Positions 1 to 64,000 of a DNA stretch of 64,000 nt are shown here, piece after piece. Origin of the DNA: an uncultured Chlamydiae bacterium (GTDB taxonomy: Bacteria > Chlamydiota > Chlamydiia > Chlamydiales > SM23-39); the NCBI GenBank assembly GCA_963828125.1, contig CAWHDP010000001.1:160001-224000 (forward strand). The letters are read 5' to 3'. Each line of letters begins with the position of its first letter. Within the stretch, counting starts at the first letter, position 1. The translations under genes and the position numbers were made by a program. The notes below the pieces were generated by a model. That model worked only from the letters and a program-made list of their open reading frames with translations. It ran no database searches and was not told where the DNA came from.

Positions 1-619
1 CCACCAAGATCAGATTGCGGAAGGGACTCGGATCACCACTTTCACGGGCCGAACAGTGACAGGCTGCAATGTTTCGGGTTCGCCAGAAATGTTTAGGATC
101 TTTTTTTATGCCAAAAAAGTTCTAGGACGAGTGAAGATATGCTTAGAAAACTATTTAAGTCAAGGTATGGAGTTCAATTCGCTAGAGCAGCTCATTCAAC
201 AGCATCATATAGTGTTCGAACGAACTGAAACAATGAGACGTCAGATAGCAAAGATCGCCGATATTCATAAAATAGCTGAAATCGTGAAAAAAAACGGAGT
301 GGGTGCGGGTCCGCATATAACCAAATTAGCGGCGGCTACACTCTCTCAGGTTTGTCCCGGTTTAAGGATACAAATTGTGTCGATGAAACCTGGAGATCAT
401 GCACTTCTCATCCTCGGTCAGGGAAAAAACAGAGTGCTATTTGATCCTTTTGCACAACTCATCGCGCGATTTCCTTCTGTTCTATACGATTACCATGGAC
501 TCGTGATGTATAAATTGCAGGTACACAAAAAAAATAAAACTTCGGAATGGATTCTTCATGTTCCTAAGGTAGAAAAAATGAACGAAGACCAGTGTCTTGA
601 GGTTACGCACTCTCTATAG
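1..619 (+). CDS. Hypothetical protein, 5' truncated by the window edge; possible papain/transglutaminase-like fold
   Basis: Frame is open from base 2 to TAG at 617-619; contains GVGAGPH...GDHALLILG...LFDPF motif spacing. Confidence 0.6.
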   Translation, partial: HQDQIAEGTRITTFTGRTVTGCNVSGSPEMFRIFFYAKKVLGRVKICLENYLSQGMEFNSLEQLIQQHHIVFERTETMRRQIAKIADIHKIAEIVKKNGVGAGPHITKLAAATLSQVCPGLRIQIVSMKPGDHALLILGQGKNRVLFDPFAQLIARFPSVLYDYHGLVMYKLQVHKKNKTSEWILHVPKVEKMNEDQCLEVTHSL

Positions 620-622
620 CTC

Positions 623-1339
623 TCATAATCGAAAGTCGTGGCCGAGATAGGTTCTGCGGGCCTCTGGGTCATTGACGAGGGCTTCTGTGGGCCCCGATAG
701 AAGTACTTTCCCTTCTTGAATCAGATACGATCTGCAGGCAATTGAGAAGATCTCGCGGGCATTGTGGTCGGTGATGAGGACGCTGATCCCTTTTTGCTGT
801 AAAATGCGGATGAGGTGTTTGAGATCCGTAACGGCGAGGGGGTCGATGTTCGCGAAAGGTTCGTCGAGGAGAAGGAGCGAGGGGCGGGTCACGAGGGCGC
901 GGGTGATTTCGAGGCGTCGCCGCTCGCCGCCAGAGAGGCTCGAGGCCATTTTTTTGCGGAGATGTTGAAGGTGGAGTTCGCCCAGGAGAAGGTCGAGCCG
1001 CTCGTGCCGGTTCGGAATGGGGAGCGTCTCTAAGATGCAGAGGATGTTATCTTCGACAGTGAGTGAGCGGAAAATCGATGGCTCTTGGGCAAGATAGCCA
1101 AAGCCAAGCTGGGCTCTTTTGTGGACGGGAAGAGAGGTGATGTTTTGCCCTTTAAAATAGACTTCCCCTTCGTCGGGCTGAATGAGTCCGATGGTCATGT
1201 AAAAAGCGGTGGTTTTTCCGGCGCCGTTCGGCCCGAGGAGCCCGACGACTTCCCCTTGCTGAACGTTGAATGAAAGGCCGTTTACGACGGCTTTCCCATT
1301 GTAGCGCTTCACGAGGCTCTTCACTTCCAATAGGTTCAT
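623..1339 (-). CDS. lptB: LPS export ABC transporter ATP-binding protein LptB
   Basis: GLLGPNGAGKTT Walker A, YLAQEPSIFR, LSGGERRRLEI, LLDEPF, ITDHN; ends YLGHDFRL. Confidence 0.95.
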   Translation of the reverse strand: MNLLEVKSLVKRYNGKAVVNGLSFNVQQGEVVGLLGPNGAGKTTAFYMTIGLIQPDEGEVYFKGQNITSLPVHKRAQLGFGYLAQEPSIFRSLTVEDNILCILETLPIPNRHERLDLLLGELHLQHLRKKMASSLSGGERRRLEITRALVTRPSLLLLDEPFANIDPLAVTDLKHLIRILQQKGISVLITDHNAREIFSIACRSYLIQEGKVLLSGPTEALVNDPEARRTYLGHDFRL

Positions 1340-2253
1340 AAATACCGCTTAAAAAATGTGTCGATGACGTCCTGCTCGTCTAAATCAAAGGCGAAATGGA
1401 CGTTGCCGAGCCCTTCGACGGATTGATCTTGGCGAATGAGGATTTCGGCGGCGCTGAGGGAGAGGCCTTCTTGCCAAAAGAGAACTCTCTTCTCAGAGGT
1501 GAAGCGGAGAGTTTGGTCTTTGGGATCGTAGATGAGGGCGTCGGCGAGGGCATAGCTCTCTTTATTTTGAATCGAAGAGGAGAGGAGGCGGACTTCTCCT
1601 TTGAGTGTGATGAGGGTCGGTTCGAGCTCATTGAGTGTGACGACGCCTAGATCCGCGAGGAGAGTGAGTTTTCCTGGCTGCTCAATGCGCACTGTGTCCA
1701 AAAGATGGAGCGTCTCTCCTTTTTTGTCCCAAATCAACTGGGCGGCGGAAAAATGGAGGGGGCCGGAGGCCAATTGCCCTCTCGGATTTTCATAGGTGAC
1801 GATCTGTTTCGCTAAATCGAGCTGAATCTGGGTTCCGTCGATCTGATTGCCTCCTTGAACGAGATGACAATTGTCTCGAGCCGTGAATTGGTGTGTGGGA
1901 TAGGTGTAGATCCCTTCGCCTGCTGTGAGGATACAATCATTTTCTATGTGGCATTCGATGTTTGTCAGCTTTTCAATAGCCTCAATCTTCTCTTTTTTTT
2001 GCGATAGGATCAGCTCTGAGTCTTGGCTCTGTATTTGGAAGTGGCGGGTTTCGTTTTCCGTCCAAATGTCTTTCTGCACATTCTGGCGGCTCTGGCGGGC
2101 CGGCTTCTCTTCCAGCGCGCGGCGGGTCCTCAGGTCGAGGCTCTCTTGCACAAGCCGGTCGTAGATCTCCTGGTCGCCAGGTTCAAGCCGGATGTGAAAC
2201 CAGTAAACGCCAAAGAGGAGAAGCGCAGTTAGCGCGATACAACGGAGAAACAT
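1336..2253 (-). CDS. LptC/LptA (OstA)-like beta-jellyroll LPS transport protein
   Basis: N-terminal TM anchor and beta-rich body; sits between kdsA and lptB with overlapping start/stop codons. Confidence 0.6.
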   Translation of the reverse strand: MFLRCIALTALLLFGVYWFHIRLEPGDQEIYDRLVQESLDLRTRRALEEKPARQSRQNVQKDIWTENETRHFQIQSQDSELILSQKKEKIEAIEKLTNIECHIENDCILTAGEGIYTYPTHQFTARDNCHLVQGGNQIDGTQIQLDLAKQIVTYENPRGQLASGPLHFSAAQLIWDKKGETLHLLDTVRIEQPGKLTLLADLGVVTLNELEPTLITLKGEVRLLSSSIQNKESYALADALIYDPKDQTLRFTSEKRVLFWQEGLSLSAAEILIRQDQSVEGLGNVHFAFDLDEQDVIDTFFKRYL

Positions 2254-3065
2254 TGGACCGCCTCATACAGCCTTTCGACTTGGGAAAGGAGGGTTTTTAG
2301 AGCCTCGTAGGGCATCACTGTGCTTGCGTCAGATTTGGCAAGGGCTGGATTCGGGTGGGCTTCAATAAAAAGGGCGTTGGCTCCAACGGCAATAGCGGCT
2401 TTAGCCAGTGTGGGAATAAACTCGCGCTGCCCTCCCGTGGCGTGGCCGAGGCCTCCGGGAAGCTGGTTCGAGTGCGTCGCGTCAAAACAGACCGGGTAAC
2501 CGAAAGATTGCATGACCGGAATGGCCCGCATGTCGCTCACGAGGTTGTTGTAACCAAAAGAGGTGCCCCGGTCTGTGAGGATGATTCTCTCTTGTCCTGA
2601 GGCTACCAGTTTCTCAACCACGTTCGACATGTCCCACGGCGAGACAAATTGCCCTTTTTTCACGTTGACGGCGGCGGGGGCCTTCCCTGCGGCGATGATG
2701 AGATCCGTTTGCCGGCAGAGAAAGGCGGGGATCTGAATCACGTCTACGATAGATCCGGCCAGGGCCGCCTCTTCAGGGCTATGGATATCTGTCAAAACGG
2801 GAAGATCCCATTCCCGCTGCACTTTGGCAAGAATTTCAAGCCCTTTGTCTACCCCAGGGCCGCGAAAAGAGTGGATCGAGGTCCGATTCGCCTTGTCATA
2901 GGAGGCTTTAAAAATAAATTGAAAGGGAAAGCGACTGAAAATCTCTTTGAGATCTTCGGCAGAGCGGAGGGTGAATTCTTCGCTCTCAATCACGCAGGGG
3001 CCGCAAATGACTGTCAGTGGACGCCTCTCGCCGACGACCAAATTCTTAATCCGCACTTCTTTCAT
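2229..3065 (-). CDS. kdsA: 3-deoxy-8-phosphooctulonate (KDO8P) synthase
   Basis: GPCVIES, FKASYDKANRTS, QIPAFLCRQTDL, KKGQF, FDATHS motifs. Confidence 0.97.
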   Translation of the reverse strand: MKEVRIKNLVVGERRPLTVICGPCVIESEEFTLRSAEDLKEIFSRFPFQFIFKASYDKANRTSIHSFRGPGVDKGLEILAKVQREWDLPVLTDIHSPEEAALAGSIVDVIQIPAFLCRQTDLIIAAGKAPAAVNVKKGQFVSPWDMSNVVEKLVASGQERIILTDRGTSFGYNNLVSDMRAIPVMQSFGYPVCFDATHSNQLPGGLGHATGGQREFIPTLAKAAIAVGANALFIEAHPNPALAKSDASTVMPYEALKTLLSQVERLYEAVQCFSVVSR

Positions 3066-3083
3066 ACAGAGGGATCATAGCCG

Positions 3084-4526
3084 CTAGAGGTCATCATTTC
3101 CATAAAAATCGGTCAGATCCCTATTCCATTTCTGGAGCGAGGGGTAGTCGAAAAGAAATCCGTGTCCTGCTTCGTAATATTTCAGCTCGATGTTTTTCCG
3201 ATAGGAATCCGGAAGATCGAGATGCTCAAAACAAAATTCAGTGGCGGCAAAGGGGGTTCTGCAATCGTAATAGCCCGATCCAACAAAGACCTTCATGAGG
3301 GGATTGAGGACGAGGGTTCTCCGGAGCCTTTGGAGTAAATTCGGCTCTCCGTAAGAATCGTACGTTCCCGCATTCCACGAAGAGAAAGCATCATAGGAAA
3401 AGCCTTGATACTTTCTGAAGGGTAAAAAAGTGTCGAGTTCGCTCTGCAAATAGTGCTGAAGGGCGGGGACAACGCCCGCAGAATCGAGATAACTCGGATC
3501 GTGCGCATGATCGGGGTCGATGGTGCAGATATCGCCTATATACCTGCTGTCGAGTCCGCCTAGGGCTTTCCGTTCAGGTCCAAAAAATTCGGCGGTGTAA
3601 ATCGCTTCGTTGATCCGGCAATTATAGCGCTTGAGTGTGTCTACGGGGAGGCCGATGAGTTCGGCGAGAGTCTTTTCGAGGGCGGCTTTCTCGACATAGC
3701 TCAGGCGGGAGGGTTGGAGCATATAGGGGGCAAATTGCTCATAGGTAAACTTCCTTGCATAATCGACGACCTCTTGGAGCGATTTTTCGGGCCAGAGCCT
3801 CCCATGATACCAGGCGGTTGCGGCAAAGGTGGGGATTAAAAGCCAGTCGGGGAGCGCTTTATCCCGCTGGGACCAGAGGGTCGATTGTTCAAAAGCGCAG
3901 CCGTCGAGAATGATCCCTTTGACGTGGATCCCATATTGGAGCAAATTTAGGGCCAGTCCGCAGCAGCGGAGCGTCCCATAGCTTCCGCCAGCGAGGTAAA
4001 TGGGGGAATTCCAACGCTGGCCGATGTCTATGTAGGTATGGACGAATTCCCCAAGGCTCTGAATATCCCCCTCAACGCTGAAAAAATCATCGGTATCGAC
4101 CTCCTCCATCGCTCGACTAAATCCGCAATCGACCGGATCGACGTAGACGAGGTCGGTCAACCCGAGGAGCGTTTGAGGATTGTCGATGATTTTGTAGGGG
4201 GGGATCGGCGTCCGCCCTTCGTCTGCGGTGAGGAGTCGCCGCGGGCCGAAAGCGAGGATCGATTCGACGGTTCCCGCCCCTCCAGGGCCTCCAGGGAAGA
4301 CAAATGTGATCGGCCGGTGCGCTGCGTCGTTTTTGACGTAGGCAACAAAAAAAAGTTCGGCTTCTGTATGGCCGTCCCGAAAAATCGGACACATCCCGGT
4401 GATCGCGGTGTAGGAGAGGGGGCCGTTTTCTAATTCCAATACGTGATTCGTGATGTTGAGATCATATGACTCCTCCTCCTCGGCGTAAAGGAAGGGGACG
4501 AAAAGCAGGAAGAGCAGATAGCGCAT
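3084..4526 (-). CDS. Secreted serine carboxypeptidase (S10 family)
   Basis: Signal peptide; GGPGGAG, DLVYVDP, GGSYG nucleophile elbow, GYYD..TP, YEAGH. Confidence 0.85.
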   Translation of the reverse strand: MRYLLFLLFVPFLYAEEEESYDLNITNHVLELENGPLSYTAITGMCPIFRDGHTEAELFFVAYVKNDAAHRPITFVFPGGPGGAGTVESILAFGPRRLLTADEGRTPIPPYKIIDNPQTLLGLTDLVYVDPVDCGFSRAMEEVDTDDFFSVEGDIQSLGEFVHTYIDIGQRWNSPIYLAGGSYGTLRCCGLALNLLQYGIHVKGIILDGCAFEQSTLWSQRDKALPDWLLIPTFAATAWYHGRLWPEKSLQEVVDYARKFTYEQFAPYMLQPSRLSYVEKAALEKTLAELIGLPVDTLKRYNCRINEAIYTAEFFGPERKALGGLDSRYIGDICTIDPDHAHDPSYLDSAGVVPALQHYLQSELDTFLPFRKYQGFSYDAFSSWNAGTYDSYGEPNLLQRLRRTLVLNPLMKVFVGSGYYDCRTPFAATEFCFEHLDLPDSYRKNIELKYYEAGHGFLFDYPSLQKWNRDLTDFYGNDDL

Positions 4527-4584
4527 AGAGCCTCGTTAAAAAGAAATAGGCTACCTCGACTTCCCTCAAAAAGGCAAGGAATTC

Positions 4585-4613
4585 TTGCCAAATACGCTAT
4601 GAAAAGATAGAAT
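4585..4613 (+). promoter_or_regulatory. Sigma66/70-type promoter for tRNA-Arg
   Basis: TTGCCA-17 nt-TAGAAT directly upstream of the tRNA. Confidence 0.65.
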
Positions 4614-4626
4614 GGACGGATATTTT

Positions 4627-4699
4627 GGATTGATAGCTCAGTGGATAGAGCACCCGCCTTCTAAGCGGGCGGTCGCAGGTTCGAGTCCTGCTCAATCCG
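4627..4699 (+). tRNA. tRNA-Arg (UCU)
   Basis: GGATTGA/TCAATCC acceptor stem, CCCGC-CTTCTAA-GCGGG anticodon arm, GGTTCGAGTCC T arm. Confidence 0.96.
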
Positions 4700-4720
4700 T
4701 CCATTTAACTGAAATGATGT

Positions 4721-7192
4721 ATGAAAAATTTGCTCGGCGATCATCAGATGACCATTCAACTCTTCGATGGGTTAGATGGGATCGTTAAACACTTGAAAGG
4801 GGTGAGAGAGCCTGTCGGCCGGAAAAGGAGCGATCTGGTCAATCGGACCCTCTTGGCATTGATCGAAAAGGGATCGGAGCCTTGTTTTTTGCTCCCCGCT
4901 GTTTTGCAGTTCATCGAGCGGGTCGATGAAGCGGGGATTCTGCAGCATTACACCTTCACTAGTTTTGAGATCTGGCTGAATCAGTACTCCGGATTGAGTT
5001 TCGAGGAGAATTATGCCGTTCGAGCGAAGATCGCGGGTAAAAGGGTGGAGCGGAGCGATTACCAGGCCCTGTTTCCCATTGGGATGGGAAAGGTTTATGA
5101 GGGGACCCACTTTGTCACGGCCCACAAGTCGCCCGATCTCGATACGACGATCGCCTCCTTCTGGGGCTGGCTCGATGCGTTCGCCGCGCGGGTGAGCCAT
5201 GGGATCCACGTCTGGAATTTGCCAGATGGGCCCCCCCCTTCGCAAATTGAGATCGATTGGATTTTTCGCGATCTCTTTGGCGCGGCGGTCTTTACCCATC
5301 TCCCCAAGACGAGGACCCTCCTCAATTTGACCGGCAACGACTTGATGAGTCAACAGGGGATGCAGATAAAAACCTTGCAGGACTCTATTGGGGAGATCGA
5401 TCACGGACAGAGCGTAGATGCGGTTCTTGTCGTCGATGAAAACGGTTTTTTCCTCGGCGATTGGCGTTTCACCGATGTCGAAGGGGTTCGGCAGGTGATC
5501 ATTTCTCTCAGCAGCTGTCTCCGTTGGTTTGAAAATAGCCTCCATCTTCAGCTGATTTCTGTCTTCGCTAATGAAAAGATCGATGTAACCGATATTCAGA
5601 ACGCTCTCCAGCGCCTTCTCACGCTAAAATTAGAAGATGCGGAGCCGACGCTCGAATTTTCGCCCAAACAAAAAGGGCATGTCGATCTGTTTATGAAGCA
5701 GGTGCTTGAGATGAAAAAAGGGCTCGGCTCTGACTTCGAGGAATTTGCGACTGTTTTGAGCGCGCTCGGAGAGATCCCTTTCGGCGGCGTCGACGGGTTG
5801 ATCGCTAGAATGAAACAAGCTGAGTTGTTCGACGCCCGCGGCCATCTGATCGATATGCGCCCTCGCATTTTTGCGTTCCTCGAGGGGGCGATCCAGTCTC
5901 TGCATCAAGGGATCGTCAAAATCAGAGCCCGATTGGAGAGGCTCGATATCGCCCTCAAAACAAAATATCAGGTGTTCGGCAAGCATTTAAACGCCGTCAC
6001 GAATCGATCTGACGTCGAAGAAATTAAAAATAAAATGGGTTCATATTCTTACTTGACGGTTGTTTATCCAGATGGGGACAAACTGTATCCAGTTGGCGTC
6101 ATTCACGCCTCTGAGCTCAGGCGGGCGACTTTGGGAACAGTCTCGCTCAGAGATTTCTGCAATCGGGACGAGATGGGAATCCCCCCCTATTTAGATGTGA
6201 TCAGCGTCATTGACCACCACAAATCGGCCCTCAATACGTTTGCTCCGCCAGTGGCGATCCTCTCCGACGTCCAGTCGAGCAATACGCTCGTCGCTCAAAA
6301 GGCGTTCGAAATCAACGACGGGGGGCGCAGAAAGCCCTCGTTCATTCACAAAGAACGGGAATTCATCGAGTATCTCCATTTCCTATATGGGATCATCGAC
6401 GATACCGACCTGTTGAGCAAAGCCAGCGCAATGGATGTGCAGTGCGTCGCGGCCCTTTTAAACCGGATGAAAACCCTGGCGGCAGGCAAAAAAAGCGTTG
6501 TAGTCTCCCTTGACGACTTGCCGCGCGATCGGAATTTTCCCCAAAAAGGGGCTGAGCGGATTTTGCAGAACGAAGAGATGTATTCTCTTTATCGGAAAGT
6601 CTATCAGTATCGGGAAAAAGAGGTGGAAAAAAATATCCGCCTGTGCGCCAAAGGAGAGCCTTCCAATTTTTTCGCCGACACAAAAGAGCAAAACGGCTGC
6701 TGCCGTGTTGGACAAACTAAGCTGTTTGCTTCGAATATCGGCCAGTTTGAAGAGCATGCCGGAAACATCCGGCGGGTTTGGCTCGATCGGGCTTTGAAAA
6801 CAGCGCAAGAAAAGCCGGAGATCGATTTACATATCCATATGGTTAGCACCATTGTGAATGCGGAGGAGGTCTATAAAGGGACTGTGGGCAAGTATAGCCA
6901 CTCCGATGAACTTTGGCTTTGGATCCCCAATCAGGAAATCGCCGTCGAACACCTGAAACGTTTTTTGAATGCATTCCAATCTTCGCCCGGATTGAAAAAT
7001 AATCCGCTCCGAGTCGAGTTGACCGGCCCCAACGCCGATGAATTCGCTCTGATCTTTAAAGAGAGTTTCTTGGAGGTCCCTCAGAAAAAATTGAAGCAGA
7101 ATCTTCCCCTGGCCGTCTTAAAATACAGGGCGGGCTCGCTCAATTCTAGAAAAGCAATGGTGAGCCCTTTTCTCCCCCGAAGAGAAGTATAG
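4721..7192 (+). CDS. DHH-family protein resembling a family II (Mn-dependent) inorganic pyrophosphatase, with a large insertion
   Basis: AHKSPDLDT, LRDFCN, VIDHH, SSNTLV, GIIDDT, DTKE in the order of family II PPase motifs; CBS-like segments VLVVDENGFFLG and YPVGVIHASEL. Confidence 0.65.
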   Translation: MKNLLGDHQMTIQLFDGLDGIVKHLKGVREPVGRKRSDLVNRTLLALIEKGSEPCFLLPAVLQFIERVDEAGILQHYTFTSFEIWLNQYSGLSFEENYAVRAKIAGKRVERSDYQALFPIGMGKVYEGTHFVTAHKSPDLDTTIASFWGWLDAFAARVSHGIHVWNLPDGPPPSQIEIDWIFRDLFGAAVFTHLPKTRTLLNLTGNDLMSQQGMQIKTLQDSIGEIDHGQSVDAVLVVDENGFFLGDWRFTDVEGVRQVIISLSSCLRWFENSLHLQLISVFANEKIDVTDIQNALQRLLTLKLEDAEPTLEFSPKQKGHVDLFMKQVLEMKKGLGSDFEEFATVLSALGEIPFGGVDGLIARMKQAELFDARGHLIDMRPRIFAFLEGAIQSLHQGIVKIRARLERLDIALKTKYQVFGKHLNAVTNRSDVEEIKNKMGSYSYLTVVYPDGDKLYPVGVIHASELRRATLGTVSLRDFCNRDEMGIPPYLDVISVIDHHKSALNTFAPPVAILSDVQSSNTLVAQKAFEINDGGRRKPSFIHKEREFIEYLHFLYGIIDDTDLLSKASAMDVQCVAALLNRMKTLAAGKKSVVVSLDDLPRDRNFPQKGAERILQNEEMYSLYRKVYQYREKEVEKNIRLCAKGEPSNFFADTKEQNGCCRVGQTKLFASNIGQFEEHAGNIRRVWLDRALKTAQEKPEIDLHIHMVSTIVNAEEVYKGTVGKYSHSDELWLWIPNQEIAVEHLKRFLNAFQSSPGLKNNPLRVELTGPNADEFALIFKESFLEVPQKKLKQNLPLAVLKYRAGSLNSRKAMVSPFLPRREV

Positions 7193-7194
7193 GA

Positions 7195-7437
7195 TCACTC
7201 CTTTTCGTCTTCGATGATTTCGAGATTGACGCGGAGGCCGTTGCGGCTCGCGACTGACATCAAAAGAGTCCGGATCGCATTGATGGTTTTCCCTTTTTTG
7301 CCGATGATTTTGCCAATATCTGATTTTTCGACGCCGAGTTCGATGATGAGCGTATGGGTGCCGCCCACTTCATTAATGCGGACTTGGTCTGGGTGATCGA
7401 CGAGATTCTTAACGATGTATTCAACAAATTCTTTCAT
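7195..7437 (-). CDS. khpA: KH-domain RNA-binding protein (KhpA/YlqC family)
   Basis: MKEFVEYIVKNLVDHPDQV...DIGKIIGKKGKTINAIRTLL; likely start is ATG at 7437. Confidence 0.9.
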   Translation of the reverse strand: MKEFVEYIVKNLVDHPDQVRINEVGGTHTLIIELGVEKSDIGKIIGKKGKTINAIRTLLMSVASRNGLRVNLEIIEDEKE

Positions 7438-7519
7438 AGGATGCGTGCCTCTTTCTTTCGATAGGGGGAGTTCGAATTTCAAGAAAATTATATCCTTTAA
7501 GAAGATATTTTGCAATATG

Positions 7520-8463
7520 TTAAATCAAAACGGGTGCGCAGAGGGAAGGGCCGCACAGTTTTTGCAGCCAGACTTTCATGTCTATGGGGATAGGGGCGAT
7601 GAGCTGGATCGGGGCCCCTGTAATGGGATGATCAAAGGAGAGGCGGTAGGCATGGAGCAGGATCCTCTCCGTTGAGGCTCCCTTGCCATACAGAGGGTCG
7701 TTGATTACAGGAGAACCAATATGTTTCAGATGAACCCTAATTTGGTGGGTACGGCCCGTGCGCGGCTTGGCGACCACAAGGCTTGCCTTGTCGTTGAAAG
7801 CGGCTACCTGGATTTCGGTGATCGCCTCCCTGCCGTCAGGAAGGGCGGCCATCTCTTTTCGATGGACTGGGTGGCGGCCGATGGGAGCCTGGATGACCGT
7901 ATTGGCGGGGCGTCCATGGCAAATAGCGAGATATGTTTTCTCCATTTTTCGGCTCGAAAAGAGCTCGATCAGCCTCCGATGGGCTTCGCGGGTTTTGGCT
8001 GCGAGAAGAACCCCTGTGGTGTCTTTATCGAGCCGATGGACGATGCCCGGGCGGAGAGGGTCGTCTCCGGGAGGGAGATCTTGGCAGTGAGCCATGAGCG
8101 CGTTCACAAAGGTGCCCGACCAATGGCCTGGAGCCGGATGGACGACCATGCCTGCTGGTTTATTGACGGCGAGAATATGGGGGTCTTCATAGAGAATTTC
8201 TAAAGGGATAGCCTCAGGGGTCAGCAGCGCCTCGGGCGTTGCTTGAAAACAGATCTCGATCTCATCCCCCTCTTCGGGGATGACCCTTTTTTGATCGGCT
8301 CGCCGTTGAGCAAAACGCAACCGATCTCTAACAAATGTTGGAAATAGGTCCTTGAATAAGAGGGGAAACGGGCTGCTAACAGCTTATCGATCCGTTCCCC
8401 CTCCTCATCTGCGGAGATGAAAAGAAATTCGCACTCTTCTGGGTTTGAAATAGGCAGATCCAT
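7520..8463 (-). CDS. rluD: RluA-family 23S pseudouridine synthase (RluD-like), split by a frameshift in an A6 run at 8287-8292
   Basis: S4 domain (ERIDKLLA...SRTYFQ) in one frame; VNKPAGMVVHP, HRLDKDTTG, TGRTHQIRVH, LHAYRL in another; one added A restores PIKKRVIPEEGD. Confidence 0.85.
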
Positions 8464-8502
8464 AAAAACCGGCCTTATAGTATCTCACCTGAGGTTTTGG
8501 CC

Positions 8503-8655
8503 TCAAGAGGTTTGCTGAGTGGATGTGTCATTTGGGTCGACGTCGGGGTTCCCCGCGTTCCCAACAGCTTGATTGAGCTGGGCCAGTAATTGTTGTTCTT
8601 GAGAATAAAAGTCCCAAGCTGCACTACTGGTCGCTTTATTGCTAGATATTTCCAT
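8503..8655 (-). CDS. Small 50-aa hypothetical protein (below the ORF-track size cutoff)
   Basis: ATG at 8655 after AAGGGG RBS and a consensus promoter; MEISSNKATSSAAWDFYSQEQQLLAQLNQAVGNAGNPDVDPNDTSTQQTS*. Confidence 0.6.
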   Translation of the reverse strand: MEISSNKATSSAAWDFYSQEQQLLAQLNQAVGNAGNPDVDPNDTSTQQTS

Positions 8656-8679
8656 AATCCCCTTAAGTTATACTCTTTA

Positions 8680-8708
8680 ATTATACCATAAAAAAAATCT
8701 CTTGTCAA
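8680..8708 (-). promoter_or_regulatory. Perfect consensus sigma66/70 promoter
   Basis: Minus strand reads TTGACA-17 nt-TATAAT. Confidence 0.8.
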
Positions 8709-8726
8709 ACTATCCTAAGTGATTGA

Positions 8727-9002
8727 TTATGAATCGCCATCGTCTTCTCCGGCCCCTCTTTTCCAGTCTTTTTTCATTTTCTCGGTCATTTTTTGGAATG
8801 TTTTGCTGATGTAGCCGTTCAAATTATTCAGGAAGATATTCATCAGCTTAGTCCAGTCCTTGGCTGTGAAATCCATCCCTAAGAAATGGTGGCCCTCCTT
8901 AAACTCGAAACTTCCTGTATTTTTTGGGGGAGCCGATCCTGGCTGTTGCACGCCTTTTGGACTATTGCCTGAAGGGGGGACCGGATCTGAGTTGTTTACC
9001 AT
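8727..9002 (-). CDS. Small hypothetical protein (91 aa) with a Pro/Ser-rich N-terminus
   Basis: GAGGTG RBS, clean ORF filling the intergenic space, amphipathic C-terminal helix. Confidence 0.7.
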   Translation of the reverse strand: MVNNSDPVPPSGNSPKGVQQPGSAPPKNTGSFEFKEGHHFLGMDFTAKDWTKLMNIFLNNLNGYISKTFQKMTEKMKKDWKRGAGEDDGDS

Positions 9003-9033
9003 AATGCACCTCGCGTTTTATTTTATAGGATGA

Positions 9034-9429
9034 ATGGATTATTCAATAGCCCGTAAACTTGCACTCCGTCTTCTTTCGATGAGGAATTACCACACGGCTA
9101 TGTTACAGCGCAAACTGGAAAGAAAAGGGTGTTCGAAAGAGATATGCGAACGGGTGATAGAAGATTGTAAGAGGATCGGGCTGTTCAACGATGAGGATGC
9201 TATTTTACGCGAACTCAGACGAGGATATGGCCCTCGCGCCATCGAATGTAAACTCCATTTAAGCAGGGAAGAGGTGCGGAGGGCGATCACCCGCGATATG
9301 CAGCGGCAGCGGATTGCAGAATGGAGAGCGCAATCGGCCTCGCGCGAAAAAGCGATCCGTGCATTGCAACGGCGCGGCTTCGATCTCGATCTTGTGATTG
9401 AAATTTTCTCTTTGTCGGAGATAGAGTAA
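9034..9429 (+). CDS. recX: Regulatory protein RecX
   Basis: ALRLLSMR...LQRKL...FNDE...RGYGPRAI...LQRRGF. Confidence 0.85.
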   Translation: MDYSIARKLALRLLSMRNYHTAMLQRKLERKGCSKEICERVIEDCKRIGLFNDEDAILRELRRGYGPRAIECKLHLSREEVRRAITRDMQRQRIAEWRAQSASREKAIRALQRRGFDLDLVIEIFSLSEIE

Positions 9430-9433
9430 TGAA

Positions 9434-10420
9434 ATGCTATCTATTGGAATTTTGGGGATCAATTACAAGACTGCGGACTTAACTCTCCGCGAGGCGATTG
9501 CCCGCGGCGCGCTTACTTTAAGCGGTGAGAAGGCCCTTTTTTTCCCCCATCCAACCGTTCTTCTCTCCACTTGCAATCGGACAGAGATTTATTTCAGCGC
9601 TGACGATTTGGCTGTAGCTCATAGCCATCTTCTCGCCCATTTGCGCTCCCATATCGAAAGCCCCTTCGAGCATCGGCTCTACTCCTATTTTGGGGTGGAG
9701 TGCTTCGCCCATCTTTGCAGGGTTGCGTCTGGGCTGGACAGTGCGATTTTAGCCGAGACTGAGATCCAAAGACAGGTAAAAGTGGCCTACGCGAGCGCCC
9801 GCCATTTGCCCTCCTCCCTCCATTTTGTCTTTCAAAAAGCGCTCAAAATTAGCAAAGAGCTCAGAAATCAATTGAATGTTCAAAGGGGGGCGCCGACTCT
9901 CTATGGAACCCTCTGGCGGCTAGCCAAGTGGCGGAGCGCAAAAATTCTTTTAGTCGGCTATTCAGAGATCAATCGGGGCCTGATCTCTTTTCTACAGCAC
10001 AAAAGGGTCGAAGGGATTGTGCTGTGTACACGGAATCCGTCTCAATTGCAGTTGAAAGGGATTGAAATCGTTGGGAGAGAGATACTTGCCCGCTGGCCAG
10101 ATTACGACGTTATTGTTTGCGCAAGCCAGGCTGAAGATTACTTAATCCGCGGTCAAGGCAGAGAAACGGTCATTTTCGATTTGAGCGTGCCGAGAAATGT
10201 CGATCCTGCGGTGGGCGCTTTGGTCTACAATATTGAACAGGTGCATAGACTCACCGAACAAAAAGGGTCTGCAGAGATCCTCGAATTATCCGAAGGCTAT
10301 ATTTGGGAAAGCGTCCACCAACAATCTCGCATTTATCAATCTAAAACTCAGCGTGGCCTGGAAAGCGGGGAAAGGGGATCACATCCCGAATATTTTCCAT
10401 GCCGGTCACAAATAATATGA
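9434..10420 (+). CDS. hemA: Glutamyl-tRNA reductase (short chlamydial type)
   Basis: [39 protein letters not shown]. Confidence 0.92.
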
Positions 10421-11699
10421 GTCTCTCCAAGCCCAATCCAAAGCCGGCATGAGGCACTGAACCATACTCGCGCAATTCTAAATACCACCAATAATCCTCC
10501 CGCTTTAACCCAAATTCATCGAGTTTCTTCTCCAGTCGATCCAACCTCTCTTCGCGCTGCGATCCGCCGATGATTTCGCCGATTTTCGGGACGAGGACGT
10601 CCATGGCGGCGACAGTCTTCCCATCGTGGTTGGCGCGCATGTAGAATGCTTTAATGCTGGCTGGGTAATCGGTGAGGATGACCGGTTTTTTGCAGTATTC
10701 TTCGGCAAGATACCTCTCGTGCTCCGATTGAAGGTCGGTGCCCCAATCGACGGGGAACTCAAATTGCTTGGGCGCTTTTTTAAGGATCTCGATCGCTTGA
10801 GTGTAGGGGATGTGGGCAAAAGGGGAGCTTACGACATGCTGAAGCCTGGCGAGGAGGCCGTTTTCAATGAATTTATCGAAAAATTCGAGGTCTTCTTTAC
10901 AGTGTTCTAGGACGTAATGGATACAGAATTTTAAGTACGATTCGGCGCATTCCATGTTGGTTTTGAGATCGGCAAAGGCCATCTCCGGCTCGATCATCCA
11001 AAATTCGGCGAGGTGGCGGGATGTGTGGGAATTCTCGGCGCGGAAAGTGGGGCCGAATGTATAGATATCGGAAAGGGCGCAGGCGAGGATTTCCCCTTCG
11101 AGCTGTCCTGAAACGGTGAGATAGGTCGATTTGCCAAAAAAATCTTTGGCCGGATCGGATTTTTCAAGGGTCGTGACGCGGAACATCTCGCCCCCTCCTT
11201 CACAGTCAGATCCGGTGATAATCGGCGTTTGGACGTACAAAAATCCCCGCTGATGAAAAAAAAGGTGAGTGGCGAAGGAAAGTGCGCTTCGGATCCGGAG
11301 GACGGCTCCTTGTGTATTGGTACGGGGGCGGAGGTGGGCAATGGTGCGGAGATATTCGAAGCTGTGCCGTTTTTTCTGGAGGGGATATTTCATCGGATCG
11401 CAGGCGCCAATGACGCGGATTTCGGCGGCTCTGAGCTCCACGGCTTGATTCTTGCCGGGACTTTCAACCAGCTCCCCAGAAGCAATGATTGAAGCGCCTG
11501 TGGCGAGGAGTTTGATCGCCTCTTCGTAGCCGGGAATAGTGGCGTCGGCAATCACTTGGAGATTGCCGAGAGTCGATCCGTCATTCACTTCGATAAAGGC
11601 GAACGATTTTTGGTCTCGGACGGTTCGTACCCACCCATGCACGATGGCAGAGGTGTTCGGTTGACTCTTCAAAATCTCTTTAATTTTTTTCTTCAGCAT
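10341..11699 (-). CDS. asnS: Asparagine--tRNA ligase
   Basis: [53 protein letters not shown]; likely start is ATG at 11699. Confidence 0.97.
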
Positions 11700-12528
11700 A
11701 ATTCCGTAGGGTGGCGATTTCATTTTTCCAGCTCGGAGGGCCGCTCGGGGTCTCCAAGTATTTAGGGACGTCGATGTTTTGCATGACAAAGCGGAAAGAC
11801 TCCAGCCCGATTTTCCCCTGCCCGATATCGGCGTGCCGATCGACGCGCGAGCCAAAATCTTTAGCGGAATCGTTTAAGTGCATGGCGCTTAAGTACTTAA
11901 GCCCAATCCGGTCGTCAAACTCTTTGAGGGTCTTTTTCCATCCGTCCGGAGTCCGTATGTCGTAGCCGGCAACGAAAATATGACAGGTGTCGATGCAGAC
12001 GCCGATCGGGATTTTCCCACTCACTCTGGCGATGATGGCGCCGATCTGCTCAAAGCGGTGGCCGACGCTAGTCCCTTGACCTGCCGTGGTTTCCAAAACA
12101 ATTTTTGTTTCCCCTTGTCCGATCAGCTCTTCCATCTCGAATAGACTCTCTACAATCGTGTCGATGCACTGTTCCGGCGTGCCGGTAGTAGCGGAGCCGG
12201 GATGAAAATTCAAATAGGGGATCTGGAGGAGGTGACACCGTTCGAGTTCGCTTCGAAAGGCTTTGCGGCTTTTGATGAGCATTTCCAAATCGGGGGAGCC
12301 TAAATTGATCAGATAACTGTCATGGCTCATCACATCGGTGATCCCTGTTTCGGCAAGCGCTTTTTCCCACAGAGCCACCTCTTCCGAGAGGATCTGACGA
12401 CCGTTCCACTGTTTCTGATTGCTGGTAAACAGTTGAATGGCCGTTGCGCCGATCTCTCTCCCTTCATAGAGAGCATTTGAAACACCTCCAGCAGCAGAGG
12501 TGTGGGCTCCGAGCAAAATTTTCTTCAC
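11680..12528 (-). CDS. nfo: Endonuclease IV (AP endonuclease)
   Basis: [47 protein letters not shown]. Confidence 0.95.
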
Positions 12529-12541
12529 TGTATTCTTTGAT

Positions 12542-14008
12542 CTACAATTTGCCTGTGTGGGTTAAACGGATCTTACTGTGCTTGATGCTGTATGTGAAGT
12601 AAATCGCGAATCCGATCACTAACCACAGGATCATCTGCAGCCAGGTGACGGCAGGGAGGCAGAGCATTTGTCCAAAGCAGGAGAGGATGCCAAGGAGAGG
12701 CACCCAAGGGACGAACGGCACTTTAAAGGGTCTTTTAAATTCAGGGTGAGTATGCCGCAGGATCCAAACGCCAAGGCAGACGATCGCAAAAATGAAGAGG
12801 GTCATCATTGAGACGAGCTGGCCCAGGATTTCGACGGGAAAAATGCCGGCGAGGACGAGGGTCGCAAAGGCCGCGATGAGGCAAGAGGCGACGGGGGTCC
12901 GGGATTTTGAGTGGACTTTGGAAAAAATTTGGGGGAGAAGCCCGTCTTTGCCGATAGCGAGAAAGATGCGGGACTGGCCCAAAAGTTGGACGAGGATCAC
13001 CGATGCAAGGCCGGCAAGGATCGCTATTTTGACAATGGAGGCGACCCAGAAAAAAGAGGAGCCCATGGCGTCGAGGGCTACTGCGATCGGATCGGAGACG
13101 TTGAGAAGGGTATAACTCACGATTCCGGTTAGGGTCGCTGCTACGATGATGTAGGCGACTGTGCAAATGATGAGCGATCCGAGTATGCCTCGCGGGAGAT
13201 CTTTCTGGGGATTTTTTGCGTCTTGGGCCAGAGTCGATACGGTATCGAAGCCTATGTAGGCAAAGAAGACGAGACCTGCGGCTCTGACGATTCCTGACCA
13301 GCCAAAATCGCCGAAATGACCTGTGTTCTCGGGGATGAACGGGAACCAGTTCTCGGGCTGAATGTGGGGAATGCCAAGAATCAAAAAGAGGACGACGGTG
13401 CACAATTTGATGACGACCATAATGCTGTTGAAATGGGCGGCGGCTTTGATCCCAATCGAAATCATAATTCCGATAAAGAGAACCAAAAGCATCGCGGGGA
13501 GATCAAACAGAGAGCCGGTCGAGGACCAACCGTGGCCTATTTCATAGGCGAAGGGAGCCGACCCAATCCAATCGGGGACAAAAAGACCCCAATCTTTGAG
13601 AAAGCTCTTGAAGTATCCAGACCAACCGGCTGCGACAGTCGACGCCGAAAGGATATATTGCCCCGTAACCGCCCAGCCGATGATCCAAGCTGGCAGCTCT
13701 CCCATCGCGATGTAGGCGTAAGAGTAGGAGCCCCCCGCAATTGGGATCAGAGAGGAGAGCTCTGCATAGCAAAGACCGGCAAAGACGCAAATCACGGACG
13801 CTAGCACAAAGGAGAGGACGATGGCGGGGCCTGCGTATTCGGCAGAGGCTTTACCTGTGATCACGAAGATCCCTGCGCCGATGATGGCGCCGATCCCGAT
13901 CACGATGAGCTGAAACCAGCCCAAATGTCTTTTTAATCCTTGATGCTCTTCTTCGAGCTCTACAAAATTTGCCTTGAGCGGCTTGCGGAGAAATAATTTC
14001 TTAATCAT
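12542..14008 (-). CDS. APC-family amino acid permease
   Basis: GIGAIIGAGIF, CYAELSS, FFAYIGFD; about 12 TM helices. Confidence 0.92.
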   Translation of the reverse strand: MIKKLFLRKPLKANFVELEEEHQGLKRHLGWFQLIVIGIGAIIGAGIFVITGKASAEYAGPAIVLSFVLASVICVFAGLCYAELSSLIPIAGGSYSYAYIAMGELPAWIIGWAVTGQYILSASTVAAGWSGYFKSFLKDWGLFVPDWIGSAPFAYEIGHGWSSTGSLFDLPAMLLVLFIGIMISIGIKAAAHFNSIMVVIKLCTVVLFLILGIPHIQPENWFPFIPENTGHFGDFGWSGIVRAAGLVFFAYIGFDTVSTLAQDAKNPQKDLPRGILGSLIICTVAYIIVAATLTGIVSYTLLNVSDPIAVALDAMGSSFFWVASIVKIAILAGLASVILVQLLGQSRIFLAIGKDGLLPQIFSKVHSKSRTPVASCLIAAFATLVLAGIFPVEILGQLVSMMTLFIFAIVCLGVWILRHTHPEFKRPFKVPFVPWVPLLGILSCFGQMLCLPAVTWLQMILWLVIGFAIYFTYSIKHSKIRLTHTGKL

Positions 14009-14061
14009 AAACCCACGGAACCCTTTTCACAGAAAATATGTCCATATAAGTAAATCCATTC

Positions 14062-14682
14062 CTACGAAGTATGAGAGATAAACTCGCACACTAGGGGGAT
14101 GTTGATTGGTATGGGGAGGGAGATTTGGTCGAGTTGCGGAGAACTCAACAATCTGCCTGAAAATTTATCCCCTTCAAGGATGAGGTACTCGGGTACATCC
14201 CTGCCAATGTTCTCTTGTGCAGCCAAGATCGGCTTCATTTGACGCGAAGCGGGGCGGATCGAGACGACCATTCCTGGCCTTACGAGGAATGAGCGGCGAT
14301 CCACTTTTTTCCCATCGACCTGAATATGGCCGTGAGAGACGAGCTGTTGGGCGCCGAAGATCGATGAGGAGAAGCGGAGGCGATAGACGACGTTGTCTAA
14401 GCGGCACTCGAGCTGCTCGATGAATAAGGTCGCAGTATGCCCTTTGCGCTCCAAAGCTTTTTTGTAGGCGTTGACGAGCTGCTTTTGGCTGATCATGCCG
14501 TAGACGGCCTTCAGCTTTTGACGCTCTTCGAGTTGGAGCCCAAAGTCCGATTTTTTCTTCCGCTTCGCGCCATGCATCCCGGGAGGATGCTGTTTGTGAA
14601 GCATTGGATTGCGGGCTTTGCCAAAGATATTGGCGGCAAATTTACGGGCGATGCGGTTTTTAGGTCCTCTATAACGAGCCAT
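14062..14682 (-). CDS. rpsD: 30S ribosomal protein S4
   Basis: MARYRGPK, PPGMHG, LECRLDNVVYR, QLVSHGHI. Confidence 0.98.
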   Translation of the reverse strand: MARYRGPKNRIARKFAANIFGKARNPMLHKQHPPGMHGAKRKKKSDFGLQLEERQKLKAVYGMISQKQLVNAYKKALERKGHTATLFIEQLECRLDNVVYRLRFSSSIFGAQQLVSHGHIQVDGKKVDRRSFLVRPGMVVSIRPASRQMKPILAAQENIGRDVPEYLILEGDKFSGRLLSSPQLDQISLPIPINIPLVCEFISHTS

Positions 14683-14783
14683 TAGGTTCTCCGAAAAGTA
14701 TTCGATTTAAAGCATGAGAGTGTAACCGAGGGGGAAATTTTTGGCAAATTCAATTGCCAAAATTTTGTCGGATGAGCTAAATT

Positions 14784-15749
14784 GTGAGCCTTATGGAATA
14801 TAAAGTTTTAGCTTACTACAGGATTGGATCCTTGGATGACCCCCAGGCGGAGGTGGCTCGTCATAAGGAATTTTTGAGTCGACTTGATTTCAAGTGCCGG
14901 ATTTATATTTCCGAACAGGGGATCAACGGCCAAGCGAGCGGACGGGCTGATCATGCTGATGAGTATATGGCTTGGATGCGCTCCGATGAGCGGTTTAAAG
15001 AAATGCCTTTTAAGGTACACAGGGCCGAGGAGCATGTTTTTCCTAAAATGACGGTGAAGTATCGGAAGCAATTGGTCGCGCTCGATTGCGAGGTCGATTT
15101 TTCGCTTGCGGGCGAACATATTTCTCCTGAGGAGTGGAAAAAAAGGATGGCGGAGAGGGACAAAGATACGTTGATTCTCGATGTAAGAAATGACTACGAA
15201 TGGAAGATCGGTAGATTTGAAGGGTCTGAGCTTCCTCCCTTGGAGACGTTCCGCGAATTTCCCGCTTATGCAAAAAAATTGAAGGAGGAGCGGGATCCCA
15301 AGACGACCTCCGTCATGATGTATTGTACGGGGGGCATTCGGTGCGAATTTTTTTCGGCTCTGATGAAGAAGGAGGGGTTTGAAAAGGTGGTTCAGCTCGA
15401 TGGGGGCGTGATTCATTACGGTTTGAAAGAGGGGAGCGATCACTGGGAGGGGAAGCTTTTTGTCTTCGACGACCGGCTGGCTGTGCCGATGGGAGAGAAA
15501 GTGGGGCCGATCAGCGATTGCGTCCACTGCGGAAAGCCGAATGACGTCTACTATAATTGTGCTAATATGGATTGCAATGAACTGTTTTTATGCTGCCCTG
15601 ATTGTCTGAAGATGCACCAAGGGTGTTGCTCGTCCGATTGCAGTCAGCAGGAGAGAATTCGTCCCTATCAAGAGAGCGCGAGGCCGTTTAGAAAGTGGGG
15701 CTATGAAGAGAAATTAGCTTGGAAAAATGGATCTCCATTACACAATTGA
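14784..15749 (+). CDS. trhO: Rhodanese-domain tRNA uridine(34) hydroxylase (UPF0176/YceA)
   Basis: QGINGQ, LDVRNDYE, MYCTGGIRCE, GKLFVFDDR, C-terminal Cys cluster. Confidence 0.9.
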   Translation: MSLMEYKVLAYYRIGSLDDPQAEVARHKEFLSRLDFKCRIYISEQGINGQASGRADHADEYMAWMRSDERFKEMPFKVHRAEEHVFPKMTVKYRKQLVALDCEVDFSLAGEHISPEEWKKRMAERDKDTLILDVRNDYEWKIGRFEGSELPPLETFREFPAYAKKLKEERDPKTTSVMMYCTGGIRCEFFSALMKKEGFEKVVQLDGGVIHYGLKEGSDHWEGKLFVFDDRLAVPMGEKVGPISDCVHCGKPNDVYYNCANMDCNELFLCCPDCLKMHQGCCSSDCSQQERIRPYQESARPFRKWGYEEKLAWKNGSPLHN

Positions 15750-17778
15750 GAGGAAGGGGAATTCTCTCCTCGTCCGGATAAAGGAGCAGGGGAGCTCAAG
15801 GCGTCTTTACCTCGACACCCTAAAAGCTGCCGCAAGAGAGCGGGATCGCGAGGCGCTTTCTCTGCTCATTAAAATTCATCTACAGACTACTCGTCATTCG
15901 GATACTTTGACTTTTGATCGGATCGAGGTGCCTCCGCACCATGTGGCCGAAGCGCTCCGCTTGATGCGGGCTACTGGAAGGATGTTCGGCGAAAAGCTGG
16001 CTCCTGAGGAAAAACCGCTCGCCGTGCTGCCCCGCTTGGTATTAAGGGACAAAAATGGTTGTTTTGCCGATCTTTGGATGCATTATGGAATCGGCGTACT
16101 CGAATTTCACGATTTTGCTCCGACCATTCAGGGGCGAGTGCGGCTGAAGAAGGAAGAGGCGCAATGGGAAAAAGATCTCCTTGAGTCGGGCTATACGAAA
16201 AAAATCGTCGGCGATTCTCAGTATTACTGTCCCAAGGAGCGGGTGAGGGAGTCCCTCTCCCTTCTGTTGGACGTGGGGTGGGAAATTTTAGGGCCTGAGG
16301 GGCAAGCGATTCAGAAAGGGATCGATGTGCGGGAAGAAAAGGGGCGCATTGCCATTCGCGGGGCGATCCGAGGTCTGATCGATAGCAAGCTGCAGATGGA
16401 GGGGGTTTGGGAAGGGGAGACGCTCTACTTAAAAAGAGGTCAGATGGGGGCCGCTTTGACGCTTTTGGGCGATCCCGCAGTTTGTTGGGAGGAGTCGCTT
16501 CGCCGTTTGGTTGAGGGGCTCAAACAGAGTCCGTTTTTGCAAACGGCTCCCCCCGCTCCGTCGTTTCGGGGGGAGCTCCTCCCCTATCAGCAAAAGGGGG
16601 TCGACTGGCTCCAGTTTCTTTATGATTGGGGCTTCTCTGGTCTCTTGGCCGATGAAATGGGGCTTGGCAAAACGGTCCAGGTTCTGGCATTTCTTTCCCG
16701 TCTCGGGACAAAATTGCCGGTGTTAATCGTCGCGCCGACCACGCTCCTCTTTAATTGGCGGGCTGAAATCGATCGGTTCCTCCCAGGTCAGGATCACTTC
16801 GTCTTGATTTCGTATACAGCGCTGAGGCTGAATGAGTCGCTCTATGCGAAGAGCGAATTCGGGGCGATTATCCTCGATGAATCGAACGCGATTAAAACGG
16901 CCGCAACCCAAACAGCGAGAGCGGCTTTTCAACTCAGAGGCCGTTTTAAAGTTTGTTTAAGCGGCACACCTATGGAAAACAGGCCTGATGAGCTGTGGTC
17001 CCAATTCCATTTTTTGATGCCAGGCTTGATAGAGAGGGGGATCGAAACATTGAAAAGCCAAGTCCGTCCGTTCATTTTGCGGAGGAGAAAAGAAGACGTG
17101 CAACTCGATCTGCCGGAAAAAATTGAGCAGATCACTTGGATCGACATGGAAGAAGAGCAACGGGAGCTCTATGAGTCGTATCGGAGAGGGATTCGAACCG
17201 ACGGGGCGAGCCAAATGGAAATTTTAGAGGCGATTTTACGGCTTCGGCAAATCAGCTGCGATCCTCGCCTTGTGGGGAGCGAAATCGTTGGAGCTAAGAC
17301 GCAGCGAGTTGTGGCAGATATTCGGGAGGCGCTTGAAGAGAAGAGGAAAATCCTTGTCTATAGCCAATTTACGTCGATGCTCCAACTGATTCAATGCGAG
17401 TTTCCTGAAGCGCTCTATCTCGATGGATCGGTCAGCAGCTCCAAACGGGGCGAATTAGTGCGGTTGTTTCAAGAAGATCCAGCGCAACGTCTTTTCCTAT
17501 TGAGTCTCAAGGCGGGAGGCGTTGGGCTAAACTTGACGGCGGCCGACTATGTACTCATGATCGACCCCTGGTGGAATGAGGCGGTTGAGCGGCAAGCGAT
17601 CGATCGGGCCCATCGGATCGGTCAAAAGAGAACCGTGATGGCTAAACGGTACTTAAGCCTTCATACGGTCGAGGAGAAGATGCTGCAGCTCAAGGACAGA
17701 AAACAGCAGGCAGCCGATCAACTCCTCGATTTTGAAGGGGGGGTCAGTCAGGAAGATCTATTCGCCCTACTGAGTTGA
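15727..17778 (+). CDS. SNF2-family helicase/ATPase
   Basis: LLADEMGLGKT, ILDES, SGTPMEN, LSLKAGGVGLNLT, DPWWN, QAIDRAHRIGQ. Confidence 0.93.
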   Translation: MDLHYTIERKGNSLLVRIKEQGSSRRLYLDTLKAAARERDREALSLLIKIHLQTTRHSDTLTFDRIEVPPHHVAEALRLMRATGRMFGEKLAPEEKPLAVLPRLVLRDKNGCFADLWMHYGIGVLEFHDFAPTIQGRVRLKKEEAQWEKDLLESGYTKKIVGDSQYYCPKERVRESLSLLLDVGWEILGPEGQAIQKGIDVREEKGRIAIRGAIRGLIDSKLQMEGVWEGETLYLKRGQMGAALTLLGDPAVCWEESLRRLVEGLKQSPFLQTAPPAPSFRGELLPYQQKGVDWLQFLYDWGFSGLLADEMGLGKTVQVLAFLSRLGTKLPVLIVAPTTLLFNWRAEIDRFLPGQDHFVLISYTALRLNESLYAKSEFGAIILDESNAIKTAATQTARAAFQLRGRFKVCLSGTPMENRPDELWSQFHFLMPGLIERGIETLKSQVRPFILRRRKEDVQLDLPEKIEQITWIDMEEEQRELYESYRRGIRTDGASQMEILEAILRLRQISCDPRLVGSEIVGAKTQRVVADIREALEEKRKILVYSQFTSMLQLIQCEFPEALYLDGSVSSSKRGELVRLFQEDPAQRLFLLSLKAGGVGLNLTAADYVLMIDPWWNEAVERQAIDRAHRIGQKRTVMAKRYLSLHTVEEKMLQLKDRKQQAADQLLDFEGGVSQEDLFALLS

Positions 17779-17976
17779 GTCCCAGTCCTTTTCAGTCTTT
17801 ACCTTTTTTTTGAGATCTGTTTCCAGCATCTCTAAAGCTGCGGCCTTTAAGGTTTTTAGTCCTTCGGCAAAGCCGAGAGCCCGCGCTAAGTGTTCCAGGT
17901 AATGCAGTTCAGCGGCCAGTTGGTCGTTCATAGATTCCAATTTCGCGATTTTTTTTAGGAAGTCTTTGTTTTTCAT
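17767..17976 (-). CDS. Small hypothetical coiled-coil protein
   Basis: MKNKDFLKKIAKLESMNDQLAAELHYL...GFAEGLKTLK; GGAG RBS before ATG at 17976. Confidence 0.7.
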   Translation of the reverse strand: MKNKDFLKKIAKLESMNDQLAAELHYLEHLARALGFAEGLKTLKAAALEMLETDLKKKVKTEKDWDSTQ

Positions 17977-18116
17977 ACTCCACCCTCTCTTTCGTATGAA
18001 AGATAGATGCAAAACCCGTGCCACCGATTTCGGTGGGCCCTCTTTGCGTAAAAAAGTCTTGATCCAAAATGGGGGAGCTGACAAGGTTGAGGTGTTCTTA
18101 ACCCAGGGGTTTACCA

Positions 18117-18344
18117 ATGCAAAAAAAGTTGATTGTTATCACATGTTTAAGTCTGCTCGCCTGTTCTTGCGCTCAGCACCAGATGGATACGAAAAAAATG
18201 GATCAAAACGATCAAGATCAGTCGAAACCGATGCAGCCAGAGAAAACAACATCAGAGAGCTGCTGTGGAGCCGCAAAAGCAACTGCGCCGCAGAGCCAGA
18301 CTGCAGCGACTCCCGAAGTCAAAGTGGACAAAGCTTCACAGTAA
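18117..18344 (+). CDS. Small putative lipoprotein
   Basis: Basic then hydrophobic signal ending LACSC (lipobox-like); followed by a hairpin. Confidence 0.65.
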   Translation: MQKKLIVITCLSLLACSCAQHQMDTKKMDQNDQDQSKPMQPEKTTSESCCGAAKATAPQSQTAATPEVKVDKASQ

Positions 18345-18350
18345 AAATAC

Positions 18351-18371
18351 AAGGCAGGCTCTGCCTGCCTT
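18351..18371. terminator. Bidirectional hairpin terminator between convergent genes
   Basis: AAGGCAGGC-TCT-GCCTGCCTT. Confidence 0.6.
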
Positions 18372-18372
18372 T

Positions 18373-19356
18373 CTATCGTAATTTCTGTTCGTGGAATTCG
18401 GAGAGAATTTCATCCCGCTCCTCTAGGACTTTAAACCGCTCCGCATTCACCGATTGTCCTTTAAAAAACCACTCTGTATCGGAGGATTCTTCAGTATAGA
18501 TTTTGCTGGCGCCATGTTTTTTATCATTGCGCCATTGGATTTCAGCGGTGAGATTGCCCAGATCATCATAGTGGCGTTCGACTCCGTGCTTCTCTCCGTA
18601 GATGTAGGGGATGACAGCTATTTTAGAACCGTTGCGATAGACAGTTTTCAATCCGTCGAGGACGCCCTGGTTCCAGTTGAGTTCCATCAGAAGACGTCCG
18701 GACGCTGTATACTTTGTCTGAGGGCCGTGCAGCAGATCGTTTTCGTAGTGCGAGACGGTATGAATCTCTCCATTCGGATGGTAGGTGGTGCGGGCTGCCA
18801 TGATCCCATTTTCAATCGCATCGCGAGAGATGAGAAGGCCGTTCCGATCTCGCTTGACCCGCTCGCCCATCCCTGCTACGACGCTTGCCTCTAATTCGTG
18901 CTCAGGGGTGAAGTATTTGGCCTCAACGAGAATGGCGCCGTCATACTCTTCGATGCTCAAAGGAACCCCTTTGCTGTCCCACAAAGTGGCGGCCCTTCTG
19001 TTGTCGAATTCATAGAGCTCTTCGCGAATCGGCATGCCAGCTGCATCGTTCCATTGTTCTTTGAGAAGCGTTCCCTGATCATAGACGAGCGCTCTCTCCA
19101 CAATCAAACTATGAGGGAATGTGTAAGAGGTAAGTCCGTGAAGCTGCCCATTTTCGTATGAACGGGTCACCTTGACTCCGTTTTTCAGCATGGAGACCAC
19201 CTGGCCGTCGCTGGCCCGCTCCTCCCACTCCTTCGCAGAGGTTTCGAAACCGTATTTGTGGACGAACGTTTGCGAGACCACTTGGTCGACAGAGTTGCTT
19301 GTTTGACAGGACGTGAACAGGACACATCCAGATAAAAATAAAGGAATGCGCTTCAT
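18373..19356 (-). CDS. MORN-variant repeat (YwqK-like) lipoprotein
   Basis: Lipobox LFTSC; repeated YENGQLHG, YHPNGE, WNQGVLDG, WRNDKKHG. Confidence 0.8.
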   Translation of the reverse strand: MKRIPLFLSGCVLFTSCQTSNSVDQVVSQTFVHKYGFETSAKEWEERASDGQVVSMLKNGVKVTRSYENGQLHGLTSYTFPHSLIVERALVYDQGTLLKEQWNDAAGMPIREELYEFDNRRAATLWDSKGVPLSIEEYDGAILVEAKYFTPEHELEASVVAGMGERVKRDRNGLLISRDAIENGIMAARTTYHPNGEIHTVSHYENDLLHGPQTKYTASGRLLMELNWNQGVLDGLKTVYRNGSKIAVIPYIYGEKHGVERHYDDLGNLTAEIQWRNDKKHGASKIYTEESSDTEWFFKGQSVNAERFKVLEERDEILSEFHEQKLR

Positions 19357-19396
19357 AAAGAACCTCGCTATACGGAAGATGCTATACTGGGGCTGT

Positions 19397-21373
19397 TCAT
19401 TTTGCAAGGAGTTTTACAACTCCGCTGGTGATTTTTGCATGCTCGCTCTCCACCTCTTCAAACGAGACGGTCTTGCATTTGTCCCGATAAATAAAGCGGA
19501 AGGTCGCATTTTTTTCTTTTGCGTCATCCGGCAAATAGAGATCGATCAAATCGACCCGCTCTAAAAGGGGTGTATTGAATGAGTAGATGGCCTGAAACAC
19601 CCGGTCGATCGGGATCTGGAGTTCGAGCGGCACTGTCCAATCGCGCTCGGATGAGGGAAATTGAGAGAGCGGGGCGATTTTGAGGTGGTGTTTTTTCATT
19701 TTCAGCAGATGGAGAAGATGGAGTTCGGCGTATAAGACCCGCTCCTCAATCCCGAATTTTTCGAGGAGCGAGGGGTGCACTTCGCCGAGCGAGCCCACGA
19801 CCCAATCGCCCATATGGATATCGGCTTGCCGCCCCGGGTGGAATGCGATATGCTCGGAGGGGTGATAGGCGGCTGTCAGAAGATTTTCGATGATCCCTTT
19901 TAAATCGAAATAGTCGATATCTTCCGCCTTGTGACTCCAGTGGGGAAGGGTCCGTTTCCCAGTCAGCAAAATGGCAGCCATCGGAATTTCAACGGCTCTC
20001 CCCTCCTGAAGGAAGTGGATTCGGCCCATCTCAAATGCGGAGATATTGTGGTTTTTTTGATCGATATTTCGTTTGGCCGATTGCAAAAGACCCGGCAGAA
20101 GCGAGGTGCGTAAAATGGAATATTCTTCAGACTTGGAATAGCCCGCCTTCAGAAAACCCATCGCTTCGGGAGTGATGCTCCGGCTGATATCGGCTAATTT
20201 TGGACTCATCAGATCGCATGATATAAACTCAACCAGACCCAGCCCCGCTAAACGGCGCCGCATCTCATTTTCAAAGAGAAAAACGGGGTCGCTCGGAATC
20301 AGCGAAGTAGAGCAGTAAGGGACCGATTTTTCGATGTTGTTGTAGCCGTAGATTCTCGCCACCTCTTCGACCAGATCGATCTCCTCCGAGAGGTCGGTCC
20401 GATAGAGGGGGATTTCAGCCCTCCCATTTCCCGCTTTAAATCCGAGCCGGACAAAAATTTCCTCTATTTCCGTCTCGGAGAGTTTGGTTCCAAGGATCTG
20501 GTTGATCCGAGCGGCTCTATAGCGGATCTCTTTCGGCAAAAGGGGGCCTTTTTTCGAATCAGCCACCCCCAATATTTTGCCGCCGATCATCTCAGCCGCA
20601 GCAAAAAACGCCTCTTCGAGACCTACAGGGTCAACCCCTTTCTCAAAGCGTAGGGAACTCTCTGTCCGTACACCGATTTTTTTCGACGCGGCTCGAATGG
20701 AGATCGGATCAAAACAAGCCGCTTCAAGGAGTATGCGGGTCGTCTTTTCCGAGACGGCGCTATTCTCCCCGCCCATAATGCCGGCAATGGCTACCGGTTT
20801 TTCTCCGTCGGAAATCAGTAAAGTCCCTGCGGGAATCTCCCTCTCTATCCCATCCAAACCTACGAATGCGAGCGGCCCTTTTGCAGAGCTGACCTCGATC
20901 CGATCCCCCGCCAGAAGATCGGAGTCGAACACATGGAGCGGCTGGCCCCACTTTAGCATGATGTAATTGGCTGCATCGACCGCGTTATTGACCGATTTTT
21001 GCCCGCACAACTCCAACTGTTGTTTCAGCCAAAGCGGCGACGGGCCTACTTCGACCCCTTCGATCAGGCAGCCCATGTAGCGGGGACAAAGAGAATCGTC
21101 TTGTATGACCACCTTTTTTTTAAGCGTCCCAAACGCTCTACGGACTGCCGGTTTTTGCAGAGGAATTTGGAGCGCTGCTGAGAGCTCCCTCGCTATTCCA
21201 AGCGCACTCATGCAGTGGCCGAGATTGGGAGTGAGCGAGAACTCTAGGACGGGATCGTCTCCCTCCTCGATGAGGTCCAATTCGACACCGAGAAGGGTGA
21301 GGGTTTCGCCGATCTGGATCGGCGTCAACGCAAGTTGAATGAAAGACTGGATCAACGATAGGGTCAATTTCAT
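19397..21373 (-). CDS. pheT: Phenylalanine--tRNA ligase beta subunit (short form)
   Basis: LTPNLGHCMSALGIAREL, GQPLHVFD, RFEKGVD, DLVEEVARIYGY, LRTSLLPGLL, FPSSERD. Confidence 0.93.
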   Translation of the reverse strand: MKLTLSLIQSFIQLALTPIQIGETLTLLGVELDLIEEGDDPVLEFSLTPNLGHCMSALGIARELSAALQIPLQKPAVRRAFGTLKKKVVIQDDSLCPRYMGCLIEGVEVGPSPLWLKQQLELCGQKSVNNAVDAANYIMLKWGQPLHVFDSDLLAGDRIEVSSAKGPLAFVGLDGIEREIPAGTLLISDGEKPVAIAGIMGGENSAVSEKTTRILLEAACFDPISIRAASKKIGVRTESSLRFEKGVDPVGLEEAFFAAAEMIGGKILGVADSKKGPLLPKEIRYRAARINQILGTKLSETEIEEIFVRLGFKAGNGRAEIPLYRTDLSEEIDLVEEVARIYGYNNIEKSVPYCSTSLIPSDPVFLFENEMRRRLAGLGLVEFISCDLMSPKLADISRSITPEAMGFLKAGYSKSEEYSILRTSLLPGLLQSAKRNIDQKNHNISAFEMGRIHFLQEGRAVEIPMAAILLTGKRTLPHWSHKAEDIDYFDLKGIIENLLTAAYHPSEHIAFHPGRQADIHMGDWVVGSLGEVHPSLLEKFGIEERVLYAELHLLHLLKMKKHHLKIAPLSQFPSSERDWTVPLELQIPIDRVFQAIYSFNTPLLERVDLIDLYLPDDAKEKNATFRFIYRDKCKTVSFEEVESEHAKITSGVVKLLAK

Positions 21374-21426
21374 AGACGCCCATTTTACCCTTTTCAAATT
21401 TTGTCGGAAAGAGTATTTTTTGAGTC

Positions 21427-22572
21427 ATGATCACAAACAAATTTAAATTCCTCACTTTGGCCCTCATTTTTAGCGGGACGATCAACATCGGCCTCATCGC
21501 CGCTTTTGCCTATTTTCGCTATCAGGAGACCTCGATTCCCGTTGCCCGGGCTGGCCACAAAGAGGCGCTCGCGACCAACAGCCAGATTTTTGCCTCCATG
21601 TCGCGGCTCACCTTCCGCGAACTCGTCAGCTATCTCACTAACCGAGATCTTGTCGAAGAGGGGTATATGAAACGGGATCTTGCGATCGCCGCCCTCGTCG
21701 CTTATCACCATTTTAACCTCGAAAAAGCTCTATCGGCCCCTCCCGCTCAAGTGAGGACGATTGTCTTGAACAGCGGTCAAACCATCGATGTTTTCCCAGG
21801 ACTGACTGAGGAGCAAGTGGAGGCGGTCATCCGCTTTGCCTACCAAGAGAAGTGGCCCCTCACTGCCAAAGGACTCTTTGCCCTGCTCCAGAGCGGGCAA
21901 TCTGTTCGCGATGAAAGTTTGGAACACGCCTTTCTCCTCACTTCCGAATTCTACGCGCTCCAACTTCTGTTTCAGAAAACCGGCGCTCCCGAAGAGCCCC
22001 AAATTCTTCTCAACCTAGCGCTCGACGGGAGCTGGGATCTGCTGGAAAAATTAGCCCGCGAGCAATCACAATGTCTCGATTTCTCGGCGGAAAAGCGGAG
22101 AGCCCTCCTCCTCAGCTATCTCACTCTCCATTCTCCGACTGCGGCCCAGCTCCTTCTCCGGACCGACTTCGCCTTCGCCCATAAACGGCTCGAGGATAAA
22201 ACGGTTCTCGAACTTCTCGCCCTTTTGGGCAAGCAGACCGAAGAGGGGACGAAATTTTGCATTGAACTTCTCCGCTCGCCCCGCAGCGACGCCATTTGGC
22301 AAGCGGCTGCCATGACCCTCTACGCCTACGCCGGGGAGCTCCCCGCCGCCCCCATCGATCCGAAAGCGGTTCTCGCCCGTTTTTCTTCCAACGAAGCGCC
22401 TCCCCAACCAGCCCCAGCTACCGCCCCCTCCTCCCGCTTCCACGTGGTGAAAGAAGGGGAGAGTCTGTGGAAGATCTCGCGGCAATACAAGGTCAAAGTG
22501 GACGAGATTGTCAAATTGAACGGGTTGGAGAAAGATTCTTTGTTTCCAGGCATGACTTTGAAACTTCCTTAA
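21427..22572 (+). CDS. Membrane-anchored LysM-domain protein
   Basis: N-terminal TM; C-terminal HVVKEGESLWKISRQYKV...LNGL...PGMTLKLP. Confidence 0.88.
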   Translation: MITNKFKFLTLALIFSGTINIGLIAAFAYFRYQETSIPVARAGHKEALATNSQIFASMSRLTFRELVSYLTNRDLVEEGYMKRDLAIAALVAYHHFNLEKALSAPPAQVRTIVLNSGQTIDVFPGLTEEQVEAVIRFAYQEKWPLTAKGLFALLQSGQSVRDESLEHAFLLTSEFYALQLLFQKTGAPEEPQILLNLALDGSWDLLEKLAREQSQCLDFSAEKRRALLLSYLTLHSPTAAQLLLRTDFAFAHKRLEDKTVLELLALLGKQTEEGTKFCIELLRSPRSDAIWQAAAMTLYAYAGELPAAPIDPKAVLARFSSNEAPPQPAPATAPSSRFHVVKEGESLWKISRQYKVKVDEIVKLNGLEKDSLFPGMTLKLP

Positions 22573-22588
22573 ATGGCCAATGTTCAGC

Positions 22589-22798
22589 TTAAGGAACCGG
22601 ATCTGAACCGCCGCGATGAAGCGGATGGCATCGGCAGAGCCGCCTAAAGAGGAGCCAGCTTCCTCGCATCGCCCCGTGTTTCCGGATCGCCTCAACCCCA
22701 TATTCGGAACAGGTGGGGAAGAAACGGCAACAGTGGCCGACAAAGGGGCTGAGCGCCGCTTGGTAGAGATGAATAAAAAAAATCACAACTGTTTTCAC
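22589..22798 (-). CDS. yidD: Membrane protein insertion efficiency factor YidD
   Basis: YQAALSP...CRFFPTCSEY...RLCRCHP...GGSDPVP. Confidence 0.95.
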   Translation of the reverse strand: MKTVVIFFIHLYQAALSPFVGHCCRFFPTCSEYGVEAIRKHGAMRGSWLLFRRLCRCHPLHRGGSDPVP

Positions 22799-22809
22799 GA
22801 GACCAGCAT

Positions 22810-24369
22810 ATGAAATTTGAAGAATTCCTCAAAGAGTTTGTCCCTCAGGCCGCCCGGAAATCCAAGCAATTAAATCAAGCTTACTGGATTTTGGAGACCA
22901 CCGGCTCCTCCGACGCCGCCGATTTAAAAGGAGAGCTCGATATCGAGTTCCGCCTCCTTTTCAACAGCCCAGAAATCTACAAAAAACTGCTTGCCTGGGA
23001 TCGGGAACCACACGATCCGATCGCCAAAAGAGAGCTCAACGTCTTGATTCGCGCCTTTAAACAGAATCAGATCCCCAAAAATCTCCTCGAAGAGATCGCT
23101 CAAAGAGAGGCCCTGCTCGCCCAGAGTTATGCCAATTTTCGCCCAGAACTCGACGGCAAACAGCTCTCCGAAAACGATATTTGGGAATGGATGAAAAAAG
23201 AAAACAACCCAGTGAAACGGAAAAAAATCTGGGAGGCGTCAAAGCAGATCGGTCCTCTGCTTGCCCCCCAAATCCTCGCCCTTGTCCGATTGCGCAACCA
23301 ATCTGCGCAAGTTCTCGGCTATTCCGACTATTTTCAAATGCAGCTCGATTTGCAAGAAGTTGAGCCCAAGTGGCTCTTGAAGACGCTCGAAGATCTCTCT
23401 CTTCAGTCGGAGAGAGCCTATTCAGAGGTTCTTGCCGAGATTAAGAGGCTGCAAGCGGAACGGTTTGGTACGAAGGAGCTGGGTCCTTGGGCCTGGAGCG
23501 ATCCATTTTGCCAAGAAGATCCTCTCGATTCCGAAGAACTCGATCAACTCACCGACGGCGTCGATATCGCTCAAACAAGCGCCCAGTTTTACCGAGAAAT
23601 GGGGATCGATGTGGAGCCGATCCTCTCCCGGAGCGACATGTATGAACGGCCCGGCAAAAACCAACACGCCTTTTGCATCAATCTCGACCGGGAAGGGGAC
23701 GTTCGAACCCTCAACAATGTCAAGCCCTCGATCAAATGGCTCGACACCGTCCTTCATGAACTCGGCCATGGCATTTATGAACTCGGCTTCGATCAAAAAC
23801 TCCCCTGGCTCCTCCGGGAACCGCCCCACATGATCACAACCGAAGCGATGGCCCTCATCGCCGGCAGACAAGCCCACCGCTCCGAGGCCTTGGCCCGCCT
23901 CGTCGGGCCGCAAAAAGAATCTCTCCGGAAAAAAGCCGAGAAGAGCCTCCGCCGCTGCCAGCTCATCTTCAGCCGCTGGGTCCTCGTGATGAGCGCCTTT
24001 GAAAGCGAGCTTTACCGCGATCCCGATCAAAATTTAAACCGCCTCTGGTGGCAGACCATAGAAAAATATCAAAAAATCGCTCCCCCCACAAACCGCGACG
24101 CCCAACCGGACTGGGCCTGCAAGTACCACATCGGCCTCGCTCCCGTCTATTACTTCAGCTACCTTCTCGGGGAGATGTTTGCCTCGGCCATCCAAGAGAC
24201 GCTTGTCCATGAGACCGGCAGCCCCAACCTCTCCAACCTCAAGGCTGGCCAGCTCCTCAATAAAAAACTCTTTGGACCTGGTAACCGGATGCCCTGGAAC
24301 GAACTCGTCGAACACGTCACCGGCGCCCCCCTTTCTCCCAATGCCTGGGTGAAAGAATTTGCAACATAA
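22810..24369 (+). CDS. M2/M3-type zinc metallopeptidase (gluzincin)
   Basis: HELGH, downstream TEAMA, KYHIGLAPVYYFSY. Confidence 0.85.
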   Translation: MKFEEFLKEFVPQAARKSKQLNQAYWILETTGSSDAADLKGELDIEFRLLFNSPEIYKKLLAWDREPHDPIAKRELNVLIRAFKQNQIPKNLLEEIAQREALLAQSYANFRPELDGKQLSENDIWEWMKKENNPVKRKKIWEASKQIGPLLAPQILALVRLRNQSAQVLGYSDYFQMQLDLQEVEPKWLLKTLEDLSLQSERAYSEVLAEIKRLQAERFGTKELGPWAWSDPFCQEDPLDSEELDQLTDGVDIAQTSAQFYREMGIDVEPILSRSDMYERPGKNQHAFCINLDREGDVRTLNNVKPSIKWLDTVLHELGHGIYELGFDQKLPWLLREPPHMITTEAMALIAGRQAHRSEALARLVGPQKESLRKKAEKSLRRCQLIFSRWVLVMSAFESELYRDPDQNLNRLWWQTIEKYQKIAPPTNRDAQPDWACKYHIGLAPVYYFSYLLGEMFASAIQETLVHETGSPNLSNLKAGQLLNKKLFGPGNRMPWNELVEHVTGAPLSPNAWVKEFAT

Positions 24370-24403
24370 TCGCCCAATCAGATACACTTCCCCTTCATCC
24401 TTT

Positions 24404-24487
24404 GCGAAAGTGGCGAAATTGGCAGACGCACTACCTTGAGGTGGTAGCGGGAGCAATCTCATGGGGGTTCGAGTCCCCCCTTTCGCA
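24404..24487 (+). tRNA. tRNA-Leu (GAG)
   Basis: GCGAAAG/CTTTCGC stem, CTACC-TTGAGGT-GGTAG anticodon arm, long variable arm. Confidence 0.95.
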
Positions 24488-24519
24488 TCTCACACACACA
24501 AAATATCTTCCACGTTTTT

Positions 24520-24592
24520 GCACCGATAGCTCAATGGATAGAGCACTTGGCTTCGGACCAAGGGGTTAGGGGTTCGAGTCCCTTTCGGTGCG
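24520..24592 (+). tRNA. tRNA-Arg (UCG)
   Basis: GCACCGA/TCGGTGC stem, CTTGG-CTTCGGA-CCAAG anticodon arm. Confidence 0.95.
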
Positions 24593-24859
24593 ACTTTTCT
24601 CGCGTCTGTGTGAGAAATGCGGGTTAGACTCTCGAGCATTCAGAAACTTAAGAAATGACGCTCGATTTATTTTTTTTGCAATTTTCATAGGGGAAAATCA
24701 CCTCCGATTTTTAAAAAAGTTGCACGAAATCTTCACTTTCAGGTATGTTCTACCTTGTTCTTTTTCACTAAAGGCGAAGAAGAAAGAGAGTAGCAAGACT
24801 ACTTAAGATTGTATCTGGAGCGGAAGACCTCAGCGTGCTGGGGGAACCGATAAAGATAT

Positions 24860-24886
24860 TTTGACAGCAGAAGAAGAGAAGAGTGT
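24860..24886 (+). other. 5' arm of the 16S processing stem (pairs with about 26554-26580)
   Basis: TTTGACAGCAGAAGAAGAGAAGAGTG is nearly complementary to CACTCTTCTCTTTTTCTGCTGTCAAA downstream of the 16S. Confidence 0.7.
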
Positions 24887-24945
24887 TTTGAAAAAGAACA
24901 AGCTTGTGTAAGGTCAACTGACCTTACTCGTCAAAAGTAATTAAT

Positions 24946-26496
<1,551 letters not shown>

Positions 26497-26592
26497 AAAG
26501 AGAAATGGGAACTCACTTCGGTGATCCCATAGGTTGAAAGCTTGTTCCGATCTCCACTCTTCTCTTTTTCTGCTGTCAAAGACTTGTCCGGC

Positions 26593-26665
26593 GGGGACTT
26601 AGCTCAGTTGGTAGAGCATCTGATTTGCATTCAGAGGGTCAGGAGTTCGAATCTCCTAGTCTCCA
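26593..26665 (+). tRNA. tRNA-Ala (UGC), rRNA spacer
   Basis: GGGGACT/AGTCTCC stem with G3:U70 pair, TCTGA-TTTGCAT-TCAGA anticodon arm. Confidence 0.96.
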
Positions 26666-26670
26666 TAAAT

Positions 26671-26744
26671 GCGGTTGTAGCTCAGTTGGTTAGAGCGCGA
26701 CACTGATAATGTCGAGGTCCCAAGTTCAAGTCTTGGTAACCGCA
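26671..26744 (+). tRNA. tRNA-Ile (GAU), rRNA spacer
   Basis: GCGGTTG/TAACCGC stem, CGACA-CTGATAA-TGTCG anticodon arm. Confidence 0.95.
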
Positions 26745-26888
26745 TACAATTTTTAGATAGTCGCGTCTTGAGCGCGGCGAGTTATTTTGAAAGTTTGAAT
26801 TACAGGCATTAACACGATAACTATAATTTTATAGATCATTTTTTTTATTAATTTGAGTCGGCGCTTGAAGAAGGCAACAAAAATACGT

Positions 26889-29830
<2,942 letters not shown>

Positions 29831-29904
29831 CATTTTTTTCGAGTCTTTTTCAAGAGCCGATTCAAGAGAATAAGAAGAGTAAATGCCTGTAATTCAAAAT
29901 TTTT

Positions 29905-30019
29905 TCTGGTGGCCATAGAGAGGGGGAAATACCTGATCCCATCCCGAACTCAGAAGTCAAGACCCTCGTCGCCGATGGTACTAGTCTCAAGAGACTGGGA
30001 GAGTAGGTAGCTGCCAGAT
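29905..30019 (+). rRNA. rrf: 5S ribosomal RNA
   Basis: TCTGGTGGC...CCCATCCCGAACTCAGAAGTCAAG...GAGAGTAGGTAGCTGCCAGA. Confidence 0.96.
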
Positions 30020-30027
30020 TTTCATCC

Positions 30028-30064
30028 AGCCCTGATTAAAGCAATTTAATCAGGGCTTTTTTTT
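30028..30064 (+). terminator. Rho-independent terminator of the rRNA operon
   Basis: AGCCCTGATTAAA-GCAA-TTTAATCAGGGCT followed by a T run. Confidence 0.9.
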
Positions 30065-30089
30065 GGTCATTCAACATTGACAACTCACT

Positions 30090-31972
30090 CTATTTTCTCA
30101 GCAATCGGAGGCTATTCAAGCCGACGAGGACGGTTCCCCCTTCGTGGAGGAGGACGGCCATCCAGAGGGGGACGAGGCCGAGGAGGGCGGGGATAGTGGC
30201 GAGGAAGATGACGCTGAGGGCGAGGGTGAGGTTTTGTTTGACAATACGCAAGGTCTGTTTTGATTTTTTGAAGAGCCAGCTCAAAAGGTGGAGATCGTCA
30301 TTCAATAAGACCACATCTGAAGCGTCGACGGCGGTTGCGCTACCGATCCGTCCCATCGAAATGCCGACGGTGGCGCGGGCGAGAGCTGGTGCGTCGTTCA
30401 TCCCATCGCCCACCATCGCAAGTCCCCCATTGGCAGAAAGTTCGGCGACTTTATCGAGCTTGTCTTCGGGTCGTAAATGGGCGTAGATTTCAGAAATGCC
30501 CAGCATCCCTGCTACATATTTCGCATTTCTTATATGATCTCCAGTCAACATCACAACCCGCAACGGCAGGCTGCGGATCAAGCGGGGGATTTCGGTGCGG
30601 ACTTGATCTGTAAACTGGAATAAATAGGTTTTTCCCGGAACAACAAAGCGGCGAGCACCCCCTCCTTAGCAGTTTCGACTCCGATGAATTCAGGACGTCC
30701 GATGGCCACCCGTTCGCCATCCACAGTCCCTTCCACTCCAAATCCAGGGATTGATTTAAAGTCAGCAATATCAGCCGGCAGGATCTTTCTTTGTTGAGCG
30801 AGTTTACAGATCGCGGCGGCGATGGGGTGGACGAGCTGTCTTTCGAGGCCGTAAGCTGCGGCGAGGGCCTCATCTGGGCAACCGACGGAAGTGCATTCGA
30901 GATCACCCGTGGTGAGGGTCCCTGTTTTGTCAAAGGCGATGATCGAGCAGCTAGCCAAGGCGTCAAGGGTGATTCCCCCCTTGAGGAGAATCCCCCTGCG
31001 GGCCGACGCGCTAATAGCGCTAAGATAGGCGGTCGGGGTTGCGATAATCAGGGCGCAAGGGGAGGCGGCGATGAGAAAAGCGAGGGCTCGGTAGATCGAT
31101 CCTTCGTGGCCGAGGAACGAGATCTGAGGGAAGAAGAGGGGGAGGGCAGCCGCAAAAAAGAACGTGAGGAGGATAATCGCTGTGGCGTAGTATTGGCCAA
31201 AACGGTCGAGCCACCGTTGGAGGCGGGGTTTGGCGTCTTGAGCTTGCGTGATGAGTTGAATGATCCGAGCGAGAGTCGAATCGGAGCTGGTTCGGTGCAC
31301 TTCGATGACGAGGGCAGCCTCGAGGTTGCGGGCGCCGGCGGGGACGAGATCTCCAGCCGTTTTCGAGACGGGAAGGCTCTCGCCAGTGAGGTGGACAAGG
31401 TTGACGGAAGAGATCCCATCGACTACTTTGCCGTCGAGAGGGACGATCTCTCCGTGTTTGACAAGGACTTTTTCTCCCACTTGGATTTCGCGAACCGATT
31501 TTTCATATTCTATCCCATCAGGAGCGATCATATGGGCGAATTTTGGGGCAATGTGATTGAGATTGTGGAGGGCGCTGCGGGCTTTATTCGAGACGGTCTC
31601 TTCCATACTATGAGAAAATTCAAAGAGGACGAGAAGGAGAGCCCCCTCCAATCCGCTATCGATAGCGACGGCGAGGAAGGCGGCGAGAGTCATGAGGACA
31701 TCGATGTTGATTTCTAGATTTTTTAGATCGGTGAGCGAAGCGATGAGGGCGGGAACGCCGGAGAGGAAGTAGACGAGGCAGAGGCAAAGAGCGGAGAGGG
31801 GCGGGTTGATGAACGAGAAGAGGAAGGCGAGGGCGAGGAGGCCAGCCGCGCTGCTGGCGCTTTTGAGCGAGAGATTTTCCCCCCATTTACGGGAAGAGGG
31901 GGTGAGAAAAGGGCTGATACTCTCTTCTTGCCCGGAAGAAAAAAATTCATCGAAAAGATAGGGCGTTTTCAT
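30090..31972 (-). CDS. Heavy-metal-translocating P1B-type ATPase (ZntA/CadA-like), split by a frameshift in an A5 run at 30629-30633
   Basis: LTGES, SPC metal motif, FDKTGTLT, HP in the upstream frame; MLTGD, GDGMNDAPAL, HEGGT in the downstream frame; one added A gives ...REKTYLFQFTDQVR. Confidence 0.88.
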
Positions 31973-32688
31973 AGGAGCAATTGGGAGAGGAAATAGGCAG
32001 CGCCGCTCGCGAGCGCTCCGATCGCCAAATTCCAAATGATAGCGGGGAGAGGGCGATTTTTCTCGAGTTGAGCACTCGTACCGGCAGAGAGGGCGATCAC
32101 CACAGCAGCGCAAACGGGAGATCCCCAATTCGGCAAGAAAAAAAGACCCAACGACATCACGAAGGCCGATCCGACCACTCCGACGAAAGAACCCGAGGCT
32201 TGTTTGAGGGGGTGCTCATGCGATTCGAGATGGAGACCGAGCTCCTCTTCCAGCATCACTTGGAGAAGTCGGTTGTCATCGGCCATCAACACCTCGACCG
32301 CCTCATCGAGGAGTTTGCCGGAAAAGCCTTTGGCGGCATACAAGGCGCGGAGCTCCTCTTTTTCCTGCGGCCGGTGGTGTTCGATTTCATAGCGCTCCTC
32401 CTCGATGACTCGATGGAGCCGCTCGAGCCGCGACCAGCCTAAAATGGCGCTCCGCCCCACCTTCCAAATCAGCCAGCCCGAAAGAAAAACGAGCATGAAA
32501 AGATCCGTTCCATTGGGGAGCAATGTCCACAAAATAAAAAGGATGAAGGCGGTCTCTTTCGCTGAATCGGCGGCAGCGCTGACATGGCCCGCCATCTCTG
32601 TCCCATGAATTTCGGCGGAAGCCACTTTCCCCTTGAGCCGCGCATCGATCACGTGCTGCAGCGGTTCTTTTCCTTTGAAATGACTCAT
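31969..32688 (-). CDS. VIT1/CCC1-family metal transporter-like protein
   Basis: EEERYEIEH..PQEKEELRALYAAKGFSG...MLEEELG plus TM helices; ATGA overlap with the ATPase gene. Confidence 0.85.
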   Translation of the reverse strand: MSHFKGKEPLQHVIDARLKGKVASAEIHGTEMAGHVSAAADSAKETAFILFILWTLLPNGTDLFMLVFLSGWLIWKVGRSAILGWSRLERLHRVIEEERYEIEHHRPQEKEELRALYAAKGFSGKLLDEAVEVLMADDNRLLQVMLEEELGLHLESHEHPLKQASGSFVGVVGSAFVMSLGLFFLPNWGSPVCAAVVIALSAGTSAQLEKNRPLPAIIWNLAIGALASGAAYFLSQLLL

Positions 32689-33962
32689 AGCTCCTCGGGA
32701 TGGAACAGAGGCTCTTCAAGAGCGGCTTTCATTAAATCGTAAAGCCAAATTTGATCTCGCGCGGCAATCGTTTCGCGTACTGAATGCATGGCCCAGCAGG
32801 CAATGCCGAGATCGACTGTGGGGAGCCCTGGATTGGCCCCCATCATTGCCCCGACGGTTCCTCCCCCCGAAAGATCGGATCGATTTGCGGTCAGTTGGAT
32901 AGGGATTTTATGTTTTTGGGCGAGCCGCACGATCGGGGCGGCAGTGGCCCCGCTCGTTGCATACCGGGCGCTGAACTTGACGATCGGCCCCTTTCCCATC
33001 CATGGAGAATTTTGCGGATCATTTTTATCGGCGAAATTTGGATGGAAGGCATGGCCGACGTCGGCAGAGAGGCAGAGCGAAGCGCTCTTCATCCGGTAGT
33101 AATCTTCCCGATCCATTTTGCAGTGCATGCAGATCCGCTCGAAGAGCTCGTTGACAAACAGGGAGTCTGCACCGGCGTAGGTCTGCGAGCCGATCTCCTC
33201 GTGATCCCAAAAAATAGCCATCTGGATCGATTCTTTGCGGGGGCGAGCTTGAAGAAGCGCCTCAAGGCTAGCAAAGGCCGAGGTGAGATTATCGAGCCGG
33301 TAGGAAGAGATCATCTCATCATCGAACCCGTTGAATCCCGCTTTTTCGATGGGAACTAAAAAGAGATCGAAACTGAGGAGCGTTTTAAACGGGTGCTGTT
33401 TTCGGAGCGTCTCTTCGAGATATTTCTCTTGGCTCGTCAAACTGTAAACAGCCCTCAAATGATCCTGCTTATGGACAATCAGCCCCTTGTCGTTCACATC
33501 TCGGTTGAGGTGAATCGCAAGGCTCGGGATGATGACTGGAAAATCGTCGAGATAGACCCTTTTCGAAGCGCACTGTTCATATTGATCGAGAACGACGATT
33601 CGCCCTGCGACGGAAAGATCTCGGTCCAGCCAAGTGTGAAGGAGCGGGCCCCCGTACAATTCGGTTCCGAGCTGCCCGATTCCGTTTGAGGCGATTTCAG
33701 GGAGAGGTTTGATTTTAAGGGCGGGGCTATCGATGTGGCTTGCGAGGAGAGTGGCCGAAATAGGCGCTCTCATCGGCATCCGGAAGGCGGCGACGAGTGT
33801 ATCTTCCCGCGTCACAAAATAGCCCTTTCCCGGTTCGAGGATCCACTTCTCTCTTTCGGTGAGCGGCGTGAAATCGGCCTCTGCTAAACGAACCCCAATC
33901 TCACTTGCGGCGTGATAAACGGTTGGAGAACGGTTTAGAAAACGGACAAATCTCTCCAACAT
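32685..33962 (-). CDS. M18-family aminopeptidase
   Basis: SHIDSP, WLDRDL, RLDNL, DHEEIGS, SADVGHAFHPN, AMHSVRE. Confidence 0.92.
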   Translation of the reverse strand: MLERFVRFLNRSPTVYHAASEIGVRLAEADFTPLTEREKWILEPGKGYFVTREDTLVAAFRMPMRAPISATLLASHIDSPALKIKPLPEIASNGIGQLGTELYGGPLLHTWLDRDLSVAGRIVVLDQYEQCASKRVYLDDFPVIIPSLAIHLNRDVNDKGLIVHKQDHLRAVYSLTSQEKYLEETLRKQHPFKTLLSFDLFLVPIEKAGFNGFDDEMISSYRLDNLTSAFASLEALLQARPRKESIQMAIFWDHEEIGSQTYAGADSLFVNELFERICMHCKMDREDYYRMKSASLCLSADVGHAFHPNFADKNDPQNSPWMGKGPIVKFSARYATSGATAAPIVRLAQKHKIPIQLTANRSDLSGGGTVGAMMGANPGLPTVDLGIACWAMHSVRETIAARDQIWLYDLMKAALEEPLFHPEEL

Positions 33963-33965
33963 GTT

Positions 33966-35246
33966 TTACCTCGGTTCAATAGAGACAATCTCTTCTTCTA
34001 AATACCTATGGAGAGCTTTTGGCACAAGGACAGAACCGTCTTCCCGCTGATTATTTTCGAGTAGCGCAACCATGAGCCTCGATGTCGCAAGGCCCGAACC
34101 ATTCAACGTATGAACCAGCTGAGGCTTCTCATTTTTGCGTCGGTAGCGAATCTGAGATCTACGCGATTGAAAATCGGTGCAGTTTGAGACGGAAGAGACC
34201 TCATAGTATCTATTTTGGCCCGGCAACCACACCTCAATATCGATCGTCTTTGCGGCGGCAAAAGACATATCGCCCGTCGTTAAAAGCATATTTCGGTAGT
34301 GAACGCCCAACCCTTGTAGAATTTCCTCTGCGCTTGCAAGCATCTGCTCAAACATCTGCGAGCTCTCTTCGGGCGTGGTGAGGCAGAACATCTCCACTTT
34401 GTTGAATTGGTGCATCCGGATCAGGCCCCGCTCTTGCGAACCTGCCGCCCCAGCCTCCCTTCGAAAACAGGGGGTGTAGGCCGTATATTTGAGGGGGAGA
34501 TTTTCTTCATCGAGGATCTCATCGAAATGCATTCCGTTGATCGAGACTTCAGAGGTCGGAATCAAATACAAGTTGTAATCGGCGTCCTTGATCTTGAAGA
34601 GCTGCTGCTCGAATTTCGGCAATTGGCCTGAACCATACATGATCTCGGGGCGGACGAGAAGGGGAGGGATCACTTGAGTAAATCCATTCTTCCGATGCGT
34701 ATCGAGCATATAGTTCAATAGAGCCCATTCGAGCCTGGCCCCCATTCCGACATAGAGAGGCCAACCGGAACCCGATGTTTTGGCTCCGCGGGAAAAATCA
34801 AATAGTTTTAGCTTTTCGTTCAATTCCACATGGTTTTTAAACGGAAAAGCAAATTCTCTTTGAACCCCCCAACTTTTAATGCAGACATTGTCCTTAGGAC
34901 TGGGCGAAACGGGCACATCGTCCATGGGAATATTCGGCAAAACAGCAACCGCATGGTTTAAATCTTCTTCGACTTTAGCAATTTCCGCATCGCGCACGGA
35001 GATTTGTTCTCCCAGGCCGGTCATCTCCTCCATGAATTTGGAGATATCCTCGCCCTTCTGCTTGCGCATCCCAATCTCTTTAGAGGCCTGATTTTTTTTT
35101 GATTTAAATTCCTCCGTCTCTGTCTTGAGGGCGCGGAGCCTCTCGTCGAGGGCCATAATAGGAGCCAGCGAGATCTCGGGCACTTTATTTTTGAGCTTTG
35201 CCTCCAGGCCGCGGGGGTCTTTTCGAAGTTCTTTTAAATCGAGCAT
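33966..35246 (-). CDS. serS: Serine--tRNA ligase
   Basis: LIPTSEV, CFRREAG, GLIRMHQFNKVE, EVSSVSNCTDFQSRR, HTLNGSGLA. Confidence 0.98.
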   Translation of the reverse strand: MLDLKELRKDPRGLEAKLKNKVPEISLAPIMALDERLRALKTETEEFKSKKNQASKEIGMRKQKGEDISKFMEEMTGLGEQISVRDAEIAKVEEDLNHAVAVLPNIPMDDVPVSPSPKDNVCIKSWGVQREFAFPFKNHVELNEKLKLFDFSRGAKTSGSGWPLYVGMGARLEWALLNYMLDTHRKNGFTQVIPPLLVRPEIMYGSGQLPKFEQQLFKIKDADYNLYLIPTSEVSINGMHFDEILDEENLPLKYTAYTPCFRREAGAAGSQERGLIRMHQFNKVEMFCLTTPEESSQMFEQMLASAEEILQGLGVHYRNMLLTTGDMSFAAAKTIDIEVWLPGQNRYYEVSSVSNCTDFQSRRSQIRYRRKNEKPQLVHTLNGSGLATSRLMVALLENNQREDGSVLVPKALHRYLEEEIVSIEPR

Positions 35247-35501
35247 ATCAACACCTCAATAGACATAAAAATATAAATCGTTCTGTGGCTTTTAGTACAG
35301 GATTTTTTGAGGTAAAAATATTTATTGACAAAAAGACATCGATTTGGCACAAGTCCTCCTTTTCTTGTCACCAGTATCAATGTGGTTTGTTTGGATCGTC
35401 CTTATGGGGCCCTGCTTCCTAACGATGTCAAGAGCATCGGTATAGCTTTCTTCATGAATCGTAAAATGTTTGCCAACATAGGTTCAAGAACGGCTAACAA
35501 T

Positions 35502-37514
35502 TTAGTATATTTCATAACATCCAATGGCTTCCGTTTTTATTATCTCTGAAACCGCGTCCTGATAATCACCTTGAATAAAATAGTGTCCACCCAGAAAAGG
35601 CTGAGTGTCATTCTGAGGAATCGGTAGAATCCTAGCGCCTCTTTTCTTGGCAGACTGAATCCCAGCATCCCCCCCATTACAAATCTTGGAGGGCCAATCT
35701 TTATCTCCGATTATATTTACCACCTTACAGGCTAAATGATTTTCAATAATGGCCGTGGTTCCTGTGGTTATGACAACGATGGTATCCCGGCATTCGGGAG
35801 AGAGTTGCTTCAGAGCCTCCTTAAACACGTACCCTCCGTTGCTAAACGTAACATGCAACTGCTTCAGACGGGGATTTCCCGTTTTGATGATATTTTCAGC
35901 TATTTGAGAAAGGGGTGCAACCTCATAATCGATCGACGTCTGTATTTTGGTGTCATGCAAAAGAGCCCCAGGCAACTCAAGGCCCTGAAGGAACTCACTA
36001 TCAATGCCAGAAGTCAATATCGGCTCAAAGGAAGAAGCCAGCTTGCCCAACCCTACCACAGCCAGCCCTTTCACCAGGCTGCTGGAGTGGATCTGATGGG
36101 GTTGAACAGCGAACTGTTTATCTAAACTCTCGTTTAATCTGAGGCCCCCTTCAACTACCGAGCCAAACGTATTGTTGATTCCGCAATGGAAATGTACCGT
36201 ACGCTGGTCAGCATACCCAAGTAGGGGAATTTCACGGAAAGGCGCCGCTGGTTTTTGAGTAGCCAGAGTAGAGGCATAATTATTTCGTAGAGTCCGTCCT
36301 TCCTCAGGCTTGAACAATCTCTCGATTGTGGCCCTAGCTATTTTGTAATCGGGTTCATAAATCTGTTCCTGCAGAACCTGGCTCATGTATTCTGCAAACG
36401 ACTTGTTGTAAAGAGAGGGCAGTTCTCTCTCGGCGAGTTGTTCTTTGTAGTCTGGCGCATGAACAGTTTCCAGGCATTTTTCTATATGCTGAACGAATTC
36501 CTCACCATAATTCGGCCTTCTTCTCGTCAGTAAATCGTCGATGTAGTTGGGCTGACGCGCCTCATTGATTTGAGTAACAAGCATCTCCACAAGTTGCTGA
36601 TTAGCAGATTTTGTAACAGAATCGCTTGGTTCTGCATTCTGAGGCGCTGAATGTGGATCTCGGAGACCAAACTCTGAGTAAGCACGTGCAAAATATTCCT
36701 GACCATATACAGATTCAGGGTTCACTCTGCCAGAAAATTGAAAAGGGGGCGCTTCAGGAACCACCGTCGGTTGTAGCAATGACTCACCAGCCGTTAACGG
36801 CGCAATTGGATCACGAGTTGGAATAGCTGAGTGAATGTTCGTAAGAATCTCTGATTGCGACAAGATAGGAGACGATTCTCCATTTAGGGCCACGCTCTGA
36901 GGAGGTACTTGAGGCTTGAGGACGGTAGAAGTCGGAGGCTGAGCCTTTTTATCACCTTTGTCCGCAAAAGACTGAATCAACGCAATGCTACCAGCGGCAG
37001 CCGCTTCCGTCCCTGTTCCACCAGTGGCAATAGTGACCGCCACTACGACAGTTGTCGCAGCTAAAATCGCGGTTCCAATGATGATTTCAGTTTTGTACTC
37101 TTCCCAAACTTCCTTAACAGCCTCACAAGTTTTTTCGGCTATCTCACAGGTTTCATGCCAAGCATTGGACGCGACTTTTTTAGTTTTTTTCCAGCCTTTG
37201 GATACCGCTTTTCCGAAACTTACCTCCTCGATTTCCCAACCATCTGAAGTTCGAATCAGATGGGCAAAGGATTTCTTAACGAGGGGGCGTTGTTCAGGCC
37301 GGCTCCCAATCCAAGCCAATTTAAACGCGAGGAGATCGCTCTTCGAATCGCCAACCGCAAGCATTTCCATGATTCGGCGGACTACGGCCGATTCCATTTC
37401 CGGAATATCGCTCCATAACAAGTCGCGCCCATTCCACTTTCTCGTCTCATTCTCATAATCATCCTGGCCATAAGAAGATTCCCCAACTGGCTCGAGTGAC
37501 AATTCGATACTCAT
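35502..37514 (-). CDS. Hypothetical protein with a hydrophobic segment and a C-terminal alpha/beta-hydrolase-like (DUF687-like) domain
   Basis: TM-like IIIGTAILAATTVVVAVTIATGG; C-terminal CGINNT...VTFSNGG...DWPS...GGHYF. Confidence 0.6.
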   Translation of the reverse strand: MSIELSLEPVGESSYGQDDYENETRKWNGRDLLWSDIPEMESAVVRRIMEMLAVGDSKSDLLAFKLAWIGSRPEQRPLVKKSFAHLIRTSDGWEIEEVSFGKAVSKGWKKTKKVASNAWHETCEIAEKTCEAVKEVWEEYKTEIIIGTAILAATTVVVAVTIATGGTGTEAAAAGSIALIQSFADKGDKKAQPPTSTVLKPQVPPQSVALNGESSPILSQSEILTNIHSAIPTRDPIAPLTAGESLLQPTVVPEAPPFQFSGRVNPESVYGQEYFARAYSEFGLRDPHSAPQNAEPSDSVTKSANQQLVEMLVTQINEARQPNYIDDLLTRRRPNYGEEFVQHIEKCLETVHAPDYKEQLAERELPSLYNKSFAEYMSQVLQEQIYEPDYKIARATIERLFKPEEGRTLRNNYASTLATQKPAAPFREIPLLGYADQRTVHFHCGINNTFGSVVEGGLRLNESLDKQFAVQPHQIHSSSLVKGLAVVGLGKLASSFEPILTSGIDSEFLQGLELPGALLHDTKIQTSIDYEVAPLSQIAENIIKTGNPRLKQLHVTFSNGGYVFKEALKQLSPECRDTIVVITTGTTAIIENHLACKVVNIIGDKDWPSKICNGGDAGIQSAKKRGARILPIPQNDTQPFLGGHYFIQGDYQDAVSEIIKTEAIGCYEIY

Positions 37515-37584
37515 ATCAACCCCCAAATTTTTGAGCGCCGAGTGTAAGTATTTTTTTTATTTATATAAAGATTTTTTTACAGTA

Positions 37585-37637
37585 CTGGACATTGGCCGTT
37601 TCTCAGCGCTTGGCGCCTCGGATATTTGCCCCGCAGC
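37585..37637. repeat. Diverged partial copy of the GACATTGGCC palindromic element
   Basis: 39/50 ungapped identity with 48715-48764 (hand alignment). Confidence 0.6.
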
Positions 37638-37783
37638 GAAGGAGCTTTCGCGCGCCCCAAATGCTTTACTTTATTGTTGGATAGCCCCTCAGGGCCTGCC
37701 TGTGCTTCTCTCGCCCGGATTCCAAAAAGAGCGCTCTACGTAAAGGTATGATTCGCAATTAATTCTTCACTTGTGGTACGCTC

Positions 37784-38929
37784 ATGACCATGAAGTCAAG
37801 TTACCCTCAACCCAAAAATCCTCTCGTACTCCGCTATCATCGTTTGATGGACGCATTTGCCAAGTCGGATGATGAGCGCGATTTTTACCTCGATAAGGTC
37901 GAAGGATTCCTCCTCTACGTGGATCTCGATAAAGGGATCGAAGAGCTCGAGGCTTTAGAAAAAGAGATCGCTGAACATCCCGATCGTTTTGCCCTCCTCC
38001 CCAAAATGACTTTTTATGAGGTAAAAAAATTCATGGAGGGGTTTGTCCATGAAAAAGTCTACGATATTGATACGAAGGAGAAACTTCTCGATCTGATCGG
38101 CGCTAAGGAAGCCCGCGAAAATTTCCTCGAATTCATCTATGACCACCTCTCCGAACTGGAAAAATGGCAGCTCTATTACCAAGAGCGCTCCAGAATCCGG
38201 ATCATCGAATGGCTCCGGCAATATAATATCCAATTCGTTTTTGAAGAAGATCTTGAGCTGACCAAAAACGTGGTAGAAAAGCTAAAACGGGCCCTTTTCG
38301 ATTCGAAGGTGCCGAAGGATGTCGCTCAAGCCCGCGAGGTTCTCTCTGCCAAGGCTAAAACCTACTACTCCAACGAGGCGCTCAATCCCCGTCCCAAAAG
38401 GGGCCGTCCTCCCAAACAGGTGGCGAAAGTTGAACTCGAACCGCAAATGACGGTCGATATTTATACTCAGGTTCCTGCCGCTTGCCGCCTGTTCCTCTAT
38501 ATCCCTGATATCGCTTCTGCTGCATCTGTCACATTCTCGTCGAAATTCGAGACCGAAGAACACCTTCTGGCCTCTCTTCGCGGCAGCCCAAGATACAAAG
38601 TGGATGAAAAACTCCAAGCTCTCTCGGAAAGGCTCGAGTCTCTCCGCCATCTGAGCAATCGGCTCGCCGGAGCTGAAAAAATGTTTGGCGAGGATGGGGG
38701 TAAAAAACCGTTTGTCCCATTCATCAAACCTAAATTTAAAGACAGCAAGTCGGTTGAGCGGATGCAAGAGGAAGAGGCTCCGAAGGTCGAGTCGGCCACT
38801 TTTGGCATATTGCCTAAAAAGAGAGGACGCCCCCGTAAAGATGAGCAGGCTGAGGAGTTTGCCCCTCAAAAACGGCGCCGCTTTGCCATCAAAAAAGTCT
38901 CTCAAATTAAAACGAAGAAAGAAAAATAA
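37784..38929 (+). CDS. UPF0158-family protein with AT-hook-like motifs
   Basis: DAFAKSDDERDFYLD...FVHEKVYDIDTKEKLL...RIRIIEWLR; KRGRPPK and KRGRPRK. Confidence 0.8.
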   Translation: MTMKSSYPQPKNPLVLRYHRLMDAFAKSDDERDFYLDKVEGFLLYVDLDKGIEELEALEKEIAEHPDRFALLPKMTFYEVKKFMEGFVHEKVYDIDTKEKLLDLIGAKEARENFLEFIYDHLSELEKWQLYYQERSRIRIIEWLRQYNIQFVFEEDLELTKNVVEKLKRALFDSKVPKDVAQAREVLSAKAKTYYSNEALNPRPKRGRPPKQVAKVELEPQMTVDIYTQVPAACRLFLYIPDIASAASVTFSSKFETEEHLLASLRGSPRYKVDEKLQALSERLESLRHLSNRLAGAEKMFGEDGGKKPFVPFIKPKFKDSKSVERMQEEEAPKVESATFGILPKKRGRPRKDEQAEEFAPQKRRRFAIKKVSQIKTKKEK

Positions 38930-38953
38930 GGGCGCCTACGGTATAGTACTTGC

Positions 38954-40978
38954 ATGTCTTATTGCAACACAGCGCGTAGTATAGAAAAAATTCACTTGCT
39001 AAAGACCCTCGAGGTGATGCATCTCACCCGTTTTATGGACGATAAAATGTCGAAACTCGTCCGGCAAAATAAGGGGGCTACTTTTCATCTCCCTGTTGCG
39101 GGCCATGAAATGATCGGAGCCCTCAGCGCCCTCTCCCTCATCCCCGGCACTGACTGGGCCTATCCCTACTACCGAGACAGGGCCTTTGCCATCGGCCTCG
39201 GCTGCAGTATCGAGGATCTCCTTGCCTCTTTTTTAGCTCGCGAAATCCCGCACCACTCTGGCGGCCGGATGATGCCGGAACATTTTTCGCAAAAAAATCT
39301 CCGCATCCCATGCCAGTCAAGCGTGGTCGGCTCTCAGTTTCTACAGGCGGTCGGAACAGCCAAATCGGCCCTCTTACGCGGAACGAACGAGGTGGTCTAT
39401 GTCTCTGGCGGCGACGGATCTACTTCTCAGGGCGACTTTCACGAAGCTCTCAATTTTTCCTGCATCCACAATCTCCCTATCCTGTTCGTCATTCAGGACA
39501 ACGGCTGGGCGATCTCGGTTCCTATTGCAGAGCAGACGGCTGGCGGCGCCATCGCCAAGATGGCCCGCGGCTATGAAGGGCTTGCCGTTTTCGAATGCGA
39601 CGGGTGCGATTATCTTGAGACTACGGAGGCGCTCAGCGCCGCTGTACAAAAAGCCCGCTTGGGCAACGGCCCTAGCCTCATTGCCGCACATGTCCCCCGT
39701 ATCGGTCCGCATAGCAGCAGCGACGATCCCAAAAAATACAAAGATGCAGAGTCTCTTGCCGTAGAGAAAAGCCGCGATCCGATCGCCCAATTTGAACGGT
39801 GGCTTTTGACAGATGGACTGCTCACATTGGGAGAGCTTGAGGATCTCCGTCAACTCCACTTTGATCGCATTGAAGCTGCTGCGCTCGCCGCCGATCAAAT
39901 TCCATTTCCGTCCCGTGCCTCGGCGGCTGATAAAGTGTTTGCCCCTTTCGATGCGCCTTTTTGCCAATCTGCTGAAGCCTCTGGCGAGTCGATTGTCCTC
40001 ATGGACGCTCTCAATCACGCCCTTGTGGAAGAGATGGAGCGCGATCCGGGTGTTGTCGTATTCGGCCAGGATGTCGCCCATGGAAAGGGGGGTGTTTTTG
40101 GCATCACCCGCTCGCTCACCGACCGTTTTGGCAAAGACCGTTGCTTCAATACTCCTCTTGCCGAATCGACCATCGTCGGCCTGGCGATCGGACTTTCGCA
40201 GGATGGCTATCACAAACCTGTTGCCGAGATCCAATTCGCCGATTACGCGTGGACTGGAATGAATCAGATCTTCAATGAACTCTCGAGCATTTATTACCGC
40301 TCGAACGGCCTTTGGAATTGCCCTGTCGTTATCCGGATGCCTTATGGCGGCTATATTCAAGGAGGCCCTTATCACTCACAGAGTCCTGAGGCGTATCTCA
40401 GCCATTGCCCCGGTCTCAAAGTTGTGATCCCGAGCAATGCCGCCGACGCTAAACGGCTCCTCAAAACGGCGATCCGCGATCCAAATCCGGTCCTTTTTCT
40501 CGAACATAAGGCCCTCTATCGGCAGCGCCTCTTCTCGGCTCGCCCTGAAACGGGGGCCGATGAATTCCTCCCCTTCGGTCTGGCGAACATTGTCCGCCCT
40601 GGCTCTGACGTCACTATCGTCTCATGGGGAATGACTGTCCTGATGGCGGTCGAATCGGCCGAAGTCCTTTTAAAAGAGGGTATTTCTGTTGAGGTGATCG
40701 ATCTTCGGACTATTGTGCCGCTCGATTTTGCCACCGTCCTCGCCTCGGTCAAGAAGACCGGCAAACTTCTCATTGCTCACGAAGCTGCCCGTAATTGCGG
40801 CTTTGGCGCCGAGCTAGCCGCTCGCGCTGCGGAAGAGGCGTTTCTTTATCTCGACGCCCCTATCCAGAGAGTGGCTGGCAAAGACTGCCCTGTCCCTTAT
40901 TGCAAAGATCTCGAGGAGGAGGTTTTGCCTCAAAAAAAAGAGATCGAGACGGCCCTGCGAAACTTGGCTCTATTCTAG
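38954..40978 (+). CDS. 2-oxoacid (branched-chain-type) dehydrogenase E1, fused alpha/beta subunits
   Basis: GDGSTSQGDFHEALN TPP motif, HSSSDD, FNTPLAE, EIQFADY, GGPYHSQ, EVIDLRT. Confidence 0.93.
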   Translation: MSYCNTARSIEKIHLLKTLEVMHLTRFMDDKMSKLVRQNKGATFHLPVAGHEMIGALSALSLIPGTDWAYPYYRDRAFAIGLGCSIEDLLASFLAREIPHHSGGRMMPEHFSQKNLRIPCQSSVVGSQFLQAVGTAKSALLRGTNEVVYVSGGDGSTSQGDFHEALNFSCIHNLPILFVIQDNGWAISVPIAEQTAGGAIAKMARGYEGLAVFECDGCDYLETTEALSAAVQKARLGNGPSLIAAHVPRIGPHSSSDDPKKYKDAESLAVEKSRDPIAQFERWLLTDGLLTLGELEDLRQLHFDRIEAAALAADQIPFPSRASAADKVFAPFDAPFCQSAEASGESIVLMDALNHALVEEMERDPGVVVFGQDVAHGKGGVFGITRSLTDRFGKDRCFNTPLAESTIVGLAIGLSQDGYHKPVAEIQFADYAWTGMNQIFNELSSIYYRSNGLWNCPVVIRMPYGGYIQGGPYHSQSPEAYLSHCPGLKVVIPSNAADAKRLLKTAIRDPNPVLFLEHKALYRQRLFSARPETGADEFLPFGLANIVRPGSDVTIVSWGMTVLMAVESAEVLLKEGISVEVIDLRTIVPLDFATVLASVKKTGKLLIAHEAARNCGFGAELAARAAEEAFLYLDAPIQRVAGKDCPVPYCKDLEEEVLPQKKEIETALRNLALF

Positions 40979-41752
40979 CCTTGCTAGCCCTTTTGCCCGC
41001 GTCTTTTCGAACATCCATTTAAAAATCGAAAGCGCCGCTGCGAGATACAGAATGTTGAGCCCCATGCTGACCCAAAAGAAATAGGAGGGGAACGTTCCTG
41101 TGGCAATGATCGAGCGCATCCCCTCAAAGATATAAGTAGTTGGAAGACAAAGGGAGATCATTTGCGCCCACTCAGGAAGGACATGAAGCGGATAAAAGAC
41201 CGCGCTGAACGGGGCGAAGAGAAAGGCGATCATCCAGGCGAACATCTCCACTTTGTGGCCATAATAAATGATCAAACTCGACGAGAGGAAGGAGAGGCTC
41301 CAGCCGAAGATGAGGAGTGAGGCGGCAAAGGGGAGGAAGGTCCATCCGACCGTAAAGACGTTGAGCGAAAAAAGGATAAAGACCGCAAGCCCCCCAAAGG
41401 CAATTGTGATCACCAACTTGCAAAGGCACAAAAGGATCATCCCTGCAATCCATTCTGTGATTTTGAGGGGCGTCGAGAAAAGGTTCACGAGGTTCCGGTG
41501 CCAAAATTCCTGCAAGAGGCTGACCGAAATATCGATCGAGCCGCGCCAGGTAATTTGCCAGAAAATGAGGGCCGTCATCAAAATGAGGGGAAGATTATCT
41601 ACATGGCTTTGGCTCTTGATCCAAAAAGAGGTGAGCCCCCAGATCAAAATGTCGACGAGGGGCCAGTAGAAAAGATCAGATAGCTGATGGAGCCCCTTCT
41701 TTGCGACGAAGAAATAGCGGAAAAATACGCCTTTGACGCGGAGCCATTTCAT
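40970..41752 (-). CDS. ABC-2 type transporter permease
   Basis: About six TM helices, FSAVFYPLHVLP...LPTTYIFEGMR; translationally coupled to the ATPase gene. Confidence 0.88.
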   Translation of the reverse strand: MKWLRVKGVFFRYFFVAKKGLHQLSDLFYWPLVDILIWGLTSFWIKSQSHVDNLPLILMTALIFWQITWRGSIDISVSLLQEFWHRNLVNLFSTPLKITEWIAGMILLCLCKLVITIAFGGLAVFILFSLNVFTVGWTFLPFAASLLIFGWSLSFLSSSLIIYYGHKVEMFAWMIAFLFAPFSAVFYPLHVLPEWAQMISLCLPTTYIFEGMRSIIATGTFPSYFFWVSMGLNILYLAAALSIFKWMFEKTRAKGLARLE

Positions 41753-42669
41753 GTTGTTTTCTCCGTAATTTTAAGGAAATAGTCTTCAAGGGACGGCTCT
41801 TTAATTTGAATGCTGGCATAGGAAACGCCCGCTTGCATGACGCTATTCAAGAACGAGGGGATCTCTTTTTCATCCAAAGAGAGGGAAATCACCCGGTGTT
41901 CCACCTGATGGATCACTTTCAGTTTTTCGGCCAAAGCAATCGTCCTCTTCATCCCGTCGACGATCGTGAGTCTGAGTTGATACAGAGAGACGCTCTTCGC
42001 TAGATTTTCTGGGAGATCGTCCGCAATGATGACGCCGTTCTTTAGAAAAATGGTTCGGTCGCATAGTTCGGCGACCTCCTCCATCTTATGAGAGGTGAAG
42101 AGGATCGATAGCCCTGTCCTCTCCCTCTCTTCTAAAAGAAACTTGCACACCTCCAAGGAGACGTCCGGATCAAGAGAGGCGGTCGGCTCATCGAGAAGGA
42201 CGATCTTCGGCCCTGTGAAAAACGCCTTGACGATCATCAGCCGCGTGATCTGCCCAGCGGAGAGCGAGGAAATAGGCGCATATTTTTTGTCGAGAATGCC
42301 GAATCGCTCCAGTAGGGGATCGGCCCGTTTTTCGTAGTCCTCAATCTGGTAATAAAGGCCGAAGCACTTCAAGTTTTCCGCAATGGTCAAGATATAGGGG
42401 AGGCTTGTATAGGTGCTCGCAAATGAGACCCATTGCAGAACCTCAGACCGGCGCTTGCCAAAATCTTGGCCGAAATAAATGATTGAACCCGACGTTGGGG
42501 TCAGAGTGCCGAGGAGCATCTGGATCGTCGTCGTCTTTCCCGATCCATTGGGACCGAGAAGACCGAGAATTTCCCCCTCTTTTAATTCGAAAGAGAGCTC
42601 ATCAACGGCAGTGAACGGTTTTTTCTTGCCGTACACTTTTTTTAGTTTTTTTACACTTAAAGGAACCAC
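41749..42669 (-). CDS. ABC transporter ATP-binding protein
   Basis: GPNGSGKTT, LSAGQ, LLDEPT, TSH. Confidence 0.92.
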   Translation of the reverse strand: MVPLSVKKLKKVYGKKKPFTAVDELSFELKEGEILGLLGPNGSGKTTTIQMLLGTLTPTSGSIIYFGQDFGKRRSEVLQWVSFASTYTSLPYILTIAENLKCFGLYYQIEDYEKRADPLLERFGILDKKYAPISSLSAGQITRLMIVKAFFTGPKIVLLDEPTASLDPDVSLEVCKFLLEERERTGLSILFTSHKMEEVAELCDRTIFLKNGVIIADDLPENLAKSVSLYQLRLTIVDGMKRTIALAEKLKVIHQVEHRVISLSLDEKEIPSFLNSVMQAGVSYASIQIKEPSLEDYFLKITEKTT

Positions 42670-42797
42670 AATCGTCTCAAAATTATCAACCTATTGGAAG
42701 AGGCTGAAGGCGAAAAATAAAGGATTTAGATTTTCATGTTGGACTCTAAAATCTAAACCAGTATAATCGGGCACCGAACTCAAAGTCAACACTTTTT

Positions 42798-43604
42798 ATG
42801 AAATGGACTGATATCGAAAAGGCGTTTTCAAGGGCGATGCTCCTTTCCTTTTCAAGGAAAAAGATGATGCTCACCTTTCCCGTACTCGTTTTGTGCGGCG
42901 TCTTGGCTGTTTTTTGCAGAGCTGTCGCCTATGAAGCTGGCGACTGGATCGCCATGAGCCTTGGCTTTCTTCCCATTCTCCTCTCCTCTGGAGTCTTGCT
43001 AGCGCTGGGGGTTCTCCTCATCCGAATCCATATCCACGAGGTGAAGCATCTGCAGCTCAGTTTTCGAAGGCTGATTACCGGTTCACTCGATTTGATTATG
43101 GGAACCTCATATCTCTCGATTCCGCCGATTCTTGCCTACCTGTTTCTGTGGGTGGCCCTCGGCCTTTTTTATCTTCTCAGGGAAATTCCCGCCGTTGGCG
43201 ATTTTTTTAGCGTTGTGTTCGCCTTTGGTCCGTTTCTCCTTGTTTTTGGTTCACTCCTCCTTTGCCTGTTCAATCTGGGACTCCTCTTTTTTGTCGCTCC
43301 GGCCGCTGCCTTCCAGCCATATAAGAGACTCTCTCTTGCTAAACGGGTGTTGACCCTTTTTCAGGGCCGCATCCTCAGCAGCATCGCCCTTTTTCTCCTC
43401 GCCCTTCTTCCAATTATCTCCGTTTCGGGGCTCCTTGTTTTATCGGCTCTTCTGACGAATTCTGCGCCTGACAAACCCCTTTCGGTGGCCCTCGAATGGT
43501 TTTTTGTTATGATCCCATTCTCGGCAGTCCTAACGCCAGCCATTATCTTTTTTTTTAATTTTGCGGCTGAAAGCTATCAGTTGCTGCAGCCTAGAACTTC
43601 ATGA
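42798..43604 (+). CDS. Hypothetical polytopic membrane protein
   Basis: About six hydrophobic segments; ATGA overlap with the next gene. Confidence 0.75.
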   Translation: MKWTDIEKAFSRAMLLSFSRKKMMLTFPVLVLCGVLAVFCRAVAYEAGDWIAMSLGFLPILLSSGVLLALGVLLIRIHIHEVKHLQLSFRRLITGSLDLIMGTSYLSIPPILAYLFLWVALGLFYLLREIPAVGDFFSVVFAFGPFLLVFGSLLLCLFNLGLLFFVAPAAAFQPYKRLSLAKRVLTLFQGRILSSIALFLLALLPIISVSGLLVLSALLTNSAPDKPLSVALEWFFVMIPFSAVLTPAIIFFFNFAAESYQLLQPRTS

Positions 43605-44473
43605 AAATAGCTATTGTTGGCGCCGGCTATGCGGGAGTGGCTGTTGCTTGGCACTTATTGCGGCAGAATATGGAAGTGACCCTTTTTGATGGAGGGGAGG
43701 GAGCTTCCCACAATTCGACAGGACTGCTCCATTCGGCCCCTGGAAAGGGGGCTCTCCCCACTTGGCGTGCTGAAGAGGGGATTGCGGCGGCAGTGAAACT
43801 TCTCAATGCAGCCAGCATCGAGCGCCCTGTATACGTCAAAAACGGCATTCTCCGGATCGCTGTAAACGATGAGCAGAGAGCCCTTTTTGGGGGAGAGACC
43901 TTGTGGGTGGCTGACGGGATCACTGTCTATTCAAGGCTCTATTTGGCCGGGCTGAAAAAGGCTTGCGGTCAGGCCCATTTTGAAAAGCGATGGATTGACG
44001 ATCTAGGGGAACTTGACGCATTTGATGCGATTGTGCTGACCGTAGGATCTGGGATCTCCCATTTTCTCGACTGGCCGCTTAAAAAAACGGTGGGCCAATG
44101 CCTCATCTGCAGATGGCCTGAACCTCTGGCCTACAGCCTGCTATCGCAGGGCCACATTACCCCCACCGAGAACCCCGAATTTTGTCTGGTCGGATCCACT
44201 TACGAACACACCGAACGGCCCGATCCCAAAAAAGCCCTTGAGCTTCTCGATCGGGCGGCCCTTTTTTATCCTCCTGCCAAAAAATTCAAGATCGTTGAGA
44301 TCTGTTCTGCCGTCCGGATGGCCCCCAAAGTCGGATACCGGCCGATCGCTGCTCGCATTGGTCCTAAAATCTGGACTCTTACCGGCTTAGGATCTAGAGG
44401 ACTCATCTATCACGCTCTGCTTGCGAAGGAGTTGGTAGACGAGATGGCCGATTGTCTGGCTCATAGCGTTTGA
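43601..44473 (+). CDS. FAD-dependent oxidoreductase (DAO family)
   Basis: IAIVGAGYAG, GASHNSTGLL, VGSTYE, TGLGSRGL. Confidence 0.88.
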   Translation: MKIAIVGAGYAGVAVAWHLLRQNMEVTLFDGGEGASHNSTGLLHSAPGKGALPTWRAEEGIAAAVKLLNAASIERPVYVKNGILRIAVNDEQRALFGGETLWVADGITVYSRLYLAGLKKACGQAHFEKRWIDDLGELDAFDAIVLTVGSGISHFLDWPLKKTVGQCLICRWPEPLAYSLLSQGHITPTENPEFCLVGSTYEHTERPDPKKALELLDRAALFYPPAKKFKIVEICSAVRMAPKVGYRPIAARIGPKIWTLTGLGSRGLIYHALLAKELVDEMADCLAHSV

Positions 44474-44497
44474 AGGGATATTGCAGCCCCTCCATTT

Positions 44498-44563
44498 ATA
44501 CCGCCATCAGTCAATGACTTGGATTTGGACCGCGCCAAAGCTCCTGCGGATCGATGGCGGTAT
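44498..44563. repeat. 66-bp palindromic element
   Basis: Perfect 11-bp terminal inverted repeat ATACCGCCATC/GATGGCGGTAT; internal TTTGG/CCAAA hairpin. Confidence 0.65.
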
Positions 44564-44670
44564 CATTGCCTTTACCGTAAAATCCCGAAAAAGTTCCCCC
44601 CATATGCCTCTCCGCGATGCCGGATGAACCGTTTTATTATTATAGTTCCGTGCGCGTGTTTATTTAAAAG

Positions 44671-44699
44671 TTGTATGCAATATTTTTATATTATATAAT
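44671..44699 (+). promoter_or_regulatory. Sigma66/70-type promoter
   Basis: TTGTAT-17 nt-TATAAT upstream of AAGG RBS and ATG at 44724. Confidence 0.65.
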
Positions 44700-44723
44700 G
44701 TAACTTTAAAATAAAGGTACAAA

Positions 44724-46169
44724 ATGAATATGTTTATTGAGATGGAGCCAAATTCTTTAAAATATTACCAAATGTCTCTTGCTGTAAGGTCTAAAGCATC
44801 AGTTTTGGAAAAAAATGGAAACAGTGTCTCCGAGGTAGCGTGCCAAGCCATTGCTTCCAACATAGATCGCTCTGCACTCCCTTGTAGCGTCCGTGGCCTC
44901 GTTCAACAAGTCGATCCAGGCAGTAGCATCACGCAAAAACTTAAAGCACAACTTTTTAAAAGAATCTCCTTAGATTGGAAACAAAAACTCATAAACATGT
45001 CTTTGGCCGGCCCTATCCCCAAAATACAATTGTTGCTAGATAGAAAAGCTCAACCAACCTCAGAGGAAATATTTTTAACAATACAGGCTGCGATCAATTT
45101 GGATATCTCTGAAGACCATTTGATTTCTCAATTCGTTCATTGGATGGTCGCTGATTTTGCAAATATACATAATTTGACATATTCAGTTGTAGATCCTAAA
45201 ACTAATCATGCACTCGATGAGTGGATAATAAAAATTGCTAAGACACAAACGGAGCTTGGGCATAAAGATATCACGGACGAGTTACGTCAAAAATTCTTCG
45301 ATCCGCAGATCTCACACATCTTCAAAATCTTTTATATTGTGGAACATGTCAATTTGGTTGTTATAAAAAACCAATTTGCTGAAAAATCAGAAATCTTTAT
45401 GGTAGGCTATCCTTTCAAAACTGGGCCTAAGAATGATCAAAGTTATATTGTTTTTCATCCGGCCATGTTGAAGGAAATTCTCGCTCTTCTGTTCCCAGAC
45501 ACATATCTCAATCCAATTCCTGTGTTAGGGCAAAGAAACATCGAGACTTTTTCAAATGATAATGAACGGATTGTCTCCTTGGTGATGAACCCCTCCCTCC
45601 CGCCCCCAAATCCAGGAAAAATATTACCGCTCCCATTTTATCTTCATGATGGAATCCATTGTATATTCGATTCATCCAATCCGTTTCGTTCTTTTTATAA
45701 TGCGTTAGGAAAGAAACTGAGAGTTGCAGCAAATAATCAAAATAATTCCTCAGAGTTAAAGTTTGCTTTAGAATTTGCCTCGGCGCAAGCAATTGATAAA
45801 ATCTCATCGCAATACTTCTATCTAAAAAATATATACCAACCATTCCCTCGCCGTGGTCTTCAATCCTTTTTGAACGAGCTCATCACGGAATCCTATTTTC
45901 AAATCGATCCAGCAACTGACCACAGTGCAATCGCAATCCATTCGAAGGACCCGAATTTTCGCAATACACTGGAAACGATAATCACGAGACAGATTATTGA
46001 CTGCATACACACGAGCAAAGGCAATGAAAGGCTTTTGGATACTTTAGCAGAAACAGACTTTTCAGAAGACGAATCATGGTACAGAGCGAGTGTAGTCCCC
46101 ATGAGGGAAATTATTCAAGCTGTCAAATCTGTAAAATCCGGTGATGCATCAATTATTCAACCTACTTGA
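44724..46169 (+). CDS. Hypothetical protein (481 aa), AT-rich, effector-like, with an HDxxH motif
   Basis: Long ORF with its own promoter; PIPVLG...FYLHDGIHC. Confidence 0.75.
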   Translation: MNMFIEMEPNSLKYYQMSLAVRSKASVLEKNGNSVSEVACQAIASNIDRSALPCSVRGLVQQVDPGSSITQKLKAQLFKRISLDWKQKLINMSLAGPIPKIQLLLDRKAQPTSEEIFLTIQAAINLDISEDHLISQFVHWMVADFANIHNLTYSVVDPKTNHALDEWIIKIAKTQTELGHKDITDELRQKFFDPQISHIFKIFYIVEHVNLVVIKNQFAEKSEIFMVGYPFKTGPKNDQSYIVFHPAMLKEILALLFPDTYLNPIPVLGQRNIETFSNDNERIVSLVMNPSLPPPNPGKILPLPFYLHDGIHCIFDSSNPFRSFYNALGKKLRVAANNQNNSSELKFALEFASAQAIDKISSQYFYLKNIYQPFPRRGLQSFLNELITESYFQIDPATDHSAIAIHSKDPNFRNTLETIITRQIIDCIHTSKGNERLLDTLAETDFSEDESWYRASVVPMREIIQAVKSVKSGDASIIQPT

Positions 46170-46231
46170 GGCGCGTCTCTATACATCATTTGTGGCCGAG
46201 CTTTGGCCGATTGTCTGGTTCATGGTTTTTG

Positions 46232-47359
46232 TTAATTGTCCTTTTTTTCCAAGGAAGGAGATGGCTTCGATGCGGGTAAAGAGTCCACAGTGGATAAAAA
46301 AGCATGTAACTCTCTCCATGTATTGAATTCCGGCAGCGGCATCAATTCAACCATATGTCTCAGGCGCGAAAACTGAATGGTTCCGGTTTGTTTCAACGAA
46401 TCGTATGTGTCGGTACTAGTAGTATCGTATCCGTATGCGGCTCGAACGTCTATCTTGCGGAACCAGAGGTCATGTTGAGGTTGAACGGATGAAGGAGGGT
46501 CGAACAACTCTCCAATCTGAGTGTCTATATCTTCACAAATCGATTGAAAATCTTCCTTAGTTATCTGAGATATTTCAATGGACATTCTGAACAGATGCCC
46601 ATAGTCTTTCCTTAGAAATCGTCGTATTGGTCCATTTTTGAAAGCAGATACTATTTGCTTAGCAGCGTCTCGCCCTACCAAATGCCATGTCGGGGCTTTG
46701 TAGAAATTGATTTTGAGAGTGTCTCTCATTGATAAAATGGTATTGGGCTGGTCTCGAATAATTGTATTTAACAAATCATCCAACTCTTTCGGTCGTATAC
46801 TTGTTTCGGAGTCCACATTCGTTTCCACTAAGGCAACCATGAGCCTCAAGTGAGGGAAAACAATCGTTCCAGTTGTTGCTTGTGGATCGTAGATTGGGTT
46901 CTCATAGCTGGTATCGTATTGATATCGGGTATCGAGCGGTATTTTCGATTTTCCAAGGTGGTGTCCGATTTGAGGGGCGGGAGGCAGGTCCGATATGTCG
47001 TCGATCTTGCGCACTAATTTTTGCAAAAGCTGGTCAAAATCTTCTTTTCGAATTTCAAGGACTTTAATTTCAAAACGGAATATGTGTCCATAATCTTTCT
47101 GTAAGAATGGTCTTAGTTGCCTATTAAACGTATCCATTATTTTTTGAACCCCAGAATCCAATATGGGGGCTGAAAGCTGCGATAATTGGAATGGCGCAAA
47201 TGATAATGATAATGATGCAAATGATAATGATAATGATGCAACTGCGACATTGATGTCGAGATTTTCCCTAATTGACAAAGGACTGGCGGGTTGGTTTTCA
47301 ACAATGTTGTCTAGCATCCGTCGCGTGTCTAAGGGCTTTGCTTGTGGAATTGGGTTCAT
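46232..47359 (-). CDS. Hypothetical protein with two copies of the locus-specific domain
   Basis: RPFLQKDYGHIFRFEI...EDF...YQYDT...GTIVFPHLRLMV and RRFLRKDYGHLFRMSI...EDF...YGYDT...GTIQFSRLRHMV. Confidence 0.8.
   Translation of the reverse strand: MNPIPQAKPLDTRRMLDNIVENQPASPLSIRENLDINVAVASLSLSFASLSLSFAPFQLSQLSAPILDSGVQKIMDTFNRQLRPFLQKDYGHIFRFEIKVLEIRKEDFDQLLQKLVRKIDDISDLPPAPQIGHHLGKSKIPLDTRYQYDTSYENPIYDPQATTGTIVFPHLRLMVALVETNVDSETSIRPKELDDLLNTIIRDQPNTILSMRDTLKINFYKAPTWHLVGRDAAKQIVSAFKNGPIRRFLRKDYGHLFRMSIEISQITKEDFQSICEDIDTQIGELFDPPSSVQPQHDLWFRKIDVRAAYGYDTTSTDTYDSLKQTGTIQFSRLRHMVELMPLPEFNTWRELHAFLSTVDSLPASKPSPSLEKKDN
47196..47241. repeat. 21-bp in-frame tandem duplication (ASLSLSF twice)
   Basis: GCAAATGATAATGATAATGAT twice, then GCAA. 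Confidence 0.85.
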
Positions 47360-47411
47360 CGCTCGCTCTTTGATTCTCTTTTTTCTATTTGATTTATTTC
47401 ACTGGGGCAAG

Positions 47412-47441
47412 ATTTTACGACCCGCATGTGTATGAAGTCAA
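47412..47441 (-). promoter_or_regulatory. Promoter block shared by the paralog genes, copy 1
   Basis: TTGACT-18 nt-TAAAAT on the minus strand; spacer homologous to the copies at 49668 and 50865. Confidence 0.65.
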
Positions 47442-47528
47442 GCAAATACCAAACCCGAATTTTGTTGGCCGCAGTATATTCAGTTCATTTTTCAATGGAT
47501 GTAAAAACAGGAAAAGATTACGCTCTCT

Positions 47529-47689
47529 GAGCCTATTCGCAATGCGGGACAAAAAATTTGGGGGATCTTTTGGGCGCTTTTCGTCCTTTTTTTCTCGAGA
47601 ATATTCAAGAATATCCTCGCGTCAAAAATCAAGAAAATCATTCCGACGCCTCCTCCCCTCTTTTTTGTGCCGACATTGCGGATAGGCTC
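47529..47689. mobile_element. 161-bp MITE-like element with ~28-bp imperfect terminal inverted repeats
   Basis: Left end GAGCCTATTCGCAATGCGGGACAAAAAA versus reverse complement of right end GAGCCTATCCGCAATGTCGGCACAAAAAA; homologous copies at 49503 and 50700. Confidence 0.7.
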
Positions 47690-47716
47690 TTGCAATTCAA
47701 AAAAAAAGGATAATCT

Positions 47717-48688
47717 ATGAATCTTCAGCCTGTATCACCGTTTCCTGTATCGATCAGACGAGCAGAAGCCATACTGCCAGCGGAGAATCCTCAGCAAATA
47801 CCGGACAGTCCCCAACAATACCCATTCAATGTCCTGGAGATATGTCAGCTGATTCAGCAAAAACACCCGGCAAGCGCTTTATTTGCTAACGGCTGCGACT
47901 TTGTTTCGCATGAGGAGGTAATAGACGAATGGCGCTGGGAGGCGGCACCGGACGCTACGTCAAAGGTATTCGATGCGATACGAGGACAGTTTGCCTGGAT
48001 AAAACAATTCTTATGTCACAATTGGGGGAGACTGCTCATTTGGAATACTAAAGTAGGTAGTGTAACATGGCTTCTGTAAATTCAAACCGTAGGTTTGAAT
48101 TTACAGAAGCCATGTTACACTACCGAGCGATCCGGAGGCTTCATTTTTCCTCATATGAGACTGAAGGTGGAACCCCAACTATCGATGCGGGACAACATGC
48201 CGGAGGATCATGTCCCGGCCCCGTCTATCCTAGCCGTATGTAGGCAAGAGATTCGCAGCCGACAGCCCCGTAGTGCTTTGTTTGCTTCCGGCTGCTTCAC
48301 GATTGAGCAAAAAGGGCTGCTATTAGGCTTCAATTGTAATTTGAAAGATTTCGCAGTAGAGGAGATAATTAATGAGGTAATGAATACATTTAATGAAACT
48401 ATAAGACCGGTGATATCTAAAGATTGTGGAAATATGTGCAGGTACGAGATTACAGTGCGGAAAAAATCTTGCGAGGATTGGGTAAAGATCTGTGAGGGGG
48501 TGAAGAAAAAAATCGGTGAGTTATCGGACAAGCTTGCAGAGGTTTCGTATCCATACGATACGACCTGTTCCTCGACGTTTCAGTCAAAAAAGCAGTTAGG
48601 GAATTTGGTTTTTTCTTCCTTAAGACTGATGGTTGACGAGGCCCCGCCTGTGTTGTCTTCGCCGCAACTGGCAGAGGCGACGTCATAA
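47717..48688 (+). pseudogene. Two-domain paralog interrupted by a 69-bp palindrome carrying an in-frame TAA
   Basis: ORFs 47717-48079 and 48095-48688 share one frame; the first domain lacks its middle; the second (RPVISKDCGNMCRYEI...EDW...YPYDT...GNLVFSSLRLMV) is intact. Confidence 0.7.
48056..48124. mobile_element. Perfect 33-bp inverted repeat with a 3-nt loop (IS-end remnant or mini-MITE)
   Basis: GGTAGTGTAACATGGCTTCTGTAAATTCAAACC-GTA-exact reverse complement. Confidence 0.75.
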
Positions 48689-48714
48689 GCCATCATGCAT
48701 GGTTATGGACGCCC

Positions 48715-48787
48715 GACATTGGCCATTTATGGGCGCTGCGCGCTTCGGATATCTGCTCAGCACCCCCGATCAATGGCCCATGTCCAG
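48715..48787. repeat. GACATTGGCC palindromic element, copy A
   Basis: GACATTGGCCATT...AATGGCCCATGTC long imperfect hairpin between convergent genes. Confidence 0.75.
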
Positions 48788-48789
48788 TG

Positions 48790-49410
48790 TTAGTGATCTT
48801 TTTGTTCTCCTTGCAAAGAAGGCTCCGCCGTCAAGTCCATGGTTGCCGTCAGCGCAGTCAAATCGGCCACCGACGTGGGCGCTAACTCAACTTTGTGTAG
48901 GATGAACTCAAACAAAATTTGTCCCTCGTTCGTTGTTGGATTATGGAGCACTTGGTAACTGCTAGCGTATCCATATTTGGTACTCCTGTTTATTTTATCG
49001 TCTGTAGAGTTTGGTCCTCGTGGGATCTGGGACATTTCCGATACAGAATGTTTCAACTGTGCGAACAGGCCTAGCACAGCCTCAGAAAGTTTCTTAAAAT
49101 CATCTCGAGAGATCGGATTTACTTGAATTGCCCAATGGGACATGTGTCGATAGTCTTCACATAAGTATGGTGCTATATCCCGCACAAAATATGCTATGAA
49201 CTTTTGAGCTAATTGCTTAATCTCCAAGACGTTAAGCTGTTCAGAGGAAGGGGATGAATTATTGAACGTCAAGACATCAGTACGGAAAGAGATCTGTTCT
49301 CGTGCGTTCTTCAAAGGATGGTGAGGGAGGCACTCTTCAATGGCCCCTTCTGCCCAGCTTAGAGCGCGGTGGCTATCAAACAGGGGCTGGTTGCTTGTCG
49401 TTTTGTTCAT
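48790..49410 (-). CDS. Hypothetical protein (206 aa), single-domain paralog A
   Basis: IAPYLCEDYRHMSHWAIQV..ISRDDF...YGYASS...GQILFEFILHKVELAP. Confidence 0.8.
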   Translation of the reverse strand: MNKTTSNQPLFDSHRALSWAEGAIEECLPHHPLKNAREQISFRTDVLTFNNSSPSSEQLNVLEIKQLAQKFIAYFVRDIAPYLCEDYRHMSHWAIQVNPISRDDFKKLSEAVLGLFAQLKHSVSEMSQIPRGPNSTDDKINRSTKYGYASSYQVLHNPTTNEGQILFEFILHKVELAPTSVADLTALTATMDLTAEPSLQGEQKDH

Positions 49411-49502
49411 ATCTTACCAATTTACGTAGTGGACGGTGTTTAATTTTTTTTGTTTTCTACGGGGTTATTCATTGCTGAATTGGCTGGCTCCAATTCAACC
49501 AT

Positions 49503-49642
49503 GAGTCTCATGCGAGAAAAAACAAGGGCGCTTTTCGTCCTTTTTTCTTCGAGAAGATTCAAGAATATTCTCTCGTCAAAAATCAAGAAAATCATCCCGA
49601 AACCCCCTCCCATCTTTTTCTCCCGACATTGCGGATTGGCTC
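49503..49642. mobile_element. Degenerate copy of the 161-bp MITE-like element
   Basis: Aligns with 47572-47689 (GGGCGCTTTTCGTCC...CCGACATTGCGGAT.GGCTC); left end eroded. Confidence 0.65.
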
Positions 49643-49667
49643 GCGTACCGTTAAAGATGTGGAGAAA

Positions 49668-49696
49668 ATTCTACGACTCGCATGTGTATAAGTCAA
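49668..49696 (-). promoter_or_regulatory. Shared promoter block, copy 2
   Basis: TTGACT-17 nt-TAGAAT on the minus strand. Confidence 0.7.
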
Positions 49697-49750
49697 GCGA
49701 ACACTTATCGAATTGCAATTTCAGCGCGCATCGGATATGATCGCTCCGTT

Positions 49751-49911
49751 ATGATAGGGACATTTTTATTTTTGGGCACTGGCGCATCGGCGGGCGTCCC
49801 GATCATCGGCTGCAAGTGTGCTGTTTGCATCTCCACTTCGCGAAAAAACAAGCGTTTCCGCCCCTCGGGGTTGATTCAGCTCGAAGGGAAATCGATCTTG
49901 ATCGACATCGG
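49751..49911 (+). pseudogene. 5' fragment of the PhnP-like gene created by the duplication
   Basis: Same translation as 50948-51108 (MIGTFLFLGTGASAGVP...ILIDIG), then runs into the hairpin element. Confidence 0.9.
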
Positions 49912-49912
49912 T

Positions 49913-49982
49913 ATTGGCCATTTATGGGCGCTGCGCGCTTCGGATATCTGCTCAGCACCCCCGATAAATGGCCCATGTCCAG
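49913..49982. repeat. GACATTGGCC palindromic element, copy B, at the duplication junction
   Basis: Nearly identical to 48718-48787. Confidence 0.8.
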
Positions 49983-49986
49983 TGTG

Positions 49987-50607
49987 TTAGTGATCTTTTT
50001 GTTCTCCTTGCAAAGAAGGCTCCGCCGTCAAGTCCATGGTTGCCGTCATCGCAGTCAAAGCGGTCACCGACGTGGGCGCTAACTCAACTTTGTGTAGGAT
50101 GAACTCAAACAAAATTTGTCCCTCGTTCGTTTCTGGATTATGGAACCGTTGGTGACTGCTAGCGTATCCATATTGGGTACTCCTGTTTATTTTATCGTCT
50201 GTAGAGTTTGGTCCTCGTAGGCTCTCGGACATTTTCGATACAGAATGTTTCAACTGTGCGAACAGGCCTAGCACAGCATCAGAAAGTGTCTTAAAATCAT
50301 CTAGAGAGATCGGCGTTACTTTAATTGCCCAATGGGCCATGTGTTGATAGTCTTCACATAAGTATGGTGCTATACTCTCCACAAAATGTTGTATGCACTG
50401 TCCAGCTAATAGACCAACCTGCAAGACGTTAGTCTGTTTAGAGGAAGCGGATAAAATCTCGAGCGTAAAGAAATCAGTACAGAAAGAGACCTGTGCCTTT
50501 GCGTTCTTCAAAGGATGGTTAGGGAGGTGCTTTTGAATGAACGCTCCTGCCCTGCTTAGAGCGCGGTTGCTATCAAACGGGGACGGGTTGCTTGTCGTTG
50601 TGTTCAT
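49987..50607 (-). CDS. Hypothetical protein (206 aa), single-domain paralog B
   Basis: Colinear and gap-free with 48790-49410; about 73% aa identity by hand count. Confidence 0.8.
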   Translation of the reverse strand: MNTTTSNPSPFDSNRALSRAGAFIQKHLPNHPLKNAKAQVSFCTDFFTLEILSASSKQTNVLQVGLLAGQCIQHFVESIAPYLCEDYQHMAHWAIKVTPISLDDFKTLSDAVLGLFAQLKHSVSKMSESLRGPNSTDDKINRSTQYGYASSHQRFHNPETNEGQILFEFILHKVELAPTSVTALTAMTATMDLTAEPSLQGEQKDH

Positions 50608-50699
50608 ATCTTACCAATTTACGTAGTGGACGGTGTTTAATTTTTTTTGTTTTCTACGGGGTTATTCATTGCTGAATTGGCTGGCTCCAATTCAACCAT

Positions 50700-50839
50700 G
50701 AGTCTCATGCGAGAAAAAACAAGGGCGCTTTTCGTCCTTTTTTCTTCGAGAAGATTCAAGAATATTCTCTCGTCAAAAATCAAGAAAATCATCCCGAAAC
50801 CCCCTCCCATCTTTTTCTCCCGACATTGCGGATTGGCTC
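50700..50839. mobile_element. Degenerate copy of the 161-bp MITE-like element
   Basis: Identical to 49503-49642. Confidence 0.65.
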
Positions 50840-50864
50840 GCGTACCGTTAAAGATGTGGAGAAA

Positions 50865-50893
50865 ATTCTACGACTCGCATGTGTATAAGTCAA
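50865..50893 (-). promoter_or_regulatory. Shared promoter block, copy 3
   Basis: TTGACT-17 nt-TAGAAT on the minus strand. Confidence 0.7.
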
Positions 50894-50947
50894 GCGAACA
50901 CTTATCGAATTGCAATTTCAGCGCGCATCGGATATGATCGCTCCGTT

Positions 50948-51724
50948 ATGATAGGAACATTTTTATTTTTGGGCACTGGCGCATCGGCGGGCGTCCCGAT
51001 CATCGGCTGCAAGTGTGCTGTTTGCATCTCCACTTCGCGAAAAAACAAGCGTTTCCGCCCCTCGGGGTTGATTCAGCTCGAAGGGAAATCGATCTTGATC
51101 GACATCGGGCCCGATTTTAGGAGCCAGGCGATCCAATTCGGAGTCGAATCGATCGACGGGCTTCTGCTGACTCATACCCACTACGACCATATAGCAGGTA
51201 TTGACGAGGTCCGAATTTTCAATGTGCGGCAAAAAAAACCGCTCCCCTGTCTTCTCTCCAAGGAGAGTTATGAAGAGCTCCAGAGAAGGTATTATTATTT
51301 TTTCGATGTGAAGGGGCAGAGTGCAAAGTTGGACTGTATCCCGTTGGACGGCCAGAGGGGGGAGGTCGAATTTTTGGGGTTGAAAATCGGTTTTTGCAGT
51401 TATTTCCAAAGCGTGATGAAGGTCACTGGCTTTCGGATCGGCGAGTTTGCCTATATTTCCGATATTCACAAAATGGACGACGCCATCATTCAGTCTCTCA
51501 GGGGAGTGCGTAAGCTCGTGGTGAGTGCGTTGGGGGTTGAAGATTCTCCTTTCCACTTCTCTTTTCGGCAGGCTGTTGATTTTGCTGAAAACGTGGGAGC
51601 GGAGGAGACTTGGCTCACTCATGCGGGGCATTTCCTCGATCACGACGCGATCGACGCCCTTTTGCCCGTTAACGTGAGAATGGGGTATGATGGACTCAGG
51701 TGGGAGTTCACATGCACGAATTGA
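50948..51724 (+). CDS. MBL-fold metallo-hydrolase (PhnP-like)
   Basis: FLGTGASAGVP..GC.C.VC, THTHYDHIAG, AYISD, LTH. Confidence 0.92.
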   Translation: MIGTFLFLGTGASAGVPIIGCKCAVCISTSRKNKRFRPSGLIQLEGKSILIDIGPDFRSQAIQFGVESIDGLLLTHTHYDHIAGIDEVRIFNVRQKKPLPCLLSKESYEELQRRYYYFFDVKGQSAKLDCIPLDGQRGEVEFLGLKIGFCSYFQSVMKVTGFRIGEFAYISDIHKMDDAIIQSLRGVRKLVVSALGVEDSPFHFSFRQAVDFAENVGAEETWLTHAGHFLDHDAIDALLPVNVRMGYDGLRWEFTCTN

Positions 51725-53025
51725 CGGCGCAGCCAAATATAGGCGGAGGGCGTCTTCAGGATCTGGGCCAAGAGGAGAAAAAGGCTCTTCTCGTCGGCAC
51801 GTACACGAGGGATAAAGAGACGTGTGTTGAGCAACTGAACGAATTAGAGAGCTTAGGCAACACCTATGGACTTCAGACGGTACTCAAAATTGCGTGTCCC
51901 ATCCGCGCCTACGATGCGGGGACGTTCATCGGCAGCGGCAAGGTTGAGGAGATCCAGAGTTTGGCGATCCAACACGGCTGCTCGCTGGTTGTTTTTGACG
52001 ATGAGATCTCTCCTCAGCAGCAGAGGAATTTGGAAAAGCTTTTGGAGAGGGTCGTCATTGACCGGACCGAGTTGATTTTGGGAGTCTTTGCCCAGAGGGC
52101 TCAGACCCGCGAGGCGAAAATCCAGATTGAACTGGCTACTTTTCAATACCAAATGCCTCGTTTGAGAAGACTGTGGACCCATTTGCATCGGCAGCGCTCC
52201 GGCGGCGCGGGCGGCGGCGCGGTGAAAGGAGAAGGGGAGAAGCAAATCGAGATCGACCGGCGGATCATCCGGAAACAGATCGATAAGCTCCAAAATGAAC
52301 TCGACGCCGTAAAAAAACAGCGGCAGACCCAAAGGCGGCTCCGCGAGAGAACCCGCATCCCGACATTTGCGATCATCGGCTATACGAATGTTGGCAAATC
52401 GACCTTGCTGAAGGCCTTGACCGACGCCGACGTCCTTGTCGAAGATAAGCTGTTTGCTACCTTAGATCCGACGACAAGGAAATTCGTCCTCCCGAATAAA
52501 CAGGCGATCTTGCTCATCGATACAGTCGGTTTCATTCGGAAAATTCCCCATCAGTTAGTGGCTTCGTTCAAAAGCACTCTCGAGGAGGCGGTGCAGGCCG
52601 ATATCCTCCTCCATTTGATCGACGTCAGTCATCCGGACGCCGAGATGCAGGCGGAGGCGACCATCGAGGTTTTGAAGGAATTGGGGGCAGTGAAGCATCC
52701 AATCGTGACGGTTCTGAATAAAATCGATCAGGCGGAAAATCGGACGATTGTCCAAAAATTGAAAATCAAATACCCAAAAACGGTGGAGCTTTCAGCGCTC
52801 CAAAAAATAGGGTTCGATGCGCTGATGGATCAGATGATTTTGGAGATTTCTCGCCTCCGGAAAGTCGTCAAGCTTCGCGTGCCACAGAGTCACTATGCCT
52901 TAGTGAGCGAGATGATGAGAGAGGGGAAAGTACTCTCTTGTGAATATGAAGAAAACGACATTTTACTCGAGCTGGAAATTCCCCACCATCTCGAGCGGAA
53001 AGCGTCCCATTTTATTGTTTCATGA
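51712..53025 (+). CDS. hflX: GTPase HflX
   Basis: GEGEKQIEIDRR, GYTNVGKSTL, DKLFATLD, DTVGFI, NKID. Confidence 0.96.
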   Translation: MHELTAQPNIGGGRLQDLGQEEKKALLVGTYTRDKETCVEQLNELESLGNTYGLQTVLKIACPIRAYDAGTFIGSGKVEEIQSLAIQHGCSLVVFDDEISPQQQRNLEKLLERVVIDRTELILGVFAQRAQTREAKIQIELATFQYQMPRLRRLWTHLHRQRSGGAGGGAVKGEGEKQIEIDRRIIRKQIDKLQNELDAVKKQRQTQRRLRERTRIPTFAIIGYTNVGKSTLLKALTDADVLVEDKLFATLDPTTRKFVLPNKQAILLIDTVGFIRKIPHQLVASFKSTLEEAVQADILLHLIDVSHPDAEMQAEATIEVLKELGAVKHPIVTVLNKIDQAENRTIVQKLKIKYPKTVELSALQKIGFDALMDQMILEISRLRKVVKLRVPQSHYALVSEMMREGKVLSCEYEENDILLELEIPHHLERKASHFIVS

Positions 53026-53705
53026 ATTTGAAGAGTCTGCCAGTTGAGGAGCGGCCGAGAGAGCGGATGGCCCGTTATGGGTCCGAGGGGCTCTCGTCGG
53101 TCGAACTGCTGGCCATTCTTTTGGGAAGCGGCACGCAAAACAGATCCGTTCTGGAGCTTGCTGCCGATTTACTGGGCCATTTTGGCTCAGTGAGCGCCCT
53201 TGCTGAGGCGACCCTCCCTGAACTCATGGAAGTGAAAGGGATCGGCGAGGCGAAGGCGATCCAAGTCAAGGCGGCCTTCGGCCTCTTGGGCCGGATCGAA
53301 AAGAGAGTAGAACGGGCTCTCCTCGATGGGCCAGATAGGGTCTACGAGCTGATCCGGGGCGAATTAGAAGGGCAAAAGATCGAAATGCTGATGGTGGTTT
53401 TGCGCGATGTGAAAAGGGGGTATTTGCATCGGGAAGTGATCTCAAAGGGGACGCTCACTGAGCTCCTGCTCCATCCGCGAGAGGTGTTCCATTTGGCGAT
53501 CCGGCATCGGGCTCACAGTCTCATTTTGGCCCACAACCACCCTTCCGGAGATCCCGTTCCATCCACCCGCGATCTCGAGATGACTCAAGTCCTCGTCGCT
53601 GTCGGACAAATGGTGGGGATTGAACTGGCCGATCATCTCATCATCGGATGGGGGCGTTTCACTTCCCTGTTCAACAAGGGGCTTCTCGCCAGATCCTGCT
53701 ACTGA
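53022..53705 (+). CDS. radC: RadC (UPF0758, JAB domain) protein
   Basis: ERPRERM, ELLAILLGSG, HPREVF, AHNHPSGDP.PS.RD, DHLII. Confidence 0.95.
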   Translation: MNLKSLPVEERPRERMARYGSEGLSSVELLAILLGSGTQNRSVLELAADLLGHFGSVSALAEATLPELMEVKGIGEAKAIQVKAAFGLLGRIEKRVERALLDGPDRVYELIRGELEGQKIEMLMVVLRDVKRGYLHREVISKGTLTELLLHPREVFHLAIRHRAHSLILAHNHPSGDPVPSTRDLEMTQVLVAVGQMVGIELADHLIIGWGRFTSLFNKGLLARSCY

Positions 53706-53860
53706 GAGCCCTTCTCGCGGAAAATCCACATCGGGAAATACTGGCCGAATAAAAAAAAATATTTACAAATTGGCGTCCCCTGGTATTATATAAAAATTTT
53801 AGATCCAATCCGTTTGCTGACGTAAGGCGGCAAATGGGGAGAACCACTGTGGAGATTTTC

Positions 53861-56800
53861 GTGAAAAGTAAGGTCGTTCTGTTTCTTATGTCAAGCGTTG
53901 CGATGCAGCTGCTCGCTACCTCTTATACTTGGAATATATCGAGCAATGGAACTTGGAGCACCGATGCAGATTGGACGCCCAATACCGGATTTCCAAATGG
54001 GACGAGCGATACGGCGGCGTTTCCAGCATTTGCCGCGTCGACAATCGCTGTGAGCGGGATCAATTCCTATACAGTCAATGCACTTACATTTAGCGGAAAT
54101 ACCACAGCCTACACACTGAGCGGAAGCGGCCTCACGATTGGAGGCTCAACGCCCACGATTACCGCAACAGGAACGAAAAATCATGCGATCTCAGTCCCTA
54201 TCACACTCGATACAGCCCTGACGGTCAATGTGGGCTCAGGGGGAACCGTCACTTCATCCGGGGGCATTTCGGGAAGTTTTGGAGTCACTCAATCTGGCGG
54301 GACGGGGGGTTTTATCCTTTCTAACACCAACTCATTCACAGGTGCGATTCTGGTGTCCGCAGGGACTCTTGTGACAGGGACTTCAAATACATTCCCCACG
54401 GCCAGCACGAACACGGTGACTGTCAATTCGCCTGGAGTCATCGATTTATTCAACAATAACAACGCGATGTATTCTCTCGGGGGTTCAGGGACAGTGACGG
54501 CTAGCTATGCGTCAGCGACGCTCACGATTGATAGCTCAAGCACCTTTGGCGGCAGCTTGACGAACCATTTAGGGGTGACGTTAGGGAGTGGAGTGACCCT
54601 CACTCTTTCAGGTTCAGGGAATAGCTACACAGGAGCTACTTCGGTTCCTTCCGGAACGGTTCTTGAAGCAGGGGCGTCTAATTCCCTCCCTTCGGCCTCC
54701 GCGATCACTGTAGGGGGAACGCTCGCTTTGGAAAATTATGCCAATAATGCCATCGGCTCTCTTTTCGGCTCCGGCTCCGTAACGACAAGCGGTTCGGGCG
54801 TGACGCTGCAAATCAACAACGGGGGTATTTTTTCTGGAACATTGCCAAGCAACTTGACCGCTCTGTATCTAAACGGGGGGAGCTTGCAGCTTCTCACTGG
54901 CGCCACTTACCCGTACCCATTCACTGGCGGTTCTGGGGGGCTCGAGATCGGCTCGTTTTCTATGCCTACCGACGATATCACTGTGATCTTTAGTAGCGCG
55001 GGATCTTCCTTTTCAAATACGAGCAGCACGTACTCAGGCGGCACCACGGTTTCTGAGGGGAGCACTTTGGAAGCAGACGCTCAATTTACCTTTTCTAACA
55101 ATTCCGCTGTGACAGTATACGGAACCCTCCAGTTAAATAATTTTTCCAACAGCATCGGCGGTTTAGAGGGAGACGGGACGATCGGGGCTTCCTATAATGT
55201 GATGACGGAGTCGCCTCCGACATTGACCATCTATGGCGGGGGTAATTTCATCGGAAATGGCTGGCCCGTTGTCAGCGGCAATCAATTAGCGGCGCTGAAT
55301 CTAGAAGGCGGCGGAACGTTGCAGTTTATCGATAACACGCAAACATTTCCTTATCCTTTTACCGGGGGATCCGGAGGCATTGAGTTGAGCGATGATTCCA
55401 ATATGACCCTTGAGACGGCCAACACCTATACCGGAGGGACAGCCATTGACGAGCTCAGCACATTGACAGTTCTCTATTCGGGGAATTTTTCCTCGTCAGG
55501 CAATTTTGTTGTGAACGGAACGTTCAATATGAACGATTCGACTACAATGGCTGACAACACGGTGATTACTGTCGGACCTTTGAGTGGGACTGGCACCATT
55601 AATTTGGGAAATCACGCGATTCAAGTTTCCCCAGTCTTCGGCGACTCGTCTAATAATTTTGGCGGCATCCTTACTGGGACTACGCTCAGTGGATATTCCG
55701 GCAATCTCATTATCAATGGCGAGTCTAACGGTACTTTAATCTTATCGGGCTCTGCAAACACTTACCCAGGCGCTACGACGATCACGAGCGGGATTCTCCA
55801 GGCTGGAGAGAACAATACCCTCCCCGCCAATACAGATGTTTTCGTGGCAACCAATGGAACTCTTGCAGTCTCTGACTACTCGATCCAAATCTATAGCCTT
55901 TCCGGATCAGGGGCCGTCACGACGGGTACTTCTCCTACAGCCCTCCTGACCATCACCAATGGATCGACTCCCCATACTGGTTCGGGCACCTTCTCAGGCG
56001 CTATAGTAGATGGAGGATCGGGCGGCGTGGTGATCAATGGAGGGACTTTTACCTGCAGCAATGGGACTCAATTCGCAAACACCTATAGCGGCCCTACAAG
56101 TGTCAATGGGATCGCCGTTTTACAAGCGAATGGAACGAATTCGCTCCCCTATCAATCTCCAATCACTTTAAATGATGCGGCTGTATTGGATATTTCAACA
56201 AATCCATCTAATAACCAGATCGCCGGACTTTACGGCAGTAGCGATTCTACTGTGTTATTGGGGTCGGGCACTCAGCTCACCGTTACAGGTGGAGGGACTT
56301 ATCTTGGCGTGATGAGCGGGGTGGGTCAGTTGATCAATACCACCGAACTTTTAACTCTGGAAGGGGAAAATACTTTCCAAGGGGGGACTACGGTCTCTTC
56401 GGGAACCTTGGCTTTAGCCGGCAACGGTTATCTCTTATCGACAGGCGCCGTATCGGTAACGGGTACTTTCGATGTGAGCGCCATTTCCTCGAATTTTACT
56501 AATATCGGCACTCTGACCGGTTCTGGGATTGTCAACCTCGGAGATAAAGAACTCAGATTGAACCCTACAACCTCTTCTTCTACGTTCAACGGGACGATTC
56601 AAGGTACGGAAGGATCTTTGACTTTAGTGGGAAATGGGAGCGGAAATACCGTGATCCTTACGGGAATCAATAATACTTATACCGGGACGACCTTAGTCAC
56701 CGGTAGCTCTGGCTCACTCGGAACCCTTGAAATCGGAGCGAGCGGGGCTCTTTCTCCTCAAACCAACGTAGTGGTAGAAAACTATGGGGTGTTTCAATTA

Positions 56801-59800
56801 AATCCAGGAACCACGAATACCGCTCTGACCCTCACAAGCTCGGGTGTGGTCAATAACATGTCAGACCCCAGCACGTTTACGGACATTTCAGTGACAGGCG
56901 GGACATTTAATAATACAGGGAATACAGTTCTCACTTTTGACTCCTTCGACATGACTGGCGGACTCTTGATTAACGGAAGTTCTTCGTTAGTGGATACAAG
57001 TTCGATGGGGAGCCTCACTCCCGCTGACCAAGGGCCCTTCATGATCACAGGCGGAACCATTGATAACTACAGCGTATTCAACCTAACCACGTATACCCAA
57101 GGTTCAGAAGCGACTCTCAACATGGAATTTAGCCTGGTTAGTCCTGCGAATGCGCCGCCGCTGATCAGTTGCAGCGGTGACGCCACTCTCGATGGAACCC
57201 TCAACGTCATTTACAACGGGACAGCTCCCGGATCCTTCGCGAGCGCTTATCCATTGATAGAGTCAAACCATAACATTGGCAGCTTTGCGACTACCTCCAT
57301 CAGTGGATTCGGCACTACGCCGCCGCCTGTACTCATCCCCACCTATTCTACTCTTTACCTCTTTTTCGCCTCGACCAACGCCGCTTGGGGACTCAATGGG
57401 AGCGGATCGTGGGATATCGGAAGCGGCGACTATGTGAACTGGCATCCCACTGGAATTCCAGGCGTCGTTGCGGGAAATACGACGATTGTGAACTTTAATG
57501 ACACTCCGATGGGAAGCGCCCCTGATATCACGGTCTCCTTATCAGATGCAGCTGGGACTGGCCCGCTTGCTGTGACTGTATATCAGATGAATTTTGATTC
57601 GTCTATCCATTCCTATACAATTGAACAGTACAACTCTTCCAGTTCCATCACCTTTGCCACATCGAGCGATTCATTAAATACGCAAATCAACGTAATCCTC
57701 GGTTCGCATGAGATTGACGCTCCGATCCTTATCGACACCGGTTTTGCAAACACGGGCGGAGATCTTTATCTAACAGACGGAACTCAATTGACCCTTGGAT
57801 CTAATACAACGATGACGAGCGGATCTACGGACGGCGACTATCTGGAAATTTTTCAAGGCGGCGCAGGCCATCTTGGAACAGGTGAATTGGCGAACAATGG
57901 AAACTTAACGCCGACCGCAATCTATCAATATGGGGCAACTATCTCAAACAGCGGGACGATCAACCCCGACGTATACGGCATTTATCCTGAAGAGGGAGAT
58001 AAGGCCTTTTTCTATAACAGCGGAACGGGTGCTGTCTTGGGTTCCACTGAAGCAGGTTATGATGGAACTACATACATCGGATACTACGGAGGGACTGTCG
58101 AAATTGTGAACAGCGGCACCAACGCTACATTCGGATCCTCCGCAAATGATAATATAATGTTGATTGGGAGCGATGGGTATGGCGGCAGCACAACGATCAC
58201 GAATAGCGGATACAACTCATCCTTTGGTCCCACCGGCCCCAATGGTTATTTCTACACATATGGAGATGGGACCTTGAGTATAACGAATACAGGACTTGGC
58301 AATCTCATGGGAGCTTTCGGAAATGGTGCGATTGTCGAGGCCACCTACGGCACTATTTACAATAGCTCGGGAGCTATTTTCCGCGCGGGGCCAGGGGGAA
58401 GCCTCAACATTGAAGGGGCTCGAATCATCAATGATCTTCGCAGTGTCGTCGGCGGCACGGATCAAGACGTGGTACTCACTTCCGGTCTTCTCAATACGAG
58501 CGGATCCGTTTTGGCCTTTGACTATGAACAAAGCGGTTCGGGTCTGTTGCAAATGAACTTGACCACCTTGCCCAATGTCCTTGGACAAGTGACAGCTGAC
58601 GCTGCCGCGAGTTTGGGTGGCAATTTAGTTGTGAACGCATTACCGGGTTGTAATTTCCCTGCGGGCGATGTAGTGGATCTCATTACAGCTCAATTGGGCG
58701 TGAACGGCACCTTTACATCGGTTGAGTACACAGGGTTTCCCGATACGATCAACCCCTCGATCACGTATCTTCTAAACGCCGTCGTCCTCGATGTGAACCC
58801 CACGGTGAGCGCCTCAACCTCTGCGGGCTCCATTCCCGCTTTTTCGTTCATTTCGACAAACCAAAACAATTTTCAGGTAGGAAGATATATCTCGCAACTG
58901 CATGGGCGTTTAGCTCGCAAAACTCAAAATCAGCAAACGGTTGCTCGCGATGCGATGGAAACCAATCTGCTCGCATCGAACAGCGAGGGTGCAATCGTGG
59001 CGGCAAAGGGAGCTCCTCTCGGCAGCCGAGAGACCCTAAGGAAAGAGACAACGGAGATTCACAACAAGGTCGTTAACCGGATCCCTTCTCGTCCTTGGAA
59101 TTTCTACATGGGGCCCATTGATTCTGTGGGAACCATCGGCGCCAAGAGTTCTACGCAAGCGGGCGTCAGCTATAACTCGATCGGCGCATTGGCCGGTTTT
59201 GATTATGCATTGAGTCGATATGGACTGGGATTTTCCGCCTCTTACGCCAACACAGCGGGGAGAGTCGATCATGGAGGTCGCCTCTCGCTCAATGGCATAC
59301 ATGGGAGCGCATACGGAATCTGGACGCCTGAGAATTTAGATCAGTTAGGGATCAGCGCCATTCTCGGCGGGGGATACGAGTGGATCTCGGTGGATCGAAA
59401 AGCGGGACCTAGCCCTGCCCTTACAGCTCACGGCAGTCCGAATGGAGCGGAGTTCGATGCGCTGCTCGGCGTAGAATATATCTTCTCAAACAGGCAGTTC
59501 TCCGCATTTCCGCAACACTTGCAGTTAACCCCCCTTGCAAACCTCCAGTACATCGGCGCCTGGATTGATTCGTACAATGAGACAAATGGAGGGCAGTTCG
59601 CTCTCAATGTGAAGAACCAGTCCCCCAATTCCCTCAGATCGCTTCTTGGCGCTAGACTCGATTACACCTATGTAACGAGCCAGATGACCTTTAAGCAAGA
59701 GTTCGATATCGGCTGGCAATACGAGTATTTAGATGATGCCCGGCAGTTGAATTTTGCGACGGTCAACCTAGCTTCAACCAAAGTTGTCGGTACACAAGTG

Positions 59801-59950
59801 ATTGGCGCTCACGGAAGTATGCTCTGGGCTGGCGTTGACTTTTTGCTCACCGTGAGAGAGGTGTTCGAATTCGAAGCGAGCTATGATTTACAGTGGAATT
59901 CATCTTATTTGAATAACGGGTTCTATCTGGGATTTGGGGGCAATTTCTAG
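53861..59950 (+). CDS. Large autotransporter (type Va) adhesin-like protein with beta-helical passenger repeats
   Basis: Signal peptide from GTG at 53861; many LxLSGxNTYTGxTxVxxGTL repeats; C-terminal barrel ending FYLGFGGNF. Confidence 0.9.
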   Translation: MKSKVVLFLMSSVAMQLLATSYTWNISSNGTWSTDADWTPNTGFPNGTSDTAAFPAFAASTIAVSGINSYTVNALTFSGNTTAYTLSGSGLTIGGSTPTITATGTKNHAISVPITLDTALTVNVGSGGTVTSSGGISGSFGVTQSGGTGGFILSNTNSFTGAILVSAGTLVTGTSNTFPTASTNTVTVNSPGVIDLFNNNNAMYSLGGSGTVTASYASATLTIDSSSTFGGSLTNHLGVTLGSGVTLTLSGSGNSYTGATSVPSGTVLEAGASNSLPSASAITVGGTLALENYANNAIGSLFGSGSVTTSGSGVTLQINNGGIFSGTLPSNLTALYLNGGSLQLLTGATYPYPFTGGSGGLEIGSFSMPTDDITVIFSSAGSSFSNTSSTYSGGTTVSEGSTLEADAQFTFSNNSAVTVYGTLQLNNFSNSIGGLEGDGTIGASYNVMTESPPTLTIYGGGNFIGNGWPVVSGNQLAALNLEGGGTLQFIDNTQTFPYPFTGGSGGIELSDDSNMTLETANTYTGGTAIDELSTLTVLYSGNFSSSGNFVVNGTFNMNDSTTMADNTVITVGPLSGTGTINLGNHAIQVSPVFGDSSNNFGGILTGTTLSGYSGNLIINGESNGTLILSGSANTYPGATTITSGILQAGENNTLPANTDVFVATNGTLAVSDYSIQIYSLSGSGAVTTGTSPTALLTITNGSTPHTGSGTFSGAIVDGGSGGVVINGGTFTCSNGTQFANTYSGPTSVNGIAVLQANGTNSLPYQSPITLNDAAVLDISTNPSNNQIAGLYGSSDSTVLLGSGTQLTVTGGGTYLGVMSGVGQLINTTELLTLEGENTFQGGTTVSSGTLALAGNGYLLSTGAVSVTGTFDVSAISSNFTNIGTLTGSGIVNLGDKELRLNPTTSSSTFNGTIQGTEGSLTLVGNGSGNTVILTGINNTYTGTTLVTGSSGSLGTLEIGASGALSPQTNVVVENYGVFQLNPGTTNTALTLTSSGVVNNMSDPSTFTDISVTGGTFNNTGNTVLTFDSFDMTGGLLINGSSSLVDTSSMGSLTPADQGPFMITGGTIDNYSVFNLTTYTQGSEATLNMEFSLVSPANAPPLISCSGDATLDGTLNVIYNGTAPGSFASAYPLIESNHNIGSFATTSISGFGTTPPPVLIPTYSTLYLFFASTNAAWGLNGSGSWDIGSGDYVNWHPTGIPGVVAGNTTIVNFNDTPMGSAPDITVSLSDAAGTGPLAVTVYQMNFDSSIHSYTIEQYNSSSSITFATSSDSLNTQINVILGSHEIDAPILIDTGFANTGGDLYLTDGTQLTLGSNTTMTSGSTDGDYLEIFQGGAGHLGTGELANNGNLTPTAIYQYGATISNSGTINPDVYGIYPEEGDKAFFYNSGTGAVLGSTEAGYDGTTYIGYYGGTVEIVNSGTNATFGSSANDNIMLIGSDGYGGSTTITNSGYNSSFGPTGPNGYFYTYGDGTLSITNTGLGNLMGAFGNGAIVEATYGTIYNSSGAIFRAGPGGSLNIEGARIINDLRSVVGGTDQDVVLTSGLLNTSGSVLAFDYEQSGSGLLQMNLTTLPNVLGQVTADAAASLGGNLVVNALPGCNFPAGDVVDLITAQLGVNGTFTSVEYTGFPDTINPSITYLLNAVVLDVNPTVSASTSAGSIPAFSFISTNQNNFQVGRYISQLHGRLARKTQNQQTVARDAMETNLLASNSEGAIVAAKGAPLGSRETLRKETTEIHNKVVNRIPSRPWNFYMGPIDSVGTIGAKSSTQAGVSYNSIGALAGFDYALSRYGLGFSASYANTAGRVDHGGRLSLNGIHGSAYGIWTPENLDQLGISAILGGGYEWISVDRKAGPSPALTAHGSPNGAEFDALLGVEYIFSNRQFSAFPQHLQLTPLANLQYIGAWIDSYNETNGGQFALNVKNQSPNSLRSLLGARLDYTYVTSQMTFKQEFDIGWQYEYLDDARQLNFATVNLASTKVVGTQVIGAHGSMLWAGVDFLLTVREVFEFEASYDLQWNSSYLNNGFYLGFGGNF

Positions 59951-60006
59951 CCTAGCGAATTTTTGAGCGATTGTGGTATAACTCTTGAACTCTACGTTCA
60001 GGAGGG

Positions 60007-62265
60007 GTGATGCAGAAGTGGTACGGAGCCTTAGCGGCTCATCTGGCGGGCTGGATAGCCGTGGCAATGGTCGCGCTGAGCGGGCCTTTGCGCGGGGGAA
60101 CGCTCGGCCTAGTCGCGGGTTATAACGACAACACCACTGCCGCTGGCCTGGCCCTTGTGATCCCGTCAGGGAACACCCTGGCAGTGTACGATTTTTCCTC
60201 CTCGCTTCTCTGGGGCAACAGCGGCTCTGTCAACGCTTCGAGCTGTGCGCTCAATGGTGCAGGGACGATCGGCCTGGTCGCGGGCTACGACGACAACGTG
60301 GCGGCCGCTGGCCTGGCCCTTGTGATCCCATCAGGCAACGCTCTGAGAGTATACGATTTTTCCTCCTCGCTCTCCTGGGACGGCGGCGACGCCTTAGGCT
60401 GCGCGCTCAATGGCGGAGGGACGCTCGGTCTGGTCGCGGGTTACAATACTGACAGCACCACTGGCCTGGCTCTTGTGGTTCCGTCAGGGAACACCCTGGC
60501 AGTGTACGATTTTTCTTCTTCTCTCTCTTCTTGGGGCGACGGCGGCGCCTCTGGCTGCGCGCTCAATGGTGCTGGAACGTTCGGCCTAGTCGCGGGCCAA
60601 ACGGCCGGCAGGACGGCGGGGCTGGCCGTTGTGATGCCATCGGGAGACACCCTTGCAGTACACGATGCTTCTAGCTTGCTCTCTTCTTGGGGCGCTGGCG
60701 GCGTGACCTATGGCTGCGCGCTCAATGGCGGAGGGACGTTTGGCCTTGTCGTGGGCGAAAACCACAGCTCGGGCTTTGCCGCCGCCGGCTTGGCCCTTGT
60801 GACCCGATCTGGCGACAGCTTCACGCTCTACGATTTTTCTTCTTCGCTCCCCTGGGGCGTCGGCAGCGGCGCCAGCGCCTCAGGCTGCGCGCTCAATGAT
60901 GCCGGAACGTTGGGCCTTGTCGCAGGTTACAACTACAACATGGGTATCGCAGGTCTTGCTGTCGTGATCCCGTCAGGGGGTACCCTTGCAGTGTACGATT
61001 TTTCCACTTCGCTCCCCTGGGGCAACGGCAACGCCTCGAGCTGCGCGCTCAATGGCGCAGGTACGCTTGGCCTTGTCGCGGGCTATAACCGCAACACAGA
61101 TACCCCCGGCCTTGCCGTTGTGATCCCATCCAGCCATACCCTGACTGTTTACGATTTTTCCACCTCGCTTCCTTGGGGCAGCGGCAGCGTCTCCGGCTGC
61201 GCCCTTGGCGGCCTGGCTCAGGCGCTGACTCCCACTGCGATAGGATCTCCTGCATCTAGCGTGAGCTACACTGTGCTGAGTGAATCCGCTGCCCTGTCTG
61301 CACATGGGGCGCAAAAAAAAATCGGAGCCATGTTCCGGGGAGTTCTCGGGAATCAAGCAGTGAGTCTCATCGCCGATGCTTCAAAAGCGGTGCGCTCAAC
61401 ACGGACGGGCTCATTACATTACCCGCCATTGTCCTCCAAGGATCGGTATTCTGTGTGGATGATGCCCTTCGCCGATTTGTTGTATCAGGCGTCGCAGGGC
61501 GATAACCCTGCTTTTTCCAATGAAATCATAGGCGCTCTGCTGGGTTTTGATGCGCAGTGCGGCCGGGAAGCTTTTGTGGGCGTCGGGGCTGCTTATGCGT
61601 TTAATTATGTCGATTATGGGAAGGCGTTAGGACACGCTACCATCAATCAAGAAACAGCAGTTGCATACGGTTCTTGGAACGGGGATACGATGTTTGTCAA
61701 CGCCTCTCTTTGGGGGGGATTTTATCAATTGCACAACATACGCCATCACATACTGACAGCGACGTCTCATTTCGACGGGTACATCTTTTCGCCCCATATA
61801 GAGACCGGAGCCGTCATTTGCGCGCAAACAGATTTCTTCTTCCTTGAACCGTTCGGCGCGCTCGATTGGGCAAATGACTGGCAGAGCCATTTTACCGAAA
61901 AAGGACCTACTGGACTCTTTGTCCCTGAACACTACTCTTCCCTTTTGCGCAGCGAGGCAGGTTTCCGTTTCTATGAAACATTCACGAAAGATTGGGGATG
62001 GCTGTATTTGGTGGAAAAATTAAGCTATATCAACCAAACGCCTTTTGGTCTGGGCAGCGCATCGGTTTCATTCGCAAGCTCCAACATTGTGTTTCCTGTG
62101 GCTATAGGCAGTGTACAGACGCAAAATTTGGGAGGGGTCGAACTCCATTGTATCTTCGTCCCTCGGCGCGAAAATGCGTTCTACGGAGCTATCGATCTAC
62201 AAGGTGAATTCGGCGCATCCTTCCAATCTTATTTTGCAACCGCCGCTGTGGGCAAAACTTTCTGA
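60007..62265 (+). CDS. Autotransporter with a seven-repeat passenger (putative beta-propeller)
   Basis: Signal peptide, seven 52-57-aa repeats, barrel (SVWMMPF...LLRSEAGFRF...VGKTF). Confidence 0.85.
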   Translation: MMQKWYGALAAHLAGWIAVAMVALSGPLRGGTLGLVAGYNDNTTAAGLALVIPSGNTLAVYDFSSSLLWGNSGSVNASSCALNGAGTIGLVAGYDDNVAAAGLALVIPSGNALRVYDFSSSLSWDGGDALGCALNGGGTLGLVAGYNTDSTTGLALVVPSGNTLAVYDFSSSLSSWGDGGASGCALNGAGTFGLVAGQTAGRTAGLAVVMPSGDTLAVHDASSLLSSWGAGGVTYGCALNGGGTFGLVVGENHSSGFAAAGLALVTRSGDSFTLYDFSSSLPWGVGSGASASGCALNDAGTLGLVAGYNYNMGIAGLAVVIPSGGTLAVYDFSTSLPWGNGNASSCALNGAGTLGLVAGYNRNTDTPGLAVVIPSSHTLTVYDFSTSLPWGSGSVSGCALGGLAQALTPTAIGSPASSVSYTVLSESAALSAHGAQKKIGAMFRGVLGNQAVSLIADASKAVRSTRTGSLHYPPLSSKDRYSVWMMPFADLLYQASQGDNPAFSNEIIGALLGFDAQCGREAFVGVGAAYAFNYVDYGKALGHATINQETAVAYGSWNGDTMFVNASLWGGFYQLHNIRHHILTATSHFDGYIFSPHIETGAVICAQTDFFFLEPFGALDWANDWQSHFTEKGPTGLFVPEHYSSLLRSEAGFRFYETFTKDWGWLYLVEKLSYINQTPFGLGSASVSFASSNIVFPVAIGSVQTQNLGGVELHCIFVPRRENAFYGAIDLQGEFGASFQSYFATAAVGKTF
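60094..61212 (+). repeat. Seven intragenic tandem repeats of about 156-171 bp
   Basis: GTLGLVAGY-x-GLALVIPSGxTLAVYDFSSSLxW-x-CALNG seven times; similar at the DNA level too. Confidence 0.92.
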
Positions 62266-62316
62266 GCTAAAAAAACCTTGCATGTCAATATGTTTTTTTA
62301 ATATAATTCTGCCCCT

Positions 62317-62697
62317 ATGAATGGGGATCTATCAAGAAAGATCATTGACGCCGCGGTGGAGGTTCATCATCTCCTTGGCGGCCCGGGGCTTTTGGAGAGC
62401 GTCTACGAATCGGCCCTTTGCCACGAGCTAGGGCTTCGCGGATTGGAGAGTAAGCGGCAGATGCCGATCCCTGTACTCTATAAAAATGTCCCGGTTCGAG
62501 AGCCCCTTTTCCTCGATATTTTGGTCGAAAATCGGGTGATCATTGAGGTGAAGGCAAATGGGATTGACTATCCCTACTATCAAGTCCAGCTATCGACCTA
62601 TATGCGCTTGACCGGTAAAAAATCGGGACTCCTCATCAATTTTGGGAAAGTGAACATCCACGACGGGATACGATCTGTGGAGAGTGCTGTAAAATAG
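62317..62697 (+). CDS. GxxExxY family protein (PD-(D/E)XK nuclease-like)
   Basis: GPGLLESVYE, DILVE..VIIEVKA, QLSTYM, GLLINFG. Confidence 0.9.
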   Translation: MNGDLSRKIIDAAVEVHHLLGGPGLLESVYESALCHELGLRGLESKRQMPIPVLYKNVPVREPLFLDILVENRVIIEVKANGIDYPYYQVQLSTYMRLTGKKSGLLINFGKVNIHDGIRSVESAVK

Positions 62698-62706
62698 GAG
62701 ATCTCT

Positions 62707-63348
62707 ATGTTTGAGAAAAAATGGTTTTGCGCCACGTTTTGCGCGGTTTGTTCAATTGTCTATCCGGAGACGCTTCCTCTCCCTTATAGCACCTTAAAGG
62801 AGGTGCGCCCTTTTGTCGATTTTGGGTTTTATGGCAATGCAGAGCCGCTCCATGAGTTGATTGCTAAGCATTCCGTCAAGAGCGTGATTGAGGTGGGTGT
62901 GTTTATCGGCAAATCGGCCATGGATATGGCGGCGCAGCTTCCTGAGGACGGGGTATTGTATGCGGTCGACCATTTTTTGGGTTCTGTTGAACATCAGCCG
63001 GGCCAAGGAGCTTGGCATCCCTGCCAGCCTTACCTTTATGAACAGTTTTTATCGAACGTGATCCATGCCAAACTCACCCACAAAATGATCCCGGTTCGGA
63101 TGGCGAGTCTTGAAGCGGCTCGAGTGCTGGAGACGACGCAGCCCGATCTCATCTACATAGATGCATCTCATGACACCGAGTCGGTCTACAAAGATCTTTG
63201 CGCCTGGTTCCCTTTAGTGGATGGAAGGGGAATTTTATGCGGGGACGACTGGTTGTGGGATTCGGTTCGGGCAGCTGTAGAGCGGTTTGCTAAGGAAGAA
63301 AAACTAAAGATCCACACCGCCGATTCTTTCTGGTGGTTAGAGGAATAG
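62707..63348 (+). CDS. Class I SAM-dependent methyltransferase (Methyltransf_24-like)
   Basis: VIEVGVFIGKS, AVDHF, DLIYIDASH, GILCGDDW. Confidence 0.88.
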   Translation: MFEKKWFCATFCAVCSIVYPETLPLPYSTLKEVRPFVDFGFYGNAEPLHELIAKHSVKSVIEVGVFIGKSAMDMAAQLPEDGVLYAVDHFLGSVEHQPGQGAWHPCQPYLYEQFLSNVIHAKLTHKMIPVRMASLEAARVLETTQPDLIYIDASHDTESVYKDLCAWFPLVDGRGILCGDDWLWDSVRAAVERFAKEEKLKIHTADSFWWLEE

Positions 63349-63355
63349 GGAGCTG

Positions 63356-64000
63356 CTAAAATTTCAAACTCAGCGTCGCGTAGGGTCCGTTGACAGAGAA
63401 GTCGCTCTGAACGTGCTTCATGCTGCCGGTGGAGAGCGATCCCAATTCGAGGGGGAGAATATTTTCATTCGTCTCGTAGCCGCTGAGCGCGTTCAGATAA
63501 ATAGCCCCCATGTAGCCGACCTCGAGTGTGAGGATATAGCCTCTGCAAAAATGGTAGGAGCCGTCTAGCCCCAGCGAGCCTTCTAAAGAGGGGACGACTT
63601 GAGAGACGCTTTTGCTCTGGACGCTTTCCCGGTTCGAGCTGACGCCTACCGCTTCAAGCGATGCTGAGGAACCGGTAAATTTGTACTCGGCAGGTTGCAT
63701 GCTGCCGAATAAAAGGCCTGCTGCAAATTCTCCTATGAAACGGAAAGTGGAGTAGAGAGTGTAGACGTTGACGAGGCCGAGTCGCGGGCCCATGCCGAGA
63801 TAGGTGGAGGTGTTCTCGAGAAGGAGGGAAGGGGGTGGGGCGGGGTGTTGGAAAGTGGAAGTGAGCCGTTCTTTAATTCGTATCCCGCTTAAGCCTGAGA
63901 ACAGGCGTATCTGCATATGGGGGCCGATATTGACGTTCGTCCCCACATCGAGATTGACTACATCGTAGTGAAAATCGACTTTCGCTTTGGCCTCGGTCAA
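63356..64000 (-). CDS. Outer-membrane beta-barrel protein (Lpg1974/MOMP-like porin), 5' end outside the window
   Basis: Alternating beta strands, GMGPRLG, LEVGY, ends GPYATLSLKF. Confidence 0.7.
   Translation of the reverse strand: MTEAKAKVDFHYDVVNLDVGTNVNIGPHMQIRLFSGLSGIRIKERLTSTFQHPAPPPSLLLENTSTYLGMGPRLGLVNVYTLYSTFRFIGEFAAGLLFGSMQPAEYKFTGSSASLEAVGVSSNRESVQSKSVSQVVPSLEGSLGLDGSYHFCRGYILTLEVGYMGAIYLNALSGYETNENILPLELGSLSTGSMKHVQSDFSVNGPYATLSLKF

Follow-up and report, generated by a model that had tools for sequence, protein, structure and literature searches.

Twin tandem genes of an uncultured chlamydia differ by 56 amino-acid replacements and no synonymous-only codon

Among the closest described systems are the PEX and NEX effector families of the Parachlamydiaceae, which expand as tandem copies by birth-and-death and whose tandem arrays, in the part of the source drawn on here, are under purifying selection, with M0 estimates of dN/dS of 0.29-0.63 (Domman et al. 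2014, PMC4209131). In the same part of the source, the authors suppose an early burst of change after duplication, with a very small window for detecting it (PMC4209131). The twin genes A and B described below are likewise lineage-specific putative effectors of an environmental chlamydia. Unlike the F-box and BTB proteins of PEX and NEX, with their purifying selection, the twins carry no known domain, have a dN/dS ratio (omega) whose lower bound is 6.7, and fall inside the early window.

Positive selection has been described in the same phylum in Chlamydia trachomatis, where Incs or type III effectors make up 21 of the 31 genes whose dN/dS is significantly above 1 (PMC4291473, consulted in part), and where such values are concentrated in host-facing secreted proteins. 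Those cases concern alleles of strains, whereas the twins are paralogs; no sequence relationship between them was found, and neither the sequence nor the model of the twins has, by eye, an obvious Inc-type hydrophobic hairpin. For secretion loci of Bartonella, the portion of the article used weighs positive selection against recombination (PMC3610622). Effectors whose silent changes are few or absent are described for filamentous plant pathogens, among them AVR-Pik of Magnaporthe, which has four replacements among its alleles and a known receptor (10.1101/171223, in part). As in the twins, replacements without silent changes are placed at the surface, in our case on a predicted structure, and for the fungus they are put down to an arms race between effector and host receptor; unlike these four replacements among fungal alleles, the twins display 56 between two bacterial paralogs. 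Diversity-generating retroelements (DGRs), finally, mutate template adenines (10.1101/2020.04.01.020958, in part). The variation of their targets is also non-synonymous only, but the twins have no template repeat, DGR reverse transcriptase, adenine bias, or C-type lectin among the fold matches listed, and their changes are spread over the whole gene. A literature search, with most subscription papers and supplements outside its scope and thus not proof of absence, turned up no pair of paralogs with such a pattern, in chlamydiae or in other bacteria. The twins represent a known process in an extreme, well-clocked form, acting on an undescribed protein family.

The window, that is, the whole stretch of 64,000 nucleotides analysed here, belongs to a genome of 2.37 Mb in two contigs that is 95% complete. 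The twins lie between genes for a FAD oxidoreductase and for PhnP. Across nine genomes of the genus, five have little or nothing in this interval and four have differing extra genes; here it is occupied by about 6 kb of orphans, whose GC content is 43%, compared with 50% in the window. The interval is a genus-wide insertion hotspot. Its features, as far as they concern the twins, are the following.

46232..47359, minus strand: older paralog of 375 aa, with two domains of the twin family, 25-28% identical to A
48095..48688, plus strand: older paralog with one domain of the twin family
48715..48792, no strand assigned: dispersed palindromic (REP-like) element at the left breakpoint, with relatives elsewhere in the genome (z -2.3)
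48718..49911, no strand assigned: copy 1 of the duplication unit, 1194 bp (palindromic repeat element, gene A, upstream region, 5' phnP fragment)
48790..49410, minus strand: twin gene A, 206 aa, 621 nt, orphan
49526..49645, also 50723-50842 and 47572-47689, no strand assigned: dispersed intergenic element of about 117 bp, upstream of each twin and at one more place
49682..49990, plus strand: truncated phnP-like frame (passenger), created by the duplication
49904..49920, no strand assigned: junction (phnP fragment, one extra T at 49912, then the repeat element)
49913..51108, no strand assigned: copy 2 of the duplication unit, 1196 bp, with the same parts as copy 1 except for gene B in place of A, continuing into the intact phnP
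49987..50607, minus strand: twin gene B, 206 aa, 621 nt, 73% identical to A
50879..51724, plus strand: intact phnP-like gene with a metallo-beta-lactamase fold (PF12706), the right anchor of the hotspot

The two parental breakpoints, 48714 and 51100, share 8 of 9 bases, a microhomology at the duplication junction. The duplication, with this microhomology at its junction, carried a phnP fragment along. The closest named relatives of PhnP include MAGs labelled Parachlamydiales, Chlamydiales and Chlamydiota.

The DNA that was duplicated together with the genes provides an internal clock. The original prediction, made by reading the sequence, described the flanks as near-identical, with one base difference in some 500 bp of upstream DNA and PhnP-like fragment. 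The upstream passenger (49411-49911 against 50608-51108, 501 bases) does contain exactly one difference, at 49759, in a silent Gly codon of the phnP fragment; for the flanks as a whole the description needs amending, as the downstream, or left, passenger (48718-48789 against 49913-49986, 72 bases) adds one substitution and a 2-base indel. In total, 2 of 573 passenger bases differ, besides the indel.

Inside the genes the situation is quite different. The gap-free codon alignment of A and B, both 621 nt long, has 71 nucleotide differences across 56 codons, all 56 of them replacements and none synonymous only. The two 206-residue frames had been credited with about 56 residue differences, about 37 of them in the first 80 positions, and both figures turn out to be exact. 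Every difference had also been placed in a residue-changing codon; this stands, but the codon of R37K requires at least one silent step, and the hidden silent changes number 1 to 4, not strictly 0. What did not survive the count is the remark that codons often differ at two or three bases: codons with one, two and three differing bases number 43, 11 and 2, so that only 13 of the 56 are concerned, and a zero-truncated Poisson distribution over about 143 codons expects 43.3, 10.7 and 2.0. Given this fit, the multi-base codons are repeated single hits. The differences fall on codon positions 1, 2 and 3 in the proportion 37/28/6, all six substitution types are present, and charge is altered by 24 of the 56 replacements. 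When sites are polarised by the older paralogs, weak outgroups of about 25% identity, 15 side with A and 7 with B, and both twins seem, from these sequences, to have changed since their divergence. A second gene in another frame was considered and ruled out: the other five reading frames each carry 6-17 stops, and none is open. A promoter scan gave 7 sites, against 5.7 expected.

That neutral divergence is not the source of this pattern, and that very strong diversifying selection is, had been proposed at the outset, together with a check of dN/dS on the codon alignment; all tests, including the Poisson analysis above and the analysis of the protein core below, back the proposal. By the NG86 method, dN is 0.158 and dS is 0.017, a ratio of 9, so dS is not comparable to dN. 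The pairwise maximum-likelihood codon model yields an omega of 53, a loose point value since it comes from two sequences with 1-4 silent steps, with a profile lower 95% bound of 6.7; the likelihood-ratio test against omega = 1 has p=2.5e-9, and omega is significant in each half of the gene separately. Neutral simulations of 71 random changes produce 12-16 silent codons on average; for each of three values of kappa, the transition bias, 0 of 20,000 runs were free of silent codons; a stop codon is avoided in just 6-7% of random placements of 71 changes. Compared with the passenger, the divergence of the gene is in excess with a Fisher p=7e-19: the passenger clock (2/573) predicts 1.7 replacements where about 69 are seen, which is a 41-fold excess, or 11-fold at the upper Poisson bound. 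The excess of about 40-fold is an upper-end figure, as gene conversion could have slowed the passenger clock of the twins.

The same genome was screened for other paralogs with this behaviour. Among its 161 pairs, 37 with saturated dS were set aside before omega above 2 was counted, and just 2 of the 124 others exceed that value: the twins and a second tandem pair.

C1:339475-341253 and 341873-343651 (region C1:338936-343696): second tandem pair, 592 aa each, with 36 replacements against 1 silent codon

Under the codon model the second pair has an omega of 13, with a lower bound of 2.7, and an in-gene dS of 0.3%. Its ankyrin matches are below the cut-off, as is a C-terminal AvrB/Fido-like match (E 0.07) that was searched for on account of a motif; the model of the C-terminal half has a pLDDT of 34. 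In the passenger of the second pair, 8 of 584 bases are different, a share no lower than that in the gene (Fisher p=0.24). These differences are mostly silent, in a truncated peptidase fragment, and 6 of the 8 lie within 133 bp of one boundary, a pattern that hints at gene conversion or at alleles that had diverged before the duplication. At the junction, 35 bp match DNA about 420 bp past the second copy, and because of this match a larger duplication followed by a deletion is suggested. In a closed genome of the same family, G160, where genes cut by the ends of 20-kb stretches were missed, 0 of 214 pairs exceed a pN/pS of 2, and several tandem orphan arrays have values of 0.5-1.0. With 2 of 124 pairs in one genome and 0 of 214 in the other, the pattern is rare and not a by-product of the method. 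The highest pN/pS of G160, about 1.5 with the repeats as aligned, is that of tandem repeat-protein paralogs at L212:4632-9271. In the genome of the twins, a repeat-rich paralog family at C2:133439-135025 and C2:354017-360110 has a dN/dS of about 0.6-1.0, far above most pairs.

The family of the twins consists of five local domains: A, B, two in the paralog at 46232-47359 and one at 48095-48688, the older ones being 22-30% identical. No Pfam family matches A or B at E<=1, and no eukaryote-like domain, F-box or BTB was found in them. Scored with the family profile, 0 of 399 genomes of the phylum matched, one further genome not being scored; a search with protein A found it in 0 of 60 relatives, and one genome of the genus gave E 0.006. 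Homologue searches produced 2 matches among 174 candidates, both within the organism's own clusters, and a search of 1.84 billion representatives gave 4, all of them the organism's own genes or fragments thereof; none of 120 candidate stretches of metagenome contigs held a homologue, and the Atlas feature search gave no usable match. The best PDB sequence match has an E of 0.28.

AlphaFold2, run on the five sequences, predicts with medium confidence (mean pLDDT 65) a two-layer alpha/beta domain, beta-alpha-beta-alpha-beta-beta, at about residues 41-172, together with an N-terminal helix and a leader rich in S/T/P/N/Q. Compared with 48,161 chains, the model finds IF3-C, SirA, Alba, Schlafen and SAMD9 domains, with a best Z of 5.9. 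Residues 41-172 align to the two-layer folds of the IF3-C, Alba and SirA type (6x2d, 3hz7, 2m71, 7fex) with Z 5.3-5.9 and rmsd 2.7-7.5 over 73-108 residues; but firm membership in IF3-C or Alba is another matter, as identity is 3-8%, Z stays under 8 and the best Foldseek E is 0.037. The predicted likeness is that of a common arrangement and implies no function. On this model the replacements avoid the core and sit on helix faces that point outward. With core columns defined by the three older domains, 5 of 33 such positions differ, against 38 of 104 elsewhere (p=0.03); the last predicted strand is invariant; and in three helices the variable moment points 165-172 degrees away from the hydrophobic moment, in a test that uses A and B residues and is partly circular. 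Since the changes spare the predicted core, and bring neither stop nor frameshift, both copies would have been kept folded.

On the role of the protein, the genome has one full-length match to PF00771 (SctV/FlhA family, E 8e-228), the sole type III component examined. The residues S, T, P, N and Q serve as a proxy for type III leaders. By this crude proxy, their share in residues 2-15 places B in the top 0.1% and A in the top 3.5% of 1128 ORFs; the leaders of the second pair, at the 72nd percentile of the same ORFs, are not rich in these residues. The twin protein is likely host-interacting, and type III effector is the role that we rank likeliest. The original prediction had named host or phage as the partner; nothing in the data points to phage.

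It is thus probable, in our opinion, that a 1.2-kb tandem duplication was followed by point mutation and intense diversifying selection on a probably secreted protein that the host likely recognises or binds. Residue change outran the neutral clock, at least 6.7-fold by the in-gene estimate and some 40-fold by the passenger DNA, with outward faces of the modelled domain changed, its core spared and both copies intact. Single-base changes would have been swept by selection through a near-clonal population, and the proteins would be type III effectors engaged in an arms race with the host. The wide spread of the changes, with about 143 of 206 codons open to change, may fit escape from recognition somewhat better than the tuning of one binding site. 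Bacterial mutation rates are of the order of 1e-10 to 1e-9 per site per generation. With such rates, we infer that a neutral divergence of 0.35% takes from millions up to tens of millions of generations, in which about 70 sweeps could follow one another. One may go further and conjecture, tentatively and with more doubt than belief, that the eukaryotic host, probably some protist or a small invertebrate, recognises injected bacterial proteins by a system that evolves fast, and that both pairs are avirulence-type effectors in a gene-for-gene race as steep as that of plant-pathogenic fungi or steeper. If so, the twins would be ready-made baits for the host receptor.

Selection on the protein is common to this account and to the first three of its rivals. 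The first, which differs from it in the order of events alone, has A and B diverging as single-copy alleles, under balancing selection in different strains, and being joined later by recombination. Across both duplications, the coding fragments in the passenger have 5 silent changes against 2 replacements, a ratio to be expected had they still been intact genes while they diverged; if they were pseudogenes, with the silent share taken to be 36%, P is 0.06. On the other side, the microhomology at the junction and the truncated phnP are as for a local duplication. The alleles themselves can be sought in public sequencing runs: those containing the stretch are soil and marine metagenomes of two studies, where the evidence consists of contigs rather than reads, with depth only roughly informative. 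A third allele of the variable N-terminal block is absent from the contigs listed for four runs of the two studies and from the other database variants of the twins, 4 in number, which have two private changes in all, F11V and P99T. As a check of the copies in the population, these contigs contain A and B, at about doubled depth, and yield none of the further alleles that had been looked for. We consider the prior divergence of alleles rather unlikely.

Somewhat less likely still is that the duplication is old and that gene conversion has homogenised it everywhere but at the sites under selection, which would inflate dN/dS and make the pair look younger than it is. The clustering of passenger differences near a boundary of the second pair, together with its in-gene dS below the passenger rate, goes in this direction, as do the nearly identical C-terminal thirds of the twins and the fact that all 4 other database variants, and two contigs of the runs, are mosaics of A and B. 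But the mosaic breakpoints all lie within identical runs of 20-67 nt, and the assemblies concerned collapse the copies of the second pair into a contig of double depth, so the mosaics are possibly assembly chimeras. Moreover, the 42 unchanged codons among codons 2-80 hold 29.7 silent sites, all at most 10 nt from a selected difference, and 0 of these sites differ; conversion tracts would consequently need to be shorter than about 10-20 nt.

The selecting agent could also be something other than the host: phages, bacterial competitors or, inside the bacterium, the sister copy, in a self/non-self or lock-and-key pair. The locus is a variable island, and the predicted fold resembles nucleic-acid-binding modules such as IF3-C, Alba, Schlafen and SAMD9. 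Against this, the Z scores are those of a common arrangement, the family gives nothing below E 0.03 in PADLOC and nothing below E 0.01 in PHROG, and the effector-like leaders and the sub-threshold ankyrin matches of the second pair point to the host; a non-host agent thus appears quite improbable.

That assembly set two strain alleles side by side, making an artefact of the tandem, is very improbable, even though the evidence is in contigs only and no listed contig spans the junction. Run X1, possibly the source sample, yields separate, unmixed contigs that are identical to the variable half of A, at depth 10.9, and to that of B, at 15.7. The upstream part common to both stands at 23.3 and the flanks at 11-14: both the sum over A and B and the shared part are about twice the flank. 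The second pair is also at about double depth in X1. Contigs of X1, X2 and X4 break exactly at 49911/49913, and those of X1 also at 48747 and 51079; a graph must branch there if junction and parental paths are both in the reads. Run X3, of a different study, contains the N-terminal part of A, unchanged.

The remaining rival, a targeted mutator, is hardly credible and largely refuted, although the variable regions of DGRs likewise lack silent codons and are enriched in changes at codon positions 1 and 2 (10.1101/2020.04.01.020958, in part) and a template could be missing from a 95% complete genome in two contigs: a template mutated at one base predicts at most 9 shared copies of that base where 112-168 are seen for each of the four (for adenine, 7 predicted and 168 seen in A and B), and the contigs show no cloud of alleles. 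In addition, 33 of the 71 differences do not involve A, and the fold searches with the twin model return IF3-C/Alba-like rows, with Z under 6 and no C-type lectin match listed. The genome contains no full-length DGR reverse transcriptase, its one RVT_1 match being a 95-aa frame in an RHS region. Cassette-based antigenic variation, as in the pilE/pilS and vlsE systems, relies on silent donor cassettes and leaves mosaic expressed alleles. Here, blastn and tblastn of the duplication unit found no third copy of its coding part in the genome, and a profile search of all 9017 ORFs found no donor cassette, just the five local domains. With neither donor nor DGR-type reverse transcriptase, no base bias, and multi-base codons that fit a Poisson distribution, the targeted diversification or cassette conversion once proposed as an alternative to selection is not supported.

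Bacterial effector repertoires are supposed to grow through a step of fast divergence right after duplication, which is rarely seen; this genome shows it twice, with an unusually clean internal clock in the co-duplicated passenger DNA. Two proteins are thereby marked as a likely front line with the host, and the twins form a natural pair differing by selected residues only. A cheap screen is suggested: in uncultured symbionts with long-read genomes, one would look for recent tandem pairs whose dN/dS lies far above 1. Short-read assemblies collapse or scramble such pairs.

A few further observations concern the surroundings. The reverse-transcriptase fragment lies about 71 kb away, at C1:137.5 kb (L005:1477-1764), amid RHS-type genes, and its motif is presumably group II intron-like. 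At the FAD-oxidoreductase/phnP hotspot of another genome, G010, three small tandem paralogs occupy L027:8448-9822, and one relative is found in G012 at L032:9900-10331; they look like the twins by eye, but were rejected as relatives by profile comparison (probability 0.2%, E 0.35). The core of the 117-bp element also adjoins the second tandem pair, shorter cores precede other large orphans, and at C2:224051-226584 two inverted copies flank a 675-aa orphan, resembling a composite mobile unit. Five otherwise unlike orphan frames (44724-46169 in the window, C1:339475, C1:341873, C2:322459 and C2:820944) have in common an N-terminal leader of 35-45 residues, likely a shuffled secretion-signal module. 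A perfect 33-bp inverted repeat with a 3-base loop (48056-48124, z -16) overlaps ORF 47717-48079 at its end and ORF 48095-48688 at its start; these two ORFs also have one short segment in common. Farther along the window, a 2038-aa autotransporter-like protein is encoded at 53834-59950, followed by repeats of about 156 bp at 60066-61205.
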